A stretch of 56,338 nucleotides of DNA from Patescibacteria group bacterium (GTDB taxonomy: Bacteria > Patescibacteriota > Minisyncoccia > Phycocordibacterales > UBA9973): contig JAZJXT010000001.1 of NCBI GenBank assembly GCA_040390725.1, positions 218,586 through 274,923 of the forward strand, written 5' to 3'. Under the pieces are notes generated by a model that did not search any database, had not been told where the DNA came from, and worked only from the letters and a program-made list of their open reading frames with translations. Of the stretch, positions 1 through 56,338 are shown one piece after another; position 1 is the first letter of the stretch, and the number at the start of each line of letters is the position of its first letter. The translations under genes and the position numbers were made by a program.

Positions 1-60
1 AGTTGGTAGAGCGCTCCCCTGAAGAGGGAGATGTCACCAGTTCAACTCTGGTCCTTGGCA
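1..60 (+). tRNA. tRNA-Phe (anticodon GAA), 5' end truncated by window edge
   Basis: Anticodon stem CTCCC/GGGAG with loop CTGAAGA; T arm ACCAG-TTCAACT-CTGGT; acceptor 3' strand CCTTGGC plus discriminator A; no encoded CCA. Confidence 0.85.
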
Positions 61-61
61 C

Positions 62-1354
62 ATGAAAATACAAAAAGTTCATGCAAGACAAGTTTTTGAC
101 TCAAGGGGCAACCCTACTGTTGAAGCTGATGTTGTATTAGAGAATGGTATTGTAGGGCGAGCCATTGCTCCATCAGGAGCTTCGACTGGTACAAATGAAG
201 CCTTGGAACTTCGCGATGGCGACAAGAATTTTTTCGGAGGAAAAGGTGTTTTAAAAGCGGTAAATAATATAAATACTGAAATTGCAGAAAAAATTATTGG
301 GGCAGAAGTTTCTGAACAAAAAAATATTGATGATATGATGATTGCTCTCGATGGTACGCCGAATAAATCACGCCTGGGTGCGAATGCGATACTCGCTGTA
401 TCTTTAGCTGTTGCAAAAGCAGGAGCTCAAGAAAAAAATATTCCTCTTTATGAACATATTAAAAATATTTCAGGTTTAAAAAAAGATTTTATCTTGCCTG
501 TGCCGATGGTAAATATCATAAACGGAGGCAAGCATGCAATGGGCTCGACGGATATCCAAGAATTTATGATAATGCCCCTGGGCGCTAAAACATTTTCACA
601 AGCGATGCAAATGTGCGTGGAAGTTTTTCATTCTTTGGGTAAAGTTATTGAAGAAAAAGGATATGGCACGACAGTGGGTGATGAAGGTGGCTATGCTCCG
701 CAAGTGAAAAATGGCAATAGTGAAGCCATAGAACTTATTAAAACTGCCACCGAAAAGGCAGGGTATGTTTTTGGTAAAGATATTTTTTTGGCATTAGATG
801 TCGCAGCTTCAGAGCTCTATGAAGATGGATTTTATAATTTAAAAACAGAAAACAAAAAATTAACTCCTGATGAAATGGTGTCTTGGTATGCGGAACTTGT
901 AGAAAAATATCCTATTGTTTCCATTGAAGATGGCTTAACTGAGGATGATTGGCAGGGTTGGCAAAAATTAACGAAAATGATAGGCGATAAAGTGCAACTT
1001 GTGGGGGATGATTTGCTCGTTACGAATACTGAATTTATAAAGCGTGGAATTTCTGAGAAAGCTTGCAATTCTTTGCTCGTAAAATTAAATCAAATTGGTA
1101 CATTATCCGAAACTATTGATGCTGTAAAAATGGCGGAAGATGCCGGCTGGACTGCTGTTATTTCACATCGTTCAGGTGAAACAGAAGACACAACTATCGC
1201 GCATTTGGCTGTAGGCCTCGCTACAGGGCAAATAAAAACAGGCTCAATGTCACGTACAGACAGAATGGCAAAATACAATGAGCTTTTACGAATAGAGGAA
1301 ATGCTCGGCAATAATGCAAAATATGCTGGAATGATGCATTTGCCCAAAAAATAA
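62..1354 (+). CDS. eno: Enolase (phosphopyruvate hydratase)
   Basis: 430 aa. N-terminus ...[17 protein letters not shown] and C-terminal ...[18 protein letters not shown]...[23 protein letters not shown] are canonical enolase signatures. Confidence 0.97.
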
Positions 1355-1368
1355 ATAAAGAAATAATT

Positions 1369-2898
1369 ATGCAAGAAAAAAAGAAAAAAATCGCATTAAT
1401 AGTTCTTGATGGTTGGGGTTTTCGTGAGGACACTATGCACAATGCAATTGCGGAAGCCGAAACTCCTTTTTTTGATTCTTTGTGGCAGAATTATCCACAT
1501 AGTTTTTTAGATGCTTCAGAAGAAAATGTCGGCTTGCCAAAAGGGCAAATAGGTAATAGTGAAGTGGGACATATGACTATCGGGGCAGGACGGGTGATAG
1601 ATACTGACCTTGTTCGCATTACTAAAGCAATGCAACAGGGTGAATTTATAAATAATCTTGCATTTAAAAAAGTTTTTGATCACGTTAAAAAAAATAATTC
1701 TACTTTGCATTTACTCGGTCTTGTTTCCCCGGGAGGAATTCATAGCCACGAAGCTCACTTGTATGGTATTTTGCGCGCAGCAAAAGAATATGGTGTAAAA
1801 AATGTAGTTATTCACGCATTTACTGATGGACGAGATACACCTCCGCAAAGTGCTGTAGAATCTTTGAAAGAACTTGAAAATTTGTGTGAAGAGTTAGGGC
1901 TCGGTTTCATAGCGACAGTTTCCGGCAGGTTTTATGCAATGGATAGAGATAAAAATTGGAATAGAACGGAAAAAGTAAAAGATGTTATTTTTGAAGGCAA
2001 GGGAATAATGAAAACAGGAAAAGCATCGGACGTCGTCAGTGAACTTTATAAAAGTGGAGTAATGGATGAGCATATTGAGCCGATGGTTTTTTGGGAGCCG
2101 AGCTCCCTCTTGGGAGCTCGGCTCCCAAAAATACATAAATTAGAAAAAAATGATGGCGTACTATTTTTTAATTTCCGTTCTGACAGGGCGCGTATGTTAT
2201 CGAAGTATATCGAAGAAGTTAAAGAAGAAAAAAACATTTGTTTTGTAACGCTTACGGAATATGATAAAAATTTAAAGGCGGATGTGGCTTTCGCTTCACA
2301 AAATATTGAGAATACTTTGGCAGGGGAAGTTTCAAAAGCAGGATTTCATCAAGCGCATATAGCCGAAACAGAAAAATATCCTCACGCGACTTATTTTTTA
2401 AATGGTGGCAAGCAAGAACCCTATAAAAATGAAGACGATATTTTAATAGAGAGCAGGAAAGATGTGCCGACGCATGACTTGGCGCCAGAAATGCGAGCGC
2501 GGGAAATTACTGATGCAGCGATAGCATCCATACCAAATAATGATTTTATTTTTATTAATTTCGCCAATGCTGATATGGTTGGGCATACTGCCAATAAGCC
2601 AGCAATAATAACAGCAGTGGAAACGGTAGATAGGGAATTAGGACGTTTTATTGAAGCATTTACAGCCTTAGGAGGTATAGCTTTTATTACAGCTGATCAT
2701 GGCAATGCTGAAGTAAACATTGACCCGATAACAGGCGAAAAACACACTGCACATACGCTTTCAAAAGTTCCGGCAATTCTCACAGATAAAAACTTTAAAT
2801 TAAAAAATGGCACGCTTGCAGATATCACTCCGACTATTTTATCTTTATATAGTTTACCTGTGCCAAAATCTATGACAGGTAATGTTTTAATTTCTTAA
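1369..2898 (+). CDS. gpmI: 2,3-bisphosphoglycerate-independent phosphoglycerate mutase
   Basis: 509 aa. Contains LDGWG, GNSEVGHMTIGAGR, FTDGRDTPP, FFNFRSDRAR and ITADHGNAE motifs typical of iPGM. Follows eno. Confidence 0.95.
   Translation: MQEKKKKIALIVLDGWGFREDTMHNAIAEAETPFFDSLWQNYPHSFLDASEENVGLPKGQIGNSEVGHMTIGAGRVIDTDLVRITKAMQQGEFINNLAFKKVFDHVKKNNSTLHLLGLVSPGGIHSHEAHLYGILRAAKEYGVKNVVIHAFTDGRDTPPQSAVESLKELENLCEELGLGFIATVSGRFYAMDRDKNWNRTEKVKDVIFEGKGIMKTGKASDVVSELYKSGVMDEHIEPMVFWEPSSLLGARLPKIHKLEKNDGVLFFNFRSDRARMLSKYIEEVKEEKNICFVTLTEYDKNLKADVAFASQNIENTLAGEVSKAGFHQAHIAETEKYPHATYFLNGGKQEPYKNEDDILIESRKDVPTHDLAPEMRAREITDAAIASIPNNDFIFINFANADMVGHTANKPAIITAVETVDRELGRFIEAFTALGGIAFITADHGNAEVNIDPITGEKHTAHTLSKVPAILTDKNFKLKNGTLADITPTILSLYSLPVPKSMTGNVLIS
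2088..2131. repeat. Perfect 20-bp-stem palindrome (loop TCTT) embedded in frame in gpmI
   Basis: TTTTTGGGAGCCGAGCTCCC-TCTT-GGGAGCTCGGCTCCCAAAAA. Encodes FWEPSSLLGARLPK in a variable loop just before the conserved FFNFRSDRAR motif. The antisense frame reads a near-mirror peptide (MYFWEPSSQEGARLPK). Confidence 0.9.
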
Positions 2899-3368
2899 GA
2901 CGACTTTACTTTCAAGTTAGCTTTTTTGTTTTTGTCTATTTTCGGCATAGTTATGGTGAGTAGTCCGTGTTTTTCTACGGCTTCGGCTTCTTCGGGTTCG
3001 ACTTCTTGAGGTAACATAATAGTTCTGGAAAATGTTCCCCAGAAAAGTTCTTTTACAAAATAATTATCTTCGTCTATAGTGCGGGATTCTTGTCTTTTGC
3101 CTTTTATGGTTACCATATCGCGTCCGATAGTGAGCTCCAGGTCATCTGGCTTCACTCCAGCGACCATTGTTTGCACTATTATGTCTTTTGAAGTTTGATA
3201 GACGTCCACGGTCAACTCTGCTTCTTCATTTTCTTCTTCCATCCAATTTCCAGCTGCGTCTTTTCCGCCTTTCACTTGTATTTTTTTTACATCTGCTTCT
3301 TCTTCGTAATCATCAGCGCGGATACTGCCGGTCAATCTTTCAAAAAAACTTCTTTTTTTATTTTGCAT
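2895..3368 (-). CDS. Small heat-shock protein, Hsp20/alpha-crystallin family
   Basis: 157 aa. The alpha-crystallin domain pattern (VDVYQT..., MVTIKGKR, FSRTIMLPQEV, GLLTITMPK) is recognisable. Its stop overlaps the gpmI stop in a convergent TTAA. Confidence 0.85.
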   Translation of the reverse strand: MQNKKRSFFERLTGSIRADDYEEEADVKKIQVKGGKDAAGNWMEEENEEAELTVDVYQTSKDIIVQTMVAGVKPDDLELTIGRDMVTIKGKRQESRTIDEDNYFVKELFWGTFSRTIMLPQEVEPEEAEAVEKHGLLTITMPKIDKNKKANLKVKSS

Positions 3369-3395
3369 AAATTTATTTAACGTGCAGAAAAAAGT

Positions 3396-4088
3396 TTAAT
3401 TTTCTCCGCTCATTTTTCTTAATTTTTCAAAAAGTAACATATTAATAATGGTCGCGACCCAGAGGAAAGCGAAAACTTTAAAATAATCGCTTCCGTTACT
3501 ATTCATTATAAAGAAATTGAAAGCAGTATGCAAGGCGATAGCGAGGATAATTCCTAGAATTGCATAAACAAAACTTTTCGTTCCACTTAAGAAAAAAGAC
3601 AAGCCGAGGGATATGCCTATTATTCCACTTGAAACTGCGTGTAAAAGGGTAGAACCCAAGAATCTTAGCTGGCTAGTCAAAAGCCCCACTGCGGATTGAT
3701 TTAATGAGAATGGTTTGATTAAAAAAAGTACATTTTCCATCGCCGCGAAGCCAAGGGCGACGGTTATCATATATATAGCCCAATCTATTGGATTTTCTAA
3801 ATATTTTGTATGAAAAAGAAGAAGGGTAATGGCGAGCAGTTTTATTATTTCTTCTACGCTAGCATAGCTCACGAGTTGCCATACTTGAGAAGTGATATTT
3901 ACTTGTAATAATTTTTGAATAGGCAAGACGAGTAGCACAGCAATCATTCCCAAAATAAAAGTTATTGTTAAAATTACTTTTGGTTCTGGTTTTTCTTTGT
4001 CTTCGCGAAGCCAAAACCACAGCCAAAAAATAGCTGGCACGAGTCCACCGAGCAATGCTAATCCTAAAATTTTTGGGTCAGTAGGCAT
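3396..4088 (-). CDS. PrsW-family intramembrane protease-like membrane protein
   Basis: Polytopic membrane protein with VEEIIKLLAI, AAMENVLF and LLHAVSSG motifs resembling PrsW. I prefer the ATG at 4088; the track start at 4112 is a TTG that overlaps the end of valS. Confidence 0.65.
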   Translation of the reverse strand: MPTDPKILGLALLGGLVPAIFWLWFWLREDKEKPEPKVILTITFILGMIAVLLVLPIQKLLQVNITSQVWQLVSYASVEEIIKLLAITLLLFHTKYLENPIDWAIYMITVALGFAAMENVLFLIKPFSLNQSAVGLLTSQLRFLGSTLLHAVSSGIIGISLGLSFFLSGTKSFVYAILGIILAIALHTAFNFFIMNSNGSDYFKVFAFLWVATIINMLLFEKLRKMSGEN

Positions 4089-4092
4089 TTTT

Positions 4093-6249
4093 TTATGAAG
4101 GCCATTTTTCAATCATTAGTAAATTTTTACTTGCCCCGTCGGAGCTTTGCGAAGTGGGGTTTTCAGGCAACATCGACCAAATTTCTTCGGTAACGAAAGG
4201 CATAAATGGGTGAAGCGTTTTTAATAGGGTAGTGAGTTGTGTAAATAAAAGTGCTTTAGCAGAATCAGCATTTCTATTTTCTAGTATTTTCTTTTTTGAT
4301 CTTTCGATAATAATATCCGCAAAAGTATGCCAGAAATAATGATAAAGTTTTTCAGCCACAATGTAGAATTTATATTCGTCCATTTCTTTTGTAATTTCTT
4401 GAATTAAGTTTTTTAATTCTTCATCTGATTTTTTGTCTTCTTCGTCATAGCTTGGCATTTCTGGAATTTTAAAATCTTTTGTTTGTTCGAGAACGAAACG
4501 CGTCGCGTTCCAGATTTTATTACTAAATTTACCATAACCTTTTATTCTGTCTTCCGCGAGTGCTAGAGATGTCCCCGGAGTATTGCCTACAACCATACCT
4601 ATTCGAAAAGCGTCAGTGCCGTATTTTGCAGTCAGGTCGAGTGGGTTGATAACATTTCCCTTACTCTTGCTCATTTTTTGCCCCTTAGCATCGAGCACGA
4701 GTCCATGCAAGTAAACAGTTTTAAATGGTACTTTGCCCGTTATATAAAGTCCTAGCATTATCATTCTAGAAACCCAGAAAAAAATAATTTCTCCTGCAGT
4801 TTCCATGACGTCAGTCGGGTAAAAAGTTTTATAATCTTCGTTGTCAGGATATCCAAGAGTTGCAAAAGGCCATTGCCCGGAAGAAAACCAAGTATCAAAA
4901 GTGTCGTTGTCTTGAACTACTTCGCCTCCACAAGAGCTGCATTTTGTAATTTTATTTTCAATATCTGCCATTCCGTGTTTGCATTGTGTGCAGATTTTTG
5001 CGGGGATAGGTATTCCCCAGACTATCTGTCTGGATATATTCCAGTCCATAATATTTTCCAGCCAGTGTATAGTAATTTTTTTATAATGCTCTGGAATATA
5101 TTTTATTTCTTCACTGTGAATTTTCCCCAAGGCTTTTTCTGCTAAGGGTTTCATCTTTATAAACCATTGGCTTTTTATCTGGGGCTCGATGATTGTTCCG
5201 CATTTATAACAAGTGCGGACAACGTGTTTGTAATTTTCCTCTATTTTTTCTACAAGTCCTTTTTGTTGTAATTTTTCAATGATTAAAGGGCGCGCTTTTT
5301 TAATATGTTGGCCTGCAAATTCTCCAGCTATTGGTAAGAGTTTTCCTTGCTCGTCTATTACTTGCTCCTTGTCGAGTTTGTGTCTTTCTGCGATTTCAAA
5401 GTCAGCATTGTCATGCCAAGGGGTGATAGTCATTACTCCTGTTCCGAATTCCATATCTATAGCATCATCTTTTATTACGGTTGCAGTCGTTGGACCATTT
5501 ATCCATTCTAATTCTATTTTATCTCCGTGTTTGTATTCGGAATATCTTTTATCGTCAGGATGCATGACCACATACTTGTCACCGAATTTTGTCTCGGGTC
5601 TGGAAGTAGCTATAGTAAATGGTCCATATTTTAAATAATATAAACTTTCTATTTTTTCTTCATCTTTTATTTCTAAGTCAGAAAAAGAAGTTTGATGTTT
5701 TGAACACCAAGATACTATTCTATTTCCTCTGTAAATTAAATTGTCATCATACATTCTTTGGAATGTTTTATAAACAGTCGGCGTGATGTCTAGTGTGAAT
5801 TTTTCTCGCGACCAATCACAAGACGCCCCCATGGCTTTTATTTGGGATCTGATATTTGAAGAATTCATCATTGTGAAATCTAAAATTTCTTTATACAATT
5901 CTTTTCGGTCCATTCCAAATCTCGTGCGTCCTTCTTTTTCTAATTTTTTTTCATAAACAACCTGGGTTTCAAAACCGGCATGGTCTAGACCGGGAAGCCA
6001 TAATGTTTTAAAGCCTTGCATTCTTTTGTATCGCACCATAATGTCTTCGATTGACATTACCAACCCATGTCCCGCGTGTAGGGAGCCGTTTGCATTAGTT
6101 GGAGGCATTATTATTGTAAATGCGCCTTTGTCTGTATTTTTTAAGTTATCAGGGTTAAATAAACCGCTCTCTTCCCAGAGCTTGTATATTCTTTGTTCGG
6201 TTTCTTGCGGATTGTATGGTTTTAGGAATTTTTCATCCATAAGTACCAT
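4093..6249 (-). CDS. valS: Valyl-tRNA synthetase (short form, no long C-terminal coiled coil)
   Basis: 718 aa. Class I HIGH-type motif (PPTNANGSLHAGHG), KMSKS, ValRS-like WCSKHQTSFSDLEI, and a Cys-rich insertion CTQCKH...CSSCGG. Confidence 0.9.
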   Translation of the reverse strand: MVLMDEKFLKPYNPQETEQRIYKLWEESGLFNPDNLKNTDKGAFTIIMPPTNANGSLHAGHGLVMSIEDIMVRYKRMQGFKTLWLPGLDHAGFETQVVYEKKLEKEGRTRFGMDRKELYKEILDFTMMNSSNIRSQIKAMGASCDWSREKFTLDITPTVYKTFQRMYDDNLIYRGNRIVSWCSKHQTSFSDLEIKDEEKIESLYYLKYGPFTIATSRPETKFGDKYVVMHPDDKRYSEYKHGDKIELEWINGPTTATVIKDDAIDMEFGTGVMTITPWHDNADFEIAERHKLDKEQVIDEQGKLLPIAGEFAGQHIKKARPLIIEKLQQKGLVEKIEENYKHVVRTCYKCGTIIEPQIKSQWFIKMKPLAEKALGKIHSEEIKYIPEHYKKITIHWLENIMDWNISRQIVWGIPIPAKICTQCKHGMADIENKITKCSSCGGEVVQDNDTFDTWFSSGQWPFATLGYPDNEDYKTFYPTDVMETAGEIIFFWVSRMIMLGLYITGKVPFKTVYLHGLVLDAKGQKMSKSKGNVINPLDLTAKYGTDAFRIGMVVGNTPGTSLALAEDRIKGYGKFSNKIWNATRFVLEQTKDFKIPEMPSYDEEDKKSDEELKNLIQEITKEMDEYKFYIVAEKLYHYFWHTFADIIIERSKKKILENRNADSAKALLFTQLTTLLKTLHPFMPFVTEEIWSMLPENPTSQSSDGASKNLLMIEKWPS

Positions 6250-6283
6250 ATTATCATAAATTATAAGCTTTTTCTAGCGAGTT

Positions 6284-7465
6284 TTAGCACAGGCGCATTT
6301 TACCATTGGCTTTTATTTTTTTTGGGTCAATGGTTTTTTTATTGTTTTTTATGTATTGCAAATAGCCAGCGATGCCTATCATCAAAGCATTATCGGTGGA
6401 TATTTTTTTCTCAGGGAAGAGGACTTGCTTTTCTTTTTTAAAAAACTTTCTCATCATTTTTCTCAAGTGTTTGTTTGCCGATACTCCGCCGGCGACGATG
6501 AGGGTAGATGCTCCGTATTTTTCCATAGCTTTATTTGTTTTGTAAATTAAAGTTTCCACCACTGCATTTTCGAATTCCATGGCTATTTGAATCTTTTTTT
6601 CTTCGTCGAGCGGGCCTATTTTTTTAATTAAATATAATACGGCGGTTTTTAATCCGGAAAAAGAAAAATCTAAATTTTTACTGTACAACATCGGCCTTGG
6701 TAGGGTTATTTCGGCCGTAAGCTTTTGAAAACCGCGCATATCCGCCTGCTGGCGGATTGCTATGCTCGGCTCGCCAGCCTGCGCAATGCTTTTCAAAAGC
6801 TTGCGGCCTTCATTAGCTCTGCCTTTTTCTGCATACCTTGAAACCCAAGGCCCGCCAGGGTAAGGCAGTCCCATCATCCGCGCTACTTTGTCATATGCTT
6901 CTCCGGCTGCGTCATCCAAAGTCTCGCCGACGATTTCATATTTACCCCAATCTTTTATGAGCACGAGCTGAGTATTTCCGCCGGAAGCTAAAAGGGAAAT
7001 CATCGGGAAGCTTGCCCGTCCTTTGGCGGGTTTAATTGGAACTATAAAACCCCCTTTGCTTTTTCCAAAAACAGAAAGTATGTGTCCTTCCATATGGTTC
7101 ACCGGCACCACCGGCACATTCCATTTTTTTGAAAGTTCTTGCGCAAAAACAATTCCTGTCCAAAGGCACGGCTCGAGCCCGGGCCCTGAAGTGACGGCTA
7201 TTAGGTCTATGCTTTTTTGTGTGAGGTCTTGCCTCACACCAAGCTTTGCCTTTTTCAGCATCTTGTCTAAAAGTATAGGCAAGTTTTTTATATGGTCGCG
7301 TTTTGCCAAAGCAGGGAATACGCCTCCGTGCGGAGCGTGAGTTTTATTTTGCGAAATAATGCCATTTGCCAAAACTTTAAAGCTTGCGTTTTTAGCGCCT
7401 CCCTTAACTTCCATTATTGTTATGCCAGTGTCATCACAACTTGTCTCAATGCTTAAAATTTTCAT
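6284..7465 (-). CDS. tsaD: tRNA N6-adenosine threonylcarbamoyltransferase TsaD (Kae1/Gcp family) with an internal insertion
   Basis: 393 aa. Contains MKILSIETSCDDTG, NHMEGH, SGPGLEPCL, LPRPM...DFSFSGLKT and VAGGVSAN. Confidence 0.9.
   Translation of the reverse strand: MKILSIETSCDDTGITIMEVKGGAKNASFKVLANGIISQNKTHAPHGGVFPALAKRDHIKNLPILLDKMLKKAKLGVRQDLTQKSIDLIAVTSGPGLEPCLWTGIVFAQELSKKWNVPVVPVNHMEGHILSVFGKSKGGFIVPIKPAKGRASFPMISLLASGGNTQLVLIKDWGKYEIVGETLDDAAGEAYDKVARMMGLPYPGGPWVSRYAEKGRANEGRKLLKSIAQAGEPSIAIRQQADMRGFQKLTAEITLPRPMLYSKNLDFSFSGLKTAVLYLIKKIGPLDEEKKIQIAMEFENAVVETLIYKTNKAMEKYGASTLIVAGGVSANKHLRKMMRKFFKKEKQVLFPEKKISTDNALMIGIAGYLQYIKNNKKTIDPKKIKANGKMRLC
6713..6808. repeat. 96-nt GC-rich compound palindrome inserted in frame (32 codons) in tsaD
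   Basis: Outer arms are GGCCGTAAGCTTTTGAAAA (6713-6731) and TTTTCAAAAGCTTGCGGCC (6790-6808), 18 of 19 complementary. An inner hairpin is ATCCGCC-TGCT-GGCGGAT, and GCGCA pairs with TGCGC. The element coincides with extra residues before the conserved LPRPM motif. Confidence 0.8.
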
Positions 7466-7472
7466 AAATTAA

Positions 7473-8327
7473 TTAATAAACTAAATCATTCCATTTTAAA
7501 ACAGAATATCCTTGCCTTTGATGAGAATCTTTTTCCTGTTCAGTTAAAGGCTCTAATATAAAAGATATATTTGATTTTGAACTTTTATCTGTAAAAGAGC
7601 CGATATATAAAGAATATTCCTTTTTCAGTTCGGGAGTCAATTTGTCGTATAGGCAAAGCAATGTTTTAACAGGAAGATAATCAAGAATTTCATTTCCTTC
7701 AAGTTTTACTTTTTCGTTATTTTCAATAAAAAGTTTTTTCCCATTTTTTAAATATTCTTCTACTATTAGAAGTAATTTTTCAGGAATTTCAACTGGCTTT
7801 TTAACTTCTATTTCACTTGAAACATTTTCTCCGGCGCGTATCTTTTTTTGGTTATTTTCAAATTCAGCTTTTGTGTATTCACCAAACATCTTACTGTTTG
7901 AAAAAATATTTCCCGCAGACGGATTATTACTATCAGCAAAAGTTATACTTGCCTGATTGTACGTTCTGTTTACCGTTGGAAAACGGGTATATGCGGGAGA
8001 ACTTACTCCAAAAAATACCTTTTCTTTTTTAGGCTTAAGAATTGCAACAACTTTTTGACGCCCTGCCATCTCTAAATCTGTAGTTAATTCACTTATCTCT
8101 TTATATAATTCAGGTACTGCTAAAAAATTAGGGTTGGTTGTATAAGAAATAAATCCAGCTTCGCCTGGCTTATCGGAAAAAGAACCATCAATAATTTTAG
8201 GTATTTTTACAATTTCTAAATTTTCGTTATTCTCAATAATTCCCGAACTTCCTCCATCAGCAAAAAGAGCACCCTTAGGAATAGCTGGGCTTTTTTTAAA
8301 CTCATTTTTTTTATCAAATTTAAACAT
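7473..8327 (-). CDS. Hypothetical protein (284 aa), no recognisable motif
   Basis: Long ATG-initiated ORF on the same strand as its neighbours and tightly packed after tsaD. Confidence 0.5.
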   Translation of the reverse strand: MFKFDKKNEFKKSPAIPKGALFADGGSSGIIENNENLEIVKIPKIIDGSFSDKPGEAGFISYTTNPNFLAVPELYKEISELTTDLEMAGRQKVVAILKPKKEKVFFGVSSPAYTRFPTVNRTYNQASITFADSNNPSAGNIFSNSKMFGEYTKAEFENNQKKIRAGENVSSEIEVKKPVEIPEKLLLIVEEYLKNGKKLFIENNEKVKLEGNEILDYLPVKTLLCLYDKLTPELKKEYSLYIGSFTDKSSKSNISFILEPLTEQEKDSHQRQGYSVLKWNDLVY

Positions 8328-8350
8328 ATATATTTAATTTAATCGATTTG

Positions 8351-8422
8351 TGCGCGGTGAGGGGATTGAACCCCCGGCCTACTCTACGTCAAAGAGTCGC
8401 TCTACCACTGAGCTAACCGCGC
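8351..8422 (-). tRNA. tRNA-Val (anticodon GAC)
   Basis: The reverse complement folds as a 72-nt cloverleaf. Acceptor GCGCGGT/ACCGCGC, anticodon stem ACTCT/AGAGT with loop TTGACGT, T arm GGGGG-TTCAATC-CCCTC. Confidence 0.9.
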
Positions 8423-8432
8423 AGTACCCGAC

Positions 8433-9659
8433 CTACTGCGTCGGGGTCTTCTCTTTAATCTTCTCCAGTGCCAAGATAAATGCGCCTCGGCGGAGGTCGG
8501 TGTTGGCTTGTTTGGAGATTTGCATTATTTTTTCCGAAGCGTCGGACATTAGGGGGCGGAGCTTTTCAAAAACTTCTTTTTCAGACCAGTGTTCATTTTT
8601 TAGATTTTGATCCCATTCGAAATAGGAAACAGTCACGCCTCCGGCATTTGCTAAAACATCCGGAATGACAGGAATATTTTTCTTGAATAAAATTTCATCG
8701 GCTTCCGGAGTTGTCGGGCCGTTTGCTAGTTCTAGGACGGCTTTTGCTTTTACTTTATCTGCGACTGTTGCAGTGATTTGATTTTCAAATGCGGCAGGAA
8801 TTAATAAATCACATTCTACTTCGAGCAATTCTTCGTTAGTTACATTTTGTGCATCAGGAAAGTTTGCGAGTGAGCCATTAGTTTTTTTGTATTCCATTAA
8901 TTTTTTTACATCCATTCCGTTTGGATTATAGACTCCGCCTTTCGAATCCGAAACGGCGACTATCGTGTGTCCGGCATTTTCCCAGATTTCCGCCGCGTAA
9001 GAGCCGGCATTGCCGAATCCTTGTATAGCGACTTTGCATTTCTCCGGCATATTCAAATCTTTTTTCATCGCTTCAAAAACATAAAATCCTCCTTGTGCTG
9101 TGGCTGTGCCTCGTCCTTCGGAGCCACCTTTACCTAGAGGTTTGCCAGTGATGACTGCGCCTGTTTTGTCACCGGTGATTTGTGCGAATTCATCTGCCAT
9201 CCAAGACATTATTTCCGGAGTAGTATTCACATCTGGAGCGGGGACATCTTTGTATGGTCCTAGAATATCTGAAAGTCCGCGCACCCATCCGCGAGAAAGT
9301 CTTTCGAGTTCGCCCTTGGAAAGCTTCTTTGGGTCGACGGTTATTCCGCCTTTTCCTCCGCCCATAGGTATGCCCGCGACGGCGCATTTCAAAGCCATCC
9401 AAAAAGCCAAAGCTTTGACTTCATTTATTTCAGTATCGTGGTGGTAGCGTATTCCGCCTTTATAAGGCCCTAAAACGTTGTTGTATTCGACGCGGTAGCC
9501 TTCGAACACCTTCATAGATCCATCGTCCATTTTGACGGGAATAGAGATAGTGATGTCTCTATTTGGTTGCCTCATTCGGGCTAGAAATTCCTCGCCAAAA
9601 TCCTTTAATTTTGCGACCTTGTCGAGCTGTTCCATTGCGTTTTGAAATGGGTTGTTCAT
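8433..9659 (-). CDS. gdhA: Glutamate dehydrogenase (Glu/Leu/Phe/Val dehydrogenase family)
   Basis: 408 aa. Catalytic glycine-rich region GPYKGGIRYH...IPMGGGKGG and Rossmann motif IQGFGNAGS. Confidence 0.92.
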   Translation of the reverse strand: MNNPFQNAMEQLDKVAKLKDFGEEFLARMRQPNRDITISIPVKMDDGSMKVFEGYRVEYNNVLGPYKGGIRYHHDTEINEVKALAFWMALKCAVAGIPMGGGKGGITVDPKKLSKGELERLSRGWVRGLSDILGPYKDVPAPDVNTTPEIMSWMADEFAQITGDKTGAVITGKPLGKGGSEGRGTATAQGGFYVFEAMKKDLNMPEKCKVAIQGFGNAGSYAAEIWENAGHTIVAVSDSKGGVYNPNGMDVKKLMEYKKTNGSLANFPDAQNVTNEELLEVECDLLIPAAFENQITATVADKVKAKAVLELANGPTTPEADEILFKKNIPVIPDVLANAGGVTVSYFEWDQNLKNEHWSEKEVFEKLRPLMSDASEKIMQISKQANTDLRRGAFILALEKIKEKTPTQ

Positions 9660-9711
9660 TGTTTTTAAAAAATTCCCGACTTGCGTCAGGATTAAATATT
9701 AATATCAAACA

Positions 9712-10470
9712 TTATATACTAAAACCTTCCAAGATTTCAAGTTCTTCTTTTGAATTGGCGCCGAGGGCTTCACGTGGGTTTATTTCCACTGTTTCTATTT
9801 TTTCATTATTTTTTGCAGCTATATGAAATAGGTCTGTGATGTAATATTCTTTTTGCGAGTTTTCATTTTTTATTTCTTCCAAATTTTTCCAGAGCCACTG
9901 TGCATCGAAAACATAACAGCCTGCATTTACTTCTTTTATATTTTTTTCTTCGTCATTCGCATCTCGATATTCTTTGATTCCTGCTACTTTACCGTCTTTG
10001 CGCAAAATTCTGCCGAAAGATAAAAAAGATTTTTTCCAATCTTCAAAGTCGGGGAGTGTCGTCGTCGCAAAAGTTATTTTTGCATTTTCTTTCAAATGTT
10101 TGTCCACCAGATTTTTCACAGTATTTTCGGATATCAAAGGCATGTCGCCCTGAAGCACTAAAATATGATCCGCATTTTTACAACTTTCATTCGCGCACAT
10201 TACCGCATGCCCCGTGCCGAGCTGTTCATTTTGCACTATGTATTCGTATTTATCACCGAGTTCTTCTATGACCAATTCTTTTTTGTGGCCTACAATGATG
10301 CCTGTATTATTATCTATGTCATTAATATTTGCTTTTTCGATTGATTCCAACAAATGTTTTATCATCGGTTTGCCTTTCAAGGGCGCTAAAACTTTCGGCA
10401 AATCACTCTGCATCCTTTTGCCTTTCCCTCCGGCTAGTATTAAAATCTTTACCTTATTTATTTTACTCAT
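9712..10470 (-). CDS. Sugar-1-phosphate nucleotidyltransferase, GlmU N-terminal-domain-like (no left-handed beta-helix acetyltransferase domain)
   Basis: 252 aa. LAGGKGKRMQSDLPKVL..LKGKPM, EQLGTGHAV, LQGDMPLI and EYYITD match the GlmU pyrophosphorylase domain. Confidence 0.75.
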   Translation of the reverse strand: MSKINKVKILILAGGKGKRMQSDLPKVLAPLKGKPMIKHLLESIEKANINDIDNNTGIIVGHKKELVIEELGDKYEYIVQNEQLGTGHAVMCANESCKNADHILVLQGDMPLISENTVKNLVDKHLKENAKITFATTTLPDFEDWKKSFLSFGRILRKDGKVAGIKEYRDANDEEKNIKEVNAGCYVFDAQWLWKNLEEIKNENSQKEYYITDLFHIAAKNNEKIETVEINPREALGANSKEELEILEGFSI

Positions 10471-10491
10471 TTGGGGAATTATACACTAAAA

Positions 10492-11076
10492 TTATTTATT
10501 TTCTAGGCGCCTTCTTCCTAAAATAACAGTTATTCCTATTGCATAATTCAGCAGACAAATCCAAAGAGGGAATAGGATTAAAGAAAAATTTAATTCTCCG
10601 ACAGAAAAAACTCCCAACAGCCCGCCCGTTCCGCAAATCATATACGCGATAAATGTTTCTGTCTCGGGTTCTTTGTATGTTTTTATTATTGTCAGCATTC
10701 CGGCTACAAAATCAATCAAGACAGATATGAGCAATGCGAATAATGGCTCGTTGGTAAAATACCAAATTATCAAACCAATTCCCGCGCCGGCCAGGGCTAT
10801 CTTGTCCAGCTTTCTAGTGCCTCCCATTCCGTATTTGATAGAAAGAAAAAATATCGTCACCACGCCGAGCCAGTCCACACCCGTAGTTATGAGAGACCAA
10901 GTTCCGCCTTTGAAAATCTGCGCGACAAATGCAATCGTTAGCAAAATGCACCAAATAAACCAAGTCATCCTTTGCGGTTTCGTTTTGTGCAATAAAATAT
11001 CTCGAATATAAGGTATGCAAGATATTGCAATCAAAATTCCCGAACCAATTCCCAAAATTTCTTTCATAGATTTCAT
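10492..11076 (-). CDS. Polytopic membrane protein, paralog A of 12641..13222
   Basis: 194 aa with about 6 hydrophobic segments. Shares an N-terminal motif (PYIRDILLHKTKPQRMTWFIW versus LYIKDIFRGNTKPHTYTWLIW) and the same length with the ORF at 12641..13222. Confidence 0.6.
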   Translation of the reverse strand: MKSMKEILGIGSGILIAISCIPYIRDILLHKTKPQRMTWFIWCILLTIAFVAQIFKGGTWSLITTGVDWLGVVTIFFLSIKYGMGGTRKLDKIALAGAGIGLIIWYFTNEPLFALLISVLIDFVAGMLTIIKTYKEPETETFIAYMICGTGGLLGVFSVGELNFSLILFPLWICLLNYAIGITVILGRRRLENK

Positions 11077-11083
11077 TATGGCA

Positions 11084-11112
11084 GAAAGGGAAGTGTTTGT
11101 ATATGTGTGTTA
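11084..11112. repeat. Direct repeat copy 1 (GAAAGGGAAGTGTTTGTATATGTGTGTTAA)
   Basis: Near-identical to 11853..11881, with about 27 of 29 positions matching. Overlaps the stop codon of ORF 11110..11805. Confidence 0.85.
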
Positions 11113-11805
11113 AGTATCCTGACTGTAAATTCCCATATCTCCAGTTTTTTCTGCTTCCAAGATTTCGTTATAAATTTTAGGTGAATACTTTTTGAATAAA
11201 TCCCGTGTTTTTTTAATTGTTTCAAGTTCACTTTTCCAATTATCCTGTGATAAATAGAAGTTTAAAAATTTACCCGGGTCTTCTTTTTTAATTTCCCGAC
11301 TCATTTCTTCGGTTAATTTAAGGACATGTTTTTTGTTTGTGTAAGCATTTACTGCAGTTTCTGGATATCCAAACAATAATCCTATTGTTGGTTTGAAACG
11401 AAGTTCTTTCAATTTATCAAGTAAATCTTTAGATGGCGCAACATTTATGAGCCAACCAGAAACATAGTAATTAGCATTATCAGCACGAGGCACAAAAACT
11501 TTCTCAAGCTCAGTTTCTAATCCTAACTTATGACATAAATCTAAAGATAATTGATTTTCATTTTTTGAGGTTCTTAAAAAATCCTCGGCTTTTTCTTTTG
11601 TTTGCTTGAAATGTAAACCAGTTCCCATATTATAAGTTGCCAATCTTTTACCTAAGATAATCAGAAAAAGGTCAAATTTTCCAGTCACGTCTATAGGAGC
11701 ATCTTCTAATGTTTTAATTTTATTTTGCTGTTCTTGGGTGAGAGGAGGTAGGCCTTCTGATGCAGTGGGGTTTTTGTTTTCTGAATTTAAATATTCTTCT
11801 TTCAT
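11110..11805 (-). CDS. Hypothetical protein (231 aa) bracketed by direct repeats
   Basis: ATG-initiated ORF with no recognisable motif. Confidence 0.55.
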   Translation of the reverse strand: MKEEYLNSENKNPTASEGLPPLTQEQQNKIKTLEDAPIDVTGKFDLFLIILGKRLATYNMGTGLHFKQTKEKAEDFLRTSKNENQLSLDLCHKLGLETELEKVFVPRADNANYYVSGWLINVAPSKDLLDKLKELRFKPTIGLLFGYPETAVNAYTNKKHVLKLTEEMSREIKKEDPGKFLNFYLSQDNWKSELETIKKTRDLFKKYSPKIYNEILEAEKTGDMGIYSQDT

Positions 11806-11852
11806 TGTTTGATTATATCATTGTTTAAGCAAGAATGGTTCTTGCTTGCCTT

Positions 11853-11881
11853 GAAAGGGAAGTGTTTGTATGTGTGTTTAA
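11853..11881. repeat. Direct repeat copy 2 (GAAAGGGAAGTGTTTGTATGTGTGTTTAA)
   Basis: Matches 11084..11112. Lies about 48 nt upstream of the start of ORF 11110..11805. Confidence 0.85.
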
Positions 11882-11928
11882 TAGTAGTTTGAATTATTAA
11901 TTAAAAATATATATAATAAGAAGTAATT

Positions 11929-12609
11929 ATGCATTTAACATATTTATTAACAGTTCTAGCATTTTTTCCTGTATGGTTAATTTTATATTTTCACCGCAAA
12001 GACCTTAGGCAAGAAATGATATTTATGGGAGTCATGATTGCGATAGGAGCTATTTTTTTAGAAGCTTTTGTTTGGACAAAAGATTGGTGGCAACCAAAAA
12101 CTATCACAGGAACAGTTGTAGGCATAGAAGATGCACTTTTGGGGTTTTTGTTAGGAGGAATAATAGCCTCAGTATATGAGGAAATTTTTAAAGATAAATT
12201 AGTTCGTATTCGTGGAAAGAAAAAAGATCACCATGTAAAACATTTTGTTATAGTGGTTTTATTGTCAATTTTTATCGGAAACTTTACATTTTTCTATTTA
12301 AATATGCATTCTTATTATGCATCATTACTATCGATGTTGATTCCCACACTTGTTATTTATTTTTATAGAAAAGATTTGATTATTCTTTCCCTGGCAACTG
12401 GGGTAATCATCACATTAATTTCTATTCCTGTCTATTGTATATCGTTCTTTCTTGACCCTACGGCAATAAATTATTGGTTTTATCAGAATATATCAGGTAT
12501 TATGCCTCTAGGTATTCCTATTGAAGATTTAGTGTGGTTCTTTGTCACAGGAATGTTTCTTGCACCTTTGTATGAGTTTTGGAAAGGAGAAAAGCTAGAA
12601 AAATTTTAA
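11929..12609 (+). CDS. Polytopic membrane protein, possibly lycopene-cyclase-domain-like
   Basis: 226 aa with about 7 hydrophobic segments. Two acidic intramembrane motifs (VGIEDALLGF and IPIEDLVWFF) are reminiscent of CrtYc/d-type domains. This is a weak assignment. Confidence 0.45.
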   Translation: MHLTYLLTVLAFFPVWLILYFHRKDLRQEMIFMGVMIAIGAIFLEAFVWTKDWWQPKTITGTVVGIEDALLGFLLGGIIASVYEEIFKDKLVRIRGKKKDHHVKHFVIVVLLSIFIGNFTFFYLNMHSYYASLLSMLIPTLVIYFYRKDLIILSLATGVIITLISIPVYCISFFLDPTAINYWFYQNISGIMPLGIPIEDLVWFFVTGMFLAPLYEFWKGEKLEKF

Positions 12610-12610
12610 T

Positions 12611-12650
12611 AAAAAACAAGGTCGAACCTTGTTTAGGATTTTATTTTTTT
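12611..12650. terminator. Hairpin ACAAGGT-CGA-ACCTTGT with flanking A and T tracts (bidirectional terminator-like), repeat copy 1
   Basis: The core AAAAAACAAGGTCGAACCTTGT is identical to 14090..14111. Lies between the convergent ORFs 11929..12609 (+) and 12641..13222 (-). Confidence 0.6.
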
Positions 12651-13222
12651 AGTTTTCGTAAAAAAACTATTTCTCCAATTATAATAAATTTTGTTAGTAA
12701 AACAGAAGCAGGATATATCAAATTAATTAACGAGTAGCTACCCATCGAAAACATTGATAGGGAATGCTTTACTGCATCCACATACATAGAACCAAGTGAC
12801 TCACTGCGAGGAGCATACCATGTTTTCCTCATTGTTGGAAAGAAAGCTATCAGGTCAATAAGGGTCGCCAGGATTACTGACCACAATACGCTTTTAGTCA
12901 AAACCCAAGGCAGAATTGAAAGGATTGCTAAAGCTAAACATATTTTATCGAAATTAGTAATATCTTTTGTCCCGTAACCACCTTTTAAAGAAAGAATTAA
13001 TGTGAAAATAGTTACAATTGCTGCGACTCCCGTCGCCCATGAACCAGGTCCACCACCAGAAACCCATTGTCCAAAGAAAGCAATCGTTGTAACAATAGAC
13101 CAAATGAGCCAAGTGTATGTGTGAGGTTTTGTATTTCCACGAAAAATATCTTTGATGTATAGAAAGGAACTGATGAGGGCGAGGAGTGCCGCAATACCAC
13201 CAAGGATTATTTTTATTTCCAT
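12641..13222 (-). CDS. Polytopic membrane protein, paralog B of 10492..11076
   Basis: 193 aa with the same architecture and N-terminal motif as paralog A. Confidence 0.6.
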   Translation of the reverse strand: MEIKIILGGIAALLALISSFLYIKDIFRGNTKPHTYTWLIWSIVTTIAFFGQWVSGGGPGSWATGVAAIVTIFTLILSLKGGYGTKDITNFDKICLALAILSILPWVLTKSVLWSVILATLIDLIAFFPTMRKTWYAPRSESLGSMYVDAVKHSLSMFSMGSYSLINLIYPASVLLTKFIIIGEIVFLRKLKK

Positions 13223-13336
13223 AAAGGAATTATATCATATTTTTTTTGCATTTATTTTAAAGAAATCCGTAAGGATAGTCCTTGCAAATTTGAAATTTAT
13301 ATACTTATAAAAGATTATAAAGTATAATAGTAATTT

Positions 13337-14014
13337 ATGAATAAAAAAAATAAAAAAGATATTAATCTACTAATAGATTACGATATGCCTCGTATTCCAA
13401 AATGGTTATATAAAAAGTATCTTAAAAAAAATGATTTAAACATAGGATCGGGATTTTCTACTCCAGCATATGATGTATACATAACAGAACTTAACTATCT
13501 ATTTAGGAAAGCAACAGAATATATCAAAGGAGCGGAAATTATTAAAAAAAACACCAATTCTTGCAATATGTCTTTTCATTTACTTACTTCTGTTGCTTTT
13601 GAACTTTTACCTAAAATATTAATTGGTTATGAAATATGTTTAAAATATAAAAAGAAAAAAGAAAATATAATTTCAAAAGAAGTAATAATGAATGAAATCA
13701 AAAAAGAGATGAGTAAATTTGGACATGACTTAGAGCTTCTGTATAAAAAATCACCTCAAATTACGAAAGAATTAGGGATAAAAAAAATAAAAAAATTTAG
13801 TAATTTTCATGTTTGTGACTATCGAATTGAATTTAAAAATAATAAGAACGTTTTGTTTATTAAAGAAATAGAGGCTGTTAGATATGGTTCATTCTCTAGA
13901 AGTAGAGATACATTAGTTGATTGCAGAAACGACCATCTTGTTCTTGATGTTTTGGAAAAAATGAAGTTATTTGTTTTAAAAAAGAGTCGAGAGACTTATG
14001 ATAAATTATTATAA
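13337..14014 (+). CDS. Hypothetical Lys-rich protein (225 aa) with HEPN-like motif arrangement
   Basis: Very AT-rich ORF. VAFELLPKILIGY ... FGHDLELLYKK ... EAVRYGSF resembles the helix, H-D-L and R-Y pattern of HEPN domains. Motif-level guess only. Confidence 0.45.
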   Translation: MNKKNKKDINLLIDYDMPRIPKWLYKKYLKKNDLNIGSGFSTPAYDVYITELNYLFRKATEYIKGAEIIKKNTNSCNMSFHLLTSVAFELLPKILIGYEICLKYKKKKENIISKEVIMNEIKKEMSKFGHDLELLYKKSPQITKELGIKKIKKFSNFHVCDYRIEFKNNKNVLFIKEIEAVRYGSFSRSRDTLVDCRNDHLVLDVLEKMKLFVLKKSRETYDKLL

Positions 14015-14089
14015 TGTTTTTCGGGCATTATTTTAATTTGCAACCCAAGTGGGCTTGAATTTGAACGAGTTTGTAAAATGAATTATTTA

Positions 14090-14126
14090 AAAAAACAAGG
14101 TCGAACCTTGTCAGGAATTATTTTTG
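14090..14126. terminator. Hairpin ACAAGGT-CGA-ACCTTGT, repeat copy 2
   Basis: Same 22-nt core as 12611..12632, and the downstream AGGA(A)TT.ATTTTT is also similar. Sits 35 nt upstream of tRNA-Glu. Confidence 0.6.
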
Positions 14127-14160
14127 CAATTTTTGAAATAAATGTTAATATGTTCATATT

Positions 14161-14232
14161 GGCCCTATCGTCTAACGGTTAGGACATCGCCTTTTCAAGG
14201 CGGTAATCAGAGTTCGATTCTCTGTAGGGTCA
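14161..14232 (+). tRNA. tRNA-Glu (anticodon UUC)
   Basis: Cloverleaf with acceptor GGCCCTA/TAGGGTC, anticodon stem TCGCC/GGCGG with loop TTTTCAA, and T arm CAGAG-TTCGATT-CTCTG. Confidence 0.9.
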
Positions 14233-14254
14233 CAGCACTTGACAGATTTTAAAT

Positions 14255-14764
14255 CTATTGTGTAAACCTCAATTTTTTTAAAAATAAACTTTCTTCTTTT
14301 ACGTTATGTAAAATAATCACTTTTTTGTTTTCTGAAAATTCTGATATTATCTTATATTCTTCTTTTGTTGGATAATTCCAAATTAATTTTAGCAATTCCC
14401 AATTAAAGTGATTTTTTCTATTTCCTCCCATATCTGGCCTCAACTTTTTAAAATATTTGATTGATCTTTTTATAAGTCTCCAGTAAATTATTGCTTTTGA
14501 AAAAGCAAAGAATATTATTGTATCTGCATTCGATAATCTAATATCATATGATTTCGATTTTATAAAATTACCATCAAGTATCCATTTATCGCCATTCATC
14601 ATTTCCTGCTGTTGTGCAATAAACGAATCTTGTTCGATGTGTCCTTCTTGTGTCCAAAATATTTTATCAAGGTGATGGACAGGTAGATGCAATAAACTTC
14701 CTAGTTTGTTGGCAAGAATAGTTTTTCCAGAACTTGGACATCCCAATATGATAATTTTGTTCAT
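14255..14764 (-). CDS. P-loop NTPase, topology-modulation/adenylate-kinase-like
   Basis: 169 aa. The N-terminal Walker A (IILGCPSSGKTILA) and the size are typical of the FlaR-like small kinase family. Confidence 0.65.
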   Translation of the reverse strand: MNKIIILGCPSSGKTILANKLGSLLHLPVHHLDKIFWTQEGHIEQDSFIAQQQEMMNGDKWILDGNFIKSKSYDIRLSNADTIIFFAFSKAIIYWRLIKRSIKYFKKLRPDMGGNRKNHFNWELLKLIWNYPTKEEYKIISEFSENKKVIILHNVKEESLFLKKLRFTQ

Positions 14765-14822
14765 AATGCATAATTATAACAAATTTAATCAAAAAACTGC
14801 TATACTTAATGCGTAATATCTT

Positions 14823-15485
14823 ATGAAATTCTTAACAAAATTATTTAAATTTATTTGCGGGATTTTGCTTTTGCCTTTTTGCGCGGGGGCAGTATTGGCT
14901 CTGTGGAAAGTCATCTTAGTGAGTGGCTCGGCGGATATGATTTGGATTACGATTTTGGCGGGAGCATTGGCTTTTGTTTTAATTTATCTTTTTTTAGCAA
15001 AGCCGGTTTGGATTTATGTTTTCGGACACGAGATGACTCATGCATTGTGGTCTTGGTTTTTCGGAGGCAAACTCCACCAGATGCGGGTGACTTCCGGCGG
15101 AGGGCACGTGCTCATAACGAAAGCGAATTTTATCACATCACTCGCGCCATATTTTTTTCCGGTTTATGCGGTCTTGATAGTGGTCATTTATGGTCTGGGG
15201 AATTTTTTCTGGGATTGGTCGCATTATGTTTTAATTTTTTATTTTTTGCTTGGGATGGCTTATGCATTTCACATTACTTTTACGATTCATTCCTTAAAAA
15301 TAGATCAACCGGACGTCCTCGAACAAGGCTCTATTTTTTCCGCTGTGATTATTTTCCTGGGAAATATTTTAGTGCTCCTAGTCGGCATACCGCTCCTCTC
15401 CGGCAAGACAAATGTCTCCACAGCATTTCATTTATGGGTTGATAATTCAATGCAGATATATAACTACATAATTAATTTATTTTGA
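14823..15485 (+). CDS. Membrane protein with HExxH zinc-metalloprotease motif
   Basis: 220 aa with multiple TM segments. FGHEMTHALW lies next to a TM helix, as in DUF3267/M50-like putative zincins. Confidence 0.6.
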   Translation: MKFLTKLFKFICGILLLPFCAGAVLALWKVILVSGSADMIWITILAGALAFVLIYLFLAKPVWIYVFGHEMTHALWSWFFGGKLHQMRVTSGGGHVLITKANFITSLAPYFFPVYAVLIVVIYGLGNFFWDWSHYVLIFYFLLGMAYAFHITFTIHSLKIDQPDVLEQGSIFSAVIIFLGNILVLLVGIPLLSGKTNVSTAFHLWVDNSMQIYNYIINLF

Positions 15486-15851
15486 AGATTTTTTTGCATT
15501 TAGAATTCTTTCATAAGTTGCTTTTAGTTCAGGGGAAGCAAGTTTTTCATCTTTCATAGAAGATACATTAAAACATTTCCACTTATCTCCTTTTTTCTCC
15601 ATAAAAAAAGATTGTACTTTTTCTGGAGTAGCGCTAGGTATTTCATTTATAGTTATCCAATTTTCTTCTCTTCTTATTTGATATTTATAACTACCATCAG
15701 GTGTTTCTATTTCGAAAGGTTTACTACCTACCCAATCTTGGGATCCAAGTAAATTATTTATATCTTCCGCAACTTTATTTACAGATAAATCAGGAGTCGG
15801 ATCTCCCTTCATTCCCATATTTCCAGTGTCTATTTGGTTAAAATTTCCCAT
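15477..15851 (-). CDS. Hypothetical protein (124 aa)
   Basis: ATG-initiated ORF convergent with 14823..15485. No recognisable motif. Confidence 0.45.
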   Translation of the reverse strand: MGNFNQIDTGNMGMKGDPTPDLSVNKVAEDINNLLGSQDWVGSKPFEIETPDGSYKYQIRREENWITINEIPSATPEKVQSFFMEKKGDKWKCFNVSSMKDEKLASPELKATYERILNAKKSSK

Positions 15852-15922
15852 ATTTATATTTTAACATGTTTTAATAAGTAAAGAAAATACAGGATTTCTG
15901 ATATAATAGGCGACACGGAAAG

Positions 15923-16009
15923 GGATGCGTGGCTGAGTGGTTGAAGGCACCGGTTTCGAAAACCGGCATTGGGGAAACTCAATCGTGAGTTCAAATCTCA
16001 CCGCATCCG
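15923..16009 (+). tRNA. tRNA-Ser (anticodon CGA), long variable arm
   Basis: Acceptor GGATGCG/CGCATCC, anticodon stem CCGGT/ACCGG with loop TTCGAAA, long variable arm, and T arm GTGAG-TTCAAAT-CTCAC. An extended -10 (TGATATAAT) lies about 15 nt upstream. Confidence 0.9.
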
Positions 16010-16051
16010 CAGTTGGCTTGCTTTTCTTTTACTTGGTTATATAATATATAT

Positions 16052-16315
16052 ATGAGGAATATGAGAATAAATGAAAAAGCTGGTAATCCTAAGGTTGTTC
16101 AATTAGATATTTTTGAGCCTCCGCAAGAAAATAAAGGAGATGATTTTTATAAAAGAAGGGCTGAAGCAGCTAAACAATTTAACGCTAATCCAGAGATACT
16201 TACTGAAGTGAATAATGTTTGGTATGTAAGAGGTCAGCCTGCCAAAGAGTGGCATGAAGACCAAAAAAAACTCGAAGAAGGGGAAAAGCCGGATTATTAT
16301 AAGGGTCAACTTTAA
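16052..16315 (+). CDS. Hypothetical protein (about 87 aa)
   Basis: The track ORF starts at 16013, directly abutting the tRNA. The in-frame ATG at 16052 is more plausible. Confidence 0.4.
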   Translation: MRNMRINEKAGNPKVVQLDIFEPPQENKGDDFYKRRAEAAKQFNANPEILTEVNNVWYVRGQPAKEWHEDQKKLEEGEKPDYYKGQL

Positions 16316-16332
16316 TTAAAAATAATAAATTT

Positions 16333-16533
16333 ATGCAAAAAATAGCAACAAAAATCTTTATTTATACATCTATTGTTTTTGGAGTCATAGGTATTTTGAT
16401 TGTCCTTACTTCTGGCGGTCCAGATACACCAGATTCTGCTACAACTAAAATTTTAATCAGGTGTTTATTCGCTACTGTGTTTGTCATACTGCCTTCATTC
16501 GCATTAAGCGTTGCCTATAAATATTTTAAATAG
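16333..16533 (+). CDS. Small membrane protein (66 aa, two hydrophobic helices)
   Basis: Two clear hydrophobic stretches. Follows 16052..16315 after a 17-nt gap. Confidence 0.4.
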   Translation: MQKIATKIFIYTSIVFGVIGILIVLTSGGPDTPDSATTKILIRCLFATVFVILPSFALSVAYKYFK

Positions 16534-16544
16534 TTAATTTTAGT

Positions 16545-17486
16545 TTATTTCGTATTCAAAGCCAAATAAATATCTTCGAGGGCTCGGACAGCATCACCGG
16601 ATGCTATGTTGTTTTGGTGATAGAGGATATTGGTGCAATCGCCGGCAGACCAGATGCCCGAGGTTTCGGTTTTTTGCGTCCAAGGATCTATTTTTACTCG
16701 GCCTATTTCGTCGAGGGGTACTATGTCTTTTACAAAAGAAGTATTTGGGATTTGTCCTATTTCTACGAAAATTCCTGTTACGTTTAATTTTTTCTCTATG
16801 CCGGTAGTATTTTCTTTGTAAATAATTCCATCCACAAATTTATCGCCGGTTATTTCAAGAATTTCTGTTTCAGTGACTACTTTCATTTTTGGATTTTTCA
16901 AAACTTTTTCTACAGTTATTTCATCTGCGCGGAATTTCTCACTGCGGTGAACAATAGTCACGGAATTACAATATGCTAAAAGTTGTGATGCGCTTTCAAA
17001 AGCGGCATTGCCTCCGCCGATGACGGCTACATCCGCTCCGGCAAAAAGGGGACCATCGCAAGTAGCGCAATAAGTAAGGCCTTTGTGTTCGAGCCTATCC
17101 GCGCCTTTTACTTGGAGTTTTCGGTGTTCACTGCCGGTAGATATCAAGATAGTTTTAGTTTCAAATTCTTCACCGGCGTCTGTTTTTATTTTAAAAGTTT
17201 TGTCATTTTTTATTATAGAATTTGCTTTTGCACCTTCTTTGACGGCAAGGGTAGAACTAGGGTCTGTATTTATAGCATTTGCCAATACATGTTTTTTAAA
17301 ATTCTCAGCAAGTTGATTGCCAGAAAGGGAAACAGTTCCTATCCAATTATAAATCTGTTCAGAGACGACAGATTGCCCACCCCATTCAGCAATGATCAAA
17401 AGAGTATTTAGTTTTTTGCGAGCAGCATAAACAGCCGCCGATGCCCCGGCTGGTCCGCCACCTATTATTATCAAATCGTAAATCAT
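16545..17486 (-). CDS. trxB: Thioredoxin-disulfide reductase
   Basis: 313 aa. FAD motif IIIGGGPAG, redox-active CATCDG, NADPH motif VIGGGNAA, and C-terminal GIWSAGDC. Confidence 0.92.
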   Translation of the reverse strand: MIYDLIIIGGGPAGASAAVYAARKKLNTLLIIAEWGGQSVVSEQIYNWIGTVSLSGNQLAENFKKHVLANAINTDPSSTLAVKEGAKANSIIKNDKTFKIKTDAGEEFETKTILISTGSEHRKLQVKGADRLEHKGLTYCATCDGPLFAGADVAVIGGGNAAFESASQLLAYCNSVTIVHRSEKFRADEITVEKVLKNPKMKVVTETEILEITGDKFVDGIIYKENTTGIEKKLNVTGIFVEIGQIPNTSFVKDIVPLDEIGRVKIDPWTQKTETSGIWSAGDCTNILYHQNNIASGDAVRALEDIYLALNTK

Positions 17487-17543
17487 AAAAATTAGTTGCT
17501 AGTGATTAGTTTCTAGCGACTAGTATTATAACTCAAAATACAT

Positions 17544-17574
17544 CTAGAACCTAGCACCTAGAAACTAGAACCTA
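17544..17574. repeat. Heptamer tandem repeat CTAGAAC CTAGCAC CTAGAAA CTAGAAC CTA
   Basis: About 4.4 units of CTAGNAM directly after the ftsZ stop. The rest of the 90-nt spacer upstream of trxB holds four more CTAG sites (GCTAGTGATTAGTTTCTAGCGACTAG). Confidence 0.85.
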
Positions 17575-17576
17575 AT

Positions 17577-18812
17577 TTACTTTTTCCTTCGTAGAAATGC
17601 TGGAACAGCGCTCCAGTCATCATCACTGCTGTCGTCTTCGACAATTATGTCGTCCACTATTATGTCAGGCTTCTTTTCTAATTTTTTGAAAAAATCATTG
17701 GTGACGGTAGGGGTACTGCTTGGAGTAGTTGTGGAATTATTTGCATTCATATTTTGCAAAGTTGTGCGCACTTCCTTTTTTATCATATCCGCATTTTCTT
17801 CTACTAGTAGAGGCTTGCTACTTGTCAGAGGATTGAAAAGACTTTTCTTTGGCATATCGACAGGGAAGCTGGTAGCAATGACTGTCACTTTCAATTCTCC
17901 TTTTTTCAATTTATCGTCGTGAATAGTTCCGAAAATAACTTTTGCATCTTTGTCGATAGACTCTGTAATTATTTTTGCAGCTTCTTGTATTTCGTGAAGC
18001 GTTATGTCGTCTCCGCCGGAAATTGCAAACAATACGCCCTTTGCGCCATTGATAGAAACTTCGAGAAGAGGGGAATTGATAGCGGAAAATGCCGCTTTTT
18101 CAGCGCGTTTCTCGCCGGAAGCCGAGCCGATGCCCATCAATGCTGTGCCGGAGTCCGCCATGACAGCCTTGATATCTGCAAAGTCCACGTTGATTATTCC
18201 CGGAGTAGTGATGAGGTCAGAGATACCTTCGACTGCTTGGCGCAATACATCATCGCAAGTTGCGAAAGCATTTTTGAAATTAGTATTTTTGTCAGCCATT
18301 TGCAAAAGTTTGTCGTTTGGAATGACGATTATAGCATCCACTTCTTTTGAAAGTTCTTCGAGACCTTTCTCCGCAATTTTCATTCTGTGATTTCCTTCAA
18401 AGAAAAATGGCTTGGTGACGACAGCTACAGTGAGTATACCTTGCTCGCGAGCTGCGCGCGCGACTATCGGCGCTGCACCTGTGCCAGTGCCTCCACCCAT
18501 TCCGCAGGCGATAAAGATCATGTCAGAACCCTTGATGACATCTTGTATTTCAGATTTAGTTTCTTCTGCGGCTTTTTTACCAATGTCAGGATTCATTCCC
18601 GCGCCTAGGCCTTTGGTTAAATTTTTTCCTATATGAATTTTTTTCTCAGCTAAAGAGTGATGTAAATCTTGAGTATCGGTATTCATACAAACGAATTCTA
18701 CACCCTTGACCTTCTTACTTATCATGTGGTTTAAGGCGTTTTTACCGGAACCTCCGACTCCGATGACTTTGATGCGCGCGAATGTTTCGATTTCTGGGTT
18801 TACTTTTGGCAT
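17577..18812 (-). CDS. ftsZ: Cell division protein FtsZ
   Basis: 411 aa. Tubulin signature GGGTGTGAAP, NTD..L, and a C-terminal linker ending in the conserved tail DDDWSAVPAFLRRKK. Confidence 0.95.
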   Translation of the reverse strand: MPKVNPEIETFARIKVIGVGGSGKNALNHMISKKVKGVEFVCMNTDTQDLHHSLAEKKIHIGKNLTKGLGAGMNPDIGKKAAEETKSEIQDVIKGSDMIFIACGMGGGTGTGAAPIVARAAREQGILTVAVVTKPFFFEGNHRMKIAEKGLEELSKEVDAIIVIPNDKLLQMADKNTNFKNAFATCDDVLRQAVEGISDLITTPGIINVDFADIKAVMADSGTALMGIGSASGEKRAEKAAFSAINSPLLEVSINGAKGVLFAISGGDDITLHEIQEAAKIITESIDKDAKVIFGTIHDDKLKKGELKVTVIATSFPVDMPKKSLFNPLTSSKPLLVEENADMIKKEVRTTLQNMNANNSTTTPSSTPTVTNDFFKKLEKKPDIIVDDIIVEDDSSDDDWSAVPAFLRRKK

Positions 18813-18943
18813 ATATTTATATGGTTATTTTTAAACTTTTAATAAAATTTTTGTTACTTATATGACCTCTATATTAGCCCTAAAATAAAAAAAAGCAAAT
18901 TTTGCTTTTTTGAAAAGTGTGGCATAGAAATATAAAAAATAAG

Positions 18944-20107
18944 CTATGGCATCAATTGTTTTGCGATAGATTTTATGGATTCCTTGAGGTCTTTGAAGAG
19001 GTTGGGGAATGTGCCTTCGGTGTAACTTTTTTCATCTTTGTTGCCGATGATTAAGCCTAATGCTGTGAACCATGATGGGTCACGAAGTTTTGTTTTTGTA
19101 TTTTCGAAAATTTCTGTTGTGCCTATTTTAGAAGGAAGTTTTAATGTGTGTTTTGAAAGTTCTTCGAGGCGAGGAATTGCAGAACCTCCACCGACAAATA
19201 CGATGCCTGCCGGCAAGAGTTCATTTCTTTTTATTTTTTTCAAATGATTTTCTATTTTTTCAAAAATATCTTCCATGCGAGCTTCGATAATCTCATCTAA
19301 TTTTTTCTTTGGATATTCTCCGGAGAAATTTCCGAGCTTCAAGCCTTCTGCTTTTTCAATAGGGATTTTTAACCCCAAGGCAATGTCATTTGTAATATTG
19401 GATGAACCGATAGAAAAAACATTTAACGAAATAAGCATCCCATCTTCAAAAACTCCGAGTGATACAGTTTCCGCGCCTATATTTACGACAGCTGAGCCGA
19501 CTACTTTTTGCCTTTCAGAAAGGGCAATATGACTGCTGGCGACAGGCGAGGATATGATGTCTACAGGGTCCACTCCGGCCCCGGTCACGACTTCTATCAA
19601 GTCTTCGATGTGTTGATTGGAACAAGTGACAAAAAGAGTTTTAACTTCGAGCTTTGCTCCGCGCATACCTTCGGGCTTGCCCAGTACTTCTTTGCCATCG
19701 AGACGATAAGAAAGAGGGAACATTTGGATAACTTTTTTATTTTCCAATTTTAAATTATTCTCGCCATTTTCGAGAGCTTTGTTTACATCAAGAGATGTCA
19801 CTTCGCCGTCGGCTTTTGAAACGACAGCATTGCCCAGGTGAACTTCAGAATGCAATGTGACACTGCCGACTCCTATAAATGCTCGGCGTATTTTTATGCC
19901 GGAACTTTTTTCCGCCATAGCTACGGCCTTTTTCAAAGAGCTTGTTGCTTCATTTTTATTTACAATATATCCGTGGCGCACGCCATTTGTTTCACTCTCG
20001 CCCACACCAATAACCTTAGGATATTTTTCTCCTTTTGAAAATTCTCCGACGACTACTCTAATCGTCTGAGACCCGACATCAATCCCGATTGAAATATTTC
20101 TTATCAT
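18944..20107 (-). CDS. ftsA: Cell division protein FtsA
   Basis: 387 aa actin-like ATPase (IGIDVGS..., VNIGAETV, VFVGGGSAIP) immediately upstream of ftsZ. Confidence 0.9.
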   Translation of the reverse strand: MIRNISIGIDVGSQTIRVVVGEFSKGEKYPKVIGVGESETNGVRHGYIVNKNEATSSLKKAVAMAEKSSGIKIRRAFIGVGSVTLHSEVHLGNAVVSKADGEVTSLDVNKALENGENNLKLENKKVIQMFPLSYRLDGKEVLGKPEGMRGAKLEVKTLFVTCSNQHIEDLIEVVTGAGVDPVDIISSPVASSHIALSERQKVVGSAVVNIGAETVSLGVFEDGMLISLNVFSIGSSNITNDIALGLKIPIEKAEGLKLGNFSGEYPKKKLDEIIEARMEDIFEKIENHLKKIKRNELLPAGIVFVGGGSAIPRLEELSKHTLKLPSKIGTTEIFENTKTKLRDPSWFTALGLIIGNKDEKSYTEGTFPNLFKDLKESIKSIAKQLMP

Positions 20108-20468
20108 ATTTTATTTCTAGTCTCTCCATTGTACTACTATGTTGCATTCCTTTCAAATGTAGCATTCCGTGGATAACTAAAAACCCTAAAAATTCTCGAA
20201 AATTTCTGTCGAAGTTTTTCATTTCTTTTTTTATGACATTAGGGCAGAGGATTAGCTCGCCTTCATTTTTTGAAAATGCAAAAGATAGGATATTGGTCGA
20301 TTTGTCTTTGCCTCTATATTTTTTATTATATTCTTGAGAACTTTTTTCACCTACAAATGCTATCGAGAGGGAATATTTTTCACCTAAAATGTCATTTTTG
20401 ATAAGTAAAAAAGGACAAGAGGGAATTCTTGCCTTCGTTTTGTTGGTTATAGAGAAATCACCTTGCAT
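20079..20468 (-). CDS. ybeY: Endoribonuclease YbeY (rRNA maturation factor)
   Basis: HGMLHLKGMQH zinc-binding motif. I prefer the ATG at 20468, which abuts the rpsU stop, over the track start at 20522, which overlaps rpsU. Confidence 0.85.
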   Translation of the reverse strand: MQGDFSITNKTKARIPSCPFLLIKNDILGEKYSLSIAFVGEKSSQEYNKKYRGKDKSTNILSFAFSKNEGELILCPNVIKKEMKNFDRNFREFLGFLVIHGMLHLKGMQHSSTMERLEIKYDKKYFNRD

Positions 20469-20469
20469 A

Positions 20470-20715
20470 TTATCTTGATGATTTTTTAGCAACTGCTTTT
20501 CCGAGCTTGCGAAGCTTTTCAACTTCTTTTCTTCGGCCCATTCTTTTTAGAGCGCCAGCTTTTACTTTCAATTTTGATTCTTTTCTTTCGTTGTAACGCG
20601 CGCCTTTGACTTTGTGGATGATGCCGGATTCCTGGATGCGTCGGGAAAAACGGCGCAATATGCTAGCGTTGTTTTCGTTCGGGTTCTTTTTGACTTCGAT
20701 TATTGTCTTTGCCAT
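20470..20715 (-). CDS. rpsU: 30S ribosomal protein S21
   Basis: 81 aa, very basic. ...SILRRFSRRIQESGI...ARYNERKESKLKVK... is an S21-like pattern. Confidence 0.78.
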   Translation of the reverse strand: MAKTIIEVKKNPNENNASILRRFSRRIQESGIIHKVKGARYNERKESKLKVKAGALKRMGRRKEVEKLRKLGKAVAKKSSR

Positions 20716-20840
20716 ATAAAAGATAGACTATCATATTTAAAATTTATAGCAAGCTCTTGTGTGCCAATTATATATAAATCTTGCTTTTTTAAAAAGATAT
20801 TATATGATTTGTCTAGGAGTTCATAAACATGGAGGTTGAA

Positions 20841-21425
20841 ATGAATATTAGTGAAATTGTAAAAGATTGGAATAGTGTCTATAAAGAAATTTTTGACACA
20901 GAGGCAGATTTTAGTAAAGTTTATATTCCACCTATCCCTATAATGGGTAAATGGAGGCTGCTTTTTATTTTAAAGGCAATAAAAATGGGATTTTCTTACC
21001 AAGTTTGCCAAAAGTTATTTGAAATTAGGTCCTATTGTGACGACTTAGATAAAGATATATCTATTAATTCTCGTAGTCCGGTAGAAAGTTATGCTATATG
21101 GGTGCGGGATGAACCCAGTCCGACCCAAGAGTTTTTGGGCAAAACAATAGCTGTCGATCCAAAAATGGGAAAAGGCATCACCTTGCTTGAAAGAATTATT
21201 TTTGAGATAAAATACTTTACTGAAACAGGCCAACATCTTGATGTTAAAGGGCAAACTTTTTGTTCCGGTTCTCGCAATGCGTCAGGTTTTTTTCCTACAG
21301 TAGATTTAAATAATCAAAGTGAGGTCGATATATTTTGGCACGCACCTGATTTTTTCTACCAAGGCTTTGGAATACGCGAAGTAGTAAGCATGGAAAATTT
21401 TAATAGAGTTTACGTAAAACCGTAA
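20841..21425 (+). CDS. Hypothetical protein (about 194 aa)
   Basis: The ATG at 20841 is preceded by GGAGG (20831-20835) with a 5-nt spacer. No recognisable motif. Confidence 0.5.
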   Translation: MNISEIVKDWNSVYKEIFDTEADFSKVYIPPIPIMGKWRLLFILKAIKMGFSYQVCQKLFEIRSYCDDLDKDISINSRSPVESYAIWVRDEPSPTQEFLGKTIAVDPKMGKGITLLERIIFEIKYFTETGQHLDVKGQTFCSGSRNASGFFPTVDLNNQSEVDIFWHAPDFFYQGFGIREVVSMENFNRVYVKP

Positions 21426-21474
21426 CCTCTATTTTTTTTTGACTTTTAGCCTTAAAAAGGCTAGTATTAAAAGA

Positions 21475-21933
21475 ATGGATTACATAACGGAGGAAAAAAG
21501 AAAAAAATTAGAAATCGAAATCGAGGAATTAAAAGGCCCGAAGCGCAAAGAAATTATAGATGCGTTAGAGTCTGCAAAAGCTCTGGGTGATTTGTCTGAG
21601 AATGCCGAATATCACCAGGCGCGTGAAGATCAAGGAAAATTGGAAGAGCGCATTACAAAAATTGAAAGCATATTACGAGAATCAAAAGTTATTGATAAAA
21701 ATCATAAAAGTGAAATAGCGGAAGTCGGCTCTACCATAGTCGTCGAAAAAGAAGGTGCAAAAGAACAAAAGACGTATCATATAGTAGGCTCCGAAGAAGC
21801 TGATATGGCTCTGGGGAAAATCTCAAATCACTCGCCGATAGGTACAGCGTTCTTTGGAAAAAAGAAAGGCGACAAGGTTTCTTTTAAAACTCCGGGAGGC
21901 GTGGTAAACTATACTATTATTAGTGTAGCGTAA
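21475..21933 (+). CDS. greA: Transcription elongation factor GreA
   Basis: From the ATG at 21475 the protein reads MDYITEEKRKKLEIEIEEL...LSENAEYHQAREDQ...SPIGTAFFGKKKGDKV. The track start at 21439 is a TTG extension. Confidence 0.9.
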   Translation: MDYITEEKRKKLEIEIEELKGPKRKEIIDALESAKALGDLSENAEYHQAREDQGKLEERITKIESILRESKVIDKNHKSEIAEVGSTIVVEKEGAKEQKTYHIVGSEEADMALGKISNHSPIGTAFFGKKKGDKVSFKTPGGVVNYTIISVA

Positions 21934-21974
21934 CTTGTCCCGCATTGGTGTGGATAAAAAATAAAAAATAAAAG

Positions 21975-23429
21975 ATGTCTTCAATTGACGAAATCAGAGA
22001 CTTGAGAATAAAAAAACTTGAACTTTTAAAAGAAAAGGGAATGAATCCGTACCCGGCGGAGTCCAAAAGAGAGCTTAGCTTGGCGGAAGCAATAAATAAT
22101 TTTGAAAATTTAGAAAAGTCTGGCGATGTGAAATGGATTTCCGGAAGAATAATGTCTATCCGCGGACAAGGCGCGATAGTTTTCATAACATTAAATGACG
22201 GCACTGCGAATTTTCAAGGACTTTTGAAAAAAGATGTTTTGGGCGCTGAAAAATTGGAATTTTTCAGCGCCACAGTAGATATCGGAGATTTCGTAGAAAT
22301 TTACGGCACATTTTTTACAACAAAAAGAGGCGAGAAGAGTCTAGAGGCAAAAGATTGGTGCATGCTTACGAAAACTCTTTTACCACTTCCGGAGAAATGG
22401 CATGGCTTACAGGATATTGAAGAAAGATTTCGAAAAAGGTATTTGGATATTTTGATGGATCCGGAGGTAAAAGATATTTTAGAAAAGAAAACAAAATTCT
22501 GGGACACTGCGCGCAACTTTATGAAAGAACATGGGTTCCTGGAAGTCGAAACTCCTTCACTCGAAGTGACGACAGGTGGCGCAGAGGCCACGCCTTTTAA
22601 AACATACAATGAGGATTTCAAGCTTCCTCTTTATTTGCGTATTTCTATCGGCGAGCTTTGGCAGAAGAGGCTTATGTCTGCGGGCTTTCCAAAGACTTTT
22701 GAAATAGGCAGGGCATATAGGAATGAAGGCTCGGATGCGAATCATTTACAAGAATTTACGAATTTGGAATTCTACTGGGCTTATGCGAATTATAAAGATG
22801 GCATGGATCTTGCGGAAAAACTTTATAAAAAAATAGCAATGGATGTTTTTGGAAAAACGGATTTTGAAACTCGCGGGCACAAATTCGACCTCGGCGGAAA
22901 ATGGGAAAAGATTGATTATACGGAGACTGTTAAAAAATATACAGGTATAGATATTTTAAATACGACTTATGATGAAGTAAAAAATAAATTGGACAATTTG
23001 AAAGTGGTCTACGATGGCGAGACTATGGAGCGCCTAGTGGATACTCTTTGGAAGTATTGCCGAAAACAAATTTCCGGTCCGGTGTTTTTGACCGGACATC
23101 CAAAGCTCGTCTCGCCTTTGGCAAAATCAATGCCTGATAATCCTGAACTTACTGAAAGATTTCAAATCATTATCGCCGGCGCGGAAGTCGGCAATGGGTA
23201 TTCGGAATTAAATGACCCGATAAATCAAGCGGAGAGGTTTGAAGCTCAACAAGAACTTATAAAAATGGGGGACAAAGAGGCTATGATGCCAGATGATGAA
23301 TTTGTGGAAATGCTCGAACACGGCATGCCTCCGACGTGCGGTTTTGGTTTCGGTGAAATGCTTTTTGCTTTTCTTGCCGATAAGCCCATCCGCGAAACTC
23401 AATTTTTTCCATTAATGAGACCTAAATAA
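21975..23429 (+). CDS. lysS: Lysyl-tRNA synthetase, class II
   Basis: 484 aa. OB-fold N-domain, motif 2 FEIGRAYRNEG, motif 3 PPTCGFGFGEMLFAFL. Confidence 0.95.
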   Translation: MSSIDEIRDLRIKKLELLKEKGMNPYPAESKRELSLAEAINNFENLEKSGDVKWISGRIMSIRGQGAIVFITLNDGTANFQGLLKKDVLGAEKLEFFSATVDIGDFVEIYGTFFTTKRGEKSLEAKDWCMLTKTLLPLPEKWHGLQDIEERFRKRYLDILMDPEVKDILEKKTKFWDTARNFMKEHGFLEVETPSLEVTTGGAEATPFKTYNEDFKLPLYLRISIGELWQKRLMSAGFPKTFEIGRAYRNEGSDANHLQEFTNLEFYWAYANYKDGMDLAEKLYKKIAMDVFGKTDFETRGHKFDLGGKWEKIDYTETVKKYTGIDILNTTYDEVKNKLDNLKVVYDGETMERLVDTLWKYCRKQISGPVFLTGHPKLVSPLAKSMPDNPELTERFQIIIAGAEVGNGYSELNDPINQAERFEAQQELIKMGDKEAMMPDDEFVEMLEHGMPPTCGFGFGEMLFAFLADKPIRETQFFPLMRPK

Positions 23430-23433
23430 AAAA

Positions 23434-23453
23434 CCTTTACTCTGAAGTAAAGG
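23434..23453. terminator. Hairpin CCTTTACT-CTGA-AGTAAAGG between lysS and the convergent small ORF
   Basis: An A tract on the + side means a U tract when read on the - strand. This is best suited as terminator of ORF 23492..23704 (-) and possibly acts in both directions. Confidence 0.55.
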
Positions 23454-23491
23454 TCAAGCAGGATAAACCGCGAAGTAAACCTGTTTAAAAT

Positions 23492-23704
23492 CTAAGCACG
23501 CAGTGCAGGTAAGCTATGAGGTCTTACCAGAATAATAAATTCTCCATTTCCAGTTTCTTCACGGATAAATTTGGATCTTTTTCGTGGTACTGGGTTGAGG
23601 TGGTCGTTCACATACGGCCATACATGTGCGTTTTCGCATAAATAATAGTTGGGTTTTTGAGTATTTTCATTAACCCCAGAAAGAACTTTTTTAAAAGTAA
23701 ACAT
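23492..23704 (-). CDS. Small hypothetical protein (70 aa) with a strong Shine-Dalgarno sequence
   Basis: AAGGAGG lies 8 nt upstream of the ATG (reverse complement of 23705-23722). Terminator hairpin downstream. Confidence 0.55.
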   Translation of the reverse strand: MFTFKKVLSGVNENTQKPNYYLCENAHVWPYVNDHLNPVPRKRSKFIREETGNGEFIILVRPHSLPALRA

Positions 23705-23743
23705 TTTGATACCCTCCTTAAAAGATTAAGTGAAAATAATAAA

Positions 23744-23778
23744 TAGATTTAGAACTATATAGCAAAGATCTAAATCTA
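23744..23778. promoter_or_regulatory. Perfect 10-bp inverted repeat TAGATTTAGA-N15-TCTAAATCTA (operator-like)
   Basis: Read directly from the sequence. Lies in the divergent region between the 70-aa ORF and mraZ. Confidence 0.3.
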
Positions 23779-23846
23779 AGTAAAGTATTAAACAAAATAG
23801 AATATTTAGCAAGAGTTAAACCTAAAAGTTATCCACAGGTGGCATT

Positions 23847-23875
23847 TTGCATTGTTTTACATTGTGGTTTACAAT
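23847..23875 (+). promoter_or_regulatory. Sigma70-type promoter of the mraZ (dcw) operon
   Basis: -35 TTGCAT (23847-23852), exact 17-nt spacer, -10 TACAAT (23870-23875). Confidence 0.5.
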
Positions 23876-23899
23876 GTATATCAGGTGGGAAAAAGTGGG
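23864..23899 (+). promoter_or_regulatory. MraZ-box-like direct repeats (GTGGT, GTGGG, GTGGG)
   Basis: GTGGG at 23885 and 23895 are exactly 10 nt apart, in the context AAAGTGGGAAA. GTGGT at 23864 is 21 nt upstream. The repeats overlap the predicted transcription start. Confidence 0.45.
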
Positions 23900-23912
23900 A
23901 AATAATAATTTT

Positions 23913-24356
23913 ATGTTAATCGGTGAATATATACACACAATAGATGAAAAGAATCGAATGTCATTGCCGGTGAAGTTCCGCAAGGAATTGGGCAAGAAGG
24001 TTATTATCACGCCTGGACTCGACAATTGTTTGTTCATTTTTACAGTCAAAGAATGGGAAAAAGTTTCAAAAAGACTTTCTGATTCAGACTCTGATTTATC
24101 TTTTTTGAAAGCTGATAAGAGAAGTTTTAACCGATTTATGTTCGGACGAGCGACTGACGTGGAGATAGATTCAATAGGTAGAGTTTTAGTACCGGAATTT
24201 TTGAAAGAAAGAATCGGCTTGAAAGGCAAAGCGGCAATAATCGGAGTGCAAGATCGTGTGGAAGTTTGGAATGATGAAGCTTGGGCAAAGTATAAAGATG
24301 TTGCCGAAAAGCAAGCGGATGAATTAGCAGAAAAATTAGGGAATGAAAAGAAATAA
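23913..24356 (+). CDS. mraZ: Transcriptional regulator MraZ
   Basis: MLIGEYIHTIDEKNRMSLP... and a second SpoVT/AbrB-like repeat (IDSIGRVLVPEFL). The track start at 23847 would read through the promoter. Confidence 0.9.
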   Translation: MLIGEYIHTIDEKNRMSLPVKFRKELGKKVIITPGLDNCLFIFTVKEWEKVSKRLSDSDSDLSFLKADKRSFNRFMFGRATDVEIDSIGRVLVPEFLKERIGLKGKAAIIGVQDRVEVWNDEAWAKYKDVAEKQADELAEKLGNEKK

Positions 24357-25231
24357 TGAATAGCGTTCATAAGACAGTTCTTTTAAATGAAACAATAGAT
24401 GGGTTAAATCTACCAAAGAATCCTGTGGTGATTGATGGCACATTTGGAGGAGGGGGGCACAGTTTGGAAATTTGTAAAAAATATCCGGGCGCAAAAATTA
24501 TCGCATACGATATGGATAAAGCTGTATGGGATAGAGCAAAAGATAAATTTGCAAAGCTAGATTGTACAGTTGAATTTAATAATACAAATTTCAGAAATAT
24601 TAGTGGTGAGAATGTTGACGGAGTGATTTTGGACTTAGGTTTGAGCTCTGATCAGCTAGAGAATTCCGGACGAGGATTTTCTTTTATGAAAGATGAGCAT
24701 TTGCTCATGACTATGAAAGAAAATCCTTCTTTAGAAGATGTGACGGCATACGATGCCGTGAACACTTGGGGAGAAGAAAATTTGGCGAACATTATTTACG
24801 GTTTTGGTGAGGAAAAATTCTCAAGGAGAATAGCCAAGGCAATAGTGGATGCCAGGCAAAAGTCTGATATAAAAACAACTTTTGATTTAGTAAAAATAAT
24901 CAGTGACGCAGTACCAGCAGGATACAGAAAGGGAAGATTGCACTTTGCCACACGTACATTTCAGGCCTTGAGGATAGCGGTAAATGATGAACTCGGAGCA
25001 TTGCAGGAAGGGTTAGAAAAAAGTTTTAATGTTTTGAAGAAAGGAGGCAGGATATCAGTAATATCATTTCACAGCTTAGAGGACAGAATAGTCAAAAATT
25101 TTTACAAAGAAAAAGAGAAAAATGGTTTAGCAAAAATTATAAATAAAAAAATAATTACAGCGAGCATAGAAGAATTAAAAAGTAACCCAAGATCACGAAG
25201 CGCAAAATTAAGAATAATAGAAAAAATATAA
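24356..25231 (+). CDS. rsmH: 16S rRNA (cytosine1402-N4)-methyltransferase RsmH
   Basis: 291 aa. DGTFGGGGHS, DLGLSSDQL and ISFHSLEDRIVK. Confidence 0.93.
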   Translation: MNSVHKTVLLNETIDGLNLPKNPVVIDGTFGGGGHSLEICKKYPGAKIIAYDMDKAVWDRAKDKFAKLDCTVEFNNTNFRNISGENVDGVILDLGLSSDQLENSGRGFSFMKDEHLLMTMKENPSLEDVTAYDAVNTWGEENLANIIYGFGEEKFSRRIAKAIVDARQKSDIKTTFDLVKIISDAVPAGYRKGRLHFATRTFQALRIAVNDELGALQEGLEKSFNVLKKGGRISVISFHSLEDRIVKNFYKEKEKNGLAKIINKKIITASIEELKSNPRSRSAKLRIIEKI

Positions 25232-25249
25232 AAAATAAAAAGAAATAAT

Positions 25250-25612
25250 ATGACAACAGCAACACTAAAATTTAAGAGATATGGAGGTAATCACGGCATG
25301 AGTATTGTGAATAATAATCACAGCATGCAGGCTGTTTTACTGAATATTATGCTGTGGTCAGCCGGCGCATTGGTTCTTTTTTACTTTTTTCTTTTAGGTA
25401 ATACTGTTTTTAATATAGTTGCACGAAAAAGCATAGAGACTAATAGTCGTGTCTTGTCCAGTGATGTCGGGCAGATGGAATTGCAATACATAGCTCTTTC
25501 GAATAAAGTTAATCTTACCCTTGCTCAATCTATGGGTTTTCAGGAGACAAAAATAAAATACGCTACCGCTAAAAATGTCGGTAGTTTAAAAATTTCAAAC
25601 AATGAACTCTAG
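25250..25612 (+). CDS. FtsL-like single-pass membrane protein (assigned by position)
   Basis: 120 aa with one TM helix. Sits between rsmH and ftsI, as FtsL does in dcw clusters. Confidence 0.5.
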   Translation: MTTATLKFKRYGGNHGMSIVNNNHSMQAVLLNIMLWSAGALVLFYFFLLGNTVFNIVARKSIETNSRVLSSDVGQMELQYIALSNKVNLTLAQSMGFQETKIKYATAKNVGSLKISNNEL

Positions 25613-27326
25613 TTTTATTTTTAGAACCAGAATTTTATCTTTTTGTATATTATTTTTTGCTTTTATTTTAATAGCAAAGCTTTTTTGGGTGCAAGTAATT
25701 CATAAAAATACTTATTCAGACCTGGCTGACAGGCAGTATGCCACTCCATCGTCTGATATTTTTGAACGCGGATCTATTTTTTTTACGCGCAAGGACGGAG
25801 TTTTGGTTTCTGGTGCTAGTCAGGCCTCTGGTTTCAAGCTTGCGGTTGACCCAAATAAAATTACTGATACTGCGGGTTCATATGAAAAATTAAAAAATAT
25901 AATTACCTTGAATCAGGATGATTTTATTTTAAAAGCAAGTAAAAAAAATGATCCTTATGAAGAAATTACAGATAGAATTTCAAAAGACAATGCTGATGCT
26001 GTCTCTTTGTTAAAAATCCCCGGTGTTTCTATTTTTAAAGAAAAATGGCGTTTTTATCCCGGGGGGGATATGGCTGCACACACTTTGGGCTTTGTAGGCT
26101 TTAAGGGCAATGATTTAGGTGGACGTTATGGACTGGAAAGACAATATGATAATATTTTGTCACGCAATAAAGATAATCCTTATGTGAATTTTTTTGCTGA
26201 AGTTTTTTCAAATATAAATAAGCATTTATTTAAGAGTGATACTATAGCGGGTGATGTAGTTACGAGCATCGAGCCCGTGGTGCAAGGATTTTTAAGTCAA
26301 AAATTAAATGAAGTAGAAATGAAATATAATGCAGATGCTATTGGCGGTATAATCATGGATCCAAAGACAGGGTCTATTTATGCTCTTGATGCCAAGCCAA
26401 GTTTTAATCCGAATGATTTTTCTAAAGTTAAAAATCCAAAAACTTTTGCAAATCCATTGGTAGAAAATGTATTTGAATTTGGCTCAGTGGTGAAGCCTCT
26501 CGTGATGGCAGCAGGACTCGACACTGGTGTGGTGACAGCCGATACAAAATACAACGATACGGGCTCTGTGATAGTCGAGAAAAAACAAATATTTAACTTT
26601 GATAAAAAAGGAAGAGGTCCGGGTACGAGCATGCAGGATGTTTTGAATCAATCTTTGAATACCGGAATGGTTTTTGTTTTTCATAAACTTGGCAAGCAAA
26701 ATATGCACGATTATATGCTTTCCTATGGCATTAAAGATAAAACAGGAATTGATTTACCAAATGAAACCAGCGGACTTATAGGAAATTTGACTAATAATTT
26801 AAAAAACGCGCGGGAAATAGAATATGCCAATGCTTCATTCGGGCAAGGTATTGCCATGACCCCGATAGAAATAACTCGCGCATTGGCATCACTTTCAAAT
26901 GGAGGTAACTTGGTTGTTCCACACTTGGTGCAAACGATAAAATACGACGATGGAACAGAGAAAAATATCACATATCCGACATCGCGTGTAAAAATATCAG
27001 AAGCATCCGCCACGGAAATAACTCGGATGCTAGTTACGGTGATGGATAAATCCCTAAAAGGTGGAAATGCAAAACTAGATCATTATTCTGTCGCAGTAAA
27101 AACAGGAACAGCGCAAGTTGCAAAGGAGGGTGGGGGAGGATATTATGAAGACAGACATACGCATTCGTTTTTCGGGTATTTCCCGGCTTATGATCCTAGG
27201 TTTATAGTTTTTCTTTATGCAGTGAATCCTAAAAATGTGCAGTATGCCTCGCAGACATGGGCAGATCCTTTTTTGGATATTACAAAGTTTTTATTAAATT
27301 ATTATGAAGTTCCACCAGACAGATGA
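25602..27326 (+). CDS. ftsI: Penicillin-binding protein 2/FtsI-type transpeptidase
   Basis: 574 aa. N-terminal TM and dimerisation domain, then a transpeptidase region with FEFGSVVKP (SxxK), SLNTG (SxN) and KTGTA. Confidence 0.88.
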   Translation: MNSSFIFRTRILSFCILFFAFILIAKLFWVQVIHKNTYSDLADRQYATPSSDIFERGSIFFTRKDGVLVSGASQASGFKLAVDPNKITDTAGSYEKLKNIITLNQDDFILKASKKNDPYEEITDRISKDNADAVSLLKIPGVSIFKEKWRFYPGGDMAAHTLGFVGFKGNDLGGRYGLERQYDNILSRNKDNPYVNFFAEVFSNINKHLFKSDTIAGDVVTSIEPVVQGFLSQKLNEVEMKYNADAIGGIIMDPKTGSIYALDAKPSFNPNDFSKVKNPKTFANPLVENVFEFGSVVKPLVMAAGLDTGVVTADTKYNDTGSVIVEKKQIFNFDKKGRGPGTSMQDVLNQSLNTGMVFVFHKLGKQNMHDYMLSYGIKDKTGIDLPNETSGLIGNLTNNLKNAREIEYANASFGQGIAMTPIEITRALASLSNGGNLVVPHLVQTIKYDDGTEKNITYPTSRVKISEASATEITRMLVTVMDKSLKGGNAKLDHYSVAVKTGTAQVAKEGGGGYYEDRHTHSFFGYFPAYDPRFIVFLYAVNPKNVQYASQTWADPFLDITKFLLNYYEVPPDR

Positions 27327-28627
27327 AAGATTTATTTAAAAAAATAATTATATATGTTTTACGAGTGGAGTCACAGCTCGTTCTTTGGAAGTATAAACCA
27401 AAAATCGTAGCTATAACAGGATCAGTCGGCAAGACTTCTACCAAGGATGCAGTTTATGCGGTCATTTCAAAAGTTGCTTATGTTCGCAAGAGTCAAAAAA
27501 GTTTTAATTCTGAAATAGGTTTACCACTTACTATCTTGGGCATCCCAAATGGTTGGAATAGCCCTTCAGCTTGGCTTCAAAATATTTTGAAAGGTCTGTG
27601 GCTTTTTATTAATCCATTTCCGTCTCACAAATATCCTGAGTGGTTGGTGCTCGAGGTGGGCGTAGGTAAGCCGGGTGATATGAAAAAAACAGCCTCATGG
27701 TTAAAAACCGATGCAGTGATAATCACAGCAATAGGCGATACTCCTGTTCATATAGAATTTTTTAATTCACGCGAACATTTAATAGAAGAAAAAAGCGGGC
27801 TTATAAAAACCTTAAAAAAAGATGGCTTGCTAGTTTTGAATGCAGATGATGAAGCTGTCCTCGGCATGAAAATAAAAAGTAAAAATCGCGTTGTGACATA
27901 TGGCTTTAAAGAAGGCGCCGATGTTTTAGGTTCTGGTGATAGTATTTTCTATGAAAATGATAAAAATCCAACAGGGATAATTTTCCGAACGGATGCCGGG
28001 GGTAGTAGCTTGCCTGTTATTATCGAAGGTGTATTTGGCAGAAATCATATTTATGCATCCCTTGCGTCACTCGCACTTTCCTTTGGATTAAAATTTAATA
28101 TGTTGAGTGCTGTAGATGCCTTGAAAAGTTATGAATTCCCCGCGGGTAGGATGCGCTTAATATCCGGGATAAATGAAAGTTTGATTATTGATGATACTTA
28201 TAATTCTTCGCCTTTTGCATGTGAGTCAGCGTTAAAAACCTTGGGTGAAGTAAAATCTCAAGGGAGGAAGGTGGCTGTTTTGGGTGACATGTTAGAATTA
28301 GGCAAGCACACGGAAGAAGCACATAAAAATATTGGCCGGATTGCAAAAGAAAATGCTGATGTTTTAGTTGTTGTAGGACAAAGAGCAAAAGATATAGAAG
28401 TCGGTGCACTTGAGGCAGGAATGAAAAAAGAAAATATTTTAGAATATAATAATTCTTTTGAGGCAGGGGAGTTTCTAAAAACTTTTGTAAAAAAAAGAGA
28501 CTTAGTTTTAGTAAAAGGCTCGCAAGGCATGCGTATGGAAAAAATAGTTGAACAAATAATGTTGCATCCGGAAGAAAAAGAAAATTTATTAGTCAGGCAA
28601 GAGAAAGAGTGGCTGGCAAAAAAATAA
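27323..28627 (+). CDS. murF: UDP-N-acetylmuramoyl-tripeptide--D-alanyl-D-alanine ligase
   Basis: 434 aa Mur ligase. ITGSVGKTSTKD P-loop, IDDTYNSSP, GDMLELG. Confidence 0.88.
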   Translation: MKDLFKKIIIYVLRVESQLVLWKYKPKIVAITGSVGKTSTKDAVYAVISKVAYVRKSQKSFNSEIGLPLTILGIPNGWNSPSAWLQNILKGLWLFINPFPSHKYPEWLVLEVGVGKPGDMKKTASWLKTDAVIITAIGDTPVHIEFFNSREHLIEEKSGLIKTLKKDGLLVLNADDEAVLGMKIKSKNRVVTYGFKEGADVLGSGDSIFYENDKNPTGIIFRTDAGGSSLPVIIEGVFGRNHIYASLASLALSFGLKFNMLSAVDALKSYEFPAGRMRLISGINESLIIDDTYNSSPFACESALKTLGEVKSQGRKVAVLGDMLELGKHTEEAHKNIGRIAKENADVLVVVGQRAKDIEVGALEAGMKKENILEYNNSFEAGEFLKTFVKKRDLVLVKGSQGMRMEKIVEQIMLHPEEKENLLVRQEKEWLAKK

Positions 28628-28785
28628 AATTTGCAATTTATTTTTATTTATGCTATATTATTAGCATAAAAGTTCTTCAAAAAATTTGAGCGTATGTTTG
28701 AAAAGTCATGAAAACAACCGGATATTTTATCGGGTTATGTGATGACTTTTCAAATAACTCTCAACTTTTTTACACACAAAACAAT

Positions 28786-29205
28786 ATGGAAAATAAGTTT
28801 TTACGCAAAGCCTTTTGGCGAACACTATTAGTGCTTATATTAGCACCCACCCTTTTTTTAGGGATATACTATCGCCATCAATTTGATGGCACAAAAGTCG
28901 CAAGGATTCAAAATTCTTTTTACGACGAAAAAGAAAAAGTCTGGAAGTGCTATCTTCAGCTAGCTGAGGACAGTACAAACACTTTTGCGCCAAAAACTTA
29001 CATTGCTTGTTATGATGGCAATGACCCTGATCTCCTGAAGTATTTTTCAAGACAGAAAAGTTTAGCTGTGAAGTTTGATAACTTTCAGGAAGAGATGTGG
29101 GTTTATATACATCATAACGGTGAACTCTTCGGTACATTAAACTCCGTCGAAATCGATGGGACTTATGTAGCTGAAAACAATAACAAATTATCCGGCCTAC
29201 CATAG
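28786..29205 (+). CDS. Hypothetical membrane-anchored protein (about 139 aa)
   Basis: I prefer the ATG at 28786 (MENKFLRKAFWRTLLVLILAPTLF...). The track start at 28708 lies inside a long hairpin. Confidence 0.45.
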   Translation: MENKFLRKAFWRTLLVLILAPTLFLGIYYRHQFDGTKVARIQNSFYDEKEKVWKCYLQLAEDSTNTFAPKTYIACYDGNDPDLLKYFSRQKSLAVKFDNFQEEMWVYIHHNGELFGTLNSVEIDGTYVAENNNKLSGLP

Positions 29206-29218
29206 GCCGGTTTTTTTT
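29192..29218 (+). terminator. Rho-independent terminator CCGGCCT-ACCAT-AGGCCGG + T8
   Basis: 7-bp GC-rich stem followed by TTTTTTTT. Overlaps the stop of ORF 28786..29205. Confidence 0.8.
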
Positions 29219-29232
29219 CGCGTATTTTAATT

Positions 29233-29568
29233 TTAGTCGTTTATTTTATCGGCTATCCAGTTTATGAAAGATACTGCAAAAGCTCCAATAAAAGCTGCTT
29301 CGAGTCCGTAAATTTTAAAACCGGAAATTATTACGGAAGGGAACCAGAAAAACAAAACATTTAATGCTATTGAAAAAAGTCCGAAAGTGACTATCGTTAA
29401 AGGCAAAGTAAGGATTTTCAAAATTGGTTTTATTATCGAGTGAATAAAATACAAAATCGCTCCGATAATGAGAGCTATCCACCAAGGACTCACGCTGATA
29501 GTGGGCATAAAATAAGCCAATCCGTAAACTGTTCCCGAAAGTATTAACCAGTGTAATATTATTTTCAT
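29233..29568 (-). CDS. YvlD/DUF360 (phage holin family IV-like) membrane protein
   Basis: 111 aa with 4 TM segments. IKPILKILTLPLTIVTFGLFSIALNVLFFW matches the family core pattern. Confidence 0.7.
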   Translation of the reverse strand: MKIILHWLILSGTVYGLAYFMPTISVSPWWIALIIGAILYFIHSIIKPILKILTLPLTIVTFGLFSIALNVLFFWFPSVIISGFKIYGLEAAFIGAFAVSFINWIADKIND

Positions 29569-29607
29569 AATTAAAGTATACCATATTTAAATAATAGGCA
29601 AAAAAAT

Positions 29608-29632
29608 AAACGGCCCCGAGGAGCCGTTTTTT
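29608..29632. terminator. Bidirectional hairpin AAACGGC-CCCGAGGA-GCCGTTT with flanking A and T tracts
   Basis: Read on the - strand it follows the stop of ORF 29652..31055 and ends in a T-rich tract. Confidence 0.55.
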
Positions 29633-29651
29633 GCATTAAAATTTTGGAAGG

Positions 29652-31055
29652 TCAATTAAATTTTGCTTTGCTTCCATGGAGGGGTATGCCCTTTTCATGT
29701 AAATCTCTTCTCACAATGGTCTGCTTTACATCAATTCTGCGTCCATCTCTGAGGGTGCGGGGATGATCTTTTCGAACGTGTGGTTCATCAAGTTCCGCAC
29801 CGGTTTTAACAACAATACCTTTTTGCCTACTAATTGAAACAAAAGTAATTGTTCCTCTGCTAACCTCGTGCCATGCTTGTACTTCATCATCTACAATCTC
29901 TTGTTCTAAATTAACAGGAGGTGAAGGATGTACGACTTGCATAGTTTGGGGTATTGCATTGGTTGTGTTGACTTCAGAAGAAGGACTTGAAAACCAATTG
30001 GAAAATAAGTTTACAAGCCAAGACTTTTTACGTTTCGGACTTTTTACTTCTACTGGTGGCTCCATACTTTTATCGTAAATAATTTTTCCGATACCGTTTA
30101 TTAGAAACGTCAAAGTATGAGTATTCCAGTCTTTAGCAATTGCCTTTAATGTACTTTCGTCGTCTTGCTTTCCTTTTTCCTCCCTTTTTACTTCCATGAG
30201 GTCTAATTCCAGCCAGTCGTACTCATCTTTAAGTACGCCAAATATTTTTCCACTTAGGATATTTATCCGGAAGGAAATAAAGGCGTATTGTCTGTCGAGC
30301 CATTCACTCAGGCTAGGGATTACCTTGTCCAACATTTTCGATATTTTTACTTTGTCGGGTTTGTTTTTATCCACGAGCTTAATCATTTCTTTGATTAAGG
30401 TTCGTTGGTCATCCCTCAGTAAAAAGTTATGAACTTGTTCAGGTATCAATAAAACCCTTAAAAAGGCGCCTTCCCTGCATACAATAAAGTTTTTGTAGAA
30501 AACGACTTCCTGTTCTTTGCTTTTAGGAATACTGGCAATTGGCTTACTTAGTGTTAGCATCCAGTGGTCGTAAGGCATACTATCTAAAAAACTTTTTTGG
30601 CAAGGGTCTACTAAAGGAATTTTTTCCGGGTGTGAAACCTCCATCACTTTTCTTGTTTCAAGCCATTTGTGCAGAAACCAAGGAAATGTAGAAGTATTAT
30701 CATTTCCGGCAAGCTCAGCAAAATCAGCTCGATCAGAGATTTGTTCTCGGAGTGCTGTAGGAACTCTTGGAAGAAATTGGTATGGATCAAATATTCCACC
30801 ATTCTTTTCCAATGATGTTCTAAGGCGTGTGTATCCTTCAATAGCTCGCCCAAGGTTTCCTCTTTCTGTAAGTTCAGACCCTATCATTGGGGGAGAAAAT
30901 ACTGAAAAAATTTCTAATTCTCTTAAATCCGGATCTTTGTTGAACATCAAATTAAACAAAAAAAGCATCTGTGCATTGAGGTTTATGTCCTCCCAAAATT
31001 TAAGGGAATCAATAAGGTGATCCAAGGATACCTTGGTTGGCGGGGTTTTTTTCAT
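29652..31055 (-). CDS. Large orphan protein (467 aa), no recognisable domain; basic C-terminal tail
   Basis: Uninterrupted ATG-initiated ORF with its own terminator. The C-terminus is HVRKDHPRTLRDGRRIDVKQTIVRRDLHEKG. Confidence 0.6.
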   Translation of the reverse strand: MKKTPPTKVSLDHLIDSLKFWEDINLNAQMLFLFNLMFNKDPDLRELEIFSVFSPPMIGSELTERGNLGRAIEGYTRLRTSLEKNGGIFDPYQFLPRVPTALREQISDRADFAELAGNDNTSTFPWFLHKWLETRKVMEVSHPEKIPLVDPCQKSFLDSMPYDHWMLTLSKPIASIPKSKEQEVVFYKNFIVCREGAFLRVLLIPEQVHNFLLRDDQRTLIKEMIKLVDKNKPDKVKISKMLDKVIPSLSEWLDRQYAFISFRINILSGKIFGVLKDEYDWLELDLMEVKREEKGKQDDESTLKAIAKDWNTHTLTFLINGIGKIIYDKSMEPPVEVKSPKRKKSWLVNLFSNWFSSPSSEVNTTNAIPQTMQVVHPSPPVNLEQEIVDDEVQAWHEVSRGTITFVSISRQKGIVVKTGAELDEPHVRKDHPRTLRDGRRIDVKQTIVRRDLHEKGIPLHGSKAKFN

Positions 31056-31149
31056 GGTGTGTGTGATTTAGGGGGTTGCGGTGAAATTTAATTTTCAAAT
31101 AATGATTTCCTGCATTCTAGCATAGGTTTTTTGAGTAGTCAAAAAAATG

Positions 31150-31221
31150 TGACCCTACAGAGAATCGAACTCTGATTTGATCCTTGAGAAGGACCCGTCC
31201 TAACCGTTAGACGATAGGGCC
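31150..31221 (-). tRNA. tRNA-Glu (anticodon CUC)
   Basis: The reverse complement is identical to the tRNA-Glu(UUC) at 14161 outside the anticodon arm. Anticodon stem GGTCC/GGATC with loop TTCTCAA. Confidence 0.9.
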
Positions 31222-31396
31222 AAAAAGTAATTAAACAGTTAACTACAAGGAAAAATATAACATTTTTTAGAAAAAAGGCAAAAAAATATGTCTCAACGGG
31301 GAGAAGAGACACATCATTCAATATTCAATTAATCAAAAAGAAGTAAAGTTTTTTCCCTGGCGGGACTTTACAAGTATATTTAAGGAGATTCTTATG

Positions 31397-31738
31397 CTAC
31401 TTAACCCGTATATTAGTAGTATATTTTTTTTCAATTTCGGGAGGAGGAACCAAGACCAGTCCTATTTTTTCAGGTGGGTCAACTTTCACGATAACAAAAT
31501 GTTTTGTTTCTCTTTCTCCTTCGTCGAAGAAAAACCCCTTTTTCCCCTTATTTTCTCCCAATAATTTTCTTCCAAGATTTGAAGAAAATGGAATAATTTT
31601 TATTTTTTCCGAAAGTTGGTGTTTTTCTATTAGTCCATCTTCTAATAGAATACCGTATACTGTATACAGTACTTCCCATTGACTGTTTGTGACATGATAT
31701 TTAATGCCACTACCAAATTCAGCGCTTCTTTGTGTCAT
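31397..31738 (-). CDS. GreA/GreB C-terminal-domain-like protein (Rnk-like), about 113 aa
   Basis: IIPFSSNLGRKLLGENKGKKGFFFDEGERETKHFVIVKV resembles the GreA C-terminal motif S.LG.ALLG...GD.....I..I. I prefer the ATG at 31738 over the hydrophobic track extension. Confidence 0.4.
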   Translation of the reverse strand: MTQRSAEFGSGIKYHVTNSQWEVLYTVYGILLEDGLIEKHQLSEKIKIIPFSSNLGRKLLGENKGKKGFFFDEGERETKHFVIVKVDPPEKIGLVLVPPPEIEKKYTTNIRVK

Positions 31739-31841
31739 AAGAAAATAAAATTGTGTGAAAAAAACAATACTATAAAAGGTACAAAATACCCTCATCTATA
31801 ATAGGAAATTAAAAATTTAAAGTCAATTTTAAAAAGGGGGA

Positions 31842-32891
31842 TTACTCTTCGAGGTTAGGTTTCTCAATTTCTAGCACTGTTAACTCTGGGGAAGTTCCGG
31901 TGATGCGCATCACGTCTTTATCTATCTTTTTTAATTCTTTATTTGATGCATTGTAGTGGTTTGCGACGGTACTAAGAGCATTGCCGAGCTTGCCGTGATA
32001 TTCTTCATATGATTTTAAATGCTTGCCCAGGTCTTCTACTTTTTTAATTATTTCTTTTGCGGATTCTTCTATTTGCAAAGCCTTGAGTCCTTGCAATACA
32101 GTCTGTAAATATGCGAGGAATGAAGTAGGGGATGTGATGATGACTTTATATTTTCCCGCCGCGCGCTGGATGAGGTTTTCATTTTCTTCGTCTTTCAGTC
32201 CGCCGATTTTATTGGTTAGTAAATCGTAATAAATAGCTTCGTGGGGGATAAACATAAATGCAAAGTCAGTAGTGCCTTGTGATGGTTGCACATATTTTGC
32301 AGTTTCCACTATTCTATTTTTTAAATCATTTACGAAAATAGTTTCCAGTCTTTTTTTCTCGCCGGTGTCTGTGGCTTCTGCCATTCTGTTGTAGTTCTCC
32401 AATGAGAATTTGGAATCTATCGGAATTATTTTATCTTTTACGAATACCACTGCGTCGACGATAGTACTGTCGGCAAAAGGGTATTGCATTTGATAACTCC
32501 CAGGTGGCAAAACATTTTTTAAAACAGTTTCTAAATAATATTCGCCCAAGATTCCGCGTTGTTTTGGATTCTTTAAAATGTTTTGCAAATCTTGCAACTG
32601 GTCCGCAAAGCCTACGACTTGCTTTTGCCCTTCGGACACACGGGTCAATTCTTCCGTTATTTCACGGATTATTTTATTTGATTCTCGTGAATTTATTAGT
32701 AGGGTATTGCTCATGTCTTTATGAGTTTCGCCTATTTTACTATCTACTCTGTGCGCCAATTCATTTATTTGTTGGAGTATTAAGCTTAGCCCTGTATCGT
32801 CTTTCTTCTCTTCTTTTTTACGCCCAAAAATAAAGTAAGCTACTACGCCTCCACCCAAAACTCCCAAAATTATCCAAATAATATTTTCCAT
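31842..32891 (-). CDS. rmuC: DNA recombination protein RmuC
   Basis: 349 aa. N-terminal TM, coiled coil, and an RmuC nuclease-like core (DAVVFVKDKIIPIDSKFSLENY, FMFIPHEAIY). Confidence 0.85.
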   Translation of the reverse strand: MENIIWIILGVLGGGVVAYFIFGRKKEEKKDDTGLSLILQQINELAHRVDSKIGETHKDMSNTLLINSRESNKIIREITEELTRVSEGQKQVVGFADQLQDLQNILKNPKQRGILGEYYLETVLKNVLPPGSYQMQYPFADSTIVDAVVFVKDKIIPIDSKFSLENYNRMAEATDTGEKKRLETIFVNDLKNRIVETAKYVQPSQGTTDFAFMFIPHEAIYYDLLTNKIGGLKDEENENLIQRAAGKYKVIITSPTSFLAYLQTVLQGLKALQIEESAKEIIKKVEDLGKHLKSYEEYHGKLGNALSTVANHYNASNKELKKIDKDVMRITGTSPELTVLEIEKPNLEE

Positions 32892-33111
32892 AGGTATATT
32901 CTACCAATATTTAAAACAATAAAATAGAGCTTGACTTTTATCACTATTCATGATAAGCTTTTTAGTGAAAAAAGATCCTTGAAAAATATCGATTTTCCTT
33001 TGTTATTTACCAAGTTCGTTACGGCTTAAGCCTTAATTATTTTGGTTAATAACAATAGGAGTATCCCCGAAAATCCTTTAAAGAGTAGGGGTAATCAATA
33101 ATAGATAAACA

Positions 33112-33477
33112 ATGAAAAATTTATTTTTTCTCGCATTTGTATTTTTCTTTTCTTTTAGTGCTCAGGCTCAAAAAACTAAAAAAGTTGTTAGCAACCATGT
33201 TTACGTAGGGGGTGGAGCTTCTATGTATATTTTTAACTCCAGTAAATATGAAAAGTTTAAGATGATAGTTGATTCTTTGAAGATTTCCGATAAAGCTTAT
33301 TCAATGGCTTTAGATTCAATGAATTTCTACAAAAAGGAGGTTGATTGGTTTATTGCAAAAGTAGAAGCTTTTGAAAAGCAGAAAGAATCTCAACAAGTAC
33401 CGGCAGTTGCTATTCAAAAAAAGGATACATCTGAAGAAACATTAGAGGGTTTTGGGGATTGTTTCCCGCCTAGATAG
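33112..33477 (+). CDS. Small secreted protein (121 aa, signal peptide)
   Basis: N-terminus MKNLFFLAFVFFFSFSAQAQ is a typical Sec signal peptide. Confidence 0.5.
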   Translation: MKNLFFLAFVFFFSFSAQAQKTKKVVSNHVYVGGGASMYIFNSSKYEKFKMIVDSLKISDKAYSMALDSMNFYKKEVDWFIAKVEAFEKQKESQQVPAVAIQKKDTSEETLEGFGDCFPPR

Positions 33478-33548
33478 AGTTTTAGTGAATAGGCAGATTT
33501 TCTCAGAAAAGTTCAAAAAAAAGAAAGTAAAATTTAAAAAAGTCAGTT

Positions 33549-34028
33549 ATGAAAAAATCAGTTTTATTTTTTCTCTTAGTAATTCTTATGGGATTCAGAG
33601 AAGTTTACGCCCAAGACACAACAATCGTTAGAGGTACAGTTGTGTATGATACACATTTTAAGGAGGGAGATAAAAATTTTCACTTAAAGTATGTGGCACA
33701 CCATAAGGGTGAGTTTATGTTTATGTGTACTACCTTTGACAAGCCTTATGACAACCTTATGGTTTTAAATGAGCTCTGGTATGAAAATCAGAAGCTTGAT
33801 TTAACTTATCGTGATCAGGGGAAATTACCACTTTCTATTTTTAAGATCACTACTGAAACAGTCGGTGATTTAAAATCTGTTTTGGTGGTAGAGGGCCATC
33901 CGCGTCTTTTGTCTATATTTAAAAATGCAGATGAATATCCTCAAACAGAGGTTTTTAAGATGTATTTTTTACCAGTCAAAAAAGATGGAGTAGAAACATT
34001 TCGGCAAATAGAGCCTGGAGAAAAGTAA
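33549..34028 (+). CDS. Small secreted protein (159 aa, signal peptide)
   Basis: N-terminus MKKSVLFFLLVILMGFREVYAQ. Followed by a strong terminator. Confidence 0.5.
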   Translation: MKKSVLFFLLVILMGFREVYAQDTTIVRGTVVYDTHFKEGDKNFHLKYVAHHKGEFMFMCTTFDKPYDNLMVLNELWYENQKLDLTYRDQGKLPLSIFKITTETVGDLKSVLVVEGHPRLLSIFKNADEYPQTEVFKMYFLPVKKDGVETFRQIEPGEK

Positions 34029-34050
34029 GATTTAACAAACGAAGAGAGTT

Positions 34051-34084
34051 GAGGGTATGGATATTCCGTACCCTCTTTTTTTTA
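34051..34084 (+). terminator. Rho-independent terminator GAGGGTATGG-ATATT-CCGTACCCTC + T9
   Basis: 10-bp stem with one G-U pair, followed by TTTTTTTTT. Confidence 0.8.
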
Positions 34085-34258
34085 TTTATTCAAAAAATGT
34101 TCCAATGTATAAATCCAATCTTCTTCCATACCCTCGCTTTGTTTTTTCCGCCAGTTTTGCGCTAGGCAAGACCTAACGCAGAGATTAAAAAAAGGGGGGA
34201 TATAAAAACTAGAAAATTACAATATTGAATCCCTCTTTTGTTACAGGAGGGATTTTTT

Positions 34259-35188
34259 TTATTTAAACCTCTTTCTAAATTTATTTGCGAGCATTGTGTA
34301 GCACAGTTGTGCTGCGCCGTATTCGGTGAGGACGGTTTCTTTTTGGGGGGAGACTTCTACGATGTCCGCGCCTACTAATTCTTTTTTATTTATTATTTTT
34401 TCCAAAAGGTTTATTCCATACCACCATTCGAGTCCGCCTTGCACTGCTGTGCCTGTACCAGGCATATATGCCGGGTCAAAGCCGTCTACGTCTATGGTAA
34501 TGTAAACATACTTTGTTTTAATAGCTTTCATGATTGTGTTTACGGAAGGAGGTTGCCAAGTTTTATTCCCCTCTTGAGGGGTGGCTTTAGCCGGGGTGGA
34601 GGTACCCCACTCAAAAGTTTTTACATTATTTTTAGGATTGCTGAAATAATTGTATTCATCGCGGGAATAAGTACGGATGCCGACTTGGACAAGAGGGAAG
34701 CCGAGCTCACTCGCTCGACGCATCACGCAAGAGTGCGCGTAGTTTGAAGGGTCGTCGCTATAATCGCCATCATCATTGCGTAAATCGCAATGCGCGTCTA
34801 TTTGTACTATCGTCACATCTTTTGATTTGTGTTTTTTAGATAAAGCTTGTAATGCGCCAAGCGATACCGAATGCTCTCCGCCTAAAAGAAAAATAAATTT
34901 TCCGTCTTCTCCTAATTTAACGCATTTGTCGGTAATTATTCCCAAAGCTTTTTCTGGAGCGTATTTATCCAAATTGCCTAGGTCAAATTTTGCAGTTTTT
35001 ATAAAATCTGTTGGTTCGCATTTGAACTTACGGTCAAAGAATTCTATTTGTCTTGAAAGCTGTCCGATAACTGCCTTTGGGCCTTCTGCTGTACCTTTGT
35101 GTGAAGATGCAGTTTTTTCATAGCTCGCAGAGAGCAATACTACATCTGCCTTTTTAATATCTTTTTCGTTTATTATTGATTCAGTCAT
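34259..35188 (-). CDS. speB: Agmatinase / arginase-family ureohydrolase
   Basis: 309 aa. Mn-binding motifs GGEHSVS, IDAHCDL and DVDGFDP. Confidence 0.85.
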   Translation of the reverse strand: MTESIINEKDIKKADVVLLSASYEKTASSHKGTAEGPKAVIGQLSRQIEFFDRKFKCEPTDFIKTAKFDLGNLDKYAPEKALGIITDKCVKLGEDGKFIFLLGGEHSVSLGALQALSKKHKSKDVTIVQIDAHCDLRNDDGDYSDDPSNYAHSCVMRRASELGFPLVQVGIRTYSRDEYNYFSNPKNNVKTFEWGTSTPAKATPQEGNKTWQPPSVNTIMKAIKTKYVYITIDVDGFDPAYMPGTGTAVQGGLEWWYGINLLEKIINKKELVGADIVEVSPQKETVLTEYGAAQLCYTMLANKFRKRFK

Positions 35189-35206
35189 ATTTTTTTAATT
35201 AATTTT

Positions 35207-36574
35207 TTATATTTTATTAATCTTATAATTATCTCCCATATCTTTTACTTCATATCCTAAATTATTTATTTGTTTTCGCAAGTCGTCTGATTTTTGGAAA
35301 TCTTTATTTATGCGCGCCGTGTTTCTTTCTTCTGCCAATTTTTTTATTTCTTCCGGAATTATTTCTTCTTTTAATTTATCAAAACCAAGTCCAAGAACTT
35401 TATCGAAATCAAGCACTGTCGCGCGTTTGTCGGCAGGGGAAATATTTTCATCTTTTAATACATCCCAAAGCAAAGTCAAAGCCTTTGGTGTATCCAAATC
35501 ATCATTTATAAATTCTGTAAATTTATTTTTATATTCAGTACTTACTGAGCCTGTATCATTCCCAAGGTCTAAATATAGCCTATAAAGACGTTTTAGGGCT
35601 GTATCTGCGCCTTCTAGTGCTTCCCAGACGAAGTTCATCCGTGTTCGATAGTTTGCCATTAAAAGCCAAAATCTATATGAAATTAAATTTATATCTTTTA
35701 GAGTTATATCTTTTAAAGTAAAAAAATTATTTTCAGATTTTGCCATTTTTTTCTGATCAACCAAAACCCATTCATTATGCATCCAGTATTTTACAAATTG
35801 TTTTCCTGTAGCACATTCGGATTGAGCGATTTCATTTTCATGGTGAGGGAACATATTGTCCACTCCTCCGGTGTGTAAATCAAAACTTTCTCCCAAGTTT
35901 GCCATGCTCATAGCCGAGCATTCTATATGCCAGCCTGGGCGTCCTTTGCCTAACTCTGTCTCCCAAAAAACTTCTCCGTCTTTTTCGTCCCAAGCTTTCC
36001 ATAAAGCAAAATCTTGCGCATTGTCTTTGTCATATTCGTCGGACACTATCCTGCCCGAAGCATTCTCTTTTTGTTCTTCGAGTATGAGTCCGGAGAGTCT
36101 GCCGTAATTTTTAAATTTTTTTATATCAAAATAAATACTACCATCCGCGCTTTTGTAAGCACAGCCATTCGCCATAAGTTTTTTTATAATTTCCACCATT
36201 TGGTCAATGTAGTCTGTGGCCTTGGTAAATTTGGTCGGAGCTAAAATATTCAAAGATTCAATATCTTTGAAAAATTCTTCCGCATAAAATTCTGTAAATT
36301 CCTTCAAGCTCTTGCCGGCTTTTTGTGAATCGCGGATAGTTTTATCATCCACGTCAGTCAAATTCATTATGTGTTTTACGTTGAAATTATTGTAGAGCAA
36401 TACTCTTTTTAATGTATCTGCAAAAATATACGCGCGATAATTCCCAATGTGCGGATAATTATAAACTGTCGGTCCGCAAGAATACATCCGTACTTCCTTA
36501 GGGTCGATAGGCGTAAAGTCTTCTTTTTCTCGAGTAAGAGTATTGTACAGTTTTATATTTTTATTTAGAGCCAT
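35207..36574 (-). CDS. cysS: Cysteinyl-tRNA synthetase
   Basis: 455 aa. CGPTVYNYPHIGN (HIGH), HIECS, and KMAKSENN (KMSKS). Confidence 0.95.
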   Translation of the reverse strand: MALNKNIKLYNTLTREKEDFTPIDPKEVRMYSCGPTVYNYPHIGNYRAYIFADTLKRVLLYNNFNVKHIMNLTDVDDKTIRDSQKAGKSLKEFTEFYAEEFFKDIESLNILAPTKFTKATDYIDQMVEIIKKLMANGCAYKSADGSIYFDIKKFKNYGRLSGLILEEQKENASGRIVSDEYDKDNAQDFALWKAWDEKDGEVFWETELGKGRPGWHIECSAMSMANLGESFDLHTGGVDNMFPHHENEIAQSECATGKQFVKYWMHNEWVLVDQKKMAKSENNFFTLKDITLKDINLISYRFWLLMANYRTRMNFVWEALEGADTALKRLYRLYLDLGNDTGSVSTEYKNKFTEFINDDLDTPKALTLLWDVLKDENISPADKRATVLDFDKVLGLGFDKLKEEIIPEEIKKLAEERNTARINKDFQKSDDLRKQINNLGYEVKDMGDNYKINKI

Positions 36575-37479
36575 TTTTTAATTTTAAAATAAATAAGCAT
36601 AACGATACCGGTCAAAGTCATGGCGCCTATAACGAGGTAAAAATCGTTTTTAGTTTGTAGTAGTACATCTTTCATGTTCATGCCAAAAACTCCGGTGATG
36701 AGCGTGAGAGGAAGCATTATAAAATTCATTATAGTCAAAAATTTTATAGTTTCATTTGTTTTATATGAAAGCAAGGAATCATTTGTCTCACGTAGGTCAG
36801 TCAAAAGATCTTTATAATTTTCCAGTACTGTTTCTATTTTATTGTATTCTCCGATAATTTCTTCCAGGTAGTAATTAAATTCAGCACCAAAGAATTTCTT
36901 GCCGGCTGATTCAAAGCTAGTTAATGTTTGGCTATGGAAGCGCATTGCTTGTCTTATGTCTAATATTTTTTGATTAACACTGGAGATTGTTTTTACTGTT
37001 TGTTTTTCTTTGCCTGAAAAAATCCCTTTCTCAATGCTCTTCATTTCCGGATGCATTTTTTCCAAATCAATCATCACATTTTTGTAAAGTTCTTTCAGGA
37101 TGTGATAAAAGAGGTATCCGGCATGGTCACCCATACTATTTTTATCGACTAGGGAATGTGCCTCAAATTTTTTGAAAAATTCGTGGAGAGGATTTTTTAA
37201 TTCGTAGTGAATAGTTATCAAAAAGTTTTTCCCCACGACAAAATCAATCTCTTGTTCCTCAGTAGAGTCGTTGCCATTTTCATATTTAACTGGAAAGTGA
37301 AGAATAAGATAAATTAAGTTTCTATATACATCTACTTTTGAACGGACAGTCTTGGAGATGAATTCTTCGGCGACGAGCGGAGGAATGGAAAACTCATCCA
37401 CCAAATCAAATATTTCTTCAGTGGTTGGTGACTCTAAGTCAATCCAGGTGATGTCATTATATTTATATTTTGAAAGCAT
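36565..37479 (-). CDS. corA: CorA-family magnesium/cobalt transporter
   Basis: 304 aa. Two C-terminal TM helices with the GVFGMNM (GMN) signature. Confidence 0.85.
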   Translation of the reverse strand: MLSKYKYNDITWIDLESPTTEEIFDLVDEFSIPPLVAEEFISKTVRSKVDVYRNLIYLILHFPVKYENGNDSTEEQEIDFVVGKNFLITIHYELKNPLHEFFKKFEAHSLVDKNSMGDHAGYLFYHILKELYKNVMIDLEKMHPEMKSIEKGIFSGKEKQTVKTISSVNQKILDIRQAMRFHSQTLTSFESAGKKFFGAEFNYYLEEIIGEYNKIETVLENYKDLLTDLRETNDSLLSYKTNETIKFLTIMNFIMLPLTLITGVFGMNMKDVLLQTKNDFYLVIGAMTLTGIVMLIYFKIKKWL

Positions 37480-37537
37480 TTTTTAATTATAGCAGATGTG
37501 CTTGCTTTTTTACAACTTTTCATATAATATAGGTCAC

Positions 37538-37855
37538 ATGCTATTCGCAGTCATAAAAACAGGTGGAAAACAATACAAAGTCTCAAAGGGGACTCTTGTT
37601 TCTATCGAAAAAATAAAGGGGGAATACACTAAAGGGGATAAAATATCCTTTGACAAGGTTCTTCTTGTTGATGACGGAAAAGACACTACTATCGGCGCTC
37701 CATACATCACCGGCGCGAAAGTAGACGCTGAAATAGTAGAAATAGGCCGAGCTCGCAAAGTCCTCGTTATGAAATATAAACAAAAGTCCCGCTACCTCCG
37801 CCGCAACGGCCACCGCCAGCCATTCTTTAAAGTAAAGATTACTGATATAAAATAA
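37538..37855 (+). CDS. rplU: 50S ribosomal protein L21
   Basis: MLFAVIKTGGKQYKV... from the ATG at 37538. The track start at 37496 adds a non-conserved extension. Confidence 0.92.
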   Translation: MLFAVIKTGGKQYKVSKGTLVSIEKIKGEYTKGDKISFDKVLLVDDGKDTTIGAPYITGAKVDAEIVEIGRARKVLVMKYKQKSRYLRRNGHRQPFFKVKITDIK

Positions 37856-37859
37856 AAAA

Positions 37860-37883
37860 CCACTTTTACGAAAGTGGTTTTTT
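37860..37883. terminator. Bidirectional terminator CCACTTT-TACG-AAAGTGG flanked by A6 and T6
   Basis: Lies between the convergent rplU (+) and recR (-). Confidence 0.8.
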
Positions 37884-38508
37884 ATTGTCGATTTTTAAAT
37901 GCATTTTTTAGGGTGTCGTTATCGGAATATTCCAGTTCTGTGCCGGTGGAAAGTCCTCGGCCGAGGGAGGAAATTTTTATATTTAATTTTTCACAAATGT
38001 CTTTGAGTTGATTGCGAAGATAAAAATCAGTATGGTCACCCTGTGGGGAAAGTGAAAATGCTAGAATTATTTCTTTTAAATTTTCTTTCGATTCTTTGTT
38101 TATTTTAGTAATTAATTCCGGCAGGCGAATTCTCATCGGGGTATTCTTTTCCACTATAGGCACGAGTCCTCCCAAGACAAAATACATGCCGTGATAAATT
38201 CTGCTTTTCCTGACACTTTCGAGGTCAGAATCTTTTTCGATTATCATCAGTGTAGAATTATCTATATTTACATCATTACAAATATCACAAACTCGCTCGT
38301 TCTTTGGCGGGTTGTTTTTAACGATAAAAAATCTAAAACATTCTTTGCATTGCGAGATCTCTTTTTTTAACTCCAAAATCATTCTCGATAGACTTTCAGA
38401 ATAGCTGGGGTGGCGGGACATTAAAAAATACACGAAACGTTTTGCTTGTCTTTCGCCGATACCGGGGAATTCTTTGAATATTTCAGCTAATTTTTCTATT
38501 GAATCCAT
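37882..38508 (-). CDS. recR: Recombination protein RecR
   Basis: 208 aa. HhH (FPGIGERQAKRF), C4 zinc finger (CKEC...CDIC), and a Toprim region. Confidence 0.92.
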   Translation of the reverse strand: MDSIEKLAEIFKEFPGIGERQAKRFVYFLMSRHPSYSESLSRMILELKKEISQCKECFRFFIVKNNPPKNERVCDICNDVNIDNSTLMIIEKDSDLESVRKSRIYHGMYFVLGGLVPIVEKNTPMRIRLPELITKINKESKENLKEIILAFSLSPQGDHTDFYLRNQLKDICEKLNIKISSLGRGLSTGTELEYSDNDTLKNAFKNRQ

Positions 38509-38514
38509 TTTGTT

Positions 38515-39906
38515 TTAAAAATCATCCAATGCATTGCCGAGCTTTGAGGGCGCAAATTCACTTACACTACTCTTTTCTAAGTTCAAGAACGCAGTAGTCT
38601 TTTCATCAAAGTAAAGTTCTATTTTTCCAGTCGGACCATTTCGGTGTTTTTCGATTAAAATCTCGGCGATATTTGTTTTTTCTGATTCATCTTTGCCTTT
38701 ATCTTCACGATGAATAAACATAACTACGTCGGCGTCCTGCTCGATAGATCCCGAATCTCGCAAGTCTGAAAGGCGAGGCTTGCCTCCGCGGGATTCCACC
38801 GCACGAGAAAGCTGTGAAAGAGCAAGCACCGGCACGTCGAGCTCTTTTGCAAGGCTTTTCAATGAGCGGGAAATTTCCGTCACTTGATTCACCATCGAAT
38901 CATAATTTTTAGAAGTTGTCATAAGTTGCAAGTAGTCCACAATAATTAAATCAAGACCTTTTTCAGCTTTTAATCGGCGAGAAATTGCTTTCATTCGCAC
39001 AATAGAATTTCCAGGTTGGTCGTCAATATAAATTTTTGCTTTTGAAAGTTTATCTAAAGAGTCTCGAAGTTGTGAGAATTCTCTATCAGCAGTCAGTCGT
39101 CCTGTTCGTAAATTCCAAGCATTCACACGCGACTCTGCTGAGAGCAATCTATCTACTAATTGCTGTGAGGACATTTCAAGAGAGAATATTCCCACAGCTT
39201 TATCGTGAGTAGTAGCAGCCATGCGCGCGATGTCGAGCGCAAGGGTTGTTTTACCCATACTCGGTCGCGCAGCTAGAATTATCAAATCAGATTTTTGGAA
39301 ACCAGAAAGTAAAGTATCCAAATCTCGAAATCCTGTCGGCAGTCCGCGCAATGCGTCTTTGTGTTCGTGCAATTTTTCTAAACGCTCCCATGCTTCCGGT
39401 AATTCGTCTTTCAAGCTTGTGAATTTTTGATTTTTCGGACTTGAAACAACGCTGAATATTTTTTTCTCCGCCAAATCCAAAATATCATCCATATGGTCGT
39501 CAGTTTCTTCGAAGGCTAATTCGGAAACATAATCAGCGGCATCAATCAAACTTCTCAAAATAAATTTCTTTTGTACTATTTCTGCATAATGCCGGACATT
39601 TGTAGAAGAGGGAACGACATTTACAATTTCCGCCAAGTATTTATTGCCGCCGATATTTTCCAAAAGTTTTTGCTCCGATAATTTTGTCGAAAGTGAAAGC
39701 ATATCTATCGGTTCATTTTTTAAAAACAAGTCCATCATCGCCTGGAAAATTATTTTGTGTTTTTCCACATAGAAAGAATCCGCATTTACCACGTCTTCTA
39801 TTTCATGCAAAGCGTCCTTGCGCAACATTATAGAGCCGAGTACCGCTTTTTCCGAATCAATACTCTGTGGAGGAATACGAATTTCATTTTTTCTCATTTT
39901 TACCAT
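38515..39906 (-). CDS. dnaB: Replicative DNA helicase DnaB
   Basis: 463 aa. PPQSIDSEKAVLGSIM N-domain, Walker A ARPSMGKTT, IIVDYLQLM, and SQLSRAVE. Confidence 0.95.
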   Translation of the reverse strand: MVKMRKNEIRIPPQSIDSEKAVLGSIMLRKDALHEIEDVVNADSFYVEKHKIIFQAMMDLFLKNEPIDMLSLSTKLSEQKLLENIGGNKYLAEIVNVVPSSTNVRHYAEIVQKKFILRSLIDAADYVSELAFEETDDHMDDILDLAEKKIFSVVSSPKNQKFTSLKDELPEAWERLEKLHEHKDALRGLPTGFRDLDTLLSGFQKSDLIILAARPSMGKTTLALDIARMAATTHDKAVGIFSLEMSSQQLVDRLLSAESRVNAWNLRTGRLTADREFSQLRDSLDKLSKAKIYIDDQPGNSIVRMKAISRRLKAEKGLDLIIVDYLQLMTTSKNYDSMVNQVTEISRSLKSLAKELDVPVLALSQLSRAVESRGGKPRLSDLRDSGSIEQDADVVMFIHREDKGKDESEKTNIAEILIEKHRNGPTGKIELYFDEKTTAFLNLEKSSVSEFAPSKLGNALDDF

Positions 39907-40020
39907 AATTCCATTCTATGCGGGCTTGCACAAATAGTCAAAGGGAAAAGTTAGCAAATATGTTATTAAAATGTGGACAAAGTTCTACCTAAATTTTAAA
40001 AATGTGGTAAGATAATAAAT

Positions 40021-40968
40021 ATGTCTAAAAAAGTATTATTGTCAGGCATTCAATCGTCAGGAAAAGCCCATATTGGCAACTATTTCGGCGCGATGAAGCA
40101 ATTCGTCGACTTGTCAAAAGATTACGAGTGTTTTATCTTTATTGCCGATTATCATGCATTGCATTCCTTGCAAAATCCTAAGGAAATGAAGGCTAACATT
40201 GTGGGTTTGCTTTTAGACTATCTTGCTGTTGGCCTCGATTCTCCAAATGTGACTTTATTTAAACAATCTGATATTTCCGAGCACACAGAGCTTTGTTGGA
40301 TTTTTGATACTATCACTACTATGCCGTATTTGATGCGTGCGCATGCTTTCAAAGATGCTGAAGCAAAAAATAAAGAAATAGTTGTAGGTACTTTTAATTA
40401 TCCAATGTTGCAAGCCGCAGATATTTTACTCTATAGTCCGGATGTTGTGCCTGTCGGGCAAGATCAAAAGCAACACATAGAAATAGCTCGTGATACTGCA
40501 GAAAAGTTTAATCATATTTACGGGGAAACCTTTAAAGTTCCGGAGCCTATGATACTTGCGGATGTAGCAGTAGTGCCTGGTACTGATGGACGTAAAATGT
40601 CGAAAAGTTACGGCAACACTATTCCTCTTTTTGCTGAGTACGAAGAAATTAAAAAATGTGTGATGGGTATCGTTACTGATTCGGGTGAGGGGATACCAAA
40701 AAATGTTTATGAAATACACAAACTCGTACGTGCGGAAAGTGAATTAAAAACAATTTACGCAGAAAATTCCGGCAAATATAAAATCTTGAAAGAAATTTTA
40801 ATAGAAGATTTGGAAAAATTCATAGCGCCTCTTCGCGAGAAAAGGAAAGAATATGAAAAAGATATTCCAAAAGCTCTTGAAATATTAAAAAAAGGTGGAG
40901 AAAAAGCTAAAAAAATCGCCAGCGCAAAAATGGACGAAGTTCGTGAGAGGCTGGGCGTGAAGCTTTAG
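40021..40968 (+). CDS. trpS: Tryptophanyl-tRNA synthetase
   Basis: 315 aa. SGIQSSGKAHIGNY (HIGH), VPVGQDQKQH, and KMSKS. Confidence 0.95.
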   Translation: MSKKVLLSGIQSSGKAHIGNYFGAMKQFVDLSKDYECFIFIADYHALHSLQNPKEMKANIVGLLLDYLAVGLDSPNVTLFKQSDISEHTELCWIFDTITTMPYLMRAHAFKDAEAKNKEIVVGTFNYPMLQAADILLYSPDVVPVGQDQKQHIEIARDTAEKFNHIYGETFKVPEPMILADVAVVPGTDGRKMSKSYGNTIPLFAEYEEIKKCVMGIVTDSGEGIPKNVYEIHKLVRAESELKTIYAENSGKYKILKEILIEDLEKFIAPLREKRKEYEKDIPKALEILKKGGEKAKKIASAKMDEVRERLGVKL

Positions 40969-40978
40969 AAGTAAATTT

Positions 40979-41272
40979 ATGAAAAATAAAACAAAAATAG
41001 CAGAATATAAAAAAGAAGTTATTGATGTGATGGCTAAAATTTCTCGCGATAAAAATCTGCTTGCGGATTTTATGAAAGATATTTTGACCCCGCACGAATT
41101 CGATAATATCGGCGTGCGTTGGCAAATAGTAAAGAAACTCGCCAAAGGCGAGACGCACGAATCCATAGCAGGGGATTTGGGTTTAGGCATAGCCACAGTC
41201 ACTCGAGGTTCGCGTGAAATGCGCGACAAAGAAGGCGGTTTTCAAAAAACTCTTAAATCATTGGATATTTAA
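40979..41272 (+). CDS. TrpR/YerC/YecD-family helix-turn-helix protein
   Basis: 97 aa. LTPHEFDNIGVRWQIVKKLAKGETHESIAGDLGLGIATVTRGSREM matches the Trp-repressor-related YerC pattern. Confidence 0.7.
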   Translation: MKNKTKIAEYKKEVIDVMAKISRDKNLLADFMKDILTPHEFDNIGVRWQIVKKLAKGETHESIAGDLGLGIATVTRGSREMRDKEGGFQKTLKSLDI

Positions 41273-41278
41273 AGCCTG

Positions 41279-41310
41279 CCCCGTATGAAGCCAAAGGCTT
41301 TCGTGCGGGG
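41279..41310 (+). terminator. Long GC-clamped hairpin CCCCGTATGAAGCC-AAA-GGCTTTCGTGCGGGG after the TrpR-like gene (no U tract)
   Basis: Starts 7 nt after the stop codon. Its last G is also the first base of the GTTATCCACAGGT motif. Confidence 0.4.
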
Positions 41311-41347
41311 TTATCCACAGGTTGGTTGAAATCATGAAAAAAGATAC

Positions 41348-41376
41348 TTGCATTTATTTTAACACTATGCTAGCAT
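41348..41376 (+). promoter_or_regulatory. Candidate promoter: -35 TTGCAT, 17-nt spacer, -10 TAGCAT
   Basis: Same -35 hexamer as the mraZ promoter. The predicted transcription start coincides with the ATG at 41383, which would give a leaderless mRNA. Confidence 0.3.
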
Positions 41377-41382
41377 ACTAGT

Positions 41383-41469
41383 ATGATGATATATAGGAAA
41401 TTACAAATAAATAAAACAAGCACTAAAGCTTGGTGGCAGGCTAAAAAACTTTTTAGCCGGTCTTTGTGA
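41383..41469 (+). CDS. Candidate leader peptide MMIYRKLQINKTSTKAWWQAKKLFSRSL (28 codons, tandem Trp codons)
   Basis: I translated this from the sequence; it is too short for the ORF track. TGG TGG at 41431-41436, stop TGA at 41467-41469. Confidence 0.3.
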   Translation: MMIYRKLQINKTSTKAWWQAKKLFSRSL

Positions 41470-41502
41470 TTTTGTAATATGTTTGAATATTAATCTCAAC
41501 AT

Positions 41503-41531
41503 CCGGCTCGAAAGTCGGTTTTCTTGTTTTT
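41503..41531 (+). terminator. Intrinsic terminator CCGGCT-CGAA-AGTCGG + TTTTCTTGTTTTT (candidate attenuator terminator)
   Basis: 6-bp stem with one G-U pair and a tetraloop, followed by a U-rich tract. Lies 57 nt upstream of ORF 41588. Confidence 0.5.
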
Positions 41532-41587
41532 GTAAGAAAAAATGCTCGTTGAAAATTTAATATCAATTAACTAAAATTTCAGAAAAA

Positions 41588-41776
41588 ATGAAAAAGTCTA
41601 AAATTATTCTCATTGTCCTTGTTGTGCTTGTCGTAGTGGCAAGTATTTACGAATCTATTGATCCGTTTATGTCAGAATTTAAATTTTTGATTCTGCAGAA
41701 TGTGTTTATCTTGTTTGTGGAAATTTATCTTTTTCACAAAATTTGGTTTAAGCTCAAAGAATTTCTTAATCAATAA
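41588..41776 (+). CDS. Small membrane protein (62 aa, two hydrophobic helices)
   Basis: MKKSKIILIVLVVLVVVASIY... plus a second hydrophobic stretch. Confidence 0.4.
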   Translation: MKKSKIILIVLVVLVVVASIYESIDPFMSEFKFLILQNVFILFVEIYLFHKIWFKLKEFLNQ

Positions 41777-41838
41777 AAATCCAGTTTTAAAATCCCTGCC
41801 TAAGGACAGGAAAACTCACACTCAGTGGGTCTGGAATA

Positions 41839-42483
41839 ATGCTTATGCAAAAGTTAAACTTTAACAAAATTGGAAATGTAGCATTTCCTAAATTTACGGG
41901 GGTAAACATTTATATGATGCCCTTTATTATGGGAAATGCAGAATCTATTCCAGAGGAGTATAAACAATATCTCCCCATGATAGATGCGTGTAAAATATCT
42001 ACAAAGCTCATCGGGCAAGTAGGATATTTAACTATCACCGAAACAGTTGTTAAGCTTGGCGAAACTCAAAGAAAGCCTGGCATCCACACTGATAGCGGTT
42101 ATGGTTTGATTTACATGGCTAATAATTTGCCAAATTCATGCAGGGTTTGGGATGAAGAAATTTATAGCACTGACCCGTATGGAGACTGTGAAGAATATAG
42201 GGATTCATTGGGTAAGGGTATAACTATTGAGCCAAATATTTTATATATGCTTAATGAAAACTGCCCGCACGAATCTCTGCCTGTTGAAAAGGAAGGAGAA
42301 AGACAATTTTTTCGTTTAGTAACAGGTCCGTTGCAGGCTTGGTGGGAAGGTGATTCAACCCCAAATAGGTTGAAAATAGTTCCACCATCTACTTGTGAAA
42401 TAAAGCGAGGTCATAAGTTTAAGAGCATGGAGGAAGAAGCTGAATCTCTCAGTAGATTTACCAGTAGTTACCCCTGTTGGTAA
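41839..42483 (+). CDS. Hypothetical protein with a possible Fe(II)/2-oxoglutarate dioxygenase-like HxD...H...R pattern
   Basis: 214 aa. RKPGIHTDSG (HxD), a distal CPHESLP, and an Arg 12 residues after that His (ERQFFRL). Motif-level inference only. Confidence 0.45.
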   Translation: MLMQKLNFNKIGNVAFPKFTGVNIYMMPFIMGNAESIPEEYKQYLPMIDACKISTKLIGQVGYLTITETVVKLGETQRKPGIHTDSGYGLIYMANNLPNSCRVWDEEIYSTDPYGDCEEYRDSLGKGITIEPNILYMLNENCPHESLPVEKEGERQFFRLVTGPLQAWWEGDSTPNRLKIVPPSTCEIKRGHKFKSMEEEAESLSRFTSSYPCW

Positions 42484-42507
42484 TTTGGTTAATTGAATTA
42501 CAAATCC

Positions 42508-42543
42508 ACAGCAGGCGAGATTATTCTCCCTGCTGTTTTTTTA
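42508..42543 (+). terminator. Rho-independent terminator ACAGCAGG-N13-CCTGCTGT + T7
   Basis: 8-bp stem followed by TTTTTTT. Follows ORF 41839..42483. Confidence 0.75.
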
Positions 42544-42571
42544 TTTATTTTATGTTAAAATAGACATTAAT

Positions 42572-43591
42572 ATGCCAAATAAAAAACAAAATAATTTAAA
42601 CCCTTATCCATTGAAGATTTATGCTAGTCCTTATGACGGGACGCATAGTTTGGCACAAAAAGTGGCCAAGCTTTTAAAAACTGAAATTTCGCCTTGCACT
42701 ATGAAGATTTTCAGTGACGGGGAATTCGTGCTTCATCACAATGAATCAGTGCGTGATAGAGATGTGTATGTTATTTTTCAACCTAGGCTAGGCAGTAAAG
42801 AAAAACTTGCAAGTGACTTGGATGAATGTCAGTCCCTTGTGTTTGCTTTGAAGCAAGGCGAGCCGAGCCGTATCACAGTCGTCGCGCCGTATTTGCCTTA
42901 TTCCAGACAAGACAAAGCATCCAATCATCGCGAGCCGGTGCTCTCACAAAAAGTGCCGATGAATTTACAGCTCGTCGGAGCGCATAGAATTATCGTTCTT
43001 CGAATGCACAATGCTAGCAGTTACAATGCGCACCCGATGACTATACCGATAGTGAATGCCGATACAAATGAATTATTTATCGAACATATAAAATCCAAGA
43101 AATTTGATTTGAGTAAATTTAAAATTGTCGCCCCTGATTTGGGCGCAGCGCCATCTTGCAGGAAACTCGCGCAGCAGCTCGGCATCCCTGGAAATATCGT
43201 TATCATAAACAAGGTGCGTGATCCGAAAAAAGCGAATTTTAATGAAGTGATGGAAGTCATTGGCGACCCGGCGGGATACAATTGTATTATTCCCGATGAT
43301 ATGGCGGATACTTGCGGGACAGCTGTAAAAACACTGAAAGCATTAAAAGATGCCGGTGCAAAGGATGTTTATTTCGCAGCTACGCACGCGGTTCTATCCG
43401 GTGATGCAGTTGCCAATTTAAATAATGCGTCTTTTGCAGGTATTTGGTTTACGGATAGTTGTATACCTGAAGAAAAAAAGAAAATGATTAAAAATTTGGA
43501 AATAATTCCTACATCCACACTCCTCGCGCAAATGATAGACAATTTGCACAACGGCGAATCAGTCACGGCATTGTGGAATAAAATAAAATAA
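42572..43591 (+). CDS. prs: Ribose-phosphate pyrophosphokinase (PRPP synthase)
   Basis: 339 aa. FSDGEF, YLPYSRQDK, and the PRPP-binding loop IIPDDMADTCGT. Confidence 0.92.
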   Translation: MPNKKQNNLNPYPLKIYASPYDGTHSLAQKVAKLLKTEISPCTMKIFSDGEFVLHHNESVRDRDVYVIFQPRLGSKEKLASDLDECQSLVFALKQGEPSRITVVAPYLPYSRQDKASNHREPVLSQKVPMNLQLVGAHRIIVLRMHNASSYNAHPMTIPIVNADTNELFIEHIKSKKFDLSKFKIVAPDLGAAPSCRKLAQQLGIPGNIVIINKVRDPKKANFNEVMEVIGDPAGYNCIIPDDMADTCGTAVKTLKALKDAGAKDVYFAATHAVLSGDAVANLNNASFAGIWFTDSCIPEEKKKMIKNLEIIPTSTLLAQMIDNLHNGESVTALWNKIK

Positions 43592-43595
43592 ATTT

Positions 43596-44981
43596 ATGAC
43601 AGATAGAGTTTATATAAAAGATTTAAATAAAAATATCGGTAAAGAAATTGTAGTTGCCGGCTGGGTAGATATCAGACGCGATCAAGGTAAAATGGTTTTT
43701 TTTGATATGCGTGATATGAGTGGAAAAGTGCAATGCATCACATTACCGGCAAGCGAGGCTATAACACAAGCGAAAGAAATTCGCCCGGAATGGGTCTTGA
43801 AAATAAAAGGAAAGGTAAACGCTCGTCCGGAAAAAAATATAAAGCAAGGCGTATTAAATGGCGACATTGAGCTCGAAGTTTTAAATATTGAAGTATTAAA
43901 TAAAGCAGAAACCGCGCCATTTCAAATTACAGAAAGTACTAGTGGCATCAATGAAGACATCAGAATGAAATATAAATATCTCGATTTGCGCACAGAGCGA
44001 ATGCAGAAAAATATTCGTATGCGAGACAAAGTCGTTTCTTTTTTTCGTGACCATATGCATCAAAATGATTTCGTAGATATTGAAACCCCGATAATGACCA
44101 AAGGCACGCCGGAAGGAAGCCGTGAATATCTGGTGCCATCTCGTCTAGAGCCAGGGAATTTTTATGTGCTTCCGCAATCACCGCAACAATTTAAACAGCT
44201 TGCAATGGTAGCTGGTTTTGAAAAATATTTTCAAATAGCAAAATGTATGCGCGATGAAGATACTAGGGGTGACAGACAGCCGGAATTCACACAGCTTGAT
44301 TATGAGATGTCTTTTATTACGCAAGAAGAAGTTATTTCTTATACCGAAGATATGTTTATAAAAATGGTGCAAAAAGTTTATCCTGAGAAAAAAATCCAAG
44401 AGATTCCATTCCCGCGTTTTACCTATAAAGAGTCAATGGAAAAATACGGCAATGATAAACCGGATTTGAGAGAGAATAAAGAAGATCCTAATCTTTTGGC
44501 ATTTTGTTGGGTTGTTGATTTCCCAATGTTTGAAAAAGATTCCGAAGGTGGAGTGCAAGCCGTGCATCATCCATTTACTTCACCGAAAGCCGAAGATGCG
44601 CATTTATTAGAAACTGACCCATTGTCAGCGCGCGCCAATGCTTACGATTTAGTTTTAAATGGTTACGAACTCGGTGGAGGTTCTATTAGAATTCACCAAA
44701 GAGAATTACAAAATAAAATTTTTGAATTGCTGGGACTTAGTAAAGAATTAATAGAAGCACGTTTTGGACATATACTAACTGCATTTGAATATGGAGCCCC
44801 ACCGCACGGAGGTTGCGCGCATGGTATCGACCGCATAGTGATGATTTTACAAAATGAGCCGAATATCCGAGAGGTGATAGCCTTTCCAAAAACCGGCGAA
44901 GGTAAAGATTTAATGATGGGTTCTCCTTCGGAAGCTTCCGATAAACAACTAAAAGAGTTAGGCTTAAAAATAGCTAAATAA
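43596..44981 (+). CDS. aspS: Aspartyl-tRNA synthetase, bacterial type but lacking the GAD insertion domain
   Basis: 461 aa. FQIAKCMRDEDTRGDRQPEFTQLD (motif 2) and GGCAHGIDRIVM (motif 3). The sequence ...YGNDKPDLRENKEDPNLLAFCWVVDFPMFE joins directly the two segments that flank the GAD domain in longer AspRS. Confidence 0.93.
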   Translation: MTDRVYIKDLNKNIGKEIVVAGWVDIRRDQGKMVFFDMRDMSGKVQCITLPASEAITQAKEIRPEWVLKIKGKVNARPEKNIKQGVLNGDIELEVLNIEVLNKAETAPFQITESTSGINEDIRMKYKYLDLRTERMQKNIRMRDKVVSFFRDHMHQNDFVDIETPIMTKGTPEGSREYLVPSRLEPGNFYVLPQSPQQFKQLAMVAGFEKYFQIAKCMRDEDTRGDRQPEFTQLDYEMSFITQEEVISYTEDMFIKMVQKVYPEKKIQEIPFPRFTYKESMEKYGNDKPDLRENKEDPNLLAFCWVVDFPMFEKDSEGGVQAVHHPFTSPKAEDAHLLETDPLSARANAYDLVLNGYELGGGSIRIHQRELQNKIFELLGLSKELIEARFGHILTAFEYGAPPHGGCAHGIDRIVMILQNEPNIREVIAFPKTGEGKDLMMGSPSEASDKQLKELGLKIAK

Positions 44982-44985
44982 CTTA

Positions 44986-45819
44986 ATGAAAAATAAGACA
45001 TTAGAAAAAAATATTGCGCTTTTTGAGGGGAATAAAGTTCGAAGGGTTTGGCACGAAGACAAATGGTTTTTTGTTATTGAAGATATTGTTTTTGTGCTTA
45101 CTGAATCAAAAAATGTTAAAGATTATATTAATAAAATTAGACAAAGAGACCCGGAATTAAGCAAAGGGTATGGACAATTTGTCCATACCCTTGATATACC
45201 TACTGCTGGTGGTCTTCAGAAAATGAATTGCGCAGATTTAGAGGGTATTTTTCGTATTATTCAATCAATACCATCACCAAAAGCTGAGCCGTTCAAACAA
45301 TGGCTTGCAAAAGTAGGTAAAGAAAGGGTGGATGAAATTCAAAATCCAGAGCTTGCTATGGAGAGAATGAAAAGTTTGTATGAACAAAAGGGTTATCCGG
45401 TTGAATGGGTTTCAAAAAGAATGCGAGGTATTGCAGTGCGTAATACTTTGACGGACGAATGGGATAAAAGAGGTTTAAAAAAGGGAGTTGAATATGCTAT
45501 TTTGACGAATGAAATAATCAAAGGAACTTTTGATATGAAAGTCGATGATTACAAAAAACATAAAAAATTGGCAGTTCAACATAATTTGAGAGACCATATG
45601 GGTGACATCGAATTAATACTTACAATGCTTGCTGAAGCGACAACTACAAAATTATCTGTTGACCGTGACTCAAAAGGTTTTAATAAATTACATAATGACG
45701 CAAAAGAAGGCGGAGAAATTGCAGGTAAAACTCGCAAGGAAATAGAAAATCGTTCTGGCAAGAAAATAGCAACTCAAAAGAATTTCTTAAGTATTAAAAA
45801 GAAGAAAATTTTAAAATAA
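44986..45819 (+). CDS. Bro-N domain protein, DinD (DNA-damage-inducible protein D)-like
   Basis: 277 aa. N-terminal Bro-N pattern (FEGNKVRRVWHEDKWFFVIEDIVFVL). The C-terminal half (LRDHMGDIELILTMLAEATTT...) resembles E. coli DinD. Confidence 0.68.
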   Translation: MKNKTLEKNIALFEGNKVRRVWHEDKWFFVIEDIVFVLTESKNVKDYINKIRQRDPELSKGYGQFVHTLDIPTAGGLQKMNCADLEGIFRIIQSIPSPKAEPFKQWLAKVGKERVDEIQNPELAMERMKSLYEQKGYPVEWVSKRMRGIAVRNTLTDEWDKRGLKKGVEYAILTNEIIKGTFDMKVDDYKKHKKLAVQHNLRDHMGDIELILTMLAEATTTKLSVDRDSKGFNKLHNDAKEGGEIAGKTRKEIENRSGKKIATQKNFLSIKKKKILK

Positions 45820-45823
45820 TCCA

Positions 45824-46465
45824 ATGAGTGTCACATCAGAACTTATCAGGAATATCGGAGCGTTGTCATATTTGGAAATTTTTGGTATTTCTATTATTTC
45901 CAATGTCATTGTTCCTGTGCCGGAAGAAGCGGTTCTTTTGATTTTGGGATACTTAGCCGGAACACAAAACATTAACGGTTTTATTTTAGCACCAATAGTT
46001 TTTCTTGGTTTATTATTGAGTGACATAGTTATGTATTTTCTTTCAAAGCGTGGAGCGAAAGTCGTTAACTTCTTTTATCAAAAAGTTTTCGCATCGCGCC
46101 TTGAAGGTAAGACAGAGTGGATAGGAGGACACATAAATAAAATTATTTTCTTTTCACGTTTTTTGGTGCAGCTACGTTTTCTCGGTCCATTTTTTGCCGG
46201 ACACTTACGCATACCTTTTAAGAAATTTTTAATTTATGATTTTTTAGCCTTGATAATATATGTGCCGATGTATTTATTTATCGGTTGGTATTTTCATAGT
46301 CGTGTTGAATTTATTATTGATGGTATAGGCACTATTAGAAATATAATTATTATTGTAGTTGCCTTGGGTATGTTATTGGCAACTTATAAGTTTCTGTATA
46401 AGTTTTTTATGGGTGAAAAGTTTTTGGGTATAAAAAAATTAGTAAAAAGTGAAGAAATAAAATAA
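45824..46465 (+). CDS. DedA/SNARE-associated family membrane protein
   Basis: 213 aa. The VPVPEEAVLLILGYLAG motif and the topology are typical of DedA. Confidence 0.8.
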   Translation: MSVTSELIRNIGALSYLEIFGISIISNVIVPVPEEAVLLILGYLAGTQNINGFILAPIVFLGLLLSDIVMYFLSKRGAKVVNFFYQKVFASRLEGKTEWIGGHINKIIFFSRFLVQLRFLGPFFAGHLRIPFKKFLIYDFLALIIYVPMYLFIGWYFHSRVEFIIDGIGTIRNIIIIVVALGMLLATYKFLYKFFMGEKFLGIKKLVKSEEIK

Positions 46466-46466
46466 T

Positions 46467-46829
46467 ATGGTAAAAATTTCCGGTAAAGTTATAAAGGGTG
46501 ATAGTTATGGAAAAAAAATAGGTTTTCCTACCTTAAATTTATCTAGAGTTAATTTTTTTAAATTAGAAAATAAGCCAGCGTTTGGTGTGTATGCTGGTAA
46601 TGTAGAATTATTAGGTAAGAATTATAAAGCCGGAATTGTGATAGGTCCGCTAGATAAAAAAAATTTGCCGAAAATTGAAGCGCATTTAATAGGGTATAAT
46701 GGTAATGCATATGGCAAGACAGCGACTTTTGAAATAAGAAAATTTATCAGGAAGTTCAAGAAATTTAAAAGTGAAGAAGAATTAATAAAACAAATTAAAA
46801 AAGATTTAAAAAAACTTGTCCCGTACTAA
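46467..46829 (+). CDS. Stand-alone riboflavin kinase domain protein
   Basis: 120 aa. GKVIKGDSYGKKIGFPTLNL, FGVYAG and IEAHLIGYNGNAYGK match the RibF C-terminal kinase domain. There is no FAD-synthetase domain. Confidence 0.65.
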   Translation: MVKISGKVIKGDSYGKKIGFPTLNLSRVNFFKLENKPAFGVYAGNVELLGKNYKAGIVIGPLDKKNLPKIEAHLIGYNGNAYGKTATFEIRKFIRKFKKFKSEEELIKQIKKDLKKLVPY

Positions 46830-46885
46830 ATTTTTGATTACGTGTTATTATGATAATTATTAATAAATAAAATTTTAGTACTGGG

Positions 46886-47455
46886 ATGTTCACAGGTATA
46901 ATACAAAAAACTTCAAAAGTGGAAAAAGTTCTGCAAAATAAAAACGGGATGTATTTAGAAGTTTTAAATAATCTTGGTAAATTAAAAATAGGGGAGAGCA
47001 TTGCAGTGAACGGAGTCTGCTCCACTGTGAAAAAAGTCAGCAAGAAAATGGTTTTTGAATATATGCCTGAAACATTGAAAATATCCAATTTAGGGCTTTT
47101 GAAAAAAGGTGATATAGTGAATTTAGAGAGGTCTTTACGTTATGGAGATAGCTTGGATGGGCATATAGTTTTGGGGCATATTGATTGTGTAGGAAATATT
47201 ATTTCCATAAAAAAAGAGGGAAATTCTAAGGTTTTTGAAATAAAAATACAAAATAATTTTAAGAAGTTTTTAGCATATAAAGGTTCGGTAACGGTAGAGG
47301 GAATAAGCTTAACGATAGCGAAAGTTTTAAAAAATTCTTTTATTGTAAAAATAATTCCTTATACAATAGAAAATACTAATTTAAAATTCAAAAATAAGGG
47401 TGATAAAGTTAATTTAGAATTCGATATATTGGTAAAATATGCAAAAAATAAATAA
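46886..47455 (+). CDS. ribE: Riboflavin synthase
   Basis: 189 aa. MFTGIIQ..., with the duplicated lumazine-binding repeat (SIAVNGVCSTV and SVTVEGISLTI). Confidence 0.9.
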   Translation: MFTGIIQKTSKVEKVLQNKNGMYLEVLNNLGKLKIGESIAVNGVCSTVKKVSKKMVFEYMPETLKISNLGLLKKGDIVNLERSLRYGDSLDGHIVLGHIDCVGNIISIKKEGNSKVFEIKIQNNFKKFLAYKGSVTVEGISLTIAKVLKNSFIVKIIPYTIENTNLKFKNKGDKVNLEFDILVKYAKNK

Positions 47456-47885
47456 GAAAATTGAATACGTAAATGGCAAAAATCTAAAAGCATGTATCGT
47501 GGTGTCTAGATGGAATAATGAAATAACGGATGAGTTATTAATGAGCGCGCTTGAGACTTTAAAAAACTGCAAGGTCAATGATAAAAATATAAAAATTGTT
47601 ACAGTTGCTGGTGCGATGGAAATACCTTTTGCTTTGCAAAAAATGGCGCAACCAAAAAAATATGATTTTTTGGTTGCGCTCGGTTGTGTAATAAAAGGTG
47701 AAACTCCGCATTTTGATTATGTTTGCAAGATGGCGCAAGAAGGAGTGTTGAAAGTTTCATTGGAAAATAATATACCAATTGGTTTCGGAGTTTTGACTGT
47801 AAATAATTTATCGCAAGCCCAAAAAAGAATTCACGTCGGAGGTGAGGCAGTACTCGCAGCATTAGAATTAAGCTTACTTAAATAA
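47439..47885 (+). CDS. ribH: 6,7-dimethyl-8-ribityllumazine synthase
   Basis: 148 aa. [33 protein letters not shown]. Confidence 0.9.
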
Positions 47886-49114
47886 TGAAAAAGAAAAAAG
47901 AAAATAAATTGAAATTAAATTCAATAAAAGAAGCCATCGCTGATATTAAAAAAGGCAAAGTCGTGATAGTGGTGGATGATGCTTCACGTGAGAATGAAGG
48001 GGATTTTGTCGCAGCTGCGGAAAAAATAACTCCGGAAATAATAAATTTTATGGCGACATATGCTAGGGGTTTGATCTGCGTATCTATCACCGAAGAACGC
48101 GCGAAAGAATTGCATCTCTCAATGATGGCTGAAAAAAATACATCGCTCCACGAGACTCCTTTTACTATTTCTGTTGATTTAATAGGCCACGGATGCACGA
48201 CAGGAATTTCTGCGCATGACAGGGCAAAAACGATTAAAGCTTTAATTGATTCATCTACAAAGCCCAAAGATTTAGGTAGGCCTGGGCATATTTTCCCGTT
48301 AAAAGCATTAAATGGCGGAGTTTTACGTAGGGCGGGACATACCGAGGCATCGCTTGATTTGGCACAGCTCGCCGGACTAAAGCCCGCCGGAGTGTTGGTA
48401 GAAATAATGAGTAAAGACGGCACGATGGCGCGCTTGCCGGAACTTTTAGAAGTTGCGAAAAAATTTAATTTGAAAATTATCAGTATTGAGGATTTGATAA
48501 AATTTAGAATTCAAAATGAAACTTTAGTAAAAAAAGAAGTGCAAGTAAAATTGCCGACGAAATTCGGTGATTTTGAACTTTGCGCTTATGGTAGAAAAGA
48601 TACCGGTGAAATACATTTGGCATTGGTAAAAGGGAAATGGAAAAAAAATGAGCCTGTTTTAGTGCGTGTACATTCTTCGTGTTTGACCGGAGATATTTTT
48701 CATTCATTGCGTTGTGATTGTGGGCCACAGTTGGAAAAAGCAATGGAAATAATTTCTAAAAAAGGTAAAGGAGTAATAATTTATATGAATCAAGAAGGTC
48801 GGGGTATCGGGCTTTTGAATAAATTAAAAGCATACAAACTTCAGGAAAAAGGACTAGACACAGTGGAAGCGAATTTAAAACTAGGATTTAAAATGGACGA
48901 ACGCGACTATGGAATAGGCGCGCAAATATTGCGAGATTTAGGAATTTCAAAAATGAAGTTGCTGACAAACAACCCGACCAAACGCGCAGGGCTTATAGGC
49001 TACGGCTTGGAAATTGTCGAAAATGTACCTTTAGAAATAAAATCAAATAAACACAATAAAAATTATTTAAAAACAAAACGTGATAAAATGGGGCACCGCC
49101 TTAATATAAAATAG
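47885..49114 (+). CDS. ribBA: Bifunctional 3,4-dihydroxy-2-butanone-4-phosphate synthase / GTP cyclohydrolase II
   Basis: 409 aa. [21 protein letters not shown], then [19 protein letters not shown] and NQEGRGIGL. Confidence 0.93.
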
Positions 49115-49116
49115 TA

Positions 49117-49479
49117 TTATCTCATCACTTCTACGAAAGAGTTTGCAGTTTCCCAAAGTTTTACTTTATTCACAGAAAGTCCAGAATCATTTGTTATTTT
49201 CAAAATCTCTACAGCTAAATTTTCTGCGGTTGGGTTAAATGTTACTACGTCATTTAGATATTGATGATCCCATTTGTCGATTATATTTTTATCTACAACT
49301 TTTGATATATCTCCGAAGTCTATCACCATGCCTTCCTTTGGGCCTTCAGTGATAATGGGTCCTGAAATAGATATTTCAAATACATAAGAATGTCCGTGAA
49401 CATTTTTACACTTGCCATCGTATTTAGGCAAACCATGAGCCGCTTCAAATTTAAATTGTTTATTTACTGATATATTCAT
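49117..49479 (-). CDS. queD: 6-carboxy-5,6,7,8-tetrahydropterin synthase / PTPS family
   Basis: 120 aa. FKFEAAHGLP and CKNVHGHSY zinc and catalytic motifs. Confidence 0.85.
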   Translation of the reverse strand: MNISVNKQFKFEAAHGLPKYDGKCKNVHGHSYVFEISISGPIITEGPKEGMVIDFGDISKVVDKNIIDKWDHQYLNDVVTFNPTAENLAVEILKITNDSGLSVNKVKLWETANSFVEVMR

Positions 49480-49551
49480 ATAATTTAATATACACTAGAC
49501 TTATAATATATCAAGAGTTGCATTATTTGTTATAACTGTTATACATTAATT

Positions 49552-50115
49552 ATGAAAAATTCCGATAAAGAAAAAATAGTACGTAATATGCTGAGGGCCA
49601 TAGGAGATGATCCAAAACGTGAAGGGTTAAAAGATACTCCTGCCCGCATAGCGCGTATGTGGTCTGAAATGTTTGTGGGTTATGATAAAAATAAAAAACC
49701 GCATATCACTCTTTTTTCAAACAAAAAAGACGGTATTCATTACGATCAGATGATTATTGATACAGGGTATTTTTTCTCTCATTGTGAACATCATGGTGTT
49801 CCATTTTTTGGGCAATATTATTTTGCTTACATACCAAAAGAAAAAGTTATGGGTTTGAGTAAAGTTTCCAGAGTTGTTGATTATTTTTCCGCTCGGTTAC
49901 AAATCCAAGAACGTTTAGTAAAAGATATTGTAGACGAAATAGAGAAAGCTGTTGAACCTGACGGTATCGCTTTAGTTTTAAAAGCTCGTCACTTGTGCAA
50001 AGAAATGCGAGGAGTTAAAAAAATAGAAAGTGCAATGATTACGACAGATCTGCGCGGTTCTTTTCGTGAAGATCCTGCCACTCGCAATGAATTTATGAAT
50101 AGTATTAAATTTTAA
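49552..50115 (+). CDS. folE: GTP cyclohydrolase I (FolE type)
   Basis: 187 aa. DPKREGLKDTPARIARMW, FFSHCEHHGVPFFG, QIQERL. Confidence 0.9.
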   Translation: MKNSDKEKIVRNMLRAIGDDPKREGLKDTPARIARMWSEMFVGYDKNKKPHITLFSNKKDGIHYDQMIIDTGYFFSHCEHHGVPFFGQYYFAYIPKEKVMGLSKVSRVVDYFSARLQIQERLVKDIVDEIEKAVEPDGIALVLKARHLCKEMRGVKKIESAMITTDLRGSFREDPATRNEFMNSIKF

Positions 50116-50459
50116 TGTCACAAAATAATTTAGCAAATAAAAAATGTGTAGCGTGCGAAGGAAAAGGTATAAAACCCTTAGATAAAGAACAAGCGGAAGG
50201 ATATTTATTTGAAATTTTTGGTTGGACTTTGGATAAAGAATCAAAAATGATTTACAAAGAATTTAAATTTAAAGATTTTATCGGTTCAATAAATTTCATA
50301 AATCAAGTAGCGGATATTGCGGAAATGGAAGGTCATCATCCTGATATTCATATTAAATACAACAAGGTTTTACTGGAACTTTCCACGCATTCGATAGGTG
50401 GACTTTCGGAGAATGATTTTATTGTCGCAGCTAAAATTGATGACCAGTGCGGGCGGTAA
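50115..50459 (+). CDS. Pterin-4a-carbinolamine dehydratase
   Basis: 114 aa. The EGHHPDI core motif and the size are typical of PCD/DCoH. Confidence 0.85.
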   Translation: MSQNNLANKKCVACEGKGIKPLDKEQAEGYLFEIFGWTLDKESKMIYKEFKFKDFIGSINFINQVADIAEMEGHHPDIHIKYNKVLLELSTHSIGGLSENDFIVAAKIDDQCGR

Positions 50460-50495
50460 TTTGATTAAAATAGGCTAAAATGCGATAATAGTGTT

Positions 50496-51884
50496 ATGAA
50501 TTATCGAAAAGAAAAAGATTCTATGGGTGAGGTTCATGTCCCTGCGGATGCTTATTATGGCGCGCAGACGGCTAGGTCAGTGGAGAATTTCAAGATTGCT
50601 CGTGATACGGATAAAATGCCAAAGGAAGTTATTTATGGTTTGGCCTATGTTAAAAAAGCATCCGCTTTGGTGAATGTTGAGCTTGATGTTTTAACCAAAG
50701 AAAAATGCGATTTGATTTGCAAAGTTTGCGATGAAATTTTGGCAGGGGAATTGGATAATGAATTTCCGTTAGTTGTATGGCAGACGGGTTCCGGCACGCA
50801 AACAAATATGAATGTAAATGAAGTTATTGCTAACCGCGCGCAAGTTTTAAACGGCGGAAAATTAAATGATGCAGAAAAAATTCTACACCCAAATGATGAT
50901 GTGAATAAATCGCAATCATCAAATGATGCTTTTCCTTCAGCTATGAATATCTCAGCATATAAAATGTTAATGAAAAATACAATTCCTGGTATAGAAAAAT
51001 TGCGTGATATTTTGGACAAAAAATCCAAAGAATATATGAATGTCGTAAAAATAGGACGCACGCATATGATGGACGCTGTGCCGATAACTCTCGGGCAGGA
51101 ACTTTCCGGCTATGTATCACAGCTTGATCATGGATTAAAAAATATAAATAATAGCTTGGCGCATTTGAGTGAGTTGGCTTTGGGAGGGACTGCCGTAGGC
51201 ACGGGGCTTAATGCGCCGAAAGGTTTTGCGGAAAAAGTTGCTAAAAAAATCGTAGAGTTAACCAGTTTGCCTTTTATCACTGCGGAAAATAAATTTGAAA
51301 GTATCGCTACTAATGATGCGATAGTTGAGGCGCACAGTGCTTTGAAAAATGTCGCGGTCTCTTTGATGAAAATATTAAATGATATTCGATTCCTTGCTTC
51401 TGGTCCGCGCGCGGGCATCGGTGAAATAAAAATTCCTGAAAATGAGCCCGGGTCTTCGATAATGCCTGGGAAAGTAAACCCGACGCAATGCGAAATGCTC
51501 TCGATGATTTCGGCGCAAGTTATGGGTAATGATGTAGCCGTCAGCATCGCCGGAGCAAATGGGAATTTGGAATTAAATACTTTTAAACCTGTGATGATTT
51601 ATAATTTCTTGCATAGCGCGAGATTGATAGGCGAGGGATGTGTTTCTTTTGCGGATAATTGCATTGCCGGACTCGAGCCCGTGCCGGAAGTAATAAAAAG
51701 AAATTTAGAAAATTCTTTGATGCTCGTCACAGCTCTTACAAGCCACATAGGCTATGAAAAATCTGCGGAAATTTCACAAAAAGCATATAAAGAAAATAAA
51801 ACTTTAAGACAATCAGCGGTAGAATTAGGCTATATTACAGCTGAAAAATTTGATGAATTAGTCGACCCGAGTAAAATGGTTTAA
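50496..51884 (+). CDS. fumC: Class II fumarate hydratase
   Basis: 462 aa. The [15 protein letters not shown] signature and [12 protein letters not shown] are closer to FumC than to aspartase. Confidence 0.92.
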
Positions 51885-51945
51885 GATTTATTCGCAATGT
51901 GGTTCATTTGACTAATATGACAATACTCTGTGTTGTATTTTTTAC

Positions 51946-51973
51946 TTGCTAGCTTTTACTGTTCTAGTATAAT
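51946..51973 (+). promoter_or_regulatory. Sigma70-type promoter: -35 TTGCTA, 16-nt spacer, -10 TATAAT
   Basis: Read directly from the sequence, about 55 nt upstream of the PiT start codon. Confidence 0.4.
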
Positions 51974-52027
51974 CCTATGGGGATAAAGTTTGTTGTCCTT
52001 TGAGAAAATTTAAATAAAAAAATTGTT

Positions 52028-53020
52028 ATGGAAACAAGTATGTTTTTTGTTGTTTTTGTTGTCATTGTGGCGTTGGTATTTGATTTTACAAACGGCATAC
52101 ACGATGCCGCAAATTCCATAGCAACAATTGTATCTACTGGCGGGTTAACACCTCGTCAAGCTGTTATTTGGGCAGCATTCTTTAATTTCATTGCATTTTT
52201 TATCTTTGGAACAGCAGTTGCTAAGACCATTGGCAAAGGAATGATTGATATTTCAATTGTAACCCCAACAGTAATTTTAGGAGGATTGTCAGGGGCTATT
52301 ATTTGGAATTTAATCACTTGGGCTTTTGGAATTCCCAGTAGTTCATCTCATGCATTAATAGGTGGTTATGCTGGGTCAGCTGTTGCAAAGGGTGGTCTTA
52401 GTGTAATTATTAGCAGTGGCTGGATTCAACCCTTGTTATTTATTTTTTTAGCTCCAGTAATAGGTATGGTTTTAGGAGCAGTACTTATTAAGATTGTATC
52501 TAAAATACTTCGAGATAAAAAGGTTCATAAAAAGTCCGTTGATAAATGGTCACGATTTACTCAGTTTTTTACTGCTTCACTGTATAGTTTAGGGCATGGA
52601 GGAAATGATGCCCAAAAAACTATGGGAATTATCACTAGTCTACTTTTTTCTGGTGGATTGATTGCTTCATTTGAAGTTCCATTCTGGGTAGTTATTACTG
52701 CACATTTAGCTATCGGTTTGGGCACACTTGTTGGTGGATGGCGTATTGTTGAAACAATGGGGAAAAAAATAACCGAGTTACGTCCAATTGATGGTGCTTG
52801 CGCTGAAACAGCTGGTGCTGTAATGCTTTTTGTAGCAACAATTTTTGGAATTCCAGTTTCAACTACTCATGTTATAACTGGTGCAATCTCTGGGGTTGGT
52901 TCAGCTGAAAGCTTTTCCAATGTAAATTGGCGGCTTGTTCTTCGCATAATTTGGGCATGGATATTTACTATTCCAGTATCAGCAGGAATAGGATATTACG
53001 CCTATTATTTAATGAATTAA
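52028..53020 (+). CDS. Inorganic phosphate transporter, PiT family
   Basis: 330 aa, polytopic. Duplicated PiT signature (FDFTNGIHDAANSIAT and GHGGNDAQKTMG). Confidence 0.88.
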   Translation: METSMFFVVFVVIVALVFDFTNGIHDAANSIATIVSTGGLTPRQAVIWAAFFNFIAFFIFGTAVAKTIGKGMIDISIVTPTVILGGLSGAIIWNLITWAFGIPSSSSHALIGGYAGSAVAKGGLSVIISSGWIQPLLFIFLAPVIGMVLGAVLIKIVSKILRDKKVHKKSVDKWSRFTQFFTASLYSLGHGGNDAQKTMGIITSLLFSGGLIASFEVPFWVVITAHLAIGLGTLVGGWRIVETMGKKITELRPIDGACAETAGAVMLFVATIFGIPVSTTHVITGAISGVGSAESFSNVNWRLVLRIIWAWIFTIPVSAGIGYYAYYLMN

Positions 53021-53057
53021 TATTTTTTAAGGAATCAGAGGCAAGCCTCTGATTTTT

Positions 53058-55619
53058 TTATTTCTTTAAAAATTCAGTAATTTTATTTTGGTCATGATTC
53101 AGCCAAGCGATGTTGCCTTCAAGGCGTTCTTTGACTTGTTCTATCGCGCGCTTTGCGCCGGGGGCTTCGTGAGTGGCAAAGAATTTTTTAAATGATGTTA
53201 AATGTTTTTCTTCAGCGCTCGCGGAAATGGCTTTTATTGCTCTGGCCAGGGTATGTCCGCCGTCGCCATAACGCGAGACTAAAACTTTCCAATTATTTTT
53301 TACAAAATTCCACCAGATGTCCCGACCCATAGGGTTTGCTCCTACAGAAGAAATGATACCGATGGTATCTTGAGTTCGCACTTCTTTTGAGAATGCAAAT
53401 TCACAAGTTTTTTTCAAGAGTTCAGCATTTTTAAAATCTCCCAATGCTCCGCCGATGCGATTTTTTTCTTCGTGCAAAGTTTCTTTTTTGTAAAGTTCTA
53501 TAAAAGTTTTATATTCTTTTTTACCGCCATTAGTTGCATTGATTGCATATATTGCTCCGCGCAGGTCCGGGTTTATTTTCTCACCTTTTTGCATTTTTGA
53601 AAACTTTATTTTTGCTTCAGTAATTATTTTTTTATTTCCTGATCTGCCCAAGCGCGAAATGACCAGTGAACGCAGTAATGCATCAGAGTGATTTTCATTT
53701 TCTTTTTTATCCCAAGTTAACTTTTCAAAAATAGGGGAGAATAATTCCAAAATAAATTTATCTAATTCTTTTTTTGCAGGAGTTTTAGCTATGATTTGTT
53801 CTAGTCGCGCGAGCCCAGAAGCCATTTCCACCCATACTGTGTAGTTATCTTCATTTTTGTAAGCGCTCAAGAATTCCAATGCATCAGTGGTCGGTATCAC
53901 ACCAGCTTCACTCAATGCAAATAAATCACGCACAATGCCGAGCCTATCCGATGCGCTGAAACTTTTATTTTCTACCGGTTCCACAAGTCGCAATAAAAGT
54001 TCTCTTGAATACGCTGTTCTGTAAAAACCTGTTTCGCCAGGATTTACTTTTATATAAGAATTTTCTTTTAAAACAGAAAAAGGTATCTTCCATTTTGTTT
54101 TGTCTTTTGTTCTCTTTTTTGAAATAGGACTTGCGAAAAATCTTTCTTGTGAAAGTTTTAAATTATTTTTTACGAGTTCGGCTTTGACTACAGGGTATCC
54201 ACCTTTACCAGTCCAAGTATTCATCATTTTGGCGACAGGTTTTTTGGAAACTTTTTCAAATGCTTGCCAGAGGTGTATAGTCTCGGTATTTTTATAACTA
54301 TGCTTTTTTAAATAATATCGCAAACCATCGCGGAAATTTTCTTCACCTAAATAATTCGCAAGCATTCGGATAATAGAAGCGCCTTTTGAATATGAAACTT
54401 CGTCGAAAATCTCGCCTATTTCATCCGGATGATGCACCGGTATTTCAATAGGGTGCGTATGATAAAGAGCATCGAGGCGCAGTGCCACCCCTAGGTCATT
54501 GGTCGCAAATTGTGTCCAGATATCCCAGCTCGGAAAAAGCTTGTCCACTGCCAAGTATTCTATATATGAAGCAAAGCCTTCATTGAGCCATAAATGTGTC
54601 CACCATTCCATCGTTACTAAATTACCGAACCATTGATGCGCTAGTTCGTGAGCGATGACGAGCGCGACCCATTGCTTGTTTGAAGCGGAAGATTTCTGTT
54701 CATCTACTAATAGTGCGCTTTCGCGATAAGTAATAGCGCCCCAGTTTTCCATCGCCCCGGAAGAGAAGTCCGGAATAGCTATCATATCGAGCACGGGCAG
54801 AGGATATTTAATATCAAAATATTTTTCATAAAATTCCAAACTTTTCACCGCGCATTCTAGGGCGAATTTTGCTTGATGTTTTTTCCCTGGGACGGTGTAT
54901 ACTCGAACTCGTACATTATTTTTTGTTTTTGATTCTATAAATTCAAAATCACCGACGATAAATGCGAGTAGGTAAGTGGACATTTTTGGAGTCGGAGAAA
55001 ATTTAACTATGTCATACCCAGTGCTGTGCTCTGTCACGGAAGTCGGTAATGTATTTGAGATTGCAGTTTTGCCTTTAGGTACGATCAAAGAAACGTGAAA
55101 GATTGCTTTGTGTGCCGGTTCATCAAAACAAGGAAAGCCTCGGCGTGCGTCAGTGGATTCAAATTGTGTCGTTGCCATGTTGTTAACTTTTCCATCTACA
55201 GTGTATGAACTTTTATAAAAACCGCGCATTTTTTCGTTTAGGATACCCTTAAAAACTAAAGTTAATTTTGTTTTGCCCGTTTGAATATTTTTAGGAAAAA
55301 TAAAAGTCGCAGTTTCTGATTTCGTATCATAAGAAATTTTTCCAAATAATTTTTCTTTTCCAAACATTATTTCCGCAGTTTCTATTTCTAGTTCTTTAGA
55401 ATGAAGAGTTAAAATTTTTGTCGTTTTTAAAATGGATAAAGTTATAGTTTCAATTCCCTCAAAAGTAAAATTCTCCAAGTCCGGTCTTAGTTGTATATTG
55501 TATTCTATCGGGATAATATTTTTTGAAAGCCGTACACTCTTTATTTTTTTTCGTTTATTTTTATTTATAGACATAGACTCAAGTATAGTCTTTTTTACCA
55601 TAATTTCAAGATTTTTCAA
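53058..55619 (-). CDS. pepN: M1-family aminopeptidase N
   Basis: 853 aa. GAMENWG exopeptidase motif and HELAHQWFGNLVTMEWWTHLWLNEGFA zinc site. The exact start (M1, M7 or M16) is uncertain. Confidence 0.92.
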   Translation of the reverse strand: MKNLEIMVKKTILESMSINKNKRKKIKSVRLSKNIIPIEYNIQLRPDLENFTFEGIETITLSILKTTKILTLHSKELEIETAEIMFGKEKLFGKISYDTKSETATFIFPKNIQTGKTKLTLVFKGILNEKMRGFYKSSYTVDGKVNNMATTQFESTDARRGFPCFDEPAHKAIFHVSLIVPKGKTAISNTLPTSVTEHSTGYDIVKFSPTPKMSTYLLAFIVGDFEFIESKTKNNVRVRVYTVPGKKHQAKFALECAVKSLEFYEKYFDIKYPLPVLDMIAIPDFSSGAMENWGAITYRESALLVDEQKSSASNKQWVALVIAHELAHQWFGNLVTMEWWTHLWLNEGFASYIEYLAVDKLFPSWDIWTQFATNDLGVALRLDALYHTHPIEIPVHHPDEIGEIFDEVSYSKGASIIRMLANYLGEENFRDGLRYYLKKHSYKNTETIHLWQAFEKVSKKPVAKMMNTWTGKGGYPVVKAELVKNNLKLSQERFFASPISKKRTKDKTKWKIPFSVLKENSYIKVNPGETGFYRTAYSRELLLRLVEPVENKSFSASDRLGIVRDLFALSEAGVIPTTDALEFLSAYKNEDNYTVWVEMASGLARLEQIIAKTPAKKELDKFILELFSPIFEKLTWDKKENENHSDALLRSLVISRLGRSGNKKIITEAKIKFSKMQKGEKINPDLRGAIYAINATNGGKKEYKTFIELYKKETLHEEKNRIGGALGDFKNAELLKKTCEFAFSKEVRTQDTIGIISSVGANPMGRDIWWNFVKNNWKVLVSRYGDGGHTLARAIKAISASAEEKHLTSFKKFFATHEAPGAKRAIEQVKERLEGNIAWLNHDQNKITEFLKK

Positions 55620-55627
55620 AAAGGTCG

Positions 55628-55655
55628 TTGCTTTTAAATGTTTTTATGTTATACT
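55628..55655 (+). promoter_or_regulatory. Extended -10 promoter: TTGCTT, 16-nt spacer, TGtTATACT
   Basis: The same TATGTTATACTA 12-mer recurs at 56223-56234, upstream of tRNA-Ile. This promoter would give a 5' UTR of about 135 nt for the RRM gene. Confidence 0.45.
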
Positions 55656-55795
55656 AATTTGGTAGTTTCTCAGGAGCTTTTTGTTTAAGTTGTGAGTTTT
55701 GATTTTTGGGCACCAATGAAGTCAATTGAGCGATAAGAGTATCTACGCATTATAAATAGTTTTTGCCCGATTTTTAAAAAACGGGAGAAATAAAA

Positions 55796-56137
55796 ATGGC
55801 TACAAAGCTATACGTAGGGGGACTCCCTTACAGTACTCAAGAAGATGCTCTTAAGGAGCTTTTCGCACAAGCAGGAAGTGTTACTTCCGCTGTGATTATC
55901 ATGGACAAAATGTCCGGTCGCTCAAAAGGTTTCGGATTCGTCGAAATGGCAGGAGACGATGAGGCTCAAAAGGCTATCTCTATGTTCAACGGACAAGAAT
56001 TCGAAGGACGCAAGCTCACAGTCAACGAAGCTCGCCCTATGGAAGCTCGACCACCAAGAACTGGTGGATCAGGCGGATACGGAGGAGGTTCTGGTGGTTA
56101 CGGCGGTGGAAACCGTGGTGGACGCCGAGAATACTAA
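55796..56137 (+). CDS. RRM-domain RNA-binding protein with a Gly-rich tail
   Basis: 113 aa. RNP2 LYVGGL, RNP1 KGFGFVEM, and a C-terminal GGSGGYGGGSGGYGGGNRGGRR. Confidence 0.9.
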   Translation: MATKLYVGGLPYSTQEDALKELFAQAGSVTSAVIIMDKMSGRSKGFGFVEMAGDDEAQKAISMFNGQEFEGRKLTVNEARPMEARPPRTGGSGGYGGGSGGYGGGNRGGRREY

Positions 56138-56164
56138 ATCTCTTAGATATTTTCAAAAATAAAA

Positions 56165-56190
56165 GCCCGGCTTAAATGTCGGGTTTTTAT
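56165..56190 (+). terminator. Rho-independent terminator CCCGGC-TTAAAT-GTCGGG + TTTTTATTT
   Basis: Follows the RRM gene stop by about 27 nt. Confidence 0.7.
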
Positions 56191-56233
56191 TTGCTAAAAA
56201 TTACTTTTTTTATTATACTCACTATGTTATACT
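56191..56233 (+). promoter_or_regulatory. Tandem promoters upstream of tRNA-Ile
   Basis: TTGCTA (56191-56196), 17-nt spacer, TATACT (56214-56219). A second TGtTATACT ends at 56233. Confidence 0.4.
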
Positions 56234-56286
56234 AAAAGCGTGTGGTTTTAGGTACTTAGAGACCTTTCATGCTTAATTTATAATTT

Positions 56287-56338
56287 GAGCGTGTAGTTCA
56301 GTGGTAGAACGCTGTCCTGATAAGACAGAGGTCGATGG
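56287..56338 (+). tRNA. tRNA-Ile (anticodon GAU), 3' end truncated by window edge
   Basis: Acceptor GAGCGTG, D arm GTTC-AGTGGTA-GAAC, anticodon stem CTGTC/GACAG with loop CTGATAA. Confidence 0.8.

Follow-up and report, generated by a model that had tools for sequence, protein, structure and literature searches.

Our analysis identified a 96-nt palindromic block within the tsaD gene as what is, with good probability, a member of a multi-copy family of small repeated DNA elements that form hairpins and reside in ultra-small Parcubacteria-type CPR hosts; a single-stranded DNA stage is inferred for this family. The family is apparently undescribed. We observed that the block is an insertion relative to other TsaD proteins, that the site is filled in some lineages and empty in others, that the element occurs in several frames and in both orientations, and that more than 120 copies share covarying helices and conservation at the nucleotide level. 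The preliminary description had likened the block to the palindromic elements of Rickettsia (RPEs), and this suggestion was borne out in its main features: copies lie in frame in many unrelated housekeeping genes, and one frame is strongly preferred.

In the window, i.e. the whole stretch of 56,338 nt that was analysed, the element comprises exactly 32 in-frame codons of tsaD, as had been proposed (Table 1). The plus strand across 6713-6808 reads GGCCGTAAGCTTTTGAAAA...TTTTCAAAAGCTTGCGGCC, and the element sense strand is the coding strand of tsaD. The 19-nt outer arms enclose 58 nt and are complementary at 18 of 19 positions (95%), in agreement with the one difference reported before; allowing up to three mismatches, no further occurrence of an arm was found in the window (0.08 matches expected). 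The hairpin ATCCGCC-TGCT-GGCGGAT given in the preliminary description could be located and corresponds to hairpin B. A second pairing, of GCGCA with TGCGC, was not upheld, and covariation supports the hairpin UGC-GCA-GGCU-GGCG-AGCC-GA-GCA (hairpin A) instead. The 96-mer folds with -51.8 kcal/mol as RNA (z = -6.1) and with -34.2 kcal/mol as DNA (z = -6.7), and none of 200 shuffled sequences was equally stable. With about 55% GC the element is richer than the tsaD gene (43%) and the window (36%), as had been stated, but not richer than the adjacent conserved tsaD stretch at 6800-6950 (0.52-0.55), so that the contrast is one-sided. The covariance model of the family, R1, matched at 86.5 bits (E = 1e-26; 6702-6813, minus strand) and had no other match in the window, where the runner-up reached 13.7 bits. 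That the 56-kb window has only this single copy is a counterpoint to mobility.

Table 1. Coordinates of the element, its substructures and its host gene in the window
Feature	Position	Strand	Description
tsaD (tRNA t6A37 threonylcarbamoyltransferase), host gene	6284..7465	-	ORF of 393 aa
Whole element, set by outer inverted repeat	6713..6808	-	96 nt; tsaD codons 220-251
5' arm of outer stem, element sense GGCCGCAAGCUUUUGAAAA	6790..6808	-	Inverted repeat; columns covary in 111 copies
3' arm of outer stem, element sense UUUUCAAAAGCUUACGGCC	6713..6731	-	Inverted repeat; single C·A mismatch with the 5' arm
Hairpin A	6763..6785	-	3-bp stem, internal loop GCA/GA, 4-bp stem GGCU/AGCC, tetraloop GGCG; from RNAalifold consensus and pair counts, columns 29-31/49-51 and 35-38/43-46
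Hairpin B	6740..6757	-	7-bp stem AUCCGCC/GGCGGAU, loop AGCA; columns 61-67/72-78

The tsaD reading frame is intact. Its product matches Pfam PF00814 with E = 1e-76 over profile positions 1-263 of 264 and TsaD entries of the PDB with E of about 1e-72, and the order tsaD-valS-PrsW-HSP20 is the same across orthologous loci. Aligned with the TsaD structures of E. coli and Salmonella, residues 219-251 have no counterpart: they fill a gap that opens after chain residue 193 and closes at 194/195, immediately before LPRPM. This gap coincides with the palindrome and confirms the extra peptide that had been postulated there; the peptide read from the element codons is GRKLLKSIAQAGEPSIAIRQQADMRGFQKLTA. 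An AlphaFold model of the window TsaD revealed a confident fold (mean pLDDT 85.6). Values below 50 are confined to residues 224-250, which is what one would expect of an insert that is tolerated and has little order, and is in line with the earlier proposal of a tolerated surface loop. Since the element is open in frame, its translation is predicted to add 32 residues of little order to the protein without disturbing the TsaD fold, although translation is inferred and was not observed. If 6713-6808 is translated, peptides such as SIAQAGEPSIAIR would be expected.

A comparison of the 120 closest TsaD homologues showed a short segment at the site in 13 and a long segment in about 106 of them (occupancy about 88%). 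Most close homologues have an extra segment of similar length there (42-59 aa between PGGP and LPRP), and the peptide itself varies with the frame and the orientation in which the segment is read. In the DNA, the palindromic element was detected at the tsaD site of four loci (L081, L085, L086 and L087), of which L087 uses a different frame; it is reverse-complemented at the same site in L088 and missing from L084. A shared loop without palindromic structure, which would have contradicted the mobile element first proposed, was not found in these orthologues. The cores of L086 and L087 are 89% identical, yet their frames differ, and the cores of the window and L081 are 91% identical while the third codon positions of tsaD, in a comparison without L098, are only 44% identical, i.e. 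the core has changed far less than the silent sites of its host gene. The same DNA is found in varying frames and orientations and is present or absent in syntenic tsaD genes, and therefore represents a nucleotide-level element rather than a protein loop. The insertion adds 96 nt in the window and 93 nt in L081 compared with L084, both divisible by three. No strain-level insertion event was found, as even the closest filled/empty pair has only 91% identity in protein: P0003, which carries the element, and P0113, which lacks it, agree at about 91% of positions outside gaps, and P0003 has 31 additional codons. The window TsaD is only 67% identical to P0003, yet carries the same element subtype. 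One candidate for a strain-level empty allele, P0123 from the same 90% cluster as P0069, proved to be merely an N-terminally truncated gene call with the insert present. Moreover, a profile search of genome contigs with the TsaD alignment gave, among the matches listed, mostly relatives that are distant, with identities of 46% at most, and none of these loci bears the element.

Whether further copies exist had been left to be checked, and many were found in coding as well as intergenic DNA. A metagenome pattern scan revealed at least 120 matching stretches; since the pattern fixed 22 positions and most copies were collected through it, part of the invariance of those columns stems from the pattern itself. 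With the covariance model R1 we obtained 123 non-redundant copies, up to three per contig, and 15 R1 matches lie at places without an exact pattern match. Element ends were set by scanning for ungapped palindromes, and the palindrome spans a median of about 100 nt across the family. Inside ORFs that are open for at least 60 codons on either side we counted 45 of the 123 copies, whereas the rest fill intergenic spacers directly after genes, in terminator territory. The ORF hosts include TsaD, UvrD, Tgt, RecG, KsgA, Fmt, IleRS, MiaA, UvrB and Def, and at least 12 hosts were confirmed by Pfam (TsaD, UvrD, TGT, RecG, RrnaAD, Formyl_trans_N, IleRS, Aminotran_5, IPPT, UvrB, Pep_deformylase and PseudoU_synth_2); the closest named TsaD relatives of the hosts are MAGs of the Parcubacteria group. 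UvrD carries two separate sites, which are filled or empty depending on the contig and one of which is occupied in both orientations. Within each orientation a single reading frame predominates, with 26 of the 28 sense copies and 9 of the 10 antisense ones; among the 45 coding copies, 11 lie antisense to the mRNA of their host. Genes between paired copies are ordinary genes and do not make up a composite transposon.

Every copy consists of a Y-shaped core of two covarying hairpins and a long outer stem closing it, which is nearly perfectly paired and has a sequence unique to each copy. Hairpin A, whose internal loop is of the G·A type and whose tetraloop is GRCG (GACG in most copies), is 98.5-99.8% paired and shows compensatory changes in four of its seven pairs. 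Hairpin B, with its AGCA loop, is 98.3% paired; all seven pairs are changed on both sides, and the four Watson-Crick pair types are all found at most positions. Across the family, 90.8% of cells are paired compared to 59.8% in shuffles, and the covariation score is 0.787 compared to 0.218, a value of 0.787 being reached by none of 500 shuffles and slid-partner controls staying at or below 0.24. The unpaired nucleotides of the element are conserved as well. Inspection by eye excluded a hammerhead or kink-turn for hairpin A, as CUGANGA is absent and GG instead of GA follows the bulge. Although all four Watson-Crick pairs occur in hairpins A and B, G·U makes up less than 1%. Furthermore, G·T exceeds A·C among the outer-stem mismatches when read in element sense (83 vs 24), namely 20:9 in sense-coding, 10:2 in antisense-coding and 50:12 in non-coding copies; the ratio in antisense copies indicates that the strand asymmetry tracks the element and not the transcription of the host. 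Together, the asymmetric mismatches and the near absence of G·U suggest a hairpin stage of single-stranded DNA, for which they are a hint only.

The element probably entered tsaD in an ancestor of the clade, at the loop between 'LAE..RK' and 'LPRPM', and has since been kept, flipped, frame-shifted or precisely lost, depending on the lineage. We infer that it could spread or be homogenised via single-stranded sense DNA folded as a hairpin, whose conserved tip might be recognised by a trans-acting enzyme in the manner of REP/RAYT or IS200/IS605; the enzyme itself is unknown. Complementarity of the arms might be kept by hairpin-templated correction or by selection for folding, both of which are likewise inferred. 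As a counterpoint, the occupancy of about 88% and the strong nucleotide conservation could reflect a function of the element at tsaD. It is conceivable, but in our opinion doubtful, that the family represents a mechanistically new prokaryotic mobile or functional DNA module: a strand-specific, Y-tipped hairpin without conserved termini, regular target duplication or linked transposase, which would persist for very long times at orthologous sites of essential genes while its nucleotides are constrained, would flip in place and would rely on unrecognised single-stranded DNA machinery or on a cellular function of its tip in CPR bacteria.

No known family could be assigned. A search of Rfam 15 over 6650-6870, including self-cleaving ribozymes and group II intron domains, gave no family match, even with E values up to 10 admitted (best E = 1.9-4.7 with 8-17 bits, far below the gathering scores of 67-115 bits). 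Searching 72,556 plasmids, some of which may come from Rickettsia, with blastn gave nothing, and viral contigs yielded only one chance match of 10 bits. Clustering of all ORFs from 111 element-bearing loci did not reveal a recurrent transposase, reverse transcriptase or other candidate mobiliser; judged by eye from representative sequences, the recurring clusters look like housekeeping hosts and their neighbours. None of the copies was seen to adjoin a mobilising gene. A consistent target-site duplication was not detected among 122 copies, of which only about 20% have a GCGAG flank: the direct GCGAG-type motif occurs on the left in 30, on the right in 22 and on both sides in 16 of the 122 copies, compared to 3 and 2 in the reverse-complement controls. 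The tsaD copy has no flanking repeat. Moreover, the outer arms are complementary within a copy but differ from one copy to the next, which sets them apart from classical terminal inverted repeats. In the literature on palindromic elements, MITEs or RPEs in CPR, Patescibacteria or Parcubacteria we found no equivalent; the papers retrieved on 'palindromic' dealt, as far as their titles and abstracts indicate, with CRISPR or unrelated topics.

Some of these features would also fit a functional structured RNA module, e.g. a protein-binding, processing or terminator-like part of the transcript that was recruited at many places including the tsaD mRNA. Such a module could account for the strong covariation of all helices and the conserved unpaired nucleotides, for a core conserved far above the silent sites of the host and for a tsaD site that is filled in about 88% of close homologues, as well as for intergenic copies directly after genes, where terminators lie, and for the excess of G·T over A·C mismatches in one strand. 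However, 11 of the 45 coding copies are antisense to the host mRNA, both orientations occur at the same tsaD and UvrD sites, and the mismatch asymmetry goes with the element and not with host transcription (10:2 in antisense copies). Furthermore, almost no G·U was found in the covarying hairpins, which is unusual for RNA helices, Rfam 15 contains no match, and the hosts are many unrelated genes. On balance we regard an RNA module as improbable, without dismissing it.

It would also be imaginable that the insert never reaches the TsaD protein, because it is an intervening sequence which is either spliced from the mRNA like an intron or skipped by the ribosome like byp elements. The latter are GC-rich palindromic insertions in yeast mitochondria that are bypassed in translation and known in Magnusiomyces, and the compact, very stable hairpin (-51.8 kcal/mol) would be in keeping with such a role. 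Against this, the frame is open in all 45 intragenic copies counted, the length is a multiple of three (96 nt; 93 nt for L081 vs L084) and there is no match to a ribozyme or intron family. Copies of a given orientation also favour one frame (26 of 28 in sense, 9 of 10 in antisense), and this strong preference indicates selection on a translated product; an intervening sequence thus appears highly improbable. We give least credence to an ancestral, lineage-specific protein loop of Parcubacteria TsaD which is under selection at the protein level and whose palindrome is incidental. An extra segment of similar length (42-59 aa from PGGP to LPRP) is indeed present in most close homologues, but its peptide is unconserved and appears in at least four frame and orientation readings (..SQADEPRG.., ..RRATARG.., ..GALPLGPSACETP.., ..SSGRRPAESPQ..), so that a protein loop is already contradicted by the frame and orientation data. 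In addition, the same element resides in more than ten other protein families and in intergenic DNA, and the AlphaFold pLDDT of the insert is below 50. A hairpin-forming repeated DNA family is the explanation that we prefer.

Among known systems this repeated DNA family can be compared with RPE-1 to RPE-10, palindromic repeats of about 100-150 bp that form a long hairpin and are inserted in frame in many unrelated housekeeping genes and in non-coding DNA, with one preferred frame and a conserved peptide (Ogata et al. 2000, 2002, summarised in PMC10969869). The protein fold accommodates these insertions, related species often have sites in common, the host genome is reduced, and no mobilising gene is known (PMC10969869). 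Our family shares the hairpin palindrome of about 100 nt, the in-frame insertion in many housekeeping genes as well as non-coding DNA, the preferred frame and the peptide conserved in it, the fold compatibility, the sites common to related species, the reduced-genome host and the lack of a known mobilising gene. In contrast to RPEs, its hosts are CPR/Parcubacteria-type bacteria and not Rickettsia, and a sequence relationship is not expected; conservation is restricted to the Y-shaped tip, every copy having outer arms of its own, one orthologous site can be filled in either orientation and in several frames, and mismatches are strand-asymmetric. Short, strand-specific imperfect palindromes that are recognised as folded single-stranded DNA are known from REP/REPIN sequences (with RAYT = TnpA-REP) and from the 'peel and paste' transposition of IS200/IS605. 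REPs are non-autonomous, multi-copy and extragenic, often lie beside terminators and are conserved along the whole palindrome, and REPINs are long hairpins of about 100 nt. Our elements are likewise short, strand-specific imperfect palindromes, non-autonomous and multi-copy, but 45 of 123 copies are intragenic and thus fail the extragenic criterion, their outer arms vary between copies, and by eye no RAYT or Y1 transposase is recurrent in the 111 loci. GC clusters and double-hairpin elements of fungal mitochondria are GC-rich palindromes in AT-rich genomes that insert into genes, also in frame; they are organellar/eukaryotic, belong to unrelated sequence families, and some are bypassed in translation. 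The Parcubacteria-type elements resemble them as GC-rich palindromic mini-elements inserted in frame in AT-rich genomes, but show no sign of translational bypass. Bacterial MITEs such as Correia/CREE, ERIC, BOX, RUP, SPRITE and QMITE are small, non-autonomous and hairpin-forming, are intergenic or occasionally intragenic with in-frame fusions, can be terminator-like (SPRITE), and have as their defining features target-site duplications and terminal inverted repeats that are conserved and match a parent IS (PMC10969869). The small size, non-autonomous nature, hairpin formation and intergenic as well as in-frame intragenic location also apply to our family, whereas its termini differ from copy to copy, the 111 loci showed no parent IS and some copies have at most a partial direct GCGAG flank.

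In-frame 'protein-coding palindromes' have so far been treated as a peculiarity of Rickettsia, and a MITE review from 2024 only speculated that other prokaryotes might do likewise (PMC10969869). Here, the same phenomenon is found in phylogenetically remote reduced-genome bacteria and affects many essential genes (TsaD, Tgt, MiaA, KsgA, Fmt, Def, IleRS, UvrB/D and RecG). CPR proteins therefore contain inserts that are no protein features and may lead to errors in alignments, phylogenies and structure prediction. The family also provides dozens of natural experiments on the tolerance of loops for arbitrary peptides, and its conserved tip, strand asymmetry and in-place inversion are handles on a mobilisation mechanism which is unknown for RPEs too. 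The covariance model R1 can serve directly as an annotation tool for these elements in CPR genomes. It did not match a palindrome in gpmI (2083-2136), which had been counted as the second of two such events within 7 kb and lies outside the family; this palindrome has no copy in 209 loci and adds only about 6 residues compared to solved iPGM.

The 96-nt palindromic block within tsaD is best explained as one copy of a hairpin-forming, non-autonomous family of repeats. On the plus strand, its sequence is GGCCGTAAGCTTTTGAAAA CCGCGCAT ATCCGCC TGCT GGCGGAT TGCTATGCTCGGCTCGCCAGCCTGCGCAATGC TTTTCAAAAGCTTGCGGCC, including the inner hairpin noted in the preliminary description, and it folds far more stably than shuffled sequences, at -51.8 kcal/mol (z = -6.1) for RNA and -34.2 kcal/mol (z = -6.7) for DNA. 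The block corresponds exactly to tsaD codons 220-251 (start codon at 7465), in agreement with the proposed 32-codon unit with 19-nt arms. No further match to the arms with up to three mismatches was found in the window (0.08 expected by chance). Alignment to the E. coli and Salmonella TsaD structures yielded two blocks and left residues 219-251 unaligned between chain residues 193 and 194/195, immediately N-terminal of LPRPM...DFSFSGLK, where an extra peptide had been postulated. The reported GC enrichment of the element holds toward the 3′ part of the gene, but not against the conserved stretch 6800-6950, which is equally GC-rich.

Coordinates of the element, its host gene and further features (window positions unless a metagenome locus, L, is named)
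Feature	Position	Strand	Remarks
Outer arms of the element	6713-6731 and 6790-6808		repeat finder: 19 nt, 95% complementary, 58 nt between
tsaD host ORF	6284-7465	minus	393 aa, full-length TsaD, PF00814 E = 1e-76
Second, smaller TsaD insertion	~7003-7065		residues ~134-154
gpmI palindrome	2083-2136	plus	inside gpmI ORF 1369-2898
Overlapping palindrome	33000-33055		33-nt arms
Rfam DUF805b RNA motif	33056-33091	plus	36 bits (gathering score 35.6)
Head-to-head element pair	L171:9804-9918 and 9935-10048	minus and plus	17 nt apart, downstream of UvrD-like gene
Elements with nested palindrome	L129:7484-7596 and L197:10571-10683

The closest TsaD homologues share 57-67% identity with the window protein, and the named ones are from Parcubacteria-group MAGs. 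At the element site, their alignment contains a patchy segment, which is missing in some and otherwise consists of several mutually unrelated peptides; among the best 120 homologues, the PGGP-LPRP spacing is short (19-29 aa) in 13 and long (42-87 aa) in about 106. Comparison of syntenic loci, each with the order tsaD-valS-PrsW-HSP20, accounts for these unrelated peptides, since the element DNA varies in frame, orientation and presence among orthologues. The tsaD gene of locus L081 carries the same element in the same frame as the window, and those of L085 and L086 carry variants. The core of L087 is 89% identical to that of L086 but is read in a different frame (..LRRATARGRSEFF.. in L087 versus ..PQGDGPRTEQIF.. 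in L086), L088 has the element reverse-complemented at the identical site, and L084 lacks it. The filled L081 protein (P0003) and the empty L084 protein (P0113) are about 91% identical outside gaps and differ by a 31-codon block. The window TsaD is only 67% identical to P0003, yet the element subtype is the same. The empty site of L084 is itself quasi-palindromic (AGAGAGAAAAA ... ATTTTTCTCT), which could be a footprint or the natural complementarity of E-R-K and F-S-L codons.

An AlphaFold2 model of the window TsaD, built with a 47-sequence alignment (mean pLDDT 85.6, pTM 0.85), predicts two helices in the insert region, 204-227 and 235-248, with a short unstructured linker between them, and residues 224-250 are the only segment with pLDDT below 50. 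The suggested tolerance of the insert is thus supported by a confident fold that would be left undisturbed, although the model does not cover the TsaB and TsaE interfaces. The second lineage-specific insertion relative to E. coli (GKSKGGFIVPIKPAKGRASFP) has a pLDDT reduced to 67 at residues 141-150; its DNA is not palindromic, and most close homologues have a shorter version.

The tsaD copies share the motif CGCAGG-NN-GRCG-NN-CCGAG, ..AGC.., followed by a second hairpin with an AGCA loop. An exact-pattern scan of the metagenome collection detected at least 120 stretches, several with two matches; about nine GC-rich matches were set aside as chance-like, and 111 distinct copies among the matches listed were aligned (A2) to build a covariance model, R1. 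This collection is biased by the search pattern, and all counts are lower bounds. In the window, R1 identified only the tsaD copy (86.5 bits; runner-up 13.7 bits). It recovered all tsaD copies obtained by protein similarity except the decayed one of L089, and added 15 hits in fetched loci at positions without an exact match. These include one further copy on L085, besides the tsaD copy of that contig, three copies within 13.6 kb on L202 and a head-to-head pair on L171; the local copy density on some contigs is high. Altogether at least 123 non-redundant copies, both coding and intergenic, bear out the expectation of further copies beyond tsaD. As a rough density, the window holds one copy per 56 kb and the tsaD flanks (~120 kb) one extra copy. 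Host DNA has a GC content of 31-60% (median 41%), which the element core exceeds by 15.5 points on average. R1 detected no element in tsaD loci of more distant CPR lineages among the matches listed (labelled Saccharibacteria, Nomura-, Wildermuth-, Falkow-, Specht-, Moranii-, Magasanikbacteria and similar).

Among the matches listed, 45 of the 123 non-redundant copies lie inside ORFs open for at least 60 codons on each side (six of these being doubtful ORFs in GC-rich DNA), 61 are not spanned by any ORF and 17 are ambiguous. The host ORFs form about 20 clusters, of which Pfam confirmed TsaD, UvrD/PcrA, tRNA-guanine transglycosylase, RecG, KsgA/RsmA, Fmt, IleRS, class-V aminotransferase (IscS/NifS type), MiaA, UvrB, peptide deformylase, RluA-type pseudouridine synthase and SAM methyltransferase. 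Two copies reside in one gene in UvrD of L188 and Tgt of L152. UvrD has two distinct sites, each filled or empty depending on the contig, and at one of these three contigs carry the element in sense and two in antisense; the behaviour seen in tsaD is therefore general. Intergenic copies fill nearly the entire spacer directly after or between ordinary genes, and cluster representatives judged by eye revealed no recurrent transposase-like or RT-like family in the element loci among the matches listed. Relative to the host ORF, 34 copies are sense and 11 antisense. A single frame, ..SQADEPRG.., is used in 26 of 28 sense copies and another, ..GALPLGPSACETP.., in nine of ten antisense copies, while about half of all copies have the other frames open. 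In the absence of expression data, this preference implies translation of the insert, with some of the resulting peptides tolerated better than others. Rickettsia palindromic elements (RPEs) likewise prefer one reading frame (PMC10969869), in line with the analogy drawn in the preliminary description.

RNAalifold on a MAFFT alignment predicted 24 pairs, 21 of them with compensatory changes. The outer stem comprises two segments; hairpin A consists of a 3-bp stem, an internal loop GCA/GA, a 4-bp stem and a GRCG loop, and hairpin B of a 7-bp stem with an AGCA loop. Pair counting gave 90.8% paired cells versus 59.8% in shuffles, and the covariation score of 0.787 (0.218 shuffled) was reached by none of 500 shuffles, with all slid-partner controls at or below 0.24. 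Since the search pattern fixed CGCAGG, G.CG, CCGAG, AGC and AGCA, their invariance in A2 is by construction. However, the pattern-free regions all covary, namely the inner pairs of hairpin A plus 29:51 and 30:50, the whole of hairpin B and the outer stems, and hits found only by the model retain the GACG loop and the flanking G·A motif, while loop B varies. Hairpins A and B use all four Watson-Crick pairs with less than 1% G·U. An ungapped palindrome scan scoring both transition-type mismatches equally recorded 83 G·T and 24 A·C mismatches in the outer stems, alongside 2126 Watson-Crick pairs and 63 other combinations. In element sense, the G·T:A·C ratio is 20:9 in sense-coding, 10:2 in antisense-coding and 50:12 in non-coding copies, so that the asymmetry tracks the element and not host transcription, as expected if one DNA strand, or the element's own transcript, must fold. 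Together with the scarcity of G·U in the hairpins, this asymmetry argues for DNA rather than RNA pairing. In L129 and L197, a second small palindrome (CCTGCCTGC-GGT/CGG-GCAGGCAGG) is nested immediately 5′ of hairpin A, which suggests another mini-palindrome family inserting into these elements.

Between the window and L081, the core is 91% identical over 65 nt, as compared to 44% at tsaD third codon positions; for L086 and L087 the values are 89% and 41%, despite the different reading frames of the two cores. Since neutral DNA at such divergence would be unrecognisable, the copies either are constrained at the nucleotide level or are refreshed time and again, through new insertions or through conversion by copies elsewhere. 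Among orthologous tsaD copies, substitutions in the outer arms come in pairs (e.g. AGCCG/CGGCU in L081 versus GGGCA/UGCCC in L098), compatible with selection for pairing as well as with correction templated by the hairpin. A direct GCGAG-type motif, orientation-locked to the element, flanks about a fifth of the copies (n = 122; reverse-complement controls, 3 and 2 of 122). The 5-mer GCGAG occurs on both sides of the palindrome in, for example, L137, L141, L186 and L204, and may mark the target, have arisen by duplication or represent the actual ends of the element.

Several other explanations were considered. Judged from the orthologues, the tsaD insert is a nucleotide element rather than a protein loop: a homologous non-palindromic segment in all of them would have refuted mobility, but L084 is empty, L088 reverse-complemented and L087 frame-shifted, and a protein-level loop is very unlikely. 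The same applies to an intron-like or bypassed sequence. An assembly artefact is likewise very unlikely, as the element is present in many independent assemblies. The main rival is a functional RNA or DNA module, which would account for persistence at the site and for sequence conservation; we nevertheless regard it as improbable, because copies run antisense to their hosts, G·U pairs are nearly absent and the contexts are diverse. The data directly establish that the block is an insertion, that it exists in many copies, in both orientations and in different frames, and that it shows covariation and excess conservation. In Parcubacteria-type CPR genomes, the repeat family would colonise positions that tolerate it, in loops of proteins and in spacers between genes. 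Its mobilisation remains conjecture, but may involve a single-stranded DNA hairpin stage with the conserved tip recognised by a trans-acting enzyme, and the inverted arms might allow inversion in place.

By analogy, the element would work functionally like RPEs, but it falls outside that family by taxon, without a sequence comparison. Unlike MITEs, whose definition requires conserved termini, its copies do not share them; the direct GCGAG-type motif flanking about a fifth of the copies might represent a target duplication. REPs are defined as extragenic, in contrast to the intragenic copies described here. No Rfam family matched the element, literature searches uncovered no account of comparable elements from CPR, Patescibacteria or Parcubacteria, and these phyla go unmentioned in a 2024 review of prokaryotic MITEs (PMC10969869).

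The palindrome in gpmI had been taken as a second such event within 7 kb. Its hairpin, GGGAGCCGAGCTCCC-TCTT-GGGAGCTCGGCTCCC, is near-perfect, lies between T6 and A5 and is translated in frame as ..FWEPSSLLGARLPK.., but it has no R1 match and no copy in 209 loci, and it lengthens the loop by only about six residues compared with iPGM of G. stearothermophilus. It was thus not upheld as a further case, and may be a different mini-palindrome or an arms-only remnant of one. Elsewhere in the window, the DUF805b motif, just over its gathering score, directly follows an overlapping palindrome. The short peptides ..FSQVLG..P(Q/G)TIRKS.. and ..GPRFSGSL(P/S)QPDH.. recur at differing insertion points in the UvrD ORFs of L188 and L209, KsgA of L124 and the TsaD homologue P0079, which hints at further in-frame element families, or strongly diverged variants of the tsaD-element family, in the same organisms. 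Besides its palindromic element, the UvrD host ORF of L124 (1056 aa) seems to harbour, past the DExx region, an intein-like block (..CLVKGTKIKMANNT..).

Follow-up and report, generated by a model that had tools for sequence, protein, structure and literature searches.

A widely conserved, probable tryptophan-sensing switch of the E. coli trpL type downstream of TrpR-like genes in Patescibacteria

The leader region and its surroundings

Gene regulation in CPR/Patescibacteria, most of which are uncultured and have reduced genomes, is to our knowledge almost entirely undescribed. Here, we analyse a 315-nt gap (41273-41587) that follows trpS and a gene for a TrpR-like protein in a 56,338-nt stretch of DNA from a Patescibacteria group bacterium (contig JAZJXT010000001.1 of assembly GCA_040390725.1, positions 218,586 to 274,923), hereafter the window. 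The gap and the gene preceding it contain the following features, given with the evidence behind each of them.

40979-41272, + strand: TrpR-family repressor gene, 97 aa (Pfam PF01371 Trp_repressor, E 6.9e-16)
41278-41311, + strand: GC-rich hairpin after the stop codon of the TrpR-like gene, no clear T-tract (MFE fold of 41260-41590)
41311-41319, + strand: TTATCCACA box with the sequence of the DnaA-box consensus, ending about 29 nt 5' of the -35
41348-41376, + strand: predicted promoter, with -35 TTGCAT (41348-53), a 17-nt spacer and -10 TAGCAT (41371-76)
41370-41385, + strand: operator-like palindrome CTAGCATACTAGTATG, two CTAG cores 8 bp apart, overlapping the -10 and the leader start codon
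41383-41469, + strand: leader peptide ORF of 28 codons, ATG 41383 to TGA 41467-69, mRNA probably leaderless (ORF list)
41431-41436, + strand: tandem Trp codons TGG TGG, the presumed sensor (sequence and family conservation)
41439-41458, + strand: hairpin 1:2, anti-antiterminator and possible pause hairpin (MFE fold)
41448-41515, + strand: antiterminator conformation, 41448-41460 paired with 41503-41515 (MFE with 41416-41448 masked)
41503-41531, + strand: intrinsic terminator CCGGCT cgaa AGTCGG followed by TTTTCTTGTTTTT (terminator scan)

The 97-aa TrpR-like protein matches PF01371 with 58.5 bits (cut-off 27) and is nearer to TIGR01321 TrpR (44.6 bits) than to YerC/YecD (24.3 bits); as the TIGR01321 cut-off of 67.25 is not reached, orthology to E. 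coli TrpR is not established. The predicted hairpin behind its stop codon, which resembles one found in two related loci (L092/L096), may mark where the trpS-trpR transcript stops. The palindrome that spans the -10 and the start codon contains a 12-nt perfect palindrome, CATACTAGTATG, and is the single occurrence of CTAG-N4-CTAG in the window. The E. coli trp operator, ACTAGTTAACTAGT, whose sequence was checked, has the same CTAG-N4-CTAG layout and also lies over its -10. By its layout the palindrome looks like a TrpR operator, for which the TrpR-like protein is the likely trans-acting partner.

The leader ORF translates to MMIYRKLQINKTSTKAWWQAKKLFSRSL. Behind its Trp codons lie segment 1 (GGCTAAAAA, 41439-47) and segment 2 (TTTTTAGCC, 41450-58, reaching 41460 with an extra GG), and segment 3 (CCGGCTCGAAA, 41503-13) overlaps the terminator, the 3' arm of which occupies 41513-18. 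The original prediction, made from the letters of this stretch, had placed the promoter elements, the 28-codon ORF with its TGG TGG and TGA, segments 1 and 2 and the terminator arms (41503-08 and 41513-18) at these same positions, and all of these coordinates were confirmed in the sequence. Its count of 10 of 11 paired positions between 41450-60 and 41503-13 resolves into 9 Watson-Crick pairs, 1 G-U pair and 1 mismatch, and in the window fold the antiterminator form encloses a middle hairpin at 41464-41499.

Several statistics set this region apart in the window. Trp codons make up 1.26% of the codons in the long ORFs; at this frequency the expected number of in-frame WW pairs in an ORF of 28 codons is only about 0.004. 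Folding of the leader region beats shuffled sequences (z -3.5 and -6.5), both hairpins are listed by the terminator scan, and a covariance model built from relatives (R1) matches 41428-41530 with 47.4 bits (E ~1e-6). Two weak matches to R1 elsewhere in the window (33880 and 34047, ~18 bits) were rejected as a second copy and represent a coding ORF with its terminator.

Conservation of the leader and of its alternative helices

More than 40 Nomurabacteria/Paceibacteria loci carry the same module behind a TrpR-family gene; about 30 distinct loci have it after TrpR-like genes, and a TrpR-like gene adjoins it in about 55 loci. Its promoter, of the form TTGnnT-17-TAGCAT, is accompanied by a TTATCCACA box and a CTAG-N4-CTAG palindrome. 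An ATG lies 7 nt past the -10, and a short ORF containing TGGTGG, three helices that overlap one another and a T-tract complete the module. The metagenome scan for relatives was based on 5 sequences, and R1 gave 41 matches at E<1e-5, including 13 copies outside the model-building set, with two further matches (L131 and L132) beyond those 41. Upstream of the promoter, TT[AT]TCCACA is present in most loci, and of the 58 sites that match TTATCCACA exactly across 890 kb of loci, 45 have an ACTAGT operator within 110 nt downstream. ACTAGT stands at the operator position in nearly all loci, as ATACTAGTAT or GTACTAGTAC. Among 39 distinct upstream regions, the -10 reads TAGCAT in 29, the -35 has TTG in 35 and the spacer measures 17 nt in 37. 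TAGCAT, which the original prediction had listed as an imperfect -10, is therefore the family consensus (TTGCTT/TTGACT-17-TAGCAT). In two loci (L004 and L107) the same ACTAGTATG lies behind a coding gene with no obvious promoter there.

The leader ORF is conserved as a reading frame. In each of 34 distinct loci, the ATG of ACTAGTATG shares its frame with the Trp codons, although the distance between the two takes 17 different values. The frame of the Trp codons is open in 34 of 34, whereas the other two frames are open in 0 and 2 of them. Loop insertions of 9 or 18 nt leave the same stop codon in frame. TGGTGG is kept in 31 of the 41 model matches, and most of the others retain a single TGG at the sensor position or next to it; one family copy has no leader ORF in the sensor frame. 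The peptide C-terminus (..WWGAxTLAFALFC) is fairly conserved, while the length and the N-terminal sequence vary freely. An ATG 7 nt past a conserved -10, the missing Shine-Dalgarno sequence and the conserved frame are all consistent with an mRNA that is probably leaderless or nearly so, as judged from sequence. The missing Shine-Dalgarno sequence, originally noted as a weakness, is thus largely accounted for.

An RNA switch that works without translation, in the manner of a TRAP site, T-box or riboswitch, would keep UGGUGG as one strand of a helix with a CCAYYA box rather than as codons. This box lies 5' of the terminator and can pair with UGGUGG in most members (88% paired vs 46-57% in slid controls), where the helix can close a three-way junction, and the free fold of one relative (L132) uses it. 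Although pairable, the helix shows no covariation and no compensatory change, with 465 of 500 shuffles doing as well; the sensor variants TGGCGG and TGGCAG are uncompensated, and the CCAYYA partner is missing in the window and in L005. Rfam, including Trp_leader (RF00513), gave no match at gathering thresholds on the whole window, none at E<=10 on 41200-41900 and none at E<=1 on four consensus-like family members, and no T-box was matched in any of these scans. A switch of this kind also gives no account of the in-frame ATGs with a single open frame or of the in-frame insertions. We thus consider it very improbable, while part of the invariance of UGGUGG could be structural.

The distance from the Trp codons to the stop codon bears on a further reading, in which the nascent peptide acts as in TnaC, with free Trp stalling the ribosome at the end of the leader and high Trp causing induction. 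In most members 39 nt separate W from the stop codon and the first Trp lies 12 residues ahead of the final one, a spacing that resembles W12-P24 of TnaC. The spacing is nevertheless variable, with 36, 39, 48, 51, 57 nt and larger values among members and with insertions that keep the frame; no pattern of Asp/Pro residues is conserved, and the leader features an intrinsic terminator with a covarying antiterminator and not a Rho site. The position of some copies before trp biosynthesis genes fits induction by starvation, and a TnaC-like sensor appears extremely unlikely.

Covariation is seen in the terminator and the 1:2 hairpin, and also in the 2:3 antiterminator that excludes them. In the family alignment, the terminated form has 89.9% of cells paired and double changes in 17 of 24 pairs, and none of 500 shuffles is as good. 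Helix 1 (1:2) is paired in 87% with changes on both sides in 5 of 9 pairs, and helix 3, the terminator, has such changes in 7 of 7. Terminator stems in the relatives span 5-11 bp, so that the 6-bp stem of the window, once counted as short, falls within the range of the family. The 2:3 helix, counted on an alignment that was not fitted to it, is paired in 89.8% vs 26-57% in slid controls, its pair 53-146 being CG in 18, UA in 15, UG in 7 and unpaired in 0 sequences. RNAalifold predicts the antiterminator form unaided. The MFE fold of the window also contains a long-range 5'-arm helix, in which the 5' part of the leader ORF pairs with the region of its stop codon. With a mean z of -0.3 and z<-2 in only 3 of 24, this helix was rejected as a feature of the family.

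The dependence of these forms on ribosome position was modelled with constrained ViennaRNA folds, which are thermodynamic only. With a stalled ribosome masked at 41416-41448 the antiterminator is the MFE of the window, and with the ribosome masked at the stop codon the terminator forms; the folds thus switch as originally proposed. Among 38 members, the window included, the stall mask gives the antiterminator in 33 while 5 retain the terminator, and the stop-codon mask gives the terminator in 34. Three further relatives (L132, L131 and L053) also retain the terminator in the stalled-ribosome MFE. For the window RNA from the Trp codons onward the antiterminator is the MFE even without a ribosome, and default termination would therefore rely on co-transcriptional order and on the 5'-arm helix.

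Taken together, the gap after the trpS and TrpR-like genes very probably holds a genuine, widely conserved Trp-sensing switch of the E. coli trpL type. The attenuator reading of the original prediction is borne out by more than 40 homologous loci, and in the alignment of related loci the ORF, the tandem TGG codons, the frame and the three helices are conserved with compensatory changes.

Downstream genes, proposed mechanism and significance

The region behind the terminator holds two genes and a second structured RNA.

41588-41776, + strand: orf62, predicted two-helix membrane protein of 62 aa (ORF list)
41779-41839, + strand: unclassified three-stem RNA motif, directly 5' of the orf214 start codon
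41839-42483, + strand: orf214, presumed main regulated gene, double-stranded beta-helix fold (homologues and predicted structure)

As previously noted for the window, these presumed targets are a membrane ORF and another gene, neither of them a trp gene. No match to orf62 was found in Pfam or NCBIfam, and small hydrophobic ORFs with weak similarity to it occur after the attenuator in L046 and after orf214 homologues in L128-L131. The 214-aa ORF had been regarded as an orphan, which no longer holds, as 111 homologues were found, in which H83, H144 and R155 are invariant. Sequence relatives of orf214 were absent from Pfam, NCBIfam and PDB, and an exact-sequence look-up of the window's own gene call returned no match. 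The AlphaFold2 model has a pLDDT of 91.8, and in Foldseek against PDB the top matches are all 2OG oxygenases with probability 1.0 and a TM of only 0.36-0.44. The orf214 product is probably an Fe(II)/2-oxoglutarate oxygenase. Three homologues from other CPR contigs (P0002-P0004) sit behind this operator and attenuator, beside a TrpR-like gene; more distant ones lie in phage-like contexts with no TrpR gene called nearby, and the family is also present in phage-like contigs and eukaryotes.

The three-stem motif has a three-way junction as its MFE, and the 3' strand of its P1 (CUGG) overlaps the sole GGA at the expected ribosome-binding-site position of orf214. The motif is also found immediately past the attenuator terminator in L053 (5158-5216) and L082/L083 (3561-3621), and its three sequences have 89.7% of cells paired and 4 pairs with double changes. 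It has no Rfam match, and no further copies were found in the 132 loci. Twelve pattern matches in viral contigs were all attributed to chance.

In related loci, the same leader precedes TrpE+TrpG (L103), TrpB+TrpA (L101) and TrpB (L124, L102), as well as TrpD-TrpC with a TrpF-like ORF in L021, of which the TrpF-like ORF was named from its N-terminal sequence only. Overall, the genes behind it are very heterogeneous and include small Zn-ribbon proteins, membrane mini-proteins, a racemase and orf214. For the small proteins, zinc-ribbon matches below threshold were the only ones obtained, and no anti-TRAP family was among them.

Such heterogeneity would fit a free-standing small gene or RNA, in which a WW micropeptide, a terminated RNA of about 150 nt or both act in trans and the hairpins only end the transcript. 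The fairly conserved peptide C-terminus is in line with this reading, as are the documented trans functions of attenuator-derived RNAs and leader peptides (PMC6614838, PMC7298713) and a promoter-like match between the terminator and orf62 (41549-41577), which from its sequence could drive orf62 independently. A plain terminator would, however, have no need of a covarying helix between segment 2 and the terminator 5' arm, the module stands directly upstream of trp biosynthesis operons, and the length and N-terminus of the peptide are free to vary. We therefore regard an exclusively trans-acting element as improbable, although attenuation in cis could be joined, but not replaced, by a role in trans.

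We consider it highly probable that the leader works as a trpL-type transcription attenuator, in which a ribosome senses the Trp codons, and that it is coupled to a TrpR-type repressor with its operator. For the transcription start, the binding of the palindrome, the coupling of transcription to translation, the Trp-dependent read-through and the roles of orf62 and orf214, we infer the following course of events. Transcription would start about 7 nt past TAGCAT, on the A of the ATG at 41383 or immediately beside it, unless a Trp-loaded TrpR-like protein blocks initiation at CTAG-N4-CTAG over the -10 and the start codon, its likely site. A ribosome would then translate the 28-codon leader. When charged tRNA-Trp is scarce, it would stall at TGG TGG (41431-36) with its footprint over segment 1 (41439-47), so that segment 2 (41448-60) is freed to pair with 41503-15 around the nested middle hairpin; the terminator would thus be prevented and RNA polymerase would continue into orf62, the three-stem motif and orf214. 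When Trp-tRNA is plentiful, the ribosome would reach the TGA at 41467 and cover segment 2, and CCGGCT:AGTCGG with the T-tract would end transcription near 41531. Without translation, the 1:2 hairpin would form first, reinforced in the window by a 5'-arm/3'-arm helix, and termination would follow.

A deeply conserved leader-peptide attenuator would imply that transcription is coupled to translation in CPR and that the charging of tRNA is gauged there as it is in model bacteria. It also offers function by association, in that genes behind the module are probably needed when Trp is short, and orf214 and several of the mini-proteins thus represent testable candidates for Trp salvage or sparing. 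As a tentative and rather doubtful extension, the module may mark a Trp-starvation regulon of Patescibacteria that has spread from trp biosynthesis to non-biosynthetic genes, with the three-stem RNA as a second sensor in series. The non-biosynthetic genes in question are orf214 with its small membrane partner, an Asp/Glu-type racemase and zinc-ribbon mini-proteins, and a protein resembling a D-aminoacyl-tRNA-deacylase/ThrRS editing domain is also among them. If this were true, the genes would help host-dependent ultra-small bacteria to scavenge or spare Trp or to exert quality control, and the three-stem RNA before orf214 would be a riboswitch candidate. The covariance model is ready for the annotation of metagenomes, and the leader, as a putative Trp-responsive switch that is both compact and portable, lends itself to in vitro work for which the organism need not be cultured.

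Comparison with known systems

In the literature searched, we found nothing on leader-peptide attenuation in CPR, Patescibacteria or Parcubacteria, and the closest parallels come from other bacteria. With the trp control region of E. coli, the attenuation mechanism of which is summarised in PMC7755916, the module shares a TrpR-family repressor and a CTAG-N4-CTAG operator over the -10, and with trpL a short leader ORF, tandem Trp codons, overlapping 1:2, 2:3 and 3:4 helices and a T-tract. There is no sequence similarity between the two leaders. While trpL is translated from behind a 5' UTR with a Shine-Dalgarno sequence, the CPR mRNA seems to be leaderless and carries the start codon within the operator palindrome. 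The stop codon of the CPR leader lies about 36-39 nt past the first Trp codon and 3' of segment 2, compared with 3 codons past WW in trpL. Also unlike E. coli, a conserved extra hairpin is nested in the antiterminator, the repressor gene is adjacent, and the targets in the window are not trp genes.

In mycobacteria, leaderless short ORFs encoding polycysteine are Cys-responsive attenuators (bioRxiv 10.1101/834739). They share with the CPR leader a leaderless mRNA that opens with the regulatory ORF and clustered codons that tune a downstream operon. They differ in the amino acid and the phylum, and the abstract of that preprint describes neither a terminator/antiterminator pair nor an operator at the start codon.

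The trpL of Sinorhizobium meliloti is likewise a Trp leader-peptide attenuator, and its terminated RNA and peptide can have further roles, with the products rnTrpL and peTrpL acting in trans (PMC6614838, PMC7298713). This parallel is relevant because many CPR copies precede non-trp genes, whereas sequence, lineage and promoter/operator context differ and the CPR data point to no trans targets. Chlamydia trachomatis is another reduced-genome, host-dependent bacterium, and its trpRBA resembles the locus in having trpR followed by an intergenic second promoter and Trp-responsive downstream control (PMC7755916). There, attenuation takes place in trans via YtgR, the synthesis of which depends on a WWW motif, and the annotated TrpL was judged atypical and probably non-functional (PMC7755916); the CPR leader, in contrast, is a conserved and canonical cis-acting WW leader.

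Trp_leader (RF00513) and its relatives in Rfam belong to the same functional class of cis-regulatory RNA without matching the CPR leader as sequence models. The leader would thus constitute a new Rfam-type family, and it is a new sequence family and a variant of a known mechanism.

The trpS locus and its recurrent leader module

The window is part of a Patescibacteria (CPR) genome. Its trpS product is at most 80% identical to its counterparts in Candidatus Nomurabacteria/Paceibacteria MAGs, and the 97-aa repressor encoded next to it is closer to TrpR than to YerC/YecD, yet scores under the TrpR equivalog cut-off. The original prediction had placed a trpL-type tryptophan attenuator in the following 315-nt gap, and the sequence check located all of its elements at the coordinates given, with both hairpins detected by a terminator scan. 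The main features are:

40021-40968, trpS
40979-41272, TrpR-like gene, 97 aa, Trp_repressor family (PF01371)
41383-41469, leader ORF, with TGGTGG at 41431-41436
41439-41447 and 41450-41458, segments 1 and 2, forming the 1:2 hairpin
41503-41518, terminator, followed by a T-tract
3' of the gap, in order: 62-aa membrane ORF (orf62), 214-aa ORF (orf214, 41839-42483), prs, aspS

The region folds more stably than shuffled sequence, both over 41383-41535 (z -3.5), the span proposed for checking, and over 41260-41590 (z -6.5).

We fetched 80 trpS-bearing genome loci and gained 47 more by scanning metagenomes with an alignment of TrpR-like proteins (fetched loci carry L numbers below). A TrpR-like gene lies 3' of trpS in eight of the 80, and there the downstream regions repeat the window's arrangement of parts. 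About 30 distinct loci share an ordered module 3' of the TrpR-like gene: a TT[AT]TCCACA box, a promoter (TTGCTT/TTGACT-17-TAGCAT), an ACTAGT-centred palindrome, an ATG exactly 6 nt 3' of ACTAGT, a 23-51-codon ORF with TGGTGG, a hairpin beginning immediately 3' of the Trp codons, a stop codon usually 39 nt past the first TGG, a second conserved hairpin and a GC-rich terminator with the tail TTTTTTGTTCTTT. Among 39 distinct upstream regions, TAGCAT is present in 29, TTG at -35 in 35 and the 17-nt spacer in 37. When the relatives' regions were aligned, as had been suggested, the leader ORF, its frame, the Trp codons and the helices were found to be conserved. Some leader copies have a single Trp codon at the sensor (TGGCGG, TGGCAG, TGGTAC, TTGTGG or TGGCAA; L087, L088, L096, L100, L105, L117, L123, L109, L131 and L128), including the L131 and L128 copies that precede orf214 homologues; these attenuators may have lower sensitivity or be in decay.

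Elsewhere in the window, a match to the Rfam DUF805b RNA at 33056-33091 (+) barely exceeds the gathering score (36.0 against 35.6 bits) and lies about 20 nt 5' of a 121-aa ORF whose N-terminus resembles a signal peptide, and both window ends cut tRNA genes (partial Rfam tRNA matches at 1-60 and 56287-56338).

Leader translation and alternative RNA structures

Translation of the leader was the main doubt of the original prediction, because a Shine-Dalgarno sequence is missing. In all 34 distinct loci bearing ACTAGTATG, a whole number of codons separates its ATG from the sensor codons, at 17 different distances from 30 to 90 nt, and the leader frame is free of stops in 34/34, the other two frames being open in 0/34 and 2/34. 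Where the loop joining segments 1 and 2 carries an insertion of 9 or 18 nt, the frame still ends at the usual stop codon, the one in GUUGAUUUC. The ATG sits 7 nt past the -10, and the simplest reading of the sequence would be a leaderless mRNA. This consistent framing contradicts a translation-independent RNA switch, for which UGGUGG would need a structural use; the only one found, pairing with CCAYYA, is possible in sequence and has no covariation.

A covariance model of the leader family (R1), comprising the 1:2 hairpin, the middle hairpin and the terminator and seeded with 29 leaders, matches 41 copies at E<1e-5, 13 of them outside the seed, including the additional copies (second and third) of L117 and L109; the window leader scores 47.4 bits. 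On the R1 alignment pairing reaches 89.9% for the terminated structure, with both-side changes in 17 of 24 pairs, and 0 of 500 shuffles were as good. The antiterminator, in which segment 2 pairs with the terminator 5' arm, had no part in making this alignment and is 89.8% paired, compared with 26-57% after a shift of the partner strand by 1-3 columns; one of its pairs is CG 18 times, UA 15 times, UG 7 times and never unpaired. From the raw MAFFT alignment, RNAalifold picked, without guidance, the antiterminator with the middle hairpin nested in it. The rival reading of an independent micropeptide or sRNA gene cannot explain this covarying helix and leaves the placement before trp operons equally unexplained, and a trans role may exist in addition to attenuation, by analogy with S. 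meliloti (PMC6614838, PMC7298713).

The free window leader folds into the 1:2 hairpin plus terminator (-37.4 kcal/mol). Constrained folding agreed with the switch as originally predicted: with 41416-41448 masked, for a ribosome stalled on one or the other Trp codon, 41448-41460 pairs with 41503-41515 around a hairpin at 41464-41499 and the terminator is absent, and with 41452-41481 masked, for a ribosome at the stop codon, the terminator is back. Across 38 distinct members, stalled-ribosome masking yielded the antiterminator in 33 and kept the terminator in 5, stop-codon masking yielded the terminator in 34, and the MFE folds of the divergent L132, L131 and L053 contained no switch. Window RNA that begins at the Trp codons favours the antiterminator even in unconstrained folding; in this modelling, default termination in the window would rely on the order in which helices form and on a 5'-arm/3'-arm helix, found in the window but not family-wide. 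TnaC-like sensing of free Trp does not fit these leaders, with their variable Trp-to-stop spacing and intrinsic terminator.

Putative operator, downstream genes and proposed regulon

The palindrome CTAGCATACTAGTATG (41370-41385) covers both the -10 and the start codon and is the sole CTAG-N4-CTAG in 56 kb, CTAG being rarer than expected in the window (87 sites versus about 188); in other loci this position carries ATACTAGTAT or GTACTAGTAC. The E. coli trp operator, its sequence verified against 5,422 E. coli genomes, likewise has CTAG-N4-CTAG over its -10. We infer that the adjacent TrpR-like protein would bind the palindrome.

About 29 nt 5' of the -35 of this promoter lies TTATCCACA (41311-41319), an exact DnaA-box consensus. 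Sites of this type also occur at 23829-23837, 1491-1499 and 21949-21957 (-), giving 4 in the window versus 0.5 expected, and 45 of 58 TTATCCACA sites in the fetched loci lie at most 110 nt 5' of the ACTAGT operator; another of the copies, AGTTATCCACAGGTGG, is upstream of the mraZ-like gene of the window. Immediately 5' of the box, L084, L089, L100, L103, L105 and L117 carry a second ACTAGT palindrome (ATCAGCNYACTAGTRNGCTAGT), which could be an auxiliary operator; the window has a GC-rich hairpin at that place instead.

In relatives the leader lies directly 5' of trp genes, namely TrpE+TrpG (L103), TrpB+TrpA (L101), TrpB (L124, L102) and, in L021, a TrpD-TrpC fusion plus a TrpF-like ORF (so named from its N-terminal sequence only), and is therefore tied to tryptophan. 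It also stands before genes for Asp/Glu-type racemases, for a PF08915 protein (archaeal ThrRS editing-domain fold) and for many 50-90-aa proteins, several with CxxC pairs.

The racemases stand behind Trp leaders or TrpR-type operators, with PF01177 confirmed for L117 and the rest named by sequence similarity; the small editing-domain-fold proteins, with PF08915 likewise confirmed for L117, are related to D-aminoacyl-tRNA deacylases. In places each gene has its own leader copy (3 in L109, 2 in L117), and these sequences hint at D-/L-Trp handling.

Positions of racemase and editing-domain-fold genes
L117, 1081-2384
L109, 2175-3531
L088, 5707-6282
L091, 2984-3424
L004/L008, just 3' of the operator

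The first ORF after the leader in L112, L125, L101, L081, L088 and L096 encodes a 60-90-aa protein with two CxxC pairs and zinc-ribbon matches that are sub-threshold only. In outline they resemble anti-TRAP, a small zinc-binding Bacillus protein induced when tRNA-Trp is uncharged; they matched no anti-TRAP family.

The predicted targets in the window are orf62 and orf214. A promoter-like match (TTGAAA-17-TAAAAT, 10/12) at 41549-41577 (+), between the attenuator terminator and orf62, ends 10 nt 5' of the orf62 ATG; such matches are no more frequent in the window than in shuffled sequence, and if this one is real, orf62 expression would bypass the attenuator.

Described originally as an orphan, orf214 has 111 homologues, and neither Pfam nor NCBIfam has an entry for the family. 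Its AlphaFold2 model is confident (pLDDT 91.8); every one of the best PDB matches is an Fe(II)/2OG oxygenase, with modest TM-scores (0.36-0.44), and H83, H144 and R155 are invariant in the family. The three closest homologues, on other CPR contigs, all lie behind this operator and a leader of the R1 type (57.6 bits with WW in L132; 40.7 in L131 and 29.7 in L128-L130 with a single W), and orf214 is therefore a recurrent member of the proposed regulon. In L128-L131 the homologue has a called TrpR-like gene as its neighbour, in a different gene order, and L132 starts with the 3' end of an apparent TrpR-like gene, judged from translation; near more distant homologues, in phage-like neighbourhoods, no TrpR gene is called.

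Members of the family are about 200 aa long, with HxD/E...H...R and a double-stranded beta-helix model, and are found in CPR bacteria, phage-like contigs, protists, and records from cnidarians and chytrids, sometimes as ubiquitin fusions; the phage-like contigs are tightly packed, with sheath, GIY-YIG/NUMOD3 and ParB neighbours. The recorded window gene call (P0001, 189 aa) begins 25 codons downstream of the start to which the conserved N-terminus points.

A three-stem RNA motif occurs at window 41779-41839 (+), L053 5158-5216 and L082/L083 3561-3621, with P1 CCAG/CUGG, P2 CCUG..CAGG with loop CCUAAGGA, a variable P3, and conserved GGAAAA and AUCUGGAAUA. It ends 0-10 nt 5' of a start codon, before mutually unrelated ORFs (214, 140 and 87 aa), and in L053 and L082 lies directly 3' of the Trp attenuator terminator. 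Across the 3 sequences, 4 pairs show compensatory change, and Rfam returned no match; the motif is a candidate riboswitch or protein-binding element.

Comparison with known systems

Our results, all computational, predict from sequence and folding models that the element works like E. coli trpL plus TrpR, whose dual control is summarised in PMC7755916. An Rfam search with the window and family members gave no match to Trp_leader or anything else at this site, and a literature search of limited coverage found no leader-peptide attenuation linked to CPR, Patescibacteria or Parcubacteria. Leaderless short ORFs that sense amino acids exist in mycobacteria (10.1101/834739). The family matters for CPR biology and for giving hypothetical genes roles. 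Unlike in E. coli, the apparently leaderless start lies within the putative operator, the stop codon is 3' of segment 2, a middle hairpin is nested in the antiterminator and the targets in this window are non-biosynthetic, and we rate the element as a new sequence family and a variant of a well-known mechanism, not a new principle.
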